In this document: one piece after another, positions 1 to 64,000 of the stretch
Numbering within the stretch: position 1 is the first letter of the stretch
Layout: every line of letters starts with the position of its first letter
Assembly: GCA_951406725.2 (NCBI GenBank)
Contig: OX597822.1
Coordinates: forward strand, 65,410,001 to 65,474,000
DNA length: 64,000 bases
Direction of reading: 5' to 3'
DNA from: Octopus vulgaris
Lineage: Eukaryota
Notes under the pieces: generated by a model
Seen by the model: the letters and a program-made list of their open reading frames with translations, nothing else
Told to the model about the DNA's origin: nothing
Databases searched by the model: none
Translations under genes and position numbers: made by a program

Positions 1-1
1 C

Positions 2-598
2 ATACCATTCATAGTGACACACAACCCATGTCACCAGAATATCTTCAACATTGCCAAAGCAAACCTACCAATCATTGCCCAAAGTAATGAATTAAAAGAC
101 ATAATCAAGGATCGAGCTATGGTGCTTAGTAAAAGACAGCCTAAGAACTTGAAAACATTACTAACAAAGGCAAAATTTGACCTCAGCAACAAAGACCAAA
201 CATTCACGGTATCTAAATGCAATGATAGCCGATGTGGCACATGCCAATTCATACATACCGGTCAATATATAAACACAAAAACCGGGAAAATATTCACAAA
301 CGCGAATATGAACTGCAAAAGCAGAAATTTAATTTACTGCATCAAATGCCCAAATTGTGAAGAAATATATGTAGGTCAGACGGGAAACGCACTATTAGAA
401 CGCTCACGTGTACACCGGCAACAGATTAGAGACCCAGAGGTCCGTCAGATACCTTTGAGTAACCACCTAGCAACATGTGGTCGGAAAATATATATAATAT
501 TTCCATTCTACACATTACATAGCCCAAGTGAAATCGAGAGGAAAATCAGAGAAAAGAATTTTATTGATAAATTCGAACCCAAGCTAAATAAGCAATAA
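2..598 (+). CDS. C-terminal part of Penelope-like retroelement ORF: RT-EN linker plus GIY-YIG endonuclease (Neptune-like), 5' cut by window edge
   Basis: Frame is open from base 2. It reads PFIVTHNP, a Cys linker KCNDSRCGTC, the GIY-YIG motif LIYCIKCPNCEEIYVGQTG..R...H, a second His in LSNHL, and a terminal E..I..F.P.LN, all typical of PLE endonucleases. Confidence 0.92.
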   Translation: MPFIVTHNPCHQNIFNIAKANLPIIAQSNELKDIIKDRAMVLSKRQPKNLKTLLTKAKFDLSNKDQTFTVSKCNDSRCGTCQFIHTGQYINTKTGKIFTNANMNCKSRNLIYCIKCPNCEEIYVGQTGNALLERSRVHRQQIRDPEVRQIPLSNHLATCGRKIYIIFPFYTLHSPSEIERKIREKNFIDKFEPKLNKQ

Positions 599-913
599 TA
601 ATAATACTTAGAGGTATTACTTCCACTGCTACGACCATGACCACTAACAACAACAACAATACTAAAGGTGATCAAGACGAAGATAGCAGGAAAATTATCT
701 TATTTAGGGTTAAAAGTTCTATTGCCACCACCATCACCACTAGCAACAATAATTAAGGTGCTGACAATGATGATGATGACAATTGAAATATAAAAATATA
801 AAAATCTCTGACAAAGGATATTTACAACATTTCTAAAAATAACCCAACAATTGCTGCTTCGGCCAGGGTCAAGATACAGGACTCTTGACCTGTCCAACAA
901 AGCGTGATGCCTA

Positions 914-1029
914 AACCAATCAGCTCAACCAACCAATCAGCTTAAGTAATTGAGTGATACTACACACTGATTGGTCAGAATACAGTTTGCAAAACCTAGC
1001 ACTCTGGAGCCTACCCAGCTGTATTTATA
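914..1029 (+). promoter_or_regulatory. Putative PLE internal Pol II promoter (3 CCAAT boxes plus TATA-like)
   Basis: aaCCAATcagc at 914 and 931, reverse ctgATTGGt at 967, tatttata at 1022. Confidence 0.4.
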
Positions 1030-1092
1030 GCACAGAATCACTCATCTTGCTACAGTCAAAAATTGTGAAGCATGACTGTCAACACTACTACA

Positions 1093-1137
1093 TGAACCCG
1101 AAGATTGCAGAATTCAATGCATGAAAGTACTAGTTCA
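1093..1137 (+). ncRNA. Minimal type I hammerhead ribozyme (PLE type)
   Basis: tgaac-CCGAAGA-ttgca gaattcaa tgcat-GAAA-gtac-TA-gttca. Stem I tgaac/gttca, U4C core variant, palindromic stem III AGTACT. Confidence 0.7.
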
Positions 1138-1264
1138 ATCAGAATGAATATTTAACATTCTACTATTTCATTTTATTTTATTCAATTATAATATATTATC
1201 TTATAATATATCATTATAAGATTGTAAATAAAACGTGAAAATCAGACAAGGTTGGAATTCTTTT

Positions 1265-1366
<102 letters not shown>

Positions 1367-1810
1367 TCATATATACCTGGATACCTGAACATCCTTGTTA
1401 CTTATTTGCTTTTTGTTCACCAAACTTCGAGCTGCGCGGACTATACCGAACTGGCTTGGTGCCTCAGTTTAAGTACCTAATTCACCTGAATCTTAATTAT
1501 GCATTCAAATACACACACATTCACACGCACATATACACACACATACACACACATATATATATATGAATGCATAAGTATGTGTGTATATATGTAAGAATTT
1601 GAAAAACAGAATAGAGATGGCTTTTCTGATAATTTTTCCACTTTAAAACTTAGATGTTTGCAAGATATTAGGTGTTTACCTTTTATAAACACCCATTATC
1701 ATATGAACATCTTATTATTAAAGTGAGAAAATTATCAGAAACGCCATTTCTATTCGTTTTTTTCAGATACATATTACACTGAACCAAGGACTTTCTATTT
1801 CTTATTCTGA

Positions 1811-1889
<79 letters not shown>

Positions 1890-1893
<4 letters not shown>

Positions 1894-2166
1894 CATAAGG
1901 GACTAAAGCCATCTGAATATGGCTAGGGACAGGGCAGGGTGGTGGGGGTGTTACTGTTGCATTTAGCCCCAGGCGAACATCGACGTCACCAGAAAGGCTC
2001 GACACCACGGTGTCGAGCCTTTCTGCTGACGTCGATGTTCGCCTGGGCTAAATGCAACAGTAACACCCCCACCACCCTGCCCTGTCCCTAGCCATATTCA
2101 GATGGCTTTAGTCCCTTATGTTATCGAGCAGTTACTGTCTATATCCCTTTTAGAGAATTATTATTG

Positions 2167-2167
<1 letters not shown>
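1890..2167. mobile_element. Near-perfect palindromic element with one-sided tail, in (TA)n
   Basis: Arms 1890-2006 and 2009-2124 with a 2-nt loop, unpaired extension 2125-2167, (TA)n on both sides. Confidence 0.8.
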
Positions 2168-2216
<49 letters not shown>

Positions 2217-2252
2217 GTATCTGTAAATATAATTTGTGACAATTATTCGGTA

Positions 2253-2322
2253 GCCATGATAAAACTCCGAGTTTCAGATGTCGGGGTGGAAACCCACGCA
2301 GGCATCTCTTCAGCTGTTAGGC
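2253..2322 (-). ncRNA. Hammerhead-like motif
   Basis: Minus strand: CTGAAGA-gatg...gtgg gttt ccac...catc-t-GAAA-ctc g gag-TT. Stem I is weak. Confidence 0.55.
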
Positions 2323-4634
2323 CATCGATAGATTATATATAATCTGTTAGGCCATCGATAGATTATATATAATCGATGGAGTATATATATATTTTCGATA
2401 GATTAATGAATGTGTTTTATAAAGACGTATGTTTAAAATATTCGTTTCTACTCTAGGCATCAGGCCCGAAATTTTGAAGGAGGGGTACTGTCGATTATAA
2501 TATTGTAATTATAACTATATGCACTCGATTTCCTTCTAATACGTTGCAGAATATAGCCCAAAATCAAATTATAGAAGCAACAGAAATTAAGAAACGATGA
2601 ACTGACAAGATTTATGTTACATTATTCTCTGACAAAATATATGGGATAATTTTATAGGAATGTAGGTTTGTACACATTCTCTTCAGATCTGCGTACGAAT
2701 TTTTGATTGAATGTATGATATATCTAATTATTTTTGAATTAAGAAGTTATCCTAAAAAAATAGATAAATATATAAACTGAAAATAATAATGCTGGGCGAA
2801 AAATAACATAGCTTATAATACTTCAGATGATCTAAAAATGTTATTGAAATCATTCTTCATTATAAATTAGAAAGAAAATGAAATATGGGAGAAACCTGTA
2901 GCAAAATGTATTTTCCTAGCATTACTTAAAAATTCTTTCCACATGAATGGGAACTGTAGCCACATGTTTTTATTTTACAATATAAGTATTTAGTCGGTCT
3001 ATATGTTTTGCGTTCAAATTCCGCTCAGCTCGACTCTGGCTTTTATCATTTCGATGTCCATAATTTAAGGACTTGAATCGATGTAATCGATTTATGCCGC
3101 CACAGAAATTGCTGGCTTTGTGCCAAAATTTGTAACCATTACAATTATTTAGTGATTCTAATATATGGTTCCTCGTTCAATTCCAGTATCTACTTACCAA
3201 AAAAAAAAAACCCCTCTAGGGGAAGCTGGGTAGGCAGAGACAATTAAAATCCCGTTCATTGCGATTACGTTTTCCCTATTTCTGATGACAATATAATAAA
3301 CATCATTCAAGATAGTAGAGGTCGGAATAATCGACTAAAGGTGATGTCCCTTCATGGACGTTGCTCGTTGACTAAAAACAATCATATATGAGGATATAAT
3401 AAATAAGTCATACCATGATGTGAGTGGATGTTACACATCCGAAGCTAGTTCAAATGGGTTTCTCTGAGGACTATGCTAGCTATTGAAACTCGTTCCTACG
3501 TAAATATCCCTTGGCATTAGTCAACATAAATACATTGTTTTGTTTAGTACATTGTTAAATTGGAAGCGAAGCTATTCAGATTAAAGTTATAACTTCGTTA
3601 CTTCTCGTGGAAAATAAATACAGGGAAGTATAATCTCACTCCTTAGCAAAATAAACTATGAAATATGCACAGACGTGCACACACGCATACACACACACAA
3701 ACACACACGAAATTATATTCTCTTTTTTTTCTTTCTTACTGTGCTTTATAGTCCGTTTCTCCTTTGACTCACACATTCCCTTATCGCGATTAAGTAGAAT
3801 GCTTGTCCTCTGCCACTTGTTTCAACCTCCCAGCAATCACAGACTCTCAACATCTGCTATATTCTTTCAAAGCAAAACACAGAAAACAGTTGAATGAACG
3901 GATGTCCGTACGAAAGCATTGAATTTGACAGCAATGCCTCAAGTAAAAATTTGCTACAGCAAAGTAGCTCCACTTAAAGGCATTCCAAATCTAATTGTTT
4001 GCATATAGTTTTCACTGAATGCAATCTTCCATAAGTATTCAACGTCGCTTTTCGAAAACTTCTCCACATCAGTGTCAATTCAAAATGGCGATTAACGTGC
4101 GAAACATTCCAAATTAGCTTAATCCGATCATTCTATCATATTTCTGTGATCAACTGAGAGAAGAAGTAAGGGGTATCACAATGCGAGAGAATGTGTCCAC
4201 TGGGCTATTCCTTTCCTTCGACCCTCGGCCACAATTAATTCGAGTAGTCAGCCCAACGATGGAATAAAATTTACGTGCGAAGCTGTTGTTCAGTGATACG
4301 TAACAGAATTAAGACAATGGCTGAGGGCTGATTATTCGTTGCATTACCACAAGGCCGATTTTCTAACAATACTTAAAATGATATATATAAGTTGGTTTTG
4401 GAAACAATACACAGATATTGTATTACGCAATGAAACGTCTTGAATAAGATGCAAGCTAGCCTCAGGTATACTGCATACAACGCAGTGAGACTTGATACAT
4501 GTCTCTTGTATGTTCCGCTCTTAGCATTTTATTTTATTTCTCAGTTACTTACTCCCGCTTCCTGTACCTGTGGCTTTTTTTTCTCACCCTGTCATCTATC
4601 TATTATACTTTTTAGTTAGAACACATTTTACTAA

Positions 4635-4927
4635 TCTCTATATATATAAACGGCAAAATGTCTGGGTATCTGCGTGTCTGTGTGTCTGTGTGTCCTTTAT
4701 ACAAATCCACAGTTTTTTACGTAAAAGGCTCGCATGTTCTATGGGATTTCAAAACTGTCTGAGTGTGGTCGTGAAAATCTTTTAATTTCTCCAGTCACCC
4801 AGAATCTGCAGAGGCTCAGTCAAACGCGTTAATAAACATATGCGATGGAAAGGCGAAAACAAAGAAGGGGATTTAGCACAAAACAAGCACTTGCACTAGA
4901 CGCGGCAACGCCGGGTCATAGTTCTGG
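4635..4927 (+). mobile_element. Non-autonomous Helitron
   Basis: 5' A|TCTCTATATATATAAA, subterminal GC hairpin acgcggcaacgccgggt, 3' CTGG|T (CTRR). Inserted between A and T with no TSD. Confidence 0.75.
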
Positions 4928-5189
4928 TTGTAATTAATTTAAGTAGCTTAGAATTCCAGTGCATATGCACTGTACCTAATTTTCCGCTAAAATTAATGTG
5001 CCTCAACGGTTGCTGGGCTGGCCCTCTACGTTTCAGATTCACTCATTCCAATGAACTTCCACACAGTATATCACAAATTAGAACTTCATTCACAGAGTAT
5101 TTAGTCTGTCTAGAGACTGGAGTGCGATATTACTGCAGCAAAATTCTACTTTTTCTTCTTCCTGAGATGATGACCCCAAAACATGTAAT

Positions 5190-5960
5190 ATACTGGTTTC
5201 AAATTTTGGCACAAGGCCATCAATTTCGGGAGGAAGGACTAAGACTGTGAAATCAATTCCAGTGCTCAACACAATGCTGCTTATTTTACCAACACCGAAA
5301 TTTCGAAAGGCAAAGTAGACCAAAGCGGAATTCGAGCTCAGAACTTAAAGACAAACAAAATGGAAAACATACAATATATTATTTTCTACTCTAGGCACAA
5401 GGCCCGAAATTTTGGGGGAGGAGGCCAGTCAACTAGATCGACTCCAGTACGCAACTGGTACTTAATTTATCGGCCCCGAAAGAATGAAAAACAAAGTCGA
5501 CCTCGGCAGAATTTGAACTCAGAACGTAAAGATAGACGAAATATCGTTAAGCATTTCGCTCAGCGTGCTAACGTTTCTTATCTCTTTATTGCTCACAAGG
5601 GGCTAAACATAGAGGGGACAAACAAGGAAAAAAAGGGATTAAATCGATTACATCGACCTCAGTGCGTAACTGGCACTTAATTTGTCGACCCCGAAAGGAT
5701 GAAAGGCAAGGTCGATCTTGGCGGAATTTGAACTCAGAACATAAAGACATATGAAATACCTATTTCTATACTACCCCAGACAAACGGATTAAGTCGATTG
5801 TATCGGCCTCAGTGCGTAACTGGTACTTATTTAATCGACCCCGAAAGGATGAAAGGCAAAGTCGACCTCGGCGAAATTTGAACTCAGAACGTAGCTGCAC
5901 ACGAAATACCGCTAAGCATTTCACCCGACGTGCTAATGTTTCTCCCAGCTCACCGCCTTA
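5190..5960 (-). mobile_element. Cluster of tRNA-derived SINE family A copies
   Basis: Repeated atcgaccccgaaaggatgaaaggcaaagtcgacctcggcggaatttgaactcagaacgt, the reverse of B-box gttcaaattcc plus body. Confidence 0.85.
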
Positions 5961-6738
5961 CAAACATGTAATATATTGAAGCCTCTTTTTGTTTTACATA
6001 TATGAATCAAATGTCGAAAAATATCGTTATTTACATTAAATATTTTTTACCTACATTTAATAAATTATTTTCCTTTTATTTCCTGTCATAAATTTTTGCA
6101 GGAATTTTTATAATTGCAAGTGCAGTTGTATCTCTGGTACCTGAATAAACATTTTACATAATTTTCAAATGCATGATATATGCGTTTATGATTGATTACA
6201 TTTTTGTCTACAATGTCATTTCTGATTACTGTTAACTTTAGTGTCATATTTCTACTGTTTTAACCTTTCCCCAGAAAGTATTGCGCACTTGTAATGTCAG
6301 TAAAATTCTGCATTAAACCTAGTCGTAGCTTGCATCAATACCTTCACTGCCCCACTTGAATTCGATATTTCTTTGAACCTGAAATATATTTCAACCAGCT
6401 TTAGATAACATGTTCAATGTTTTAGAGTATTTTCTATTGATACTATTGTTAAGATACTCAGGAGGTTGAGCTATTGAAAAGATTATTGTGTGATGTTAAT
6501 ATTCTTCTCATCATTAGATCACATATACCTTTGGTTATGTTGCAGCACAGATTTATATCTGGGTATTATTTTAAAATAATATTTCGGAGATAGAGAAATA
6601 TTTGTGATAGAAATGATGTTCATTGATAGAGAATGTATTTCATGAAGGTTTTGATGCATTATATAATTTGTAAAATACAAGTTAAAACCATAGGAATGAA
6701 GCAGAGCCGAATCAAACTTGCCTTCAAAACTAATATAA

Positions 6739-7375
6739 GGCGGCGAGCTGGCAGAAACGTTAGCACGCCGGGCGAAATACGTAGCCGTATTTCGTCTGCC
6801 GTTACGTTCTGAGATCAAATTCCGCCGAGGTCAACTTTGCCTTTCATCCTTTCGGGGCCCATAAATTAAGTACCAGTTACGCACTAGGGTCGATATAATC
6901 GACTTAATCCTTTGTCTGTCCTTGTTTGTCCTCTCTGTGTTTAGCCCCTTGTGGGTAGTAAAGAAATAGGTATTTCGTCTGCCGCTACGTTCTGAGTTCA
7001 AATTCCGCCGAGGTCGACTTAGCCTTTCATCCTTTCGGGGTCGATTAAAATAAGTACTTGTTACGCACTGAGGTCGATATAATCGACTTAATCCGTTTGC
7101 CTGTCCTTGTTTTTCCCCTCTATGTTTAGCCCCTTGTGGGCAGTAAAGAAATAAGAAACGTTAGCACGCCGGGCGAAATGCTTAGCACTATTTCGCATGC
7201 CGTTACGTTCTGAGTTCAAATTCCGCCGAGGTCGACTTAGCCTTTCATCCTTTCGGGGTCGATTAAATAAGTACCAGTTACGCACTGGGGTCGATATAAT
7301 CGACTTAATCCATTTGCCTGTCCTTGTTTGTCTCCTCTATGTTTATCTCCTTGTGGGCAATAAAAAAATAAGTAC
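6739..7375 (+). mobile_element. Three tandem SINE family A copies
   Basis: ggcggcgagctggcagaaacgttagc (A-box) ... gagttcaaattccgcc (B-box) ... gcctttcatcctttcggggtcgat ... gccccttgtgggtagtaaagaaata, repeated three times. Confidence 0.88.
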
Positions 7376-8140
7376 TAAATTGATACTGACATTTATTGAT
7401 TCTCCCTCGTTTTTGATGATCTGTGTTCCGGTTGTTCCGTTAAATGGACGAACTTCTCATGGTTTATGTATCTTAGAATTCCATTGCATACGCAACTGAA
7501 CCTAATTTTCCGCTAAAATTGATGTGCTTCTGTGGTTGTTGGGCTGGCACTCTACCTTTCAGATTCACTCATTCCAGTTAACTTCCACACAGAATACATC
7601 CCCCATATTTGCTTCAACAATATTCGAGATTATTTATGGCTATAGTAGAAGGTACTTACCAAAGGGATCAAGCAAATCAATCGAATCCGTAACACTATTA
7701 TTGACAAGCAAATCTCTTAACCACCCCAGGTCTGCGTCTAGTTACTATCATAGAAATTATGTAAAAGCTTAGTTACATGCTGTGTGTTTTTCTCTCAAAT
7801 GATGGCAACGTATGCCAGGAAACGCCATCAGTGTAGATCTAAAATATTTTAGGTTTCCACTGAAGAACTTTCAACGTTTTGTTTGTGGTAAACTATTGTT
7901 TATAAATACGAGTAGTATAATACGCGAAAGATCTTATATTTGTGAGAATAAATAACTATTTACTCTAGGCACTAGGCAGCAAATAAATCAAGCTTTGAGA
8001 AAAATGAAATGACAGTATATAGGCAATCAATTTTGTTGATAATTTCAAAGATAACTTTGCTAGCTATCAGCGACATCATAGTAAACTGAAGAATATAAAG
8101 AAAATATTCTATCTCAGAATGTCCCCCAACAGAGCAACCA

Positions 8141-8794
8141 CGGTTAAAAGCCCACCTAATGATGCGCTTCTTTAGCGTATTATTCAACAGTATGCCGTTT
8201 CCAAAATGTCATCTTAAGGAATTTACCAAAGTATTGTGGATGAAATGTAGCAGACATAAGTGATATCTCATTGGCGTAAATACTCCTGTATTTGATTAGA
8301 ATACATTACAGATCACGTAGTTTAACATCACAACAAGACCCTATTTCTTGAAAGCAATCGGGTAAAGAGTACCGTCTGAGAATAATCTCCCATTTTTCTC
8401 TTACATATCAGTCTCAGGATCCCTATAAATCGTCATGTGATGGACACAGTTCTTCGTCCTCCAGATTAAAAGCGGTTAAAAGCCCACCTAATGATGCGCT
8501 TCTTTAGCGTATTATTCAACAGTATGCCGTTTCCAAAATGTCCTCTTAAGGAATTTACCAAAGTATTGTGGATAAAATGTAGCAGACATAAGTGATATCT
8601 CATTGGCGTAAATACTCCTGTATTTGATTAGAATACATTACACGTCACGTAGTTTAAAATCACAACAAGACCCTATTTCTTGAAAGCAATCGGGTAAAGA
8701 GTACCGTCTGAGAATAATCTTCCATTTTTCTCTTACATATCAGTCTTAGGATCCCTATAAATCGTCATGTGACGGACACAGTTCGTCCTCCAGA
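8141..8794. repeat. Tandem duplication, 2 x ~332 bp
   Basis: cggttaaaagcccacctaatgatgcg...cgtcctccaga begins at 8141 and again at 8473, with few substitutions. Confidence 0.92.
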
Positions 8795-9093
8795 GTAAGT
8801 CGACAAATATACTATTTGCAAAATACTCTTTCGTAATGACTTACTATTTGCAAAATGACATAAGTTCCAATGCGAAGATCTATTGAGTTCGTAGCCGGAT
8901 TAGACGATGTCGGAGCAGGCAAAAAGTGGGATGTGTCAATAGTTCGTAAATTCTTTTTTGCGTCAGTCATAATCCGGATACCACGTACTTAATATTCAAA
9001 CGTTTAGCAAACTGCAAACATCTGAAATATATGACATTAGCAAGCTTTGATGTACAATTCTAGACCGTCTCATTTTAAACACCAACTAGATAA

Positions 9094-9151
<58 letters not shown>

Positions 9152-9176
9152 ACACTGCTGCTGCTGCTAAAAACTA

Positions 9177-9268
<92 letters not shown>

Positions 9269-9290
9269 ACTACTACCACTACTACTGCTG

Positions 9291-9349
<59 letters not shown>

Positions 9350-9365
9350 GCTACTACTGCTGCAA
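9094..9365. repeat. (CTA)n/(CTG)n microsatellite
   Basis: Direct reading. Confidence 0.95.
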
Positions 9366-9524
9366 CTGTTGCTGTTATTCATATTCCTGTATATATCACA
9401 GCCAATGCCTAGGACGCTGAGTTTCGTAATCGAAACATTAAGTTTATGACAAGTTTTGAAAAAGTAAAAAAAATTGTAATAATCACGGAAAATGTACAAG
9501 AAGAAACGAATAAGAAATTACTCC

Positions 9525-9715
9525 TGTCTACTATAGACACAAAACCTGGAATTTGGGGAAGGGAGATTACCGATTACTGGTACGTAATTTATCGACCCTA
9601 AAAGGATAAAAGGTAAAGACGACATCTGCGGAATTTGATCTCACAACGTTGCGACAGGCGAAACACTGTTAAGAATTTCGTCCAGCGTGCTAACGATTCT
9701 GTCAGCTCGCCGCAT
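9525..9715 (-). mobile_element. Diverged SINE family A
   Basis: atcgaccctaaaaggataaaaggtaaagacgac...gctaacgattctgtcagctcgccgc. Confidence 0.75.
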
Positions 9716-10464
9716 TAAACGAGTATGAAAATAATGATATTAAACTTTAGAAATATATAAGATTAAATTTTAGAACATTGCGTAAGGAAATCACTGACGT
9801 TGATGCCCTTTATCGCATTTGAAAAAGAAATTAATGGGTTGAGTATGAGAGGAGAAGGAGAAGGAGAGAGAGAGAGAAAGAAAGAGAGGCAGAGAGACGT
9901 TTCTAGGTAGTTTACTGAAAGGGCAAGGATGATACTTTATGAAAATGGAGAGAATTCAAAGACAGTACCAGAGAATTGGGAGAGAGAAGTATGGAAGGTG
10001 AGAGGTGATGTTGAAGCAACAAGGAAAACAGAGAGAAGGCAGTATACTGAGAAAGTAAGAGGGATTACGGTGCGAGTCACATTATGGTTGTAGAGTAGTG
10101 GGAAAGAGATTGAAAGAGAGATGATGAACAAAAAGTAAAAGCGAGTTTGTAGTCGAGAAAAACCAAAACGGAGAGAGGATGATAGATACCGAGAGAAGGT
10201 GGTAGATAGTAAAACCTGGAAAACGATGCGGTTGGAAGGTGAATGGATGGATAAGAAATATAATTCCGTTGTAATTTACAAAGGTACGAACATTGAGGAA
10301 TAGAGGAAACACTGGTTGCACGGCAATGAAAGCACATAGTTGTGAGATGGAAAGAGATATAGGTAAATAAATAAGATAGATAAAGCGGAAGGCAGGTGGT
10401 GATATTGTGGTGATTTCCTGTCGATAAATGATGAAGGAATAAGGTTTACATTTGCTCAAACACA

Positions 10465-10470
10465 AACACA

Positions 10471-10511
<41 letters not shown>

Positions 10512-10616
10512 TTGTATATATACATACATTCCTACATACATATATATACATATATATGCATACATATATACATACATATTGACTGTATATACATATATAT
10601 ATGTATATACATATAT

Positions 10617-10691
<75 letters not shown>

Positions 10692-10945
10692 TATACCTAT
10701 ATATATACCTATATATACCTATATATACCTATATATATATATACCTATATATATTTATATGTATATACGTATGTGTATATATATGTATGTCTGTATGTAT
10801 ATATATATAAATATATATGCATATATGTGTATGTATGTATGTATATATATATGTATATACATATATATAAGTGCATATTTCTGTGCATATCTCTTAGTTT
10901 GCTTCAATGCGTATATTTTAGCATATATGTATATATAAATGTATG
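10465..10945. repeat. (TA)n/(TACA)n compound microsatellite
   Basis: Direct reading. Similar blocks occur at ~12040-12500, 12990-13300, 18800-19070 and 54230-54660. Confidence 0.95.
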
Positions 10946-11445
10946 CGTTTGTTTGTAACCATAGTAAAACATATCAACACATCCATGATTTATGGAGATG
11001 AATAACTCAACAGATAAATGTAATATCATCTAAATGATATATCTTTACCTGTGTATATACCTCTATGTGCATATATATATGTGTGTGTTCCTTTGTTTTG
11101 TTGTCTATGTGTGTTTCTGTTTATATTCAACATTCCCTATATAAACAGTCACAGCATGTACACCTGAATCCAATTGTTGTAAAAGTATTGTTCCTTATTT
11201 ATTCAATAAGGAAATCCTTAATTTCGAAACAGAACCGAAACCTTTCGGAATATTGCATTTAGATGTATGCCTTTCTTAATATCCGCTCGCATTCGTCGTT
11301 AATTGTTTATCTGCCTTTGCATGTTACTACAGCACGCAAACCCCTAACTTTCGTTTATATGTAATGATAATATGTGAAAATATTCCATCCTTAATCGAAA
11401 TTATAATTCTTAATGTGTGTTCCCGGTTTATTATTATTATTATTA

Positions 11446-11524
<79 letters not shown>

Positions 11525-12232
11525 CATTATTATTGCTATTATTACCATTTTTATATATCTTGATCTGCGTGTTGTGATTTATCTAATTTTTCTTCAACAC
11601 ACACATTGTCTATTGAATAAAAAAAAGACAACAACAACAAACTGAATATAAAAAACAAAACAATAAAATATGCATTGCATTTTAGCTCGCAAAATGCTAC
11701 CGAAGATTGTGTTGGGAATAAGTATATCAGTTTTGGTGAATCGAATAGATCTCTGCAACAATGTCAGTTTCATTTACGTGGAAGCACTTCTCATGAAACC
11801 AGGCGAGCAAAGCAAAACTTCACAACGCATATACACATAAGGTATTCCCAACACACACACACACACACAGACACATACACACACACACACGCACACACAT
11901 GCAGCATGAACACAATGACACACTGGCTTACGCGCGTGCATATTACGTATATTTATTTATACATGAATTATGCATGTCTCTCCTTCTTTCCGTATCTCTC
12001 CATATTCGTGTGTACGTACGTGTCTGTTTATATTTACGCATGTACATACATGCATATATACGTATATACATGCATACATACAGGCATGCATACATACATA
12101 TATGCATACATACATACATACATAAATATATACCTGTACAGAGAAAAAACAGACACACAAATACAACACACACATAGACGAACACACATACATGTATATG
12201 TATATATATATATATATATGTATGTATATATG

Positions 12233-12306
<74 letters not shown>

Positions 12307-13105
12307 TGTATGTATATATATATGTGTATGCGTATATATATATATGTGTTTGTGTGTGTGTGTGTGTAACATCTCTTTCTGAATGTTTGTCTATTTGAGT
12401 ATCTCCTTGACTGTATATATGTGTGTGCGTGTGCTTGTGTGCGTGTATACACACATACACATGCATACACACGCATACAGTCACTCACACACACACACAC
12501 TTATATATAGTTACATATGCTTATCCCCCCCACAAAATATACTCAGTTACGCAATAAACCTGAAGTCTGTCATTTCATTCTATGTAAACAGACAGACCGA
12601 GTTTCTATAAGGCATTATGCATTGCAACAATAGCCGGAGGGGTGGAATACTTTGATACTAGTATTTGTGCCTTTACACGGTGTGAAGAATCTCAAATTGC
12701 AAATCGTCCTATTCCACTTAGCACAATTTGATATCCCACAGTGTATTTCACTATTCTCTTATTCTGCATCGACATGCGCAGAATTGTAGTCATATGGTTT
12801 ATGTTCGTCGTCATGTTTTACATTATACATAAAAGAGTAATGCACTTTGGTAATTCGTAGAATACAAGGATGGAAATTATATGGTGCACAGACATACTCA
12901 CGCGACATACTCGCGCACACAAACGCATACATAAACGCTCAGATACATGCACACACGTGTACGCGTACACACACAAACACGCACACACACACTTATGTAT
13001 ATATATATATATAATTGTGTATATATATATGCACATATGCATATATATATATATATATATATACATACATATATATGTACATATATATATTATGTATATA
13101 CATAT

Positions 13106-13145
<40 letters not shown>

Positions 13146-13184
13146 TTATATATATGTATATATATTATTATATATATATATATT

Positions 13185-13292
<108 letters not shown>

Positions 13293-13398
13293 TATATAGA
13301 GAGAAAGAGAAAGTAAGAAAGGAAAGAGGTAGAGAAAAGAGAGAAGTAGAGGAAGAGAGAGAGGGGAGAGAAAGAGAGAGAGAAAGAGTGAGAGAGAA

Positions 13399-13442
<44 letters not shown>

Positions 13443-13988
13443 CTAGTTTTAGATATGGATTCAGAGATAAAGATAATAATACAAATAATTGCACGATATC
13501 GATATTTATGTGTGTTTCTGTGCATGAACTTGCACTGCAAAACACAGGTACACACATACACACACACCTACACACACATACACATAAACACACACAATAA
13601 ACATACATCCAACTGCATATATAAATATATCAGATAAAGTATGGAAGCATTTATAGAGTTATGTCATGTTAACAATCATCATGTTAAGCATTTTATTGCG
13701 TACATCTCTTTTCCAGAGCGTTTTGTGGTTTCGTGCGCTTCCTCATTCTGTCATCATTTTATTCCTTTTAACATTTATTTTAGTGGTTTATTTTGAAAAA
13801 AAAAAAAAAAAAAATTTCCTTGAGGTTTCGCAACGACGACCTGAACATTCCTGCAATTGTTTTCATGATAGAATGAAAGCTTTTCTCCATCAAGCTACCG
13901 AAATAAAATCGCTAAATCGGCAGATTATGAAGGCCATTCATCGTTTAGAATCACATCTGACCAAAGGTAAAACATCGATTGCATATTT

Positions 13989-14044
<56 letters not shown>

Positions 14045-14091
14045 TGTAGTAGTTGTAGTAGTATCAATGATGATGATGATAATACTAATTC

Positions 14092-14133
<42 letters not shown>

Positions 14134-16269
14134 CAACAACAATAATGTTAATAATAATAATAATGAAGATGATAATAAAAATGGAATGTTTTGATGTCTT
14201 CTCTGCATTAAAAATAATAAAGATAATAATAATACAAATCATAGCACGATGTTGATATTTACAATAGTGATTGCATGATAAAATAGCTGGTAAGCATTGA
14301 TAATTATTACGACAACAACACAATACTCTATTATACATAGTCGCCCAACGGCCAAGGCTACTCATGGCGTACATTAACGATTATCGTATAATTTCTATAG
14401 AAAATAAACAGAAGGATATTTAATGTACTGTTTGACCTTGTCTAACCTTTAGCAAGTTAATTACGTCTGTATTATAAATATTTCTTTAATTACGTGAACC
14501 GAGAGTGTGTATAAATCTCAGTGAATAACTTATGTGAATGATCTTTTGATGTTCTTAATTATTTTCTGTTTTCCAAATGCCTTCTTTCCCAGAGGTTTGT
14601 ATATCTTGGCTGCGACATATAAACCGATCATTGGAGTAGAACTGATATATACTCTACACTATACAACATTCATTTCTTTCTTTGACATTTCTACCTACAA
14701 AAGTCCATTCATCGTAGTGATTCCAAAAGTATGGCCATAGCCTGATTAATCGTCTAAGACGTAATGTTTGCCATTCCTGGCATTAGTTTATTTCTTTGTC
14801 TGCTCTCTATAATTAGCAATTATTGATTAACGATTTTTACTTTTTCTATATTCATCTTTATGTGCTTATTTGCCAAATGCTTCGCCGCCTTTTCTTTGAT
14901 TTCACTGCATATGTGCCCTATAACATTCTAACTGCCCCATTCACCATCGCAACATGTCTGGTCGTCTGTCGAGGGAAAACCGCTCTATTCTCCAACCTAA
15001 CCGTTCTTTTATGATAGCTAGCGGCTCCATTAGTTTCTTTTCTTTCTCAAATCTGTACTATTGCAAAATCTGTTCATTAAACAAAACTCATAGCTTTTTA
15101 GTCTTACGAAATTCCTTTAAGCATTTGTCTGAGCTGTACTTTCATTAATGACTGACATTAATATCATCAGTTATTTTAGCTTTCTTATTTCCCTACCTCG
15201 TTTCATTATACTGAATCTTGTCTAATATTGTCTATAAAGCTAATTTCTCCTATAATATTTCTCCTTGCATGGAAGAAATTAGCTTAGGTTAGGGTCAAAT
15301 TACATTTGTAGGGTTAATGTGTTTCTTAATACGTATGGAGACTGCCACAAATACTTAAATGACATACTGTCATTTATTCGCACACGTCAAATCTCACACA
15401 ATTTTCTTTCATTTTCTCAGTTATAAATCTACCATTCTTCAGCATCCAACTTTTGCTTTCTTCCTTTTCTTCATTGAAAATCTAACCCCATACTTCTCAC
15501 TCCCACGTCCCTCTTCGAACACAGACTCATCCACACATTACCACTCTCAAAGCACAGTTTTACCCACACCTACACATTCTCCATTCTCCCTTTTTTACTG
15601 AGCGCCTCAAAGAGAAGGACTAAGGTATTTGTCATAGACTTACACTGACATATATATTAACGAAAACTCTCTGGCAAGCGTACGTGCACACAAATACACG
15701 CATACTTCACACATACACACACATTACTGCTTCCACCCAAACTCGTGCACAAACATTCTCTGATATATTTACCTCACATTCCTCTCTTTAACCAGTAATA
15801 ATTAGAAAATGCACTATATATTTTCTAATTGTGTTCTGATCTTCGACCACAGTAGTAAATGTAGTCGATAACCTGCTTGACCGACTGCCAACTAAAGTGT
15901 CGAAGATCCATATTTATTTTCCAATCCTTTCGTGCTACTTGTAGTAAATCCATTTAACTCTCCTTTCATCCTTAGCAGTTATACGGAAACAGCTACGATG
16001 AGTGAACACAAATTACCACTATAAGCAACGTCAACATTGCATATCTAAGAAATGATTAGCAATTAACAATGCTAGTTTCACATATTTCCATAAATTAAAC
16101 TTGATGAGATAAATTCCACCTGGCTGAGTAACACAAAATCTTCACACTGGATCTCCCATCTGCGATGACCTAACATCTTATGTAATTCACTTCATCTATC
16201 CTCATTTATTCCCCTCCTCACTTTTGATAATGCAACTTCGAAATAATTCTTTCTGCAATAAAAACAAAG

Positions 16270-16435
16270 TCTGAAATTTCAAGGGATGGCGTTTGTCGAT
16301 TACCGGTACTTAATTCATCGACTCTGAAAGGATGAAAGGCAAAGTCAACTTCGGTGGAATTTGAACTCAGAACACAAAGACAAACGAAATGTCACTATGT
16401 ATTTTCTCCGGTGCTCTAGCAATTCAGCCAGCTCG
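16270..16435 (-). mobile_element. Diverged SINE family A
   Basis: gaaaggatgaaaggcaaagtcaacttcggtggaatttgaactcagaac. Confidence 0.75.
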
Positions 16436-17434
16436 TGACCCTTCAGTTTTGTAATAATGGTGATAAAGAGATATATTTTGAAATAAATGTTGGGTCGATC
16501 AGGAGTTATAGTTGTGTGAGCTGCTTTGTTCTGTGGAATGTTATATGCTGCAGTTTTATTCAGTTAGCGATAATTCTCCTACTTTCAAGATTTCTGTCTG
16601 GGCTAAATATGAAAAAAAATCTTTGTCAGATCAAAACACACTTAATCTTCGCAGTTCACTATAAATATTACATCTGTAGCCAATACAAGAACCTACATAG
16701 TTAGAAGCACGCTAAACATGGCAAAATATTACCATATTCAAGAGTCTGGATTATAGACTGCCGCTCGGCTCATCACATCGTTGTGGGCATTGCTTTTCTC
16801 AAAGATTAGATGTTGGAGTATGTTTGGAGTGTTTATTTAAAATATATTCTAAGTATAATAATAACTATTTGACCTTCTGCGGCATACTCTCTCGAGGCTT
16901 ATGAGGTTGCCGAAATTTGCGTTCATTTTCAACAGAAACACCTATGGGAAGAAAGGAGTCTTTAAGAAGAGCTTCCTGAGGATAGTTTTCGTGGGGAATA
17001 AGGACTGAAAAATTTGGTTAGTGCAGGGCCTGAAAAGAATGCATGAGAAGAGAAAGAAATACAGAAGAGCTTAGTTGGATGTCAAAGGTAAATGGGTAGG
17101 TCTGATAAGGCAGAGGCCGTTGTAGTCGCCGTGAAAATGATAGACTGAGGAGACAGCATGGACTAGAGATTCGAATGTGTTTGTGAAAGAGTCCTTGTCC
17201 ATCAGCATGTTATTTTTCTATGGAATTTTGAAATGCAGTTCACAATGTTTCTGTGTATAGAAACACAGCTATTTTAAATGCAGTGGTAGAATTCCATTGA
17301 ATTTTACGCTGGAGCTTCTTAGAGCGTCATCTGCTTTTAAAAAGACTATTGGACGTGAAGCCATTGTACATATGATCACCAGCAGTGACTGTAAGGCCTA
17401 TCATATAAAAAAAGTATTAATAATGTTATATATA

Positions 17435-17913
<479 letters not shown>

Positions 17914-18517
17914 AGGGCGTATGTACACTTTGTTCTATTAATAATGTTAACTGCGTTTCATCCACCATTAGAAAGTATTAAGTAGAATATTTTGTGTTTT
18001 GTGATATTTATAAATTCTAGAGAGAGGATCTGTGGAAATACGGATAAAGCTATTACTCTTACACTGTATTCATCTACTCTACCGTTTCAAATTATTTCCT
18101 TGTACGATGCACCTTCTAAATACACCACAATGCTACACTGCTACGCAACGACATTGTTTTAATGTTTCATTACCTTAAAAGCTGTCACAACGGAATATTC
18201 TACATATATCTTTTCTATTAAAGAAACAGTAACATCGGCAACAATAACAACATCAACAAAAGGAAAAAAAAACAACATATATTCAAACAATGCCTGAACA
18301 CAAGAGTAACAAAAGCTACCTTAAAGTTGCTTGTATTCATTCGTTGCGCAAAATGAAGAGAAACCGTCTATTTTTAGGTATTATTGTAGCAATAGTTGCA
18401 AGAGATAACGTGTGCTCATTCTACGTAAGAACCTATCTCTAATTGTCTTTGTGACAATGTATAATTTTAACATCAGTAAAAACAAGTTCACGTTGTTGTT
18501 GATGCTCTTGTTCCTGC

Positions 18518-18549
<32 letters not shown>

Positions 18550-18996
18550 ATGATGAAGATGATGATTTTTTTTTTTTCCACGGAAATGATCCAATAAGGT
18601 TTTTCTTTAAATTTCTTTCTTTGAAATAAATGGTCTGTGTTACTTGGCACAGAAATGGAAAATAATAGATGTTTGGAAAACAGAAAAGGAGGAAAAAAAA
18701 ACCAACAACAAAAAAACATTGAATATTTTTTAAAGACAATACTTTCTCAAAGACACAGACGGATATTAAGCTGATGAAAATAGATGTTATACACACACAC
18801 GCACAAACACACACACATATATATGTATATTGACGTATATATATGTATATATATATATACATGTATGTATATGTGTATACATATATACATATATATGCAT
18901 ATGTGTGAATATTTACATAAATATTCATATATATATAAATGCATGTGTGCGTATATATATGCATATATGTATATATATATATGTATATATGTATGC

Positions 18997-19066
<70 letters not shown>

Positions 19067-19344
19067 ATAAAACATAAAATACAAAATTGTATTCATGAAT
19101 ATGTCTACCATATCTATTCTGAATATTTAAGGTAAATTTCGTTTCGAGTAATATACTCATTTTCTTTGTTTCCCGTTTTGTGAAACAAAGTCAACTGTAT
19201 TTAGTAGAAGTATAAATAGAAAATTTAACCTTTTGGACGTATGCTTTTTGTGTGCTTGCTTCCTTCTCTCTGGTTTGTACCATTCTCTTTCTAAAGTTTT
19301 TAAAAATATAACGAATATAACTTTTAATCTAAGAAAATATTTCT

Positions 19345-19389
<45 letters not shown>

Positions 19390-19398
<9 letters not shown>

Positions 19399-19600
19399 AT
19401 GTGACCGCGTGTGTATCGTTGGTGATTTTCTTTCTCCGTCTTTCCTCCTTTGGACTTTTTCTTTTTTTCTATATTTCTGACGAAGAGCTCCACTCCAAAC
19501 GTGAATTCCTCCTTCTTTCTTTCCTTTCCTGAGCGTCCAATACGACTATACTCACTCCACGTCCTCGCGTTTTTTTGTTTTCTCTTTTTTCATGATTTTT
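19390..19600 (+). mobile_element. PLE-like pseudo-LTR remnant with mutated hammerhead core
   Basis: CTGACGA-agag ctcca ctc-cAAAcgt at 19477-19502 (G12 lost), following (TA)n. Confidence 0.45.
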
Positions 19601-19730
19601 TAAGCCCCGCAAAAGAACTCGAAATGTTGGACCTCCAACCAAGAATTTTGCAATACCCTTAAATCCAGGAACTTTTCCACACATTCTCTTATAAATATAT
19701 ACGTACACATACATACATACATACATACAT

Positions 19731-19779
<49 letters not shown>

Positions 19780-19780
<1 letters not shown>

Positions 19781-20003
19781 GTGTGTGTGTATATGTTTGT
19801 GTGTCTGTGTTTGTCCCTCCAACATCGCTTGACTCCCGATGCTGGTGTGTTTACGTCCCCGTAACCTAGCGGTTCGGCAAATGAGACCGATAGAATAAGT
19901 ACTAGGCTTACAAATAATAAGTCCTGGGGGCGATTTGCTCGACTAAAGGCGGTGTTGCAGCATGGCCGTTGTCAAATGACTGAAACAAGTAAAAGAGTAA
20001 AAG
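19780..20003 (+). mobile_element. 3' half of SINE family B
   Basis: gcggttcggcaaatgagaccgatagaataagtactaggc...gactaaaggcggtgttgcagcatggcc...gaaacaagtaaaagagtaaaag. Confidence 0.8.
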
Positions 20004-20691
20004 GATTATGGTCCTGTGTAGTAGTAGCGAAATAGAAAACATGGCATTGGCAAACTTCTTAATCAAGTCACTACAACCGCAATAAATAATAACAGAAAGT
20101 CACCGTTTCATGCCGCATCCTTGACGATTTAGGCTACACGTATATTTACGTTGAGTTTGATGGAAATTCATCGAATCCGTTCACAAGGCTTTAGTTCATC
20201 CGGGGCTCTAGCAGACGGCAGTTGCTCAAGGTGCTGCGCAGTGAGGCTGACCCGAACCAAATGGTTGTGAAGGAAATCTCTTAACCACACAGCATTCCTG
20301 CGCATATAATAATGAATTACGCAATGAGAATGATCCAAACGACGATCTCGGTATCTCTTGCATGTAAAGCGAATGATCTCCCATCTGAACTAATTTCCCT
20401 TGAGCAAGGGAATCAATGTCGACAGTGGTTTATCAAACATGATTTCGGTTTTCTGTTTTGTTCACCATCGCATTGTTCTCTCTTTTTCTCTTTACTTACA
20501 TGAAGCCCGCTGTCTATAAGTGTGTGTGTGTGTGGCGGGTTCGTATGTGTATATGGGTGCATAAAAATGGGTAGGTAAGGGTGTCTTTGTGTTGCTTGAT
20601 AACCAGCGTTGGCCTGTTTATATCCCCGTAGCTTATCAGGTAGTTGAAAGTGCGAAAGCGCCCGGCTACATAAATTCCAAGCTGAATAAAA

Positions 20692-20722
<31 letters not shown>

Positions 20723-21310
20723 ATACCGCGGTCGATTCATTCGAATAAGAAATTCTCTACGGTGGTGCCCTAGCATGGCCGATGTCTAATGACTGAGTCA
20801 AATAAAAGGTAAAAGGTAAAAGATAGAAATAGTATATCTGAACCACATTATGGAAATGTCTCATTCTTCATAAAATCGGTTGGCTCGTGGAGTGACGTAA
20901 GAGTGAATTCGCTGTTATTTCTAGCAGTTTACTTACACGGCCTAAAAACATAAAGAAGTGGAGGAATGATCCCGAAAAGCATTGTGCCATAGTGGCAGTG
21001 GTGGAGTTGACTGTACAATCTTTACTTTCTTAAATTAGAAACGACCACCACTGTGTCAGATAGATTTAAGTGAGAAGCTTAAATGCTGAGGAATTTCTTA
21101 GTGATGTTAATCACTTAAACGAAACCGTTTTGCGAGTGTGTATTCATGTTTCGTATGGGTACGGCCTGAAAATATTACTAAACCTGACATAAGACAATCA
21201 CCTTGATTGTGTTGTTGTTGTTGTTGTTGTTGTTTTTTGTTGTTGTTGTTCGTGATTATGAAGATGATGATTGACGTCGATAGCGGTGATGGTTATGATT
21301 ATAAAAAAAA

Positions 21311-21543
21311 AGGCGGCGAGTTGGCAGAATCGTTAGCACGCTGGGCGAAATGCTTATTGGTATTTCGTCTGCCATTACGTTCTGAGTTCAAATTCCGCCG
21401 AGGTCAACTTTGCCTTTCATCCTTTCGGGGTCGATAAATTAAGTACCAGTTACGCACTGGGGTCGATGTAATCGACTTAATCCGTTTGTTTGTCCTTGTT
21501 TGTCCCCTCTGTGTTTCGCCTCTTGTGGGTAGTAAAGAAATAG
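21311..21543 (+). mobile_element. Full-length SINE family A
   Basis: A/B boxes and full body as at 6739, flanked by ggttatgattata on both sides (possible TSD). Confidence 0.88.
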
Positions 21544-21676
21544 GTTATGATTATATGAAAGGCGTTAAGTCGAGGGGTTAAGTCGATTATATCGACCCCA
21601 ATTTTCACTGGTACTTAATTTATCGACCCCGAAAGGATGAAAAGCAAAGGCGACCTCGGCGGAAAAATGATGATGA

Positions 21677-21720
<44 letters not shown>

Positions 21721-21847
21721 ATAATAATAATAATAATAATTTCGACTATGATTACGATCGCCGCTCTAATAAAGATAATAACGACAGCAGTCGTAGTCAT
21801 CATCACAGTAGTAGTAGTAGTAGTAGTAATAGTAGTAGTAGCAGTAG

Positions 21848-21878
<31 letters not shown>

Positions 21879-22130
21879 GGTGATTGTGGTGGTGGTGATT
21901 GTGGTGGTGGTGGTGGTGGTGGTGATTGTGGTGGTGGTGGTGGTTGTGTTGATGATGATGATGATGATGATCCTTTCTACTAGAAAGGTACAAGATCTGA
22001 AATTTCGGTGGGGGAGGGGGGGTTACGTCGATTATATCGACCCCAATTTTCACTGGTACTTAATTTATCGACCCCGAAAGGATGAAAAGCAAAGTCGACC
22101 TCGGCGGAAAAATGATGATGATGTTACTAT

Positions 22131-22244
<114 letters not shown>

Positions 22245-22289
22245 TAATAATAATAATAATAATCATAATGATATTTGAAATTTGAAAAT

Positions 22290-22550
22290 TGTATAGGTTA
22301 TGTCTATAATAATTGGTGTATTGGGAACTGTAAGCATAGATATAGACAAATGGCCGGTGGAGATTTCTATAAAATACCCTGCAGAGAATGTTTGCTCCTT
22401 AGCGACACGAAAGATTATCAGGAGAGTTTTAAGCACTTGAAAGACTATTGAATGCTTGTGGATACCTAGGGTAACATGTAGTAACCCGCTACCAACATGA
22501 ATTCTACCCGGAGTAAGAACGAACCTGAGTCAAATCAATGAGAGTAATAT
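22290..22550 (+). pseudogene. Decayed 3' end of R4/Dong-like LINE in a (TAA)n tract
   Basis: Translates to IIIGVLGTVSIDIDKW...RKIIRRVLST*, matching the REL-LINE C-terminus. (TAA)n lies on both sides. Confidence 0.6.
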
Positions 22551-22693
22551 TAATAATTATTATGATAATTATTATCATCATCTTCATAGATGATGAGGAT
22601 GATGATAATGATGATGATTACGACGACGACAATCATGATGATGATGATGATAATGAGGACGATGACGATGACGGTGATAATGATGGTAATGAC

Positions 22694-22738
<45 letters not shown>

Positions 22739-23725
22739 AATGTTGATGAGTATGTCGGCAATGATGGTAGCAAACTGCGAAGCCGAGGAATACATAAGGC
22801 GGCGACGACCATTATTACGATAAACGACGATGGCAATGATGACAATAATGATTACAACGAGGACGACGACGACGACGACCACAAAGACCACGACGATGAT
22901 GACAGTACTGCTGCTGATGCTACTGCTGCTGCTGACGACGATGATGATAAGAATGATGAATTCCAAGAAATCATCAATTATCATACGTGTCTCATTGTCC
23001 ATTGCACAGACTTTCAAAACAACATTTATTCCAGTGTTTTGTCAAGTTTCTACTCCATCGTTCTCCAATCTGAATCCCATTTTACGCCCTTTAGCCATTC
23101 ATCTCCTTCACACTTGTTATCATTTCTTCTGCCTTCGTCATTTTCTTAATCGCCCACTTCATTAGTCACATTGTTAGCCAGTTCCTAGTTGCTCTGCACT
23201 CAATTCATTTTCCACGTTTGCCCTCAAAACTATGATGTACTGTCCAGCTGTTTTCAGTCAGTTGAACATTTGTCTTGCTCTAGTTCACATTCTTTTGTCC
23301 TAATTGCCAACTATTGAACTACATTAATCAATCATTTTGTGGTCTTGTCTACCGCAAAGTCCACTTAGAATAGATCATTCACCGCAATTTTTCTTTCTTC
23401 ATCTCAATATTGTACCTGAACTACTTCGTTCATCCAACCCAACACCTGCGTATATTATGCTCGCGTTGGCAAGTGCACATCAAATATCACAAATATTTGA
23501 AATATTCACACATATATAGTTTTTCAAATTTTCATATAAATCACACACACACACACACACATACACACACATACACACATACTTTATTCTTTTACTCGTT
23601 TCAAATATGCGGCTGCGGTTATGCTGGGGCATTGCTATGTTCTTGCTGATTTCCTCAGTCTCACAACTCCTGTATGTACCTTTGTCGCATGTGTTGGCTC
23701 ATTTGGAATATATAATTTCCACAAG

Positions 23726-23769
23726 ACACCTGATGAAGGCTGGAGGGTATATCAGTCTAAACGTTGTGT
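23726..23769 (+). ncRNA. Minimal hammerhead motif (G12 mutated in this copy)
   Basis: acac-CTGATGA-a-ggctg..cagtc-tAAA-cg-TT-gtgt. The sister copy at 42673-42699 (minus) keeps cagccGAAAcgttgtgt. Confidence 0.6.
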
Positions 23770-23829
23770 TAACAACAAACAAGATGAGGACAAATATCAG
23801 TCAAGTATAAATAATGTAAATAATGTCCC

Positions 23830-24227
23830 AAACTTTGGCATCGAGAGTTACACAAATACTAGCACTGGGCGCCACTGCATAGTGCCAAGGACTCCAAATT
23901 TGCCATCAAGATGTAGGACAAAATACTACAATAGCCTGGGCTGCAGAGGTCTACAGCTCTTCAATATCCTCCGGAAGGACCTGAGAGAACTGCATGGGGT
24001 GGATGTAAGTGTCTTCAAAATAAAGCTGGACCTCTTCCTGTCAAGTGTCCCAGATGAACCAACTTCGCGGCACGAGGTGCAGATAAGGACAGCTGCATCA
24101 AACTCTCTCATGCACCAAATGTCAATTGCTAAAAAGCATTCGTAAAGTAAAATCATGTAGCAACACCAAATGGCGGTACCTCCGCATGGCCACAGCTCGT
24201 GAGCCGAAACTAGATGAAAACAAAAAA
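23830..24227 (+). mobile_element. 5'-truncated CR1/L2-type LINE 3' end inserted into the hammerhead element
   Basis: NSLGCRGLQLFNILRKDLRELHGVDVSVFKIKLDLFLSSVPDEP resembles the post-RT C-terminus of CR1/L2. It has a short 3' UTR and an A-rich end, with aatgtccc / aatgtacc as a possible TSD. Confidence 0.75.
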
Positions 24228-26004
24228 ATGTACCTTATTCCTCATCTCTTAAATATAGAGCTGGATTATATAAGCTGCTTATGAGGGAAAATAACCGAGT
24301 AGGTGTTGAAATCACGCCGAAGTGCATGCTTACAAATATAAAATCGTAAGACACATTTTTCGAGTGACAGATTAGAAGTTCTTGAACTGTAGCAACGTCG
24401 GTATCTGTGGTATGCTAATATATCTATTTCATTTTGTGAGGTTTTGTGCCTATGAAAAGAACGTCTTAACCTTGCCCATTCCACAGTCTATTTTAAGACA
24501 GCACCGAGTGCTATTTTTAATATGGTGGAGTATGTTTTGAGTAACATTTGACTATCATCTCTAGAACGTTGAGAGACCAAGTAGAGTTGCTTCGTTGATT
24601 CCTAGTTAGAATTAATGAAGTAGAAATATATGAAAATGGGTGACGACGTCGATGAAAATACTGCCATTTCTAGTGGTGGTGGTGATGATGATGATGATGA
24701 TGATGATGGTGGTGGTGATGATGATGATCAAAATATCGTTGTTACAATAATTACAATTTGTTATTTTTCTTGGGATGTCTCACTAAGAAATACTATTTTA
24801 ACTTTCTATTTTCACACCTCATAATTAACACACTACAGGGCATGCATTTTTTATTTATACATTTATATTTCAGTTACGTTTTTGTTGTATTTTCAACGGA
24901 ATATATAAGTTCTCTACGTCTCCCATTCTATTTTTCCTGCTGTTGTTTTCGCCTCATCCAGCATGAAATTGAGCGAGGAGCTAAAAAAAACAAAAAAATT
25001 ATTTTGTTGCAGATTTCAGGATACGTCTCAACTGTACTGAGAAGTTCCTGACTCAACGAAACGGTATATGAGCCGGAAAATAATACATTAGTAGAGCAGG
25101 ATATAATGGACGCTGACGTACAGGATAAAACTGTCAGCAGCCACAAAATATATCGTACACGTTCATTTCTATATTACACAAGGTCGTATTTATCTACCAT
25201 GAATGTATTTAACTAGCATGCATTTGGAAAATAATGTAAACAATTTGAAAATAACCGATAAATCGGATTCTCACAGCTATTAACACAGACACACTCCTTG
25301 TGCTAAGAAAATAAAACATCAACGAAGAGAAACGAACGAAAAAAAATATCCACAGAGGGCCGACGTATAATCATTAATAGCTATTTTTCTTTTCGTTCGT
25401 ATGCCACGTTGTTTACATTCGTAGTTACAATAGTGTGAAGGCCCATTTAACCTCTACTGTTTTGCTCTAAAAGCATTCTTTAGTTATGTAACTGATATAT
25501 TAGGCTTTGTAATCACAAACCGTATCAAAATATCCAGTGTCATTATCTGGGTGGGTTTATTTTGTCATCTATTACATGGCAGGAAAATGTGTAGATGCTA
25601 TTTTTGTTTAATATTTATATTTGTTTCTTAAAGAGTTTTCCTAATATCATTTCATAGCAGAATGCTGAGAAAACAGCATCGCGCCATTATGGCCAGACAT
25701 AAATCATTGTTATTTGTTAAGCTAACACAATACCTTTTTAGAAAATGCTTAAGTGTATTAGAAGTTGAATAGAAACTGTCTATTACGTGTATTTGGTTTA
25801 TAGCTACAGAGAGAGAGGCTGTTGCTTAGACCATAACCAGGTATATACGGTATATTTCATGTCAAGCCTTTTTAATCCGGCTTTTTAACTTTGACTCTAT
25901 TACATCCACTTCTCTGGTGTATATTACTCTTCGGATTAATTATCTATTCCATTTATCAAACATACCCCAGAATAATGGAGATATATCCTGAAATTTCAAT
26001 AATA

Positions 26005-26430
26005 GGCGCAGGAGTGGCTGTGTGGTAAGAAGATTGCTTCCCAACCACATGGTTCCGGGTTCAGTCCTACTGCGTAGCACTTTGGGCAAGTGTCTTTTGC
26101 TATAGCCTCGGGCCGACCAAAGCCTTGTGAGTGGATTTGGTAGACGGAAACTGAAAGAAGCCCGTCGTATATATATCTATAAGTATATATATGTATGTAT
26201 GTATGTGTTTGTTGTTTGTGTCTATGTTAGTCCCCCCCACCATCACTTGACAACTGATGTTGGTGTGTCTACGTCCCTGTCACTTAGCGGTTCGGCAAAA
26301 GAGACCAATAGAATAAGTACTATGCTTACAAAGAATAAGTCCTGGGGTCGATTTTATTCGACTAAAGTTAGTGTCCCAGCATGACCGCAGTCAAATGACT
26401 GAAACAAGTAAAAGAGTAAAAGAGTAAAAG
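26005..26430 (+). mobile_element. Full-length tRNA-derived SINE family B
   Basis: ggcgcaggagtggctgtgtggtaag...gggttcagtcc...ttgggcaagtgtc...gacggaaactgaaagaagcccgtcg, an internal microsatellite, and a (gtaaaaga)n tail. Confidence 0.88.
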
Positions 26431-28263
26431 AATGGTTTGGTATTTCAGGTCCTTTTCGTCATTTCTGCTTGGAAATATCAATTCATTTATTAAGTGAAAT
26501 TATTTTTTTCAACTACTTAAACTTTCTGATACTTCACTGTTTTTGCAAATTAATACAAAATATTAATAGTGGATTTATCTCAACTCTGACTAACTCGCGC
26601 TTTCTTTTCAGGAGAGAGTACGCGAGACCACATTATGTTATGTGAATTGCATGTTTAAGATAAGACATGATTTGAGTGAAATTTTAGTGGTTTATCTTAA
26701 GAGAAAAACCGACGACGTAGAGGTCCTCTCGGTTAGATATTAAAACAAAAACAAAAACAAAAGAGGTTGACTTTTAAAATACGCTATAATCAAGCAGCTC
26801 GAAACGAAGTTACCCGCTATTTCGCTTTGATTTCATAGTAAACCTTCAGATAATTTTCTTTACCTCGAAGTACAAATACAATTTATCTTCAGGGAAAGTA
26901 CGAGTGAGCAAAGGTTGTGAGGACTATTATGATTTTCTTAAATGCCATTTGGATGCAACTAAAATTCCATGGCAGTAAATACAGATTCGAAACCGGGTAG
27001 TAAGTTGGCAGACATTTAAGATCAGATAAACGCTTAAATGCCTACTTCAACATAATACTTATGTAACACACACAAAAAAATTAATATTGATTTCGTTTGT
27101 GTACTCAAAAGAGAAAATGTTTAGTAGAGGAATATTATTGATTAAATCGATTTCTGTATAGAACAATAAGATTTTTTTAAATCAAATTTTGTGAGATGAA
27201 AGTTAAAGTCGACTCAAGCGGACTATGAAATGACAAATTAACATACTCTAATCTCTCGGCTTCATGTCACAAAATATTGAAAATAAAATCATGTTTGTTC
27301 AGTGTAAAATGTAATTAAATTATCGATATCCATAAATCGAAGTTTTTAAAGACTTTGTCGTTATGAAAGTTCTTTCAATGCAAAAAAAAAAAAAAAGAAA
27401 AGTCCTTAAACATCAGAAATTGCAGAAGCGGTTATTAATATTTGATGAGGTCTGCTCAAAAACCCGTAGGATAAGATATACATTTATTTATTTTTTACTG
27501 AGAATAAAGTGAAATTAACACCAAAATGATCTCTATAGCTTCATATTAATTATGTGATAACGCTTGTAAAACATTTGCGTAGTTGTATTTAATGAAGACA
27601 AAGATTCAGAGCAAAAATGAAGAGTGTTCTCAGTATTGGGGTTTCTAGTATAAACTTATATATTTAAAAGTGGCATTTTCAAAATGATATCATATCATAT
27701 GCGTAATTGTTTCAGGCTGAAAATTTAGAGAACAGGACATCACTCTAATCAAATATTAGAATTTTACGTTAACTAACAAAGATTTTAAAAACGACTTAGA
27801 AGAAAACGTAATGATAGGAAATTCACTTGACTAAAAATTGAAGAATTCTATTACATATGAGCGTTTCATAACAAAAGCAAAGAGTGAAATTCCAATGGGT
27901 ATGAAATTCAATGTTCGAAAGGGAAGATGGCGCTTTCATTCCAAGTGTACCATGCATTTCAAATTCGGAATATCTTATGTTTAGTCAGCAAGAAAGTCGG
28001 TCGTTCGGTCGTTCCAGAGTAAGTCAAGGAATATATTAAAGTTTTTGTCTTTTTTGTTCGAGGGGATAAAAATTTTTTAAATGTGTTACTGTAATACACC
28101 ATGAGTCACACATATTCATTCATGCAAATATGATTTTATTATGGCCTGTATAGCATTATGATAAATATAGATAAGACATACGTATTCCTAATCTTACATA
28201 AACACGCACGAAACGATGTATGCATAGTTTGACCTACAGATACAAGCACATACATAAGTGTAA

Positions 28264-28325
<62 letters not shown>

Positions 28326-29192
28326 GTGTATGTGTATAAATATACAAGTATGTATATTCATATACACATACATACATACGCACATACATACATGCATATA
28401 TATTTACACACACATGTATCTATCTATCTACCTATCTACCTACCTACCTACCTACCTACCTACCTATCTGTCTGTCTGTCTATTCAACGTGCACAAATAC
28501 AAAGGAACAAATTCACGGATATACATACACTTGTATCTATATGCATACTCACACAGACACAGACACACAGACGCACACACACACGGTCTTATATATACCT
28601 AGATAAACAGATTAAGAGCGAGACAAAATATTGAACTACAAAAAAAAAAAAATAAGTCAGCTAAAAGCGGTAAACGATAAAGGTAAAAGTTCCTAAGGTC
28701 CGTTACATATATTTTTTGTTTTAATATGATGGCATTTACGTTCTTTTATCAGCGTTCTTTTTATCATCTGGATTATATAAAAAAATGGTGAAGATAGTAT
28801 TTAAAGATAGAGCTCTTTACTATTGCATATTAGAATGTAACTATGATAAATAGCTTTTGCTATTGTACTTTCTATCTACTCTCACATACACCACAAGCAC
28901 TCACACATACAAACATGTATTATTTATATACATATAAGTGAGTGTATGTTTACGTGTGTATTTGTGTAGGTGTGTGTATGTGCGCTGGTGTGTGTGTGGG
29001 TACATGTGCGTTTGTGTGTGTGTGAGTGTGCGTTGTATCCACATTTCGGTATGCCGAAGTAGGTATGTATGAAAATAGAATTATTTACTATTTCATATAT
29101 AAAAACAAAATCATATCAATATTAGACACACGCACACACAAGCACACACATACAAGTACACACACACACACACTTATTGGCATAAGGCATAC

Positions 29193-29375
<183 letters not shown>

Positions 29376-29421
29376 TGTCTATCTCTTCCTTTGTATCTCT
29401 TTATATATGTATGTATGTATG

Positions 29422-29456
<35 letters not shown>

Positions 29457-29458
<2 letters not shown>

Positions 29459-29860
29459 TTTTACTTGTTTCAGTCATTTGACTGCGGCCTTGCTGGAGCA
29501 CCGCCTTTAGTCGAACAAATCAACTCCAGGACATATTCTTTGTAAGCCTAGTACTTATTGTATCGGTCTGCTTTGCCGAACCCCTTAGCTACAGGGATAT
29601 AAACACACCAATGTCGGTTGTCAAGCAATGGTGGGGGGACAAACATATACACAAAAACACACACACACACATATATACACACACATGCATATATATAAAT
29701 ACGACGAGCTTCTTTCAGTTTCCACCTACCAAATCCATTCACAAGCCATTGGTCGTCTTGAAGCTATAGTAGAAGACACTTACGCAACATGCCTCGCAGT
29801 GGGGCTGAACCCGAAACCATGTGGTTGGGAAGCAAGCTTCTTACCACACAGCCACGCTTG
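29457..29860 (-). mobile_element. SINE family B
   Basis: Reverse complement of the 26005 element. Confidence 0.85.
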
Positions 29861-29862
29861 CG

Positions 29863-29919
<57 letters not shown>

Positions 29920-29950
29920 CATATATATACACATATACGTATATATATAC

Positions 29951-29998
<48 letters not shown>

Positions 29999-30013
29999 TT
30001 ATTATATAGAAGG

Positions 30014-30064
30014 AGCTTCTACAGGACTAGAACTGTTTCATTCAAGAGAAATCTTCAGGAAGCT
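30014..30064 (-). ncRNA. Type I hammerhead ribozyme
   Basis: Reverse complement of the 37145-37195 hammerhead. Confidence 0.82.
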
Positions 30065-31350
30065 AGTTAACAAGAATTGTATCGGCATTTATACATTTAG
30101 GCAGGTTTAAAGGGGTGTTGGTGGGGGACTTTTTGGGGGTAGGCATAGCGCAAAATATCATACTTGGGGGAGTGGTCAAGGAGTCAGTGTTAAATTAGAT
30201 AGAAGAATAAATAAAAAAAAAAAAAAATAAAATAAAATTAAAAAAAAAAATCTATATATAAAAAAAGGGGAATAGAGTTTTAGGTAAATAAGGAGATTCT
30301 CACTTATACCTATGCACACATGTATACATACATACACACACATACAAACATATATACATATACATACACACATACATACACACACATATATATACATATA
30401 TATACACTTACACATACATATACATATCTACACATACACATATATGTATACATACACACACTCACATGCATACACGTATACACACATGTATATATACACA
30501 CACGACCACACATACATATACGCACAGAAAAATATATATACACATACACACACATACTCACATACACGCATACACACACATATCCACACACACACATGCA
30601 CACACAGCACACTAGTCCCTATATACACATACACACACATATACACACACACACATACATATACATACATGTATATATATATATACATATATATACATAT
30701 GTGTACCTATGCATACCTACACACACACACATATATATACACATACAAATACAGACCCATTCCCTAATTTTAATTTTATTATCTTCGTTTATTACTTTTG
30801 TTATCTTTGGCCGCTTGGTCACAAACATCTTGGCTATGACAGCCAGTCCATTTATCTGTCTACTGGAAAACAAGCACTCATTCACTCACGCACACTCTTT
30901 AGCACGTATACTCACTCATTCGTACACTCATACACATACATGCACGCACGCGTTATATTCATACATACATACATCTACATACATTCACGTATATACACAT
31001 ACGTACGCGTACCTACAGATTCATGTCTACACTCTTAGAAGGCTAGTCTATATATATACACCAATAAATATAAATACACACACATACATATACACCTACA
31101 TACAAATACATACATGTATATATATATATATATTCACATATATATACGCATACATATACATACACACATACACACACATACGCATACACACACATATACA
31201 TATATATACACACATACACATACATACATATACACACATACACATACATACGTATACATACATACATACATCCATACATCCATACATACATACATTTATA
31301 CACATACACACACCCACATACATACATATATATACGCGCATATATATATA

Positions 31351-31440
<90 letters not shown>

Positions 31441-31445
<5 letters not shown>

Positions 31446-31622
31446 CATTATTGTATATAAGTGCATTGTAATAATGCCCTCTATACAATATAGATATAAT
31501 TAATTTGTTCAAAAGGAAAAAATTATTTTCGGATTCTTTTCTTTTATGAGGTTTTCACGCTAGCTACCCGATAATTTCTTGTTAAGATCCCTTATTAAGA
31601 GATTATCCTTAATTGTTAAACT
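31441..31622. mobile_element. Short insertion in (TA)n, present only in the left arm
   Basis: Starts with hairpin agggcattat...ataatgccct. The mirror position (~35880-35915) is plain (TA)n. Confidence 0.65.
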
Positions 31623-31664
<42 letters not shown>

Positions 31665-32056
31665 CATATATATTCATACACACACATACATATACATACA
31701 TACATATACAAATATACGCACACACATACATACATACTCATATACTCATACACGCACATACACATGTACATGCGTACCCATACACACACACACACACGCG
31801 CGCGCATCCATATATACACATAAGTACACCCATGCGTAAAAGTATACATATATCTATGCTTACACATACACACACACACACGCGCCTCCTTATATTCATA
31901 CTTACATGCATACTCAAAAAATAAGTAAATAGTAAAATATATATACGCGCAGTTATTCATACATGCATACTCAAAAGATAAATAATAAATATTAAGTATA
32001 TGTACGTGCAGTTGCCTATTATATAGACGGATACATACATATAAACTTACACACAT

Positions 32057-32103
<47 letters not shown>

Positions 32104-32177
32104 CATACATATATACACACACATATACACATACACATATACATACATATATATATATATACACACACACATACACA

Positions 32178-32229
<52 letters not shown>

Positions 32230-32446
32230 CTTACACACATGTACATATAAATACACACAGATAACTCTACGTACCTACATATACATAAACACACGAGCGT
32301 ACGCGTGTATGTACACATACACATACACATACACACGCATATATATACATACATACATACACATACACACATGTATACACACACACACACATACACATAT
32401 ATATACATACACATATATATACATATATATATATATACATATATAT

Positions 32447-33400
32447 GGCTGCCCATATCGGAGCAATCTCAAGATTAATCAGCCGAAATTGCTAAGATGA
32501 TCTGGTTCTTGACTGATGACTGAGGGCTTCGAATGTCCCGTCCTGTGGTTCTTGTGTCGTCTCTGTGGCGTTTCATGTTCTTGTCCATGTCTGTAATTAT
32601 TTTTACTGTTTACCTATATAATCGGCGGCTACGTATCCACAATTGTCCTTATACGATAAGTATATTTTTTTCTCAAGCATTGATACGACTCTTAATCTTT
32701 CTTTCTCTCTCTCTCTCCTCCCTTATTCCCCCTCCTTTCTTTCCCTCTCCATCCGTTTCCCCCCCCCCCTTCTACGTTTCTCTATCTCTCTCACCTCCAG
32801 CCCCCTCGATCTGTCTCTTTCTTCTCCTCCCTCGTCCACCTTCTCTCTCTTTTCATCTGTCCCTTTCTCTTGTCTTTTGTTCTCACGTGACCGCTGACCG
32901 CTGTTGAGCGCTCTTTTCGTTCCAGCAGCCGTTGAAGCAACACGTACTTGTTCGTCTCCCTGTGGCCATTAGGCACAACTTCATAAGCCAGCCCCATGCT
33001 CAATTCGTCCTGTCGAAAGACCCTTGTCCTAGGTCCTGGTTTTGTTTTGTTGTTTATTTTTTATACTTTATTTTTACCGTTATTGTTTTTACGTTTTTGT
33101 ATTCTTATTGTTGTCACGTATTCTGTATTTTTGTTCGTGTACTTCGTTCGTTTTCCGTCCTCGTGTTGTATACATTCGAAGCTTTCTTCCAGGGGATCTA
33201 ATGCAATTGGCTTAGATTTCCCGTGGCGGGCTGCCCATATCGGAGCAATCTCAAGATTAATCAGCCGAAATTGCTAAGATGATCTGGTTCTTGACTGATG
33301 ACTGAGGGCTTCGAATGTCCCGTCCTGTGGTTCTTGTGTCGTCTCTGTGGCGTTTCATGTTCTTGTCCATGTCTGTAATTATTTTTACTGTTTACCTATA
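32447..33400 (+). mobile_element. Non-coding element with identical ~170 bp direct terminal repeats (pseudo-LTR/retrozyme-like), left arm only
   Basis: 32447-32620 equals 33229-33402 (ggctgcccatatcggagc...tgtttacctatata), with a 782 bp period and no TG...CA termini. Confidence 0.8.
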
Positions 33401-33577
33401 TATATATATACATATATATATATACACATACACATACACACACATATATATACATGTGTGCAAACATACATACATTCTCATACAAGCACACACACTTACA
33501 TTTACATATATACACACACTTACACACATATATACATACACATGTACATACATACATACATACGTATATGCATACAT

Positions 33578-33612
<35 letters not shown>

Positions 33613-33703
33613 CATACATACATACACATACACAAACCCATACATATATATACACACATATATATATATACACATGCACATACTTATATCTCTACATACT
33701 CGC

Positions 33704-33746
<43 letters not shown>

Positions 33747-33975
33747 CACACACATACATATACCTATATACATGTATATATACACATACATATATATACA
33801 CATCTACAATTTGTATCTACACTCACATACCTGCACATACACATAACTCTACATACCTACATATACATCGACATACTCGCGTACACTCATATATATACAC
33901 ATATATACATATACACACACACATACATATACATATACACACACATATATATACATATATATGTGTATATATATG

Positions 33976-34009
<34 letters not shown>

Positions 34010-34089
34010 GTATGTATGTATATATGTATATATGTGTGTATGCATATGTATGTGTATATGTATGTGTGTATGTATGTGTATGTATGTAT

Positions 34090-34310
34090 AAAATATTATA
34101 TAATTAGGGCTTAGTAAAATAAATTACTTTGCCACATACTGAACTTTCTAGAAATAGCAGCCAATAAAGTGTTTTTAGCCTCTTCCACTACTTAGAGAAT
34201 ATTTTCCCTCAGACATTGTTTACTCATAAAAATAATGGTCCTTTTACATACTGAATACTTGGTGAAATTGATTAATAACTAATTAACTTTACCCTCAATT
34301 GTTGATATAC
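34090..34310. other. Non-microsatellite spacer at the centre of the giant inverted repeat, probably another short repeat element
   Basis: Shares atactgaacttt and agaaatagcag(c/t)caa motifs with the element at 62272-63099. Confidence 0.4.
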
Positions 34311-34441
34311 GTATGTGTGTGTATATATATGTGTGTGTATGTGTATATGTACATGTATGTATATGTGTATGTATGTATGTGTGTATGTATATGTATATAT
34401 ATATGTATGTATATGTATATATATATGTATATATACATGTA

Positions 34442-34495
<54 letters not shown>

Positions 34496-34545
34496 CATAT
34501 ATGTATGTGTGTGTATATGTGTATTATATATGTATATATTGTATA

Positions 34546-34576
<31 letters not shown>

Positions 34577-34750
34577 GTGTGTGTATATGTATATATGTGT
34601 ATATATATGAGTGTACGCGAGTATGTCGATGTATATGTAGGTATGTAGAGTTATGTGTATGTGCAGGTATGTGAGTGTAGATACAAATTGTAGATGTGTA
34701 TATATATGTATGTGTATATATACATGTATATAGGTATATGTATGTGTGTG

Positions 34751-34787
<37 letters not shown>

Positions 34788-35320
34788 GCGTAGTATGTAG
34801 AGATATAAGTATGTGCATGTGTATATATATATGTGTGTATATATATGTATGGGTATGTGTATGTGTATGTATGTATATATATATATATATATATATATAC
34901 ACAAACCCATACATATGTGTGTATGTATGTACACATGCATATACGTATGTATGTATGTACATATACATATATATATATGTGTAAGTGTGTATATATATGT
35001 AAATGTAAGTGTGTGTATTGTATGAGAATGTATGTATGTTTGCACACATGTATATATATGTGTGTGTATGTGTATATATATATATATGTATGTATATATA
35101 TGTATATATATATACACATATATATATATGTATACATATATATGTATATATATGTGTATATATATATGTATATATATGTGTGTATGTGTATGTATGTATG
35201 TATATATATGCGTGTGTATGTGTATGTGTATATGTACATATACGCGTACGCTCGTGTGTTTATGTATATGTAGGTACGTAGAGTTATCTATGTGTGTATT
35301 TATATGTACATGTGTGTAAG

Positions 35321-35383
<63 letters not shown>

Positions 35384-35440
35384 ATATATATATGTATGTA
35401 TGTGTGTATATGTGTATGTGTATATATGTGTGTATATATG

Positions 35441-35475
<35 letters not shown>

Positions 35476-35863
35476 ATGTGTGTAAGTTTATATGTATGTA
35501 TCCGTCTATATAATAGGTAACTGCACGTACATATACTTAATATTTATTATTTATCTTTTGAGTATGCATGTATGAATAACTGCGCGTATATATATTTTAC
35601 TATTTACTTATTTTTTGAGTATGCATGTAAGTATGAATATAAGGAGGCGCGTGTGTGTGTGTGTGTATGTGTAAGCATAGATATATGTATACTTTTACGC
35701 ATGGGTGTATGTGTATATATGGATGCGCGCGCGTGTGTGTGTGTGTATGGGTACGCATGTACATGTGTATGTGCGTGTATGAGTATATGAGTATGTATGT
35801 ATGTGTGTGCGTATATTTGTATATGTATGTATGTATATGTATGTGTGTGTATGAATATGTGTG

Positions 35864-35915
<52 letters not shown>

Positions 35916-36155
35916 TATATATATATATGCGCGTATATATATGTATGTATGTGGGTGTGTGTATGTGTATAAATGTATGTATGTATGGATGTATGGATGT
36001 ATGTATGTATGTATACGTATGTATGTGTATGTGTGTATATGTATGTATGTGTATGTGTGTATATATATGTATATGTGTGTATATGCGTATATGTGTGTAT
36101 GTATGTATGTGTATGTATATATGTGTATATATATGTGAATATATATATGTGTGTA

Positions 36156-36196
<41 letters not shown>

Positions 36197-36624
36197 ATTT
36201 GTATGTAGGTGTACATGTATGTGTGTGTATTTATATTTATTGGTGTATATATATATAGACTAGCCTTCTCAGAGTGTAGACATGAATCTGTAGGTACGCG
36301 TATGTGTATGTACGTATGTGTATATACGTGAATGTATGTAGATGTATGTATGTATGAATATAACGCGTGCGTGCGTGTATGTGTATGAGTGTACGAATGA
36401 GTGAGTGTACGTGCTAAAGAGTGTGCGTGAGTGAATGAGTGCTTGTTTTCCAGTAGACAGATAAATGGACTGGCTGTCATAGCCAAGATGTTTGTGACCA
36501 AGCGGCCAAAGATAACAAAAGTAATAAACGAAGATAATAAAATTAAAATTAGGGAATGGGTCTGTATTTGTATGTGTATATATATATGTGTGTATGTAGG
36601 TATGCATAGGTACACATATGTATA

Positions 36625-36667
<43 letters not shown>

Positions 36668-37144
36668 GTATGTGTGTGTGTATATGTGTGTATGTATGTG
36701 TATATAGGGACTAGTGTGCTGTGTGTGCATGTGTGTGTGTGGATATGTGTGTGTATGCGTGTATGTGAGTATGTGTGTGTATGTGTATATATATTTTTCT
36801 GTGCGTATATGTATGTGTGGTCGTGTGTGTGTATATATACATGTGTGTATACGTGTATGCATGTGAGTGTGTGTATGTATACATATATGTGTATGTGTAG
36901 ATATGTATATGTATGTGTAAGTGTATATATATTATTTTATGTGTTTATGTTTTTATGTATTATGTTTTATTTTATTTTATGTGTTTTTTTTTTTTTATTT
37001 ATTCTTCTATCTAATTTAACACTGACTCCTTGACCACTCCCCCAAGTATGATATTTTGCGCTATGCCTACCCCCAAAAAGTCCCCCACCAACACCCCCTT
37101 AAACCTGCCTAAATGTATAAATGCCAATACAATTCTTGTTAACT

Positions 37145-37195
37145 AGCTTCCTGAAGATTTCTCTTGAATGAAACAGTTCTAGTCCTGTAGAAGCT
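37145..37195 (+). ncRNA. Type I hammerhead ribozyme, complete core
   Basis: agcttc-CTGAAGA-t ttc tctt gaa t-GAAA-cag ttctagtc ctg-TA-gaagct. 6-bp stem I, stem III acag/ctgt, GUA cleavage triplet. Confidence 0.85.
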
Positions 37196-37278
37196 CCTTC
37201 TATATAATAAATTAATTTTACTCTGCTATGTATTGAGTACCTTATTTACTGTGGTTAACCCCGAATCAACCCGGGACC

Positions 37279-37319
<41 letters not shown>

Positions 37320-37334
37320 TTCTTCATATATTTC

Positions 37335-37378
<44 letters not shown>

Positions 37379-37570
37379 TATATACATATGCATATACATA
37401 TATACATATATATTTGCGTGCGTGTATACATGTTTCTGCATTCACATACGCACGCATTTATATATATATATGTATGTATTATGTATGTATGTATGTATGT
37501 ATGTATGTATGTATGTATGTATGTATGTATGTATCTGTATGTATATATATATTTCTGTTAGTGCATTTAC

Positions 37571-37601
<31 letters not shown>

Positions 37602-39499
37602 GATATGTGGAAGTTTTTGCTTGTAAGAGTATATATGCATCTTTCGATTAAAACTGATGATGAAGCAAATCCGCAAATACCACGGAAGAAAAAAAAATAC
37701 GACTGAGAAGACATGTATAGATAGGAAACAGGAGAATGTGTGTCTTTATGCATGTCGTCTGTATATGTGTGTGTGTATGAGTGCGTGTGTGTGTGTAACA
37801 GAGAGAAGTGTGTGAGAGAAGGAGTGAGTGAGAGTGTAAGCGGATAGAAAGGGAGATGGAGGGAACTGCACGCTCATATAGCTATGCACATAAATTCACG
37901 AATAGTTATATAAATAGAGACAGATTATGAGAAATGCATAGACTGAGAACGGATCAAAACATGATATGATGTTATATATATAGAACAGAATATTTCAAAT
38001 ATAACTGTAAACAGCCGAACAAAAATATTACAAATATAGATTGAAGCGAAAATTATATTTCGTTTCATTCATACAACAAAATAAAAACCGCAAATATTGT
38101 ACACACACTCTCATATAGTCAAACCGATACGCTACCATATATACAAATAGACACGTAAATATACGAGAAAAAACAACAGAATGCAAAATACAAAACATCA
38201 CTTACAGACTGGTGAATGAGCTGGCAGACTTGTATAAATATATATTAAAAGATATTTCGAAATATAAACATGCACCTCACAGACGCATATAGAAGCAAAC
38301 ATTGATATGAATTTCAAATACACCAAGCAATGCATTGAGACTTAATAAGCACACATGTGCACAGACGTACAAACACACACACATCACACAAGGAGACAAT
38401 TTCATAAAACAAAAGAGAAACAAAATCCAAAACCTTTGTGGAAAAACACAAATATACACGTGAACAGAGAGACTCAGAGACATGCATACGCACAGAAACA
38501 CGCACTCGCATTCAACTGAAAGACAAATAATTAAAGTAAGAAACCAAGCAAAAATTAATATATAAACAAAACACAAAAAGCTATCAGTAGTACCTACCAA
38601 AAGTCTCTATAATTCACACCATTTATTTGAAATATTTTTTATACAGCCTGAAATACAATTATCTTGATCCATCTCTCTTTATCATTGTTGAATTATGCCG
38701 TTGCACATAACAAATTATATTTAAATTATAGCTCGAAACTAAATATTATAAATAACTTTCAATGCATCATTCGTGTTATTAATAATATAAGTAGTTCGAA
38801 AGTGAAAACGCTTTACAAAGTTTCATATTTTATTTTAGTTTATTTTTCTCTTCCTTTCATTCATTCTATATTTTTGCTTATTTTATTCTCGTCTATTTAT
38901 CTTGGTTCCCCCTTTTTTTTATCCTTCATCCTTTTATTTCATTTATTCGATGTTTATCCTTTCGTAATTCTCGAGTTCTTTTATATATATATTCTTGACA
39001 ATTAATTCCTGTAAGCGGATATCTGTGCGTATGTGTATATTATACATGTATGTGCACATTGTCAGTAACGTGCATACCGTACATGTTTTTTCATGTGTAT
39101 GCGCGCATGTATTTACTTGTGTTTTTATCAGTGTGCGTATGTTTTTGTTTACATTTGTGTGTGAACGTAAATGTGTGTGTGTGTGGGCGTAAATTGATAC
39201 AGTTTGTGCTTCGTGTTCGCAAACTGATAAAAATAAGTGAACTCAATACTGTTGTTAGAGTATAGTTTAATTCGTGTGTGGCTGATTTCAAAATACTATA
39301 GTGAATATCAGTTTTAAAATTCTGATTTGTTATGCTGTTGTTTCACCGGAGAAATACGTTATGTAAAGCTGTGTATATCTCGTGTAGGATGTAGTGAATT
39401 ATAAGTTTTATTGTGCTGTGACATATTGCCTTGAAGGCTGATGAGAAATATTCATATAATTATCATTTTTGCGATGTAAAACAAGCAAACAAACAAAAA

Positions 39500-39668
39500 A
39501 GGCGCTGGTATGGCTGTGTAGGAAGAAGCTTTCTTCCCCAAAACATAGCTCCGTGTTAAGTCCTACTGCATGGCACCTTGGGCATGTTGTCTTCTATTTG
39601 TAGCCTCGCGCTGAATAAAGGCTCCTGGGTGGGTTCAGTAGGCGGAAATTGAAAGAAACCCATCGTGT
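39500..39668 (+). mobile_element. Diverged 5' half of SINE family B
   Basis: tggctgtgtaggaagaagc...ggcaccttgggcatg...ggaaattgaaagaaacccatcg. Confidence 0.7.
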
Positions 39669-40739
39669 ATAATTATATATATGGAAATTTGTTTTTGAAA
39701 GTGCACCTGAATTTGAAAAACATGTAGTTGTCTTTAAATAGATTTATTTTCATATATAGCAAACTAGTCTCAACAATTTTTTGTCTATCAATGATACAAA
39801 TATATATAAGACAATGGGGTTTTAACAGAAATTAAAATTACGAAGTAGAAATCGGACAAACACGTTTAAACGATCAAATGTTCACATAAAACTAAATGAC
39901 AGGGATAGATAATATCAAAGTAAATGTTCGGTCATATTGCGTTATTATAGAGTACGTGGACAAGAGAGAGAGAGAAAAAGAAAAGAAGAGAGTAAAAGAA
40001 ATTTTGCTAGTTTCTATCATCTTGCTTGTAGTTCTTTTTTCCATCGCGTATTGGGCTTTTAGAAGTAACGTAATATAGTTTGCATGTGACACGGTTTAAG
40101 ATGGAAGAACCGTTAGGACGCCGAGCTAATTGCTTATCAGCATTTCGTCTGTCTTTACGGTCTGAGTTCAAATTCCACCGAAGTCATCTCTGCCTTTCAT
40201 CCTTTCGGTGTCGATAGAATAAATACCGGAGGAGTACTGGTAATTGCTGGCCTCGCACCAAAATTTGAAACCAATATGGTTTGCATATGATGCAAATGTG
40301 CATAAATATGCATATACACGCTCACATGCACAGCCAGCAAATGTGCAAGCGCACACAAGTGTGTGGGTATGTGCTCATATAATTTTTCTTTTTTTATAGT
40401 ATTAGATTTTAGTTAGCAACGTATTCACAAGCGGCTTTAGAAATCATTTTGCCCTATGAACGATCCAGGGTGTATCAGTCTGAAAGTTTGTGTTTTTTAT
40501 ACTAGCACTTCAGTGGGCAAAAGTAGAAAATGACCGTTATGCGTTCTAAACTTCGAACGCTGAGAAGCGGAACAAATAACGCAACGCATTCAACCCTATA
40601 ACAGCAATACCAATCGAAATCATTTTACACACCGACACGTATGTATGTATGTATCATGTGCAATGTATGTAGGGCTATATGTCTATATATTTAATTATCC
40701 ATGTATTTATATATGTCCATACGTATTTATGTATACATG

Positions 40740-40915
40740 TCATTATTCAGTTTTATTTCAAGATTTCTAGCCAATAGAGAAAGAGTCGGTTTCTAACCTA
40801 GATCCAAGGGTCCTTCGTTGGAATTTCAACACCAGCAGGATATTCTTGTATGTTTGAGCATGCGTGTGCATATTGTGGAGTCAATGCATGTGCAGATTTG
40901 TATGTTTTGCTTTAT
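40740..40915 (-). mobile_element. 3' UTR module of the TACA-associated LINE, without ORF
   Basis: ccaatagagaaagagtcggtttctaacctagatccaag matches 50110-50150, 50215-50270 and 56885-56940. Confidence 0.7.
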
Positions 40916-41731
40916 ATGTATGCATGTATGTATTTATGTAGGTATGTTGTACGTGTGTACGTATGTATGTATTTATGTATCTATGAATATATGTATGTAT
41001 GCATGTATGTACGTATATATGTATGTATGTATGCATGTATATATACATATACAAGAGTATAGGCACGTAAATGACAATCAGCATAAATACATTTCTGATT
41101 TCTATAAAAGTCAATGTATAAATACAGACTTAATCTTGACGTATATCTTTTTTGTAAATGATACCATTAGATTAACGTAATAGAGTCTCGTACGGTTAAG
41201 TAACAATCAGGAAAGCTACGCCACTATTTATTCTTATCTTCCTACAAATCATGACGGCAACGACTCACAGTCTTACAATCGTGTCATACGTAAATGTCTG
41301 CTGATTTGGGGAACGCGATAGATTATCAGTTTTATAGCCTTTACATAAACAAATACCAGGTAGCTCTTGGTTCAGGCTTTCGTATATATGTGCGCATGTT
41401 TGTGTGACTATGTGTATATGTGTGTGTATGCATGCATATGTGTGTATGTTTGTATATATATATATATATATATATGCGTGTGTATATCTATAAATATACG
41501 TACACACACATAAATATATGGCTGATGGTTGTAGCTGTTTTTGTCGTCTGCTGGCATTCATTTATTGGCAGGGACCCTTTTTCTCGATTTGGCGTATACA
41601 TCCGTTTACATGACATTATGAGCTGTGCTATCTATTACATGCTGTTCTGTTTATTTTCTATACTCTCAAGAGACACGCACATATATATGCGTGTGTATAT
41701 CTATAAATATACGTACACACACACACATAGA

Positions 41732-41776
<45 letters not shown>

Positions 41777-41859
41777 TATGTGTGTATGTATCAAACACAT
41801 GTGTGCATGTGTATACATGCGTATACACACACACACACAGACATATATATGTATGTATG

Positions 41860-41913
<54 letters not shown>

Positions 41914-42559
41914 TGTGTTTGTGTATCAAACACATGTGTGCATGTGTATACATGCGTATACACACACACACAGACATATATATGTATGTATATATAGTGT
42001 ATATTTTATTAGGAACTGTAGCTTTTCGAGTCGCAACTCTGATTTTCTGGTTGCCTGTCATGGAACCGGTTGCCATAATGAAACGAGATGATTTTTAACT
42101 AAAAATCTTTCGCAAACACATCCAAACACGCTTTGCAATCATATTATTATTGGGTACTTAAAGACGCTTCAATAATACTTAACGTATTCCACTAATCTAT
42201 TGTCATGTGCAAATCTCCTGATACATATTCAGCACATCACACGCCAGAACAAGAGATATATTCATGGCTCCAGAATGATGCATATAAAGCACAAAAAATC
42301 AAGGAAAGAGCCTGTTCTGGATGCAATTTTCAACAAATTTCTAAAATCATATAAAGATATTTTTAATTGCGGCGAGTTCATTATGCAAGAATTTTACTAG
42401 TTTACCAAGTATCAAATTGGAAATTTCCTATGAAATATTCATGGAAATCCCTGTAAGATTAGTCTAATTCCTATCTTTCACTCAAAATTAGAAAAAGTGC
42501 ATGCTGGAAGATGCATCGATAACAACTTCTCGTTCTGTTATTGTAAGGAGGCGGTTACG

Positions 42560-42950
42560 GTGGCGAACTGGCAGGATCGTTAGTACGCCGGGCAAAATGC
42601 TTTGCAGTATTTAATCCATTATTTACATAATTTACAATTGACGGATATTTGTCTTCATCTTGTCTGTTGTTAACACAACGTTTCGGCTGATATACCCTCA
42701 ACAACAAACAAGATGAGGACAAATATCCGTCAATTGTAAATAATGTACATAATTCCTCATCTCTTAAATATAGAACTGTAGATTTAGTCCGTCTTTACGT
42801 TCTGAGTTCAAATTTCACCGAGGTCGACTTTGCTTTTCATCCTCTTGCGAGTCAATAAACTAAGTACCAGTGTAACACTGGCGTCGATGTAATCTACTAG
42901 TCCCCTCCTACAAAATTTCAGGCTTTGTGTCTTTTGTTGAAAGGATTATT
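42560..42950 (+). mobile_element. SINE family A interrupted by a palindromic PLE-like insert (42618-42780)
   Basis: SINE head stops at atttaatcc and resumes at atttagtcc. Insert arms are 42618-42671 and 42700-42753, with tail 42754-42780. Confidence 0.8.
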
Positions 42951-43788
42951 GTAAGAGACGGAAAAGGTGGCAGAATAAGACGGAAAGGTGGCAGAATAAG
43001 ACGGAAAGGTGGCAGAATAATTTACGGCATTTCGTCTGTTTTTACATTCTGAGTTTAAATTACGCCAAGGTCGACTTTACCTTACATATTTCTGGGGACG
43101 ATGAAAGAATTACCAGCTGCGCACAGAGGTCAAAGTAATCTACTAACCGCTCCCCATTATTTTCAGTCCTTGTATCTATAGTAAAGAGTATTATTATAAG
43201 GGGATGCGATTTCTTATGCCAATCACTTTTTACGATCCATAAACTCCCAAAATTTATCATCACGTCTTAAATTTAGTACCATTCCATATATTTATGTATA
43301 AAACTCTAAAATACACTTCATCTCTTTCATATAAGAATCCCATGAAATAAAAAAGTTTATGGGCTCTAGTAATATTCTTTTTACTAATTTATTCATGTAG
43401 AGATAATGATGAATTTGATAGAAATAAAATGTCAAATAACTGCAATTACGATATTGAAAATACGTAAGTGCTATATGAAGAAAATAGCAACGAACTGGAT
43501 GCCTTCAGAATAAGCATACGGTCTACTTCTAGACTATTATATTTCCGTCATTAAAATTTAAGATAAATGGCCAGGAGAAAACAACCACGCTATTAATTAT
43601 ATTATTTATAAAATCTTCTCAACATTCTTTTCCTCATTTCCTAGAAACATGCTCTTAAGCGTAACCAGCCACTTTCATCTAAAATACATTGACGGAAATT
43701 TATAAATGAAAATCTTACGGTGCACGCGGACTTGCCGCGGTCTGGAAACCTCTGTTGAAGAAGAGGTTAATGATATGCATATCTATCC

Positions 43789-43844
<56 letters not shown>

Positions 43845-43853
43845 GTCTATCTG

Positions 43854-43888
<35 letters not shown>

Positions 43889-44005
43889 CTCTAATTATAT
43901 ACATACACACACACTAGTTATAAAATATGTCCAAGACATGTGTTACATTACGATGGCACACATTCAACTCCATCAAAAGATAATGGTGCGAGATATATAC
44001 ATATG

Positions 44006-44086
<81 letters not shown>

Positions 44087-44090
44087 AAGT

Positions 44091-44470
44091 AAATAAAGTT
44101 GGAAGAGGCACAGAAATTTTAGAGAATGTTTAATAAGATATAACCGGTTTCGATGTATGCGTATTATCAAATATTAGAAATATTGGAAGGATTTTTGTGG
44201 GTGTCAGAGAGAAAAACATTTTTGTGGGGTTTAACAATCTGTACCTATATTTGGGTTCTTAAGCTGATTAAGAACTTAAATATGGGTACAGGCTGTTAAA
44301 CCCTCCCCAAAATGTTTTTTTCTCTCTCTGATTTTCCAAAAAATTCTTTGTAATATTTGATACGATGCATACATCGAAACCGGTTACACTTTATTAAACA
44401 TATTCTAAAATTTACTTCTGTGCCTTTTCCAACTTTATTTTTTAAATATAATTTTTGATTTCTTAATTTC
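44091..44470. mobile_element. Diverged palindromic element with tail, after (TA)n
   Basis: Arms 44091-44262 and 44268-44440. Contains gatg cata catc-GAAA-ccgg-TT, a hammerhead half with decayed CUGANGA. Confidence 0.75.
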
Positions 44471-44544
44471 TATGTACTGTTCATCCCTCTCTCTTTCTCT
44501 GTCTCACCCCCCCTCTCTCTCTCTACATATATTGTTTTATTTGT

Positions 44545-44810
44545 TCCTTCTCGAACCACGGCTGGCTCATAAGCCGATTTGCTTGGCGTATAGGTCCCCC
44601 CAACCCATGGACAGGACGTCGGTCCGTCGCAGGAGAGCTGCACTATGCAGGAGGAAAGAGTGAGAGAAAGTTGTGGCGAGTCAGCAGAAGTTCGCCATTA
44701 CCTTCTGCCGGAGTCGCGTGGAACTTAGGTGTTTCGCTCATAAACACACACATCGTCCGGTCTGAGATTCGAACTCGCTGCTCTAACCACTAGATCATGT
44801 GCCTCCTCCT
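44545..44810 (-). mobile_element. tRNA-derived SINE family C
   Basis: Reverse complement is similar to 49507-49690. Confidence 0.7.
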
Positions 44811-44860
44811 ACGTATATATATTTATATGAGTGTGTGCTTGTATATATATATATACATAT

Positions 44861-44922
<62 letters not shown>

Positions 44923-44925
<3 letters not shown>

Positions 44926-45056
44926 GGTCCCGGGTTGAGTCGGGGTTAACCACAGTAAATAAGGTACTCAATACATAGCAGAGTAAAGTAATTTATTTTA
45001 TAGAAGGAGCTTCTACAGGACTAGAACTGTTTCATTCAGATGAAATCTTCAGGAAG

Positions 45057-45059
<3 letters not shown>
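44923..45059 (-). mobile_element. Solo ~137 bp hammerhead-plus-tail element in (TA)n (hammerhead 45008-45058)
   Basis: Homologous to 37145-37281. The stem II loop differs (atct vs tctt) while stems and core are conserved. Confidence 0.85.
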
Positions 45060-45117
<58 letters not shown>

Positions 45118-46445
45118 GTCAGTAGTGAATTTTTTGGCTAATTTTGGCTGATTCCTGCCCACAAAAACGCGAATGCTTTTGATGATATTATGTAGGTCTA
45201 CAATCACTTACGAATGAATCTATGGAAAAAATTATGTCAGACCTTATTCTTTACTTTCTAGATTCCTAATGATTTTTTTTTATTATATTCTAATGGCTCC
45301 TTCGTGTATTTTCTCTGAAAACATTATTGGACTGAAGAATGTTGTGGTCATAATGTGATAAAAATGAACATATTTTACGAGTTTTTTCAATTTCATGCCT
45401 GGTGACCACGGGTAAAACCTACATTGTTTTTATCCATAAAGAGATATGTTTTTGAATGGTCAGAATTGAATAAGAAATATCAATATTTATAGTAATAGTA
45501 ATTCTCTTCAATTTTTCTATAAAGAGAGACTTTTTATATCTCTCTACATTTTCTTTTTGATTTTTATTTACAAAAAGTTTTGGCAACAAAGTAAAGCTTC
45601 TTTTAAGAAACTTAAATATCACAAACGATTTGTAAAAGATTCGTTTATGATGAAAGATTCTTTGAAGTGGTTTACCAAGCGAATATAATTACACTTAATC
45701 ATTTGGAATGATATTTTTGTCCTACCCGCTTAATTTAATCATTGATTCGCCTGAACGTATTCACCCTATTGTTCATCTAATATATTCTTTACATGTGCTT
45801 TTATTCAAATAAACTTTAGTTGAACATCTGGTTTCATCTATACTACACACATTGTAGGACGGGCGGCATATTTGGTTATCTTTGATTTCATTTTGGGCCG
45901 AATTTGTTTCATCACTGATTATGACGAAAAACTTTACGGAAGAAAATAGCTAATAGAGCAAAGTACACACTATATAAAACGGACCTGGATGCCCTGTATT
46001 ATTACAAAAACTTAAATGAATATAATTGGCATTAAATATTCGGTGCAGAGTAGCACATTTATAAAATAAAAATACAAAAAACAAATAATAAGGATTCTAT
46101 GCTTTTTATTAATTTAAGCAATTCTTCTTTCCATAACACGATAATATGTGTAAGGTTAGGCAAGTTTATCTTCTTGTGCAATAGATGCCGTAAATGATCC
46201 AACGAAATCCTATTACAATGCTTTTAACATAGAGGGTAATGCACTCGTTCAATGTAGATAGAATATTACTCTGTCTTTCTTGAACTTAAATACACATATC
46301 TCATCAATTAAATGGCACAACAAAGCATCTGTTCCAACTACATATAAAACCATCCACTCGATTCTTTGCCTCACATACATTTTTCTCAATAGGCTACAAT
46401 ACATATCGCTGCCTGAGAGGTATGATTTATTAGTTTTATGATAAA

Positions 46446-47155
46446 GGCGCGTGGTTTAGTGGTTAAGGCGTTCAGATCAAGATTGTAATGTCGCGAGTTC
46501 AATTACCGGCGACGCGTTGTGTCCTTAAGCAAGACACTTTATTTCACATTGCCTCAGTCCACTCAGCTGGCAAAAATGATTTGTACCCATATTGCAAAGG
46601 GCCAGCCTTGTCACACTCTGTGTCACGCTGAATGTCCCTGACAACTACGTTAGGGGTACACGTGTCTTTGGATTGCTCAGCCACTTGCACGTTAATTTCA
46701 CGAGCAAGCTGTTCCGTTGATTATATACGCTGGGACCCTCAACGTTGCAACCGACAGAGTGCTCCTTTTTATATGTGTGTATATATATATGCATATATTT
46801 GTGTATATATATATATGTGTGTGTGTATATATATATATAACGTAAGGTTGTGAGTTCAATTCCCGGCGGCGCGTTGTGTCCTTGGCAAGACACCTTATTT
46901 CACGTTGCCTCAGTCCACTCAGACGGCAAAAATGATTTGTACCCATATAGCAAAGGGCCAGCCTTGTCACACTCTGTGTCACGCTGTATCTCCCTGACAA
47001 CTACGTTAGGGGTACACGTGTCTTTGGATTGCTCAGCCACTTGCACGTTAATTTCACAAGCAAGCTGTTCCGTTGATTATATATGCTGGGACCCTCAACG
47101 TTGCAACCGACAGAGTGCTCCTTTTTATATGTGTGTATATATATATGCATATATT

Positions 47156-47234
<79 letters not shown>

Positions 47235-47520
47235 ATATAAGGTAATGTTGTGAGTTCAATTCCCGGCGGCGCGTTGTGTCCTTGGCAAGACACCTTATTT
47301 CACGTTGCCTCAGTCCACTCAGACGGCAAAAATGATTTGTACCCATATAGCAAAGGGCCAGCCTTGTCACACTCTGTGTCACGCTGTATCTCCCTGACAA
47401 CAACGTTAGGGGTACACGTGTCTTTGGATTGCTCAGCCACTTGCACGTTAATTTCACAAGCAAGCTGTTCCGTTGATTATATCAGCTGGGACCTCCGTCG
47501 TCGTAACCGACGGAGTGCTT
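46446..47520 (+). mobile_element. Three tandem copies (~400 bp period) of tRNA-derived SINE family D
   Basis: ggcgcgtggtttagtggttaagg...gagttcaatt...gttgtgtccttggcaagacac... Units start at ~46446, 46841 and 47243. Only the first has the A-box. Confidence 0.88.
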
Positions 47521-48247
47521 CTTTATTAGCTCTACGAAAGAAAAAAAATGGATTAACTCTTTTTACCTTGACATATTTTCTACAATGCTGTACGTATTCA
47601 ATATCAATTAAGTTCATTTAATATTTACAATAACGCAAGGCTATCATAGTTATCCTACACAGTATTTACCCAGCTTTAATAGCTGTTCATAAAAGTAAGA
47701 AATTTCCTTTGAAATAATGCGCAAGTTCAATATCATACAGGTTTTCATAACAAAATATTAAGCTAATCACATATGCTGCAAGACTTAAAATATATAATCT
47801 AGCATTTTTCGTTATTAATGTTACGTTCAAAGAAAATATAAATGCAATATTATTTTGACATCTCTTATATGTTTTGTTATAATTTAAAATAATAGCTTTG
47901 TTATTAGTTTTGTATTTACTCTTAAAGCATTCGTTGTGGCAGTAAAACTCTGTTATAATATATTACAGTTTAATTTTAAATGTAGCAATTCAGGCAAGTT
48001 TAAGCAACAAATGTTTTAATTTTCTCTTTTATCTTCTCCCTGTCAGGCCGCGTTGATTATCTTGTCCTCCGTATCGTCCACGAGATCAGGAAAGAGAGAA
48101 TGATTCATTTTTCATACACTATCTTAAAATATACGTCACTTTTGTTTTGAATTATTTATAACGACAGATAATGTTTTACCGAACGGCTGCATGCACCTGA
48201 GGAGAAATGACACCAGATTGTTACAAATCATTTATAAAGTTATATAT

Positions 48248-48655
48248 AGTGGCTGTGTGGTAAGTAGTTTGCATACCAACCACATGGTTCCGGTTTCAGC
48301 CTCACTGCGTGGCACCTTGAGCAAGTGTTTTTTACTATAGCCTCGGGCTGACCAAAGTCTTGTGAGTGGATTTGGTAGACGGAAACTGAAAAGAAGCCCA
48401 TCGTATATATGTATATGTATACATGGATGTGTGTGTATATGTTTGTGTGTCTGTGTTTGTAACCCCCTCAACATAGCTTGACAACCTGATGTTGGTGTGT
48501 TTACCGTCCCCGTAACATAGCGGTTCGGCAAAAGAGACCGATAGAATATGTACTAGGCTTCCAAAGAATAAATCCTGGGGTCGATTTGCTCGACTAAAGG
48601 CGGTGCTCGAGCATGGCCACAGCTAAATAACTGAAACAAGTAAAAGAGTAAAGTT
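48248..48655 (+). mobile_element. SINE family B
   Basis: Same head, body and tail as 26005. Confidence 0.88.
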
Positions 48656-48736
48656 ACATAATAGGCACTCGTTACCACTTTTGAAGCAGCGGTAGTATTC
48701 GACTAATTCTTCGATTCTTCATATTTACATACTTGA

Positions 48737-48767
<31 letters not shown>

Positions 48768-49033
48768 CATACATACATACATACATACATACATACATGC
48801 ATGCATGCATACATACAAACATACATACATACATACATACATATATACATACATACATGCATACATACAAACATACATACATACATACAGTGCTGCTTTG
48901 GTATGTGATCTACGTGTCATGAAACTGCTTTGGTATGAGATTTACGCTTTATATTCTGATCTGCAACAAGAAAGGTTATACTTATCACGTACAGCTTTTC
49001 CAGCTGATGGTTATTCGATTCGCCTACAGTATT

Positions 49034-49250
49034 AGTAAACATGTTTCAAATTTGCTTCATTCTAATTTCTTTTTAATAATAAATGTATTAAATAATGAAT
49101 TTTGATAATAAATGTATTAACGATAAAATTAGTAAACTTTTTCAAATATGTTTCAAATTTGCTTCATTCTAATTTCTTTTTAATAACAAATGTATTAAAT
49201 AATGAATTTTGATAATAAATGTATTAATGATAAAATTAGTAAACTTATTT
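49034..49250. repeat. AT-rich tandem duplication, 2 x ~110 bp
   Basis: atgtttcaaatttgcttcattctaatttc...aaattagtaaactt occurs twice. Confidence 0.85.
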
Positions 49251-49506
49251 AAAATTTCCTTTTAATAATAAATGTATAAAATGTATAAACGTTTCAATTC
49301 TCTATTTTTCCCTTTTCTAGCTGATGTTCGTTCGATTCGCCCGTTTCAAATCTACTTCATTTTAATTTTTTTTTAAATAAATCAATAAAAATGTATGACT
49401 GTTTAAATTAAGCCACGATAAATAAATGAAACATGCAGATCGCATACCAAGGTAGCACCCATACATACATGCATACATACATACATATATATACATACAT
49501 ATATAT

Positions 49507-49690
49507 GGAGGCGCAATGGCCCACTGGTTAAGGCAGCGGACTCGCGGTTGTAGGATCGCGGTTTCGATTCCCAGACCGGGGGTTGTGAGTGTTTATTGAG
49601 CGAAAACACCTAAAGATCCACGAGGCTCCGGCAGGAGGTGGAGGCGATCCCTGCTGTACTCTTTCGCCACAACTTTCTCTCGCTCTTTCT
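49507..49690 (+). mobile_element. SINE family C 5' part
   Basis: ggaggcgcaatggcccactggttaagg...ggtttcgattcccagacc (A/B boxes). Confidence 0.75.
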
Positions 49691-49694
49691 GAGG

Positions 49695-50305
49695 AATGTA
49701 CAGGTACTCTATCAAGATTCCAAGTTCAGATTTATACCTGTGATTATTGGGGCCCTGAGATATGTAAAACAATACCTAAATACCAATATTAAGAAATTAG
49801 GCTCCTCAAAATCAGAAAGGAGAAAGCTGATTCGAAGACTACAGATCCACGCCATCACTGGGACTGTAAAAACCTGTAAGACTTTCCAGAAAATTATCAT
49901 TTGAATATATACGAGCTTATCTAGATATGCAAGTATTTGCATGATAAAACAAAACATACAAATTTGAATACCTACATACATACATACATACATACATACA
50001 TACATACATACATACATACATAAAGCAAAACATAGAAAACTGCACATATACATACATACATACGTACATACAAAAATACTCTCTTGTTGATGTTAAAATT
50101 CTCATGAGGGAGCATTGGATCTAGGTTAGAAACCGGCTCTTTCTCTATTGGGAAGAAATAAAACTGAGCAACGACATACATACGTGCATATAAAAATACC
50201 CTATTGATGTTGGAATTCCAATGAAAGATCCTCGGATCTAGGTTAGAAACCGACTCTTTCTCTATTGGTAAGAAATCTTGAAATAAAACTGAATAATGAC
50301 GTACT
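49695..50305 (+). mobile_element. 3' end of REL-endonuclease LINE with (TACA)n-containing 3' UTR
   Basis: FRFIPVIIGALRYV...KKLG...LIRRLQIHAITGTVKTCKTF*, then UTR, (TACA)n and two copies of a stem-loop module. Confidence 0.7.
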
Positions 50306-51099
50306 TACATACGCACGCGCGCACATGCGCGCGTGTGTGTGTGTGTGCGCATGTGCGTGTGTGTACGTGTGTGTACATATACACATAAAACTGACACGCA
50401 AATACACACATACGTATTTGTGAATGCGCGTCTATTGCCAAAATAATCAAATTATTGTAAAGACCTAAGAAAGAATCAGAAAGAATTCATTCTAGGATAG
50501 AAAAGAAGCTTCCAGAACCAGAAATCTTGCTTTGTAAGTGAATAGCTTTTGGTCTTCACCTACTTTGAACATTTGAATGGAGATCCTTTGATTTAAGAAA
50601 TTTTGTTTATTGGAATATCATCAAATAGAGACGAATGTAAGTTCAGCTGCCTAAGACCAAAGTAATTGAGCGGATCGGTTGATCTTTCATACTTGGGAGA
50701 TTTATTTGTGGCGTGTTTTAACATTTACTTGTGTTGTAAATCTGTATGTCTAATGACAGGATATTTACAGAGAAAAACGACGCGCAAAACACAAAAGTTA
50801 CAAATAAGTTAAGAAATTTTTAACGCCGTTCAATAATGTTGGAGATGATGGTCACAAAAGTAGGAACAACACCAAGAGCAACAGCAATAAGAACACCAAC
50901 ATCATCAAACAAAACAGCAACATCAACGATGAGGATTTCAAATTTTGGTAGAAGGCCAATAATTTCGAGGCAACGGTAAGTCAAGTACATCGACCTTAGT
51001 GTCCAGATCATATATATTTCATCGACCCCGAACGGATGAAAGACAAAGTCGACCCCAGTGGAATTTGGACTGGGAACATGAAGACAGACTAAATGCCGC

Positions 51100-52700
51100 T
51101 AACGCTGTGTGTGAAGGACGTTACCGCGCAGGATTTGTGGCGTGGAAAAGGAATACCTGGTCAATATGAAGAGAAAATGTATGAAGATAATGGCTATGCA
51201 TGAGTACTATCATACTAGATGTAACATAGCGAGGCTTTCCTTAACTACGAAGGAAGGTGGAAGAGGATTGGTTGGAATAGTGGATAGTAATATGAAAGAG
51301 ATCGTGTCCTTACACGCCTAACGGAAGAATCGTGAAGATAGAATGTTGCAGGTAGCACTGAGTGAAAAGGTGATCAGTGACAATGGTGAAACCCTCCAGG
51401 AGTACAATATGAGGACTAACAGAGGAAAAGATCATCAGCTGGGGGAATAAAAGTCAAGCAGGGAGAGTTTTAGATAATAGCAGGAAGTAATCAGCTGGGG
51501 GAATAAAATCCTCTAGGGAGAGTTTACTAAGAAACATCGGATGAAGCTGATACAGAAGCTTGGACATGGTTTCTTTTTTTTTTCAAAGAAGGAGACAGTG
51601 GGACTGAGTTTTTGTTATTCAAGAACAAGGTTTACGAAGTGACTCAATCAAGTGTGGCATTGATAAATTAACAGAAGACTTTTGTGCAGATTATGTGAAA
51701 ATCATCTGAGACTGTTAGACATACAAATAGTGGATGCTGAAAACTAATCGAAAACATGTACAATGCACGCTATGACAAAGTGGCAGTGCGAATACACTGG
51801 GAATTGTGAAGGAAGTATGGGGATAAAATGTTGCAACTAGTTGTATGAACATCACCTTTTGCCAGTAACAGAAAATGATCAGGTGAAACTCACGTGGGTT
51901 ATGCTACTCTCTATATAGATAAGTAGTTACTGGGTGGCAACGTTAATCAGTGATGTGTATGAATATAAGGTTATCACCAGTTGAAATATGCTTGGAGCAT
52001 ATTTGGTCTCGTAAGAAAGTCATTTACTGTGAGAAAATTCATGGAGAAAATTTCACTTTGTAAACTAATGGTGTAAATACAGCAACATCAGCTCGTATCG
52101 CCACCTACTTGTGAGGTGCAAGCACTTTGGAGTGTTTATCTACTCTTCATTCACAGAAGTTGCACAGAAGGGTACAATGTAAGCTGAGATAGTCTCTAAG
52201 CTGCAAGAAGGAACTGAGATGTGACATAGATAACTCAGGAGAAGTAAGAGATTGTTTCTTTATTATATTCTTAACATCATACAAGAATATGACTGGTAGC
52301 GCTAATCGGCGGCTCACGGTGAACAAATTACGAGGTGGCAGCACTAAGCATTGTTGTGTATAAATACAAGGCTTGCTTACATATGTTTATAGAGAGAAAT
52401 TTTCTCCGTATCAAAATACAGTGAATTACTTTCGAATACGCTCGAAACATATTTGAATTGGTAATAATCTTGTACAGATAAAAGACTGCAACATAATCAA
52501 GCAGACTTTGGACTCCTGCTACAGAATGAGTCTAAAGAATGGAACTTCATCGACGTACCTTAACTCGCAGACCAGAATATTGTGAAGAAAGGGGAGGAGA
52601 AAGTCGGGAATTACTAAGATCTGGTATTAGAAGTAAAACGTACCCATAGAGACTCAAAAGTGAATGTGGCGCCGAACCCCATCGGATCACCTTGAAGGAA
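51100..52700 (+). pseudogene. Decayed R4/Dong-like LINE (post-RT region, CCHC knuckle, REL endonuclease), interrupted ~51920-52480
   Basis: RLSLTTKEGGRGL (~51230); QEQGLRS...CRLC..ETVRHTNSGC..YNARYDKVAVRIHWEL (~51620-51810); FIDVP*LADQNIVKKGEEKVGNY*DL (~52545-52625). Stops and frameshifts are present. Confidence 0.8.
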
Positions 52701-52959
52701 GCAGTATTCTGGCATTAAAGCTGCAAAAACCAAACTTCATAGGTAGTACTCACTTGGCAGAAATATTTGGAACGAGACATCTATTGAGAAAAATGTTGCA
52801 TCTCTAAGCTGCAAGAAGACGATACGTGACATAGATAACCTAGGAGAAGGCATGATAGAATAATGATGATGATGATGATGATGATGATGAGGAGGAGGAG
52901 GATGAGGATGATGATGATGATGATGATGTGCAAAAAGTAGTTTATAGAGAGATGCAAGA

Positions 52960-53440
52960 CGTGGTATTAGCACTGGGAGAACTGCAAAATCCTGTGGGAT
53001 TTCCCAAAATACACAGATCGGGTGCTAGAGCATAACAGACCGAATCTATCGGTAGGGGACAAGATGCGCCACTTGTGTTATATACTCGATGTTACATGCT
53101 CCTTTGGCCGACGGATAGTCATGACGGAAGGCGAAAATACAGATGTATACAATCCCCTTAAGAAATAGACTGGTTATAGAAAAGGAAGGTGAAGATAGTG
53201 CAAGATATTGTTGGGTCATTGGGGACAGTATCAGAAGGCATCAAGGGGAATATAAAAGAAATCGGAATAGAGTGCACAATAGAACTGGTTCAAAAGGATT
53301 GTCTACTTGGCAGGGCCTTAATAATCAAGTAAGTATTAGAGAGTTGAAAGGAACAGATAGCTTGGTACCGTAAGCTGTAGATAACAAGCCCGCTATGCAT
53401 GCAAGACTCCAGGAGTTCCAACAAAACCTGAATTAAAAAT
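52960..53440 (+). pseudogene. Second R4/Dong-like LINE 3' end, ending in (TAA)n
   Basis: ENCKILWDFPKYTDRVLEHNRPNL..YILDVTCSF and IVGSLGTVSEGIKGNIKEIGIECTIELVQKDCLLG, followed by a UTR and then (TAA)n. Confidence 0.8.
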
Positions 53441-53474
53441 AATGATGATGATGATAATAATAATAATAATAATG

Positions 53475-53571
<97 letters not shown>

Positions 53572-54329
53572 TAATAATAATAATAATAAGGATTATGATT
53601 TCAAATTTTGGCACAAAGCCATCAATTTCAGAAGGGGGAAAAGTCGATTATATCGACAGTAGAGCTGAACTGCTATTTATTTTATCGACCCCGACAATAT
53701 GAAATTTGAACTCTGAACGTATGACGAAATGCCGCTAAGCATTTTGTCCGTCTTGCTAAATATAATAATGATAATAATTATTGTATGTCAATAGTTAAGA
53801 CCATATTTGTGTCCCATAAAAATAAAATGCATACAAAAGAACCATTACGTCTACATCATTAATCTCGTTGTTCGAACTAGTTTCATTTTTATGTTATCAA
53901 TAATAGCAATTATAACACTGCCTTCCCTGACTTGCGTATTTTGCTGTAGGGCTGGGAATATTTTGGTATTTTGGTTGTTCTTGTTATTGCAAATGTATTG
54001 ATTAATGGCGAAGCAGGAAACTTATCACAAAAGGACAATTGGAAGATCGAAGTTGGAAGTAAAAGACTAGAGTGCTTGAGAAAATATATAAAAAAAACAT
54101 TGTGAGGGAAAAATAACAGAGAAAGGAAAAGGAAAATCGGAAACGGACAGGAAAACATCATAAATTTAAGAAAAGAAACCAAATAAGTGTATGGGTGGCT
54201 GTCTGTGAGCATGGGCTTCAGTATTTCAGCTACATACATATATACACACATATATACATACACCCATGTATATATATATATAAATATATCTATCTACCTA
54301 TATGTATATGTATGTATACTCATATAAAA

Positions 54330-54364
<35 letters not shown>

Positions 54365-54440
54365 GCTCATACAAAAGCATATATGTATAGGTATATATAT
54401 ATATATATATATATACGCTCATACAAATGCATATATGTAT

Positions 54441-54478
<38 letters not shown>

Positions 54479-55269
54479 CTCTATGTCTGTATATGTCAAT
54501 CTCTATATACACACATGCCAGTACATGTACAAATTTTATACATATATGTATACATATGCATATGTACATATATATGTATATATATTTATATATATGTGTG
54601 TGTGTGTACATATGCATATGTGTGTGTGAGTGTGTATATATGAATATGCGTATGTACGTGTGTCGTACAACTATGTTAGACGCATTCTAGGTCAGTACTG
54701 ATGTATACGGCGTATACATATTGTGCGTACGCACACATACACAGAAGTGTGTGCGCGCACACAGACATCACGTACGCATAGCCGCACGTACGCAAGTTCA
54801 CAAATGAAGTCTTGCATATGGCTATCGATTGATTTCGGATCGATCTCATACTAAAAAAAAAAGTGCACAGATACCAAACCTGAAGTAAAACTCAGTAACG
54901 AATAGACTTGCATTATAATAAACTCTTTTTGCAGTATTGTTTTCTGTCATGTTGCAGTTATGGACGATTTCATATAATGCCTCTAAATTAGGATCTGTTC
55001 ATATCGGCCTTCAAAAACCAATCAATAAATCGATTGATTTGTTTCACTGATTTTGGTGACAAGTTTACAATAGAAAGTACACAGGCATTGTATATAAATT
55101 TAAAGCGGGTTGGTGGGGTGGGGTGGGTTTAAGAATTACAAATAGAGGGAATAGAATAGAAAAAAATAGGAGCTAGAAATAACATACACGTGAGCTAGAA
55201 ACAACACGAGAACGAAGAGAAAAGATGAACTAGTAGAAATAGTAGCAACTGCAGCAGTCACAGCAGTGG

Positions 55270-55705
<436 letters not shown>

Positions 55706-55796
55706 CAGATATAAGTATCATATTGAAACCGTATTAAGGAAGGATAGGAAAATATTAGATTTATAGGCCCTAAATTTCACTTCATAATTGCCCACG

Positions 55797-55930
55797 GGCA
55801 AATGGCGTAGTGGTTAAGAGGGCGGGCTACTAACCCCAAGATTCCCAACATCCGTCAAATGTAAATAATGTAAATATACGTCAAATGTAAATAATGTACA
55901 TAATGCCTCCTTTCTGAAATATAGAACTGC
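55797..55930 (+). mobile_element. tRNA-like SINE head joined to the tail of the 23726/42618 PLE-like family
   Basis: tggcgtagtggttaagag... then atccgtcaaatgtaaataatgtacataatgcctcc...aaatatagaactg. Confidence 0.55.
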
Positions 55931-56015
55931 TTATTTACAGAGCTACGATAGGGATTATCATAATTTGCCGCATTTTACGCTGGGATAAATTAATAAAGTT
56001 TTATATGGGTTTGTG

Positions 56016-56066
<51 letters not shown>

Positions 56067-56857
56067 CTACGTGTATAAAATTCTATATCTATGTGTGTAT
56101 GTTTGTACGCCTGCTCCTCTCTCTCTCTCTCTCTTTCTATCTATCTATATTTCTGTCTATCTTTGTGTCTGTCTGCTTGTCGATCTAACCGTATACCCAT
56201 GACCTCGTTAAAAATTCACTATTTTATATGCAAATAAATATGTACGCAAGCATGTATGTATGTATCTATGTAAACATACACCACCACCCCACACACACAC
56301 ACACACATACATATATATGTATATGTGAACATTCAACTTCACTTGGCTGTGTTATTGTAACCGCAGTAAACCGCCGTAATCACCCTTAGAAATCATTTCT
56401 TACAGACGTTAAATGCTGAAAAAAAAGCACAGATATTATCGGTAGAAGAAATTTCTTCAGCACCAGATGTGAATTTAGTGAAATTTGTGCTACCTCCGCA
56501 ACAGGAACCCTACAAGTGAATGGCAGGTCGAATTTTATTCAAATCGATATCGTTTACAACTGACTAAATAGTCAGAGATATCGCGAAGAGCTGTTGGACT
56601 GTGTATAATCTAGCTATTAGTGAGAGAAACAGCCTTTGAGCCTTTGTTACGAATATAAATTCGCACATTCAACTAAACTTACAAGAATGTATTGAAGAAA
56701 AAAAAAAACACAGGCAAGTTCAAAATGAATGGATCATAACTGGGTAGCAAAATGTCTTGTCGGAATCAATAACCACCGTGAGGAAATTGGGAGCACATGG
56801 TAGCCGCGTATAGGGCTTAAAGACAGAAGGCAAATATGACCAAGTTACATATGTATG

Positions 56858-57430
56858 TTATTGTTCAGTTTATTTCAAGATTTCTTGCAAATAGAGAAAG
56901 AATCAGTTTCTAACCTAGATCCAAAGCTCCTTCATTGGAAATTCACCATCAACAACAAGGTATTTTATATGTATGTATGTAAGTATGTATGTATGTATGT
57001 ATGTATGTATGTATGTATGTATGTATGTATGTATGTATGTATGTATGTATGTATGAATGTATGAATGTATGTGCAGATTTGTATATTGTATATTTTATGT
57101 ATGTATTTTCATGCATATAGTAGCATATCTAGACATGCTCATATATATTTAGATAAACTTCTGGGAAGTTTTACAAATCTTTTACAGTTCCAGTGATGGA
57201 TTGAATCTGTAGCCTTTGAATTAGCTTTCTCGTTTCTGGTTTTGAGAAACCTAATTTCTCAAGATTGGTATTTAGGCAGTGTTTTACATATCCCAGGCCC
57301 CCAATAATTACAAGTATAAACCTGAACTTCTAATCTGGATAGAGGAACTGTAGATTTCTCAATAGTTCTCTTTTACACTGATCTTTAGCTTTATGTTAAC
57401 ATCCGCTGGGCTACTAAATTCCATAACTGT
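56858..57430 (-). mobile_element. Second copy of the TACA-associated REL LINE 3' end
   Basis: Reverse complement of 49695-50175 in the same order: ORF end, UTR, (TACA)n, stem-loop module. Confidence 0.75.
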
Positions 57431-57554
57431 GCGCAGTTTCTCGTCTCTATCCCAAAATGTATGTATGTAGATATGTATGTGCATACGTATGTATTTATGT
57501 ATCTATATAATAAATAATAAATAATATATATACACACACACACGCATGCGTATA

Positions 57555-57806
57555 TGGGTACAGGACGTCACCAACGGTGCAAATAACATGAAACACGTAA
57601 ACTACGAGAAAAAATGGAAAACAGGACGAGGTAACACAGAAAAATGACTCTTCAACAGTTGTCGGCTGTCTACTCCTGATTTCGAGCATTCAATGGCAAT
57701 ATGAGTCTTCAAAGAAAGTTGCCTCCATGGACCCTAATTTTGGATTTATGGAGGGTCAAAGTTGGGAACAAAAACTGACGGTGGGGACATGCAAGGAAAC
57801 CGAACG

Positions 57807-57810
<4 letters not shown>
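57555..57810 (-). mobile_element. PLE-like non-coding element with decayed hammerhead-like core
   Basis: Minus strand: tTGAAGA...gctc-GAAA-tcagga-GTA-gacag. Flanked by microsatellites. Confidence 0.4.
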
Positions 57811-57837
<27 letters not shown>

Positions 57838-57903
57838 TGAATGTGTTATATATATATATATATATATACGAATGTGTGTTTATATATATCTGTGTATGCG
57901 TAC

Positions 57904-57977
<74 letters not shown>

Positions 57978-57979
<2 letters not shown>

Positions 57980-58305
57980 GCGCATGGATCAGTGGTTAGA
58001 GCGTCGAGCTTACGATCGTGAGGTTGTGAGCTCGAATCCCGGACCGGGCTGCGTGTTGTGTTCTCGAGCAAGGCACTTTATTTCACGTTGCTCCAGTTCA
58101 CTCAGCTGTAGAAATGAGTTGCGACGTCACAGGTGCCAAGCTGTATCGACCTTTGTCTTTCCCTTGGATAACACTGGTGGAGAGGGGAGGCTGGTATGCA
58201 TGGGCGACTGCTGGCCTTCCATAAACAACCTTACCCGGACTTGTGTCTAGGAGGGTAACTTTCTAGGTGCAATCCCATGGTCATTCATGACCGAAGGGGG
58301 TCTTT
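57978..58305 (+). mobile_element. tRNA-derived SINE related to family D
   Basis: ggcgcatggatcagtggttagagcg...gagctcgaatcccgg...gagcaaggcactttatttcacgttgctccagttcactcagctg. Confidence 0.82.
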
Positions 58306-59354
58306 ATATATATACACACAAACTCATAGACATACTATATTCATACATGCATAAATACGAACACAAAATCCATACAGACAGTCACACACACAAGCGCACA
58401 ATCTCATACACACAGACACACACACACACACTCACACATACACAGACACTCACTCCCATACAAACACTTACACATACACACACACTCACACACACTCACA
58501 CATGCACACACTCACGCACGCACATATAGTAAATGAAAGAGGGAAGATGGAATATACGAGAGTTTATTATTAATTATGGCAACATGTATATGTGAAGAAT
58601 TATCAGTTAACTCAGGTGATTTAAGAATTTTTGAATATGGGAAATTACATGAAATCGGATACAGTACCTGCAGGCCGTCAATCTGAAGAAAAACAAACAA
58701 ACAAACAAATAATTCTATATGTATTTTCTTTCGGTTCTTTAAATACTAAGTTAAAAGAAAAGCAAATATCTCTGCGCTTCATTCTTCAAGGTTTGGTAAC
58801 ATAAAATAGTTAGAATATACAAAAATGGATTTAATATTTCCATAAAAGTAGCAACTATTCCCACAGGATATTGCTATGCGAGCTTTTATAGTGAGCTATA
58901 CAAGTCGGTAGATTAGTTAAAAGTGCACTCAGCTGCTATAAGATCTTGCAGAAAGACGAAAATAAAGAAAATTCGAAACAAATATAAATTTTAATATGCA
59001 AAAACAAAAAAAAAAAAACAGAAAACAAATTATCCAATATTTAGAACCATCTGTGTATCGTACTTAAAATGAACACATCGTTAAAAAGAAACATCGTAAA
59101 TAGAACGAAAAAAATGCACCTAATTCCTTTATTTCTATCGTTATTGGTATTGATTTTCATTCTGTATTTTTTTCCGTAAGATATTCCCCAAAAGTTTAAG
59201 ATTTTAGATTTTTTTCTTTTTTTTTTCTTTTCGTGAGTGTGAAGCCATCAAACAATCATGTGACATATGGTTATATATAAGAATCATGTTGTGTTATCAC
59301 ACACAGTAATCTGTAGATATATGGGTACATACAGACGTGTACTCTTTTATTCTT

Positions 59355-59563
59355 TACTCTCTTACTTGTTTCAGTCATGTGACTGCGGCCATGCTATAGC
59401 ACTGCCTTTAGTCGAGAAAATCGACCACAGGACTTATTCTTATTGTATCGGTCTCTTTTGCCAAAAGTTACGGGGACGTAAACACACCAGCAACGGTTGT
59501 AAAGCGATGTTGGGGGGACAAACACAGATACACAAATATATACACACACACATACATACATAC

Positions 59564-59602
<39 letters not shown>

Positions 59603-60166
59603 CGACGGGATTCTTTCAGTTTCCGTCTACCAAATCTACTCTCAAGGCTTTCGTTGGCCCGAGGCTATAGTAGAAGAAACTACTCTAAGGTCCCACGCAG
59701 TGGGACTGAACCCGGAACCATGTGTTTTGTAAGCAAGCTACTTACCCCACAGCCACTCCTACACCTATATGTGTGTGTGTATGAATATGTACTCTTTTAC
59801 TTGTTTCAGTCATTTTGACTGTGGCCATGCTGGAGCACCGCCTTTTAGTCGAGGAAATCGACCCCTGGAAGTATTCTTTGTAAGCCTGGTACTCATTTTA
59901 TCGGCTCTCTTTTGTCGAAGCGCTAAGTTACGGGAACGTAAACACACCAACATTGGTTGTCAACCGATGGTGGTGGGGGATAAACAAAGACACAAACACA
60001 CGAAATATATATACACTTATATACGACGGGCTTCTTTCAGTTTCCGTCTACCAAATCCACCCACAATGCTTTGGTTGGCCCGTGGCTATAGTAGAAGACA
60101 CTTGCCCAAGGTGCCACGCAGTGGGTCTGAATCCCGAACCATGTGATTGGGAAACAAGCTTCTTAC

Positions 60167-60168
<2 letters not shown>
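59355..60168 (-). mobile_element. Two tandem SINE family B copies (59355-59762, 59790-60168)
   Basis: Reverse complements of the 26005 element. Confidence 0.85.
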
Positions 60169-60242
<74 letters not shown>

Positions 60243-61797
60243 CACACACACACACACACACGCACACAAACACATATATATATATTCTCCCCCTTTCTCT
60301 CCCTCACCCTCTCCCTATCTCCCCATCCTCATTTCCCTCTCCCCTTCCCCTTCATTCCCCTTTTCTTCTCTCCACTCTTCCTCTCCTCTCTCCTTTTCTC
60401 CTCTCCTCTTCCTTCTCTCCACCTTTACCCGCTCTCTCTATAATATATATAGTTACACATACATACATGAATATATTTGTGTGTGTATGCGTGTGTGGGC
60501 ATATGTGTGTGTGTGTATATTATAGTACATAACTGGTAAATTCTTTGCTGGAAATATATATTAAATTTTCTTTCCACGTACGGATAAAACGTGACGGGAA
60601 ATGCTTCTTATTGATGGATGAAGACGAATAAATATGCTAACTGAAGTTTGCACTGTCAGCATCATTGACAGAGTTTATCTATTATATTAAGGTGTTTGTA
60701 GGAATATTGATTCAAATGAGTGTAATGCTATCACTTTGTTGTTATGGTAACCGCTACAGTTCAGCGAATATGTGTAAATCCGCTGAGGCGTTAGGAAATT
60801 GTCAATGGATTTTGATCCCATTCTCGTTGTAACCTTCTACGGTTTTTGTTTGTCGGTGTAATAAACGTAAAAGTGAATCTAAATACCAACATATGCTGTG
60901 TAATACGGATTTCAAAGGTCAAACCACTAATTAAAATAAGCTGTTTTATTTTCTGAGAATATCATGATGAAAGCGCAAAGCTTACTAACGGAAAAGAAAT
61001 AAAAAAAATAGGGAAAAAATAACGATGGGTAGATTGACTTTATTTTAGTGTAATTCAAAGCTACTTTAACGCCAAAACTAACCCGACGAATTCAATATGT
61101 AACATAAGGTAGCTTAATTCAGCACACCTTGGAAAAATTACTTTAAAACATCAAACAGTAAAATTATGGCACCAAAATGCCATAAAAGTTCCGTATGGTT
61201 TCTCACAGTTATGATTACGATGGTTACTGTTTACCAAACCTTATTGTATATAACACGAGTGTTTGTGTAATATAAAATGATGAGTGCAATACCATATGGT
61301 ACAAGCTTGATGTTGTTGCTTATCCCTAGCCAGCGCTACTTCAATACACCTCTCATCGAATGCTTACTCTTGTGGGGGAGTATCTAAGGCAACATAATCT
61401 GTCTAATTAAGCTAGATTAGTATGGTTAGATGAAGATTTGATTGCGATTGCAGGCGGAGAAATTACATTGTATATGCCAGACTTTAAGTGGTTTCCTCAC
61501 AGTCGTTAATTTCTGCGTGTTTTTTCTACCCCTACGAACATCTAACTGTTTAAGTGGTAATGTCACTATGTTGATGTCTCGATAGCGAAAGGCCTACTAG
61601 GTAATGGACATTATTCTTTTTTTTTTCCACATCAAGCGAATATAAGGTACTGAAACGAGGAAACAGGGGTGTTGAATACAGCAGGAATACTGTTATTGAC
61701 AATAGAGTTTCACAGAACATTACTGTTCTATACGATGGAGATAGGGGCCGCAGAAAGAGTAATATAGCCCTAATAGGGAACTGAAAGAAGCCCGTCG

Positions 61798-61874
<77 letters not shown>

Positions 61875-61973
61875 ACACACATTAACGATTAGTTAAATCA
61901 TCCATAGATTTCTATGGAGTAGACATATTTACTGCTGGCGATTTTGTCCGGAAACTGGCGAGTAGTGCCGACA

Positions 61974-62019
61974 CTGCTGATGGGGCTTCGAGTTTAAGCC
62001 GAAACCGTCGATGGTACGG
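61974..62019 (+). ncRNA. Hammerhead motif (A9G variant)
   Basis: ctg-CTGATGG-ggctt cgagttt aagcc-GAAA-ccgtcgatgg-TA-cgg. Perfect 5-bp stem II, self-complementary stem III, GUA triplet. Confidence 0.6.
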
Positions 62020-62202
62020 GATATCACGATCGTGACTTTCGACCGTTCACGGTCCCTGTCAGTATGTATGTATACATGCGTTGAGTGCGGCGTCAGACAA
62101 CTTTAGCTCGTATTTCTAGCATTGTTGATGTTCTTAACATTCTCTGTCATATTTAATGAAAATCATAATTTCCCTTTTTTGTGATACATTGCTAAACAGC
62201 TG

Positions 62203-62271
<69 letters not shown>

Positions 62272-62273
<2 letters not shown>

Positions 62274-63099
62274 GATAAGAGTAAATAATTTCTATAAAGG
62301 CTTTTAAAAAAACCCCAATTATTTACTGGTAGAATTCGGTATGTAAATATAGCCGATTACCGGCAGGAACTTCTGTAAAGTTCAGTATATATATTGTATA
62401 TAAGAAAAAGGGACAGGCAAAACAGGTTGCTTGACCGCATACCGAAAAAATAGAAATAGCAGTCAAGAATGCTTATTTCTATCAAAGTTGGACTCCGGGC
62501 ATGACAGACCCTGCAATTCACATATGCAAAACAGAAGGAATAGATAACGAATACGAAGTCTGGCGGTTATCTGTGAACATCATGTTTCTGGATTATAAAC
62601 ATATTGAATATATATTCCATATATTTTTGAAATATATTTCATATATATTGCATATATATTTCACATCCTTCTTCAGCACAGCTTTCCATTGAAAAAGATT
62701 TATCATAGATTTATCAAATGCTACGTACCTCAAACCTTCTGACCATGCGACATCAAAATATTTGAAGAAAGTGAGCAGAGGCTAAACCTACATAGACGTT
62801 TGAATTCATAAATCTTCCCTCCAAAATTTTGCCATGCGCATTACAGTTAGGTTGTCAAATATATTTCAAAAATATATGGAATATATATTCAATATGTTTA
62901 TAATCCAGAAACATGATGTCACAGATAACCGCCAGACTTCGTATTCGTTATCTATTCCTTCTGTTTTGCATATGTGAATTGCAGGGTCTGTCATGCCCGG
63001 AGTCCAACTTTGATAGAAATAAGCATTCTTGACTGCTATTTCTATTTTTTCGGTATGCGGTCAAGCAACCTGTTTTGCCTGTCCCTTTTTCTTATATAC
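62272..63099. mobile_element. Young inverted-repeat element in (TA)n
   Basis: Arms 62396-62639 and 62857-63099 (one indel seen), 217-bp spacer, unpaired left extension 62272-62395. Confidence 0.88.
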
Positions 63100-63132
<33 letters not shown>

Positions 63133-63133
63133 T

Positions 63134-63198
<65 letters not shown>

Positions 63199-63199
63199 G

Positions 63200-63230
<31 letters not shown>

Positions 63231-63237
63231 GTATATA

Positions 63238-63290
<53 letters not shown>

Positions 63291-63359
63291 GTATATATAT
63301 AAACGTATGTGAACTTTTTCAATAAATGGCTTATTGATGTGCATTGTTTCTCTTTTTTC

Positions 63360-63443
63360 TCCCTGAAGAAAATATCGCATTGTTTTACATTATTTCATTC
63401 CCTCTGGAATAATACCAATCTGTTCCTCGAAACATATGTCGGA
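63360..63443 (+). ncRNA. Hammerhead-like motif with long, poorly paired stem II
   Basis: tcc-CTGAAGA-(~59 nt)-GAAA-catatg-TC-gga. Palindromic stem III ACATATGT, GUC triplet. Confidence 0.45.
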
Positions 63444-63498
63444 AGTATAAAGTTTCGAATAACACCTGCGTTTAACTCCATTCCTTCATATATGTATG

Positions 63499-63554
<56 letters not shown>

Positions 63555-63652
63555 AGAGTAAGTACATTAATGCGAAACAAGTTAGAAAAAATAGTACTCG
63601 AATATCAGAGGTAAAGTAATATGCTTTATTAAAAAGAAGCAAAAATATCACA

Positions 63653-63698
63653 AAAACTGTTACTCAGAGTTTCATGTTCCCCTTCGTCGGATGGTTTT
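63653..63698 (-). ncRNA. Hammerhead-like motif in element 63553-63710
   Basis: Minus strand: aaaaccat-CCGACGA-aggggaacat-GAAA-ctc t gag-TA-acagtttt. Confidence 0.55.
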
Positions 63699-64000
63699 GT
63701 TTAGATAGCGTTGCTATTATTTTAAACTGTCTCATGTCCAAATTTGGCCAAATACGTTTTCTTCAATATATATTTTTGCATGCAATAGCCGGTTCTTTTG
63801 GTCAAACTATTGTATCTCCAGCTGCTTCAGAACCCAGGATATGAAAAATTTTCATTGTAGTACGACTGTCTTGCTATGAAATGGTGAAACTCCTTTTTCG
63901 TTTTCTGAAAAATGCAACGTTTTGGACTTGCGGCACTTTTGCATAATGACAATGGTATATATATATACTCATACATACATACATACATACATACATACAT

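What the first reader, a model, noticed from the sequence alone, without database searches (positions are those of the whole stretch)
44923..45059. Minimal mobile unit: 137-bp hammerhead plus tail, solo in (TA)n
The same module that caps the giant palindrome occurs alone. It starts almost exactly at the ribozyme stem I and ends at the same tail terminus (gggacctac). Within the ribozyme, differences from the 37145 copy fall in the stem II loop, consistent with structural selection. This shows the module is dispersed independently and defines its 3' end.
Basis: partly seen in the sequence, partly recalled or inferred. Interest (0 to 1): 0.75.

Follow-up and report, generated by a model that had tools for sequence, protein, structure and literature searches.

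The report
Penelope retrotransposon leader copied to cap
This 137-base piece is not a mobile element of its own but the ribozyme-shaped end repeat of a common Penelope-type jumping gene, and its extra first letter suggests it was likely pasted in when the copying enzyme started near the front of the RNA and ran off its cap.

Summary
The unit is real: a type I hammerhead-shaped motif plus 68-nt tail between (TA)n runs, with 4,725 exact tail-pattern matches in the genome. It is not an independent element. It is the pseudo-LTR end of a Hydra-clade Penelope-like retrotransposon; a natural full-length copy carries it 46 nt before a 713-aa RT/GIY-YIG-type ORF and again at the 3' end. The scan met such Penelope ends before in other windows of this genome. 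What is added here: 5' ends pile up at one base (42 of 92 copies within positions 1-8, none at -6..0), that base lies 29 nt behind a TATA-like box, and solo copies carry an extra G (37 of 51) that the parent never has (0 of 69). Best reading (inferred): position 2 is the transcription start, the G is a reverse-transcribed cap, and the unit is a run-off cDNA from an internal reverse-transcription start. Two such cDNAs joined at their cap ends would explain the common head-to-head hairpins. Cleavage, capping and start site are untested.

The parts
45059..45059 (-). Extra G at unit position 1, not present in parent copies; likely a reverse-transcribed 5' cap
   Evidence: G in 37 of 51 solo junctions genome-wide; parent base T 54, C 15, G 0 of 69
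45008..45058 (-). Type I hammerhead-shaped motif (unit positions 2-52); 45058 is the inferred transcription start; predicted cut between 45014 and 45013; U-U at 10.1-11.1; self-complementary loop III
   Evidence: Sequence; subfamily changes only at N7, loop II, loop III; no Rfam hit; cleavage untested
44991..45007 (-). Spacer to the first fixed end (position 69, window 44991), where tail-less arms stop; inferred first reverse-transcription start
   Evidence: 58 of 61 inverted arms begin at 67-73, 38 at 69
44923..44990 (-). 68-nt 'tail' ending at position 137; in full-length copies this is 5' leader ending 46 nt before the ATG; inferred second reverse-transcription start
44842..44922 (.). (TA)n target flank at the tail end; target duplication cannot be resolved
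45060..45116 (.). (AT)n target flank at the ribozyme end
37145..37281 (+). Sister-subfamily copy with tail, closing the long direct arm (3' UTR of the same element family) of the 29997-37281 palindrome
   Evidence: matches to the 3' UTR of L138, L139, L142, L143
29997..30064 (-). Tail-less copy (positions 2-69) closing the inverted arm of the palindrome

Best explanation
The unit is the terminal repeat of a Hydra-clade Penelope-like retrotransposon, and it was likely inserted as a run-off cDNA of the capped 5' leader of the element's RNA. Shown: the same 136 nt sit 46 nt before the ORF and at the 3' end of a natural full-length copy; copies end at two fixed 3' points (69 and 137) in (TA)n; 5' ends pile up at position 2, 29 nt behind a TATA-like box; a non-parental G precedes that base in most solo copies. 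Inferred: RNA polymerase II starts at position 2, so the RNA begins with the first strand of hammerhead stem I; the element's GIY-YIG/RT protein nicks (TA)n and starts reverse transcription inside the RNA at +137 and +69; with so little template ahead, each cDNA reaches the cap, copies it as one extra base and is joined to the target. One cDNA gives a solo like this one; two cDNAs joined at their cap ends give the far commoner head-to-head hairpin; read-through templates or a template jump give long copies such as the window's palindrome. The templates were mostly not cut by their own ribozyme, because the copies run through the cut site. The solo lacks promoter and ORF and is predicted to be a dead end.
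For: Full-length copy L138: repeat 2089-2225, ORF 2272-4410, repeat 6873-7007; Hydra motifs in the ORF (against PMC8557442 section 11). In the first 92 of 4,725 tail matches: direct-arm 5' end at position 2 in 23, at 1-8 in 42, at -6..0 in none; 40 of the 42 have an inverted arm; inverted arms end inward at position 2 in 20 of 61. TATAAA/CATAAA-type hexamer exactly 29 nt upstream in 67 of 69 long copies, pyrimidine at -1 in 69 of 69. Extra base after TATAT: G 37, C 8, A 5, T 1 of 51. Control: 0 of 17 solo loci starting near positions 42-49 have a lone extra G (counted by eye). Both arms of several hairpins carry the G. A second Hydra family (46% aa identity) has the same two 3' ends, and its solos start at one initiator-like base: 35 of 55 distinct loci directly after (TA)n, 4 more with a non-parental G (by eye). 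Precedent: untemplated 5' G attributed to cap copying in L1/SVA (PMC3287187, passages); two internal RT starts bounding the tail and uncleaved template preferred in anole Poseidon in vitro (PMC11167929).
Against: No RNA end data: start site and cap are inferred from DNA junctions only. Junction positions are blurred by microhomology (AGCT is a palindrome; many hairpin joints fit with or without the G). The 92 copies come from one chromosome arm and were chosen by having the tail. In the second family the G shows in only 4 of 55 loci and the AT overlap with the target could itself favour that start. 8 of 51 solos have C. D. virilis Penelope has a TATA-less internal promoter and an intron ending at helix I (PMC2377424 passages; PMC4209133), so the layout is not general. 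No intact ORF of the solo's own subfamily was seen (L031, L032 are broken); the intact ones belong to a sister subfamily 93-95% alike in the unit.
Confidence: 0.75

Rival explanations
1. Ordinary 5' truncation of a PLE 3' end: reverse transcription starts in the 3' repeat of a long RNA and stops or folds back at the AGCT palindrome or stem I; the G comes from a fold-back onto position 53.
For: AGCT-centred joints are the commonest hairpin joint; 5 of the first 100 rows show a stem I switch that supplies this G; 5' truncation with inverted arm and tail is the textbook PLE layout (PMC8557442 Fig. 2 legend; PMC3846280 passages).
Against: Sharp edge with no ends at -6..0; fold-back should leave GG, AGG or longer remnants, and none is among 69 distinct solo loci (by eye); TATA-like box at fixed -29; same pattern in a second family without that palindrome.
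Confidence: 0.17
2. Independent non-autonomous mini-element or monomeric retrozyme: solo units are transcribed, self-cleave or circularise and are copied again.
For: Fixed ends; dozens of identical dispersed copies; animal retrozymes are reported to derive from PLE pLTRs (10.64898/2026.07.22.740005, part 1 of 5 read).
Against: Solo lacks the upstream TATA-like box; single ribozyme, no tandem; solos come from several subfamilies, each matching a long parent type; one-off mutations hit the core as often as loops; copies are not permuted at the cut site.
Confidence: 0.05
3. Spliced template: the AG at positions 2-3 is a splice acceptor and the G-A-G is the end of an upstream exon.
For: Parent reads YAG after a T-rich stretch in all subfamilies; an intron ends at helix I in D. 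virilis Penelope (PMC4209133).
Against: No shared letters upstream of the G among non-hairpin junctions in the first 100 of 767 matches or in solos.
Confidence: 0.03

Closest known systems
Hydra clade of C-terminal EN+ Penelope-like elements, including Hydra-1_Obim (Craig et al. 2021, PMC8557442; passages, section 11 and supplement rows read)
   Same: Single ORF with RW(K/R), DKT, CxCX5C linker, no CCHH, CxxC and CxH near the end; (TA)n target; hammerhead in the end repeat; tandem and inverted arms with optional tail.
   Different: Different family from Hydra-1_Obim (its listed hammerhead differs; protein alike by eye only, no tree built); about 4.9 kb with a 2.4-kb microsatellite-rich 3' UTR against 'generally <3 kb'; tail 68 nt against 30-40; fixed 5' end with extra G not mentioned in the parts read.
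Poseidon_Ac (PAc) of the green anole (Frangieh et al. 2024, PMC11167929; parts 1-2 of 4 read)
   Same: Two internal reverse-transcription starts bounding the tail; AT-rich target; uncut RNA as main template.
   Different: Other clade; there the ribozyme overlaps the start codon and the starts lie 111-118 nt inside the ORF; multi-copy mRNA proposed as template; no run-off at a cap reported in the parts read.
[quoted passage not shown]
   Same: Type I, in pLTR, mostly as single truncated copies, palindromic helix III region suited to dimers.
   Different: Short stem II with U-U where they report a highly conserved G10.1-C11.1; 3-bp stem III with 8-nt loop.
Untemplated 5' G of full-length L1 and SVA insertions (PMC3287187, passages)
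   Same: One extra G at the 5' junction, at the transcription start, attributed to copying of the cap.
   Different: There it marks full-length copies primed at the RNA 3' end; here it marks the shortest copies, primed near the RNA 5' end.

Membership tests
EN+ Penelope-like element | Single ORF with RT and C-terminal GIY-YIG-type nuclease | tested here: met
   713-aa ORF in L138 with YRDD at 347 and VY..YIG at 587-605; relatives carry PF26215, PF28514, some PF01541 or PF00078; the ORF itself has no Pfam hit above cut-off
EN+ Penelope-like element | Direct pseudo-LTRs, inverted 5' arm, optional tail at one end | tested here: met
   L138, L142, L143 direct repeats; L139, L146, L149 inverted or tail-less ends; 40 of 42 short copies with inverted arm
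EN+ Penelope-like element | RT phylogeny groups with PLEs | not tested
   No tree built; likeness to the Hydra proteins printed in the supplement judged by eye
Hydra clade | RWK motif; DKG changed to DKT | tested here: met
   RWR at 38, DKT at 116 in L138; RWK at 37 in the second family
Hydra clade | CxCX5C linker, no CX2-5CxxC, no CCHH; CxxC and CxH around the last catalytic residues | tested here: met
   CxCX5C at 567, CxxC at 667, CxH at 695, no CX2-5CxxC, one Cys inside the GIY-YIG core
Hydra clade | (TA)n target and hammerhead in end repeat | tested here: met
   92 of 92 3' junctions in AT repeat; motif in sequence
Type I hammerhead ribozyme | Core CUGANGA / GAAA / UH with three helices | tested here: met
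   Sequence; shared variants only at N7, loop II, loop III, 5 of 5 in 13 free of 51 positions, p=5.5e-4
Type I hammerhead ribozyme | G10.1-C11.1 closing pair and stable monomer fold | tested here: not met
   U-U in 55 of 55 copies; predicted pairing probability of stems II and III 0.02 and 0.05 for this subfamily; helix III strand self-dimer -9.4 kcal/mol
Type I hammerhead ribozyme | Self-cleavage after GUA | not testable with these tools
   Needs an in vitro assay
Non-LTR retrozyme | Tandem non-coding units each with a hammerhead, copied without an ORF-bearing parent | tested here: not met
   Single unit; parent with ORF found

The most novel reading that the evidence does not exclude
These elements replicate with a retrovirus-like strong-stop step: reverse transcription starts in the capped 5' leader, the short cDNA reaches the cap and normally jumps to the repeated sequence at the RNA 3' end (whose edge the hammerhead may cut), rebuilding promoter plus ORF; the thousands of 137/205-bp minis are failed jumps. 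One locus (L106) shows a run-off arm continuing seamlessly into 95 nt of upstream sequence of another subfamily's neighbouring copy, so such a jump can happen (1 of 70 long copies).
Probability: 0.2. Interest if true: 0.75.

Novelty: new member of a known kind. Interest (0 to 1): 0.42.

Why it matters
The element is a known kind. The junction record is the useful part: it gives a start-site prediction to the base for a Penelope-like RNA, suggests that the ribozyme's first strand begins at the cap, and offers a simple sense-template origin for the head-to-head pLTR palindromes, which were earlier read as self-priming on an antisense RNA (PMC3846280, passages). How PLEs make inverted repeats and what their hammerhead does are open questions (PMC8557442, PMC11167929); this family, with thousands of young copies and intact ORFs, makes both testable.

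Tried and rejected
Rfam: no match at gathering in the window and only AT-repeat noise at E<=10. Pfam: nothing for four ORF pieces, one weak unrelated hit for the whole ORF; PDB sequences: none. The repeat finder was swamped by microsatellites. Expression: no RNA holder listed; contigs of four runs only guessed to be RNA cover most of the ORF and leader but cannot show starts, strand or level, so not used as evidence. Idea that upstream sequence arms the ribozyme only in the 3' repeat by lengthening stem I: not supported; in the four commonest contexts stem I probability fell or stayed the same with 35 nt upstream, and rose only in two single copies. Run-off at the ribozyme cut site: 10 of 17 solo loci near there start at 45-47, but TA overlap with the target explains 9, and they are few against about 100 solos at position 2; inconclusive. 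First test of the second family was swamped by the parent's own AT run; redone. One search used wrong coordinates for two rows and is uninformative. Chimera test: upstream and leader types agree in 69 of 70 distinct long copies; jumps on the same RNA would be invisible. No PLE ORF of this family in the window (tblastn empty). Empty-site allele and target duplication were not examined. Literature: searches; none of the PLE papers listed holds 'untemplated G' and none of the 15 listed holds 'strong-stop'; subscription papers on Penelope are not in the library, and the bioRxiv supplement was not seen.

Full report
Observation. The minus strand of 44923-45059 reads as a type I hammerhead-shaped motif (unit positions 2-52), a 17-nt spacer and a 68-nt tail, set between (TA)n runs. 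The left end of the window's palindrome (29997-30064) is the same unit without tail. Rfam does not recognise the motif; it has U-U at 10.1-11.1 and its predicted monomer fold pairs stems II and III poorly, while the helix III strand can pair with itself as a dimer. Cleavage is untested.

Copy number. Among 40 scored of 1,207 candidates, 35 places are fully identical over 136-137 nt. A 28-nt tail pattern has 4,725 exact matches, reversed control 0. The genome has 2.8 billion bases; earlier scan notes call it octopus-like, which I did not test.

Parent. Flanks of the identical copies led upstream into a shared 3' UTR and an ORF. A protein search of the genome gave natural intact copies. L138 has the unit at 2089-2225, an ATG 46 nt later, a 713-aa ORF, a 2.4-kb microsatellite-rich 3' UTR and the unit again at 6873-7007. 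The ORF has RWR, DKT, YRDD, a CxCX5C linker, a GIY-YIG-like core without CCHH, and CxxC and CxH near the end: the features that Craig et al. give for the Hydra clade, together with (TA)n targeting and a hammerhead (PMC8557442 section 11). Their supplement lists Hydra-1_Obim, a different family by its hammerhead, with a protein alike by eye. 1,116 proteins match at E<=1e-20 among 7,992 scored, best 37-52% identical. No tree was built. The window's palindrome arms are 3' UTR of this family.

End census. I took the first 92 of the 100 listed tail matches (of 4,725; all on contig C1; the last 8 rows were not fetched). All 92 pass into AT repeat within 3 nt of position 137, where the parent itself continues with ATAT. 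Direct-arm 5' ends: 30 at -29 or further upstream, 4 at -14..-7, none at -6..0, 42 at 1-8 (23 at position 2), 12 at 10-33, 4 beyond 55 (local alignment, a few bases uncertain, one row probably misplaced). 40 of the 42 have an inverted arm. Inverted arms start at 67-73 in 58 of 61 and end inward at position 2 in 20 of 61. So the common short product is a hairpin of about 205 bp and the bare solo is rare: 148 pattern matches, 69 distinct loci in the first 100 rows. Of 25 distinct solo loci read, 12 have the tail, 11 stop near 69, 2 are other.

The extra G. After TATAT, the base before the ribozyme is G in 37, C in 8, A in 5 and T in 1 of 51 loci genome-wide, all rows listed (two pairs may be local duplicates). 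In copies that keep upstream parent sequence it is T in 54, C in 15 and G in 0 of 69 (not deduplicated; two copies with A were seen). In those 69, a TATAAA or CATAAA-type hexamer begins 29 nt upstream in 67. Solos starting near 42-49 show no lone extra G in 17 loci. In several hairpins both arms carry it (first 100 of 767 rows). An untemplated 5' G is attributed to copying of the cap in L1 and SVA (PMC3287187, passages). A second Hydra family in the genome has the same two 3' ends; of 55 distinct loci in the first 100 of 414 rows, 35 start at one initiator-like base straight after (TA)n, 4 have a non-parental G there, 2 the parental C (by eye). That support is weaker, because the AT overlap hides or favours that start.

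Selection. In 55 of the 92 copies that hold the whole unit, variants shared by three or more copies fall at N7, three loop II positions and one loop III position, none in 38 core or stem positions (p=5.5e-4; the filter required near-intact positions 2-11). One-off changes are as frequent in core (0.009 per site per copy) and stem I (0.014) as in loops (0.005-0.014). The fold is kept in the source elements; the scattered copies decay.

Mechanism. Frangieh et al. showed in vitro that an anole PLE starts reverse transcription at two internal sites that bound the tail, on AT-rich DNA, mainly on uncut RNA (PMC11167929, parts 1-2 of 4). Here the two sites would be +69 and +137 of an RNA that starts at position 2. 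A cDNA begun there reaches the cap after 68 or 136 nt, adds one base and is joined: one cDNA gives the solo, two give the hairpin. Long copies need a template with 3' UTR ahead of the leader: read-through into the 3' repeat, a tandem, or a jump. L106 shows one seamless jump onto a neighbour's sequence; 69 of 70 long copies show no mixed types. All of this paragraph beyond the junction counts is inference. RNA data could not test it.

Rivals. Plain truncation with fold-back at the AGCT palindrome explains many hairpin joints but not the sharp edge, the lone G without longer remnants, or the fixed TATA spacing. An independent mini-element or retrozyme is unlikely: no promoter, no tandem, neutral decay, every solo type has a long parent. 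A spliced template would leave shared exon letters before the G, and none is seen.

Novelty. PLE ends with hammerhead, tail and inverted arm are known (PMC4209133 parts 1-2, PMC3846280 passages, PMC8557442), and this scan noted them repeatedly in this genome, including the Hydra assignment and the short-end/long-end rule (unchecked AI notes). I found no note holding the cap and run-off words (one search returned LINEs that target start sites) and no paper among the listings, a library that lacks most subscription papers. Verdict: new family member of a known clade, with a junction signature that gives a testable model of the template's 5' end. Interest 0.42.

Noticed in passing
window 29997-37281: The giant palindrome is a long version of the same two-armed insertion: both arms are 3' UTR of this family (about 3.2 kb each), tail on the right arm only, no ORF.
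   Followed up: partly
window 32448-33398: A different insertion inside the left arm, with a 172-nt direct repeat at both ends holding CTGATGA and a pyrimidine-rich middle; looks like another PLE end, possibly with a variant hammerhead.
   Followed up: no
L145 1400-5260 (G000:C3:18122800-18129800): Second Hydra-type family, 46% aa identity, many intact 727-aa frames, 2,548 pattern matches; same leader layout, and its hammerhead also has a mismatched 10.1-11.1 pair (A-A).
   Followed up: partly
window 44963-44975 (unit positions 85-97): A tail motif of the form TGTATTGAGYAC recurs in the second family and in a Hydra consensus printed in the PMC8557442 supplement (record just before Hydra-1_Obim); candidate protein-binding signal between the two start points.
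   Followed up: no
L106 (G000:C1:37504100-37507400): A new insertion beside an older copy: its run-off arm continues into 95 nt identical to the neighbour's upstream sequence, a chimera of two subfamilies joined at the ribozyme's first bases.
   Followed up: partly
window 45019-45026 (loop III): One subfamily's T35A change lengthens the self-complementary centre of loop III and strengthens the predicted dimer from -9.4 to -11.8 kcal/mol.
   Followed up: partly
L133-L137, L141-L143, L149: Many near-identical copies share one frameshift that ends the ORF at about 500 aa, so a broken lineage appears to have been copied in trans.
   Followed up: no
L032 and L035: This element is nested in, or next to, a different PLE with a GIY-YIG domain bearing the usual cysteine pairs.
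   Followed up: no
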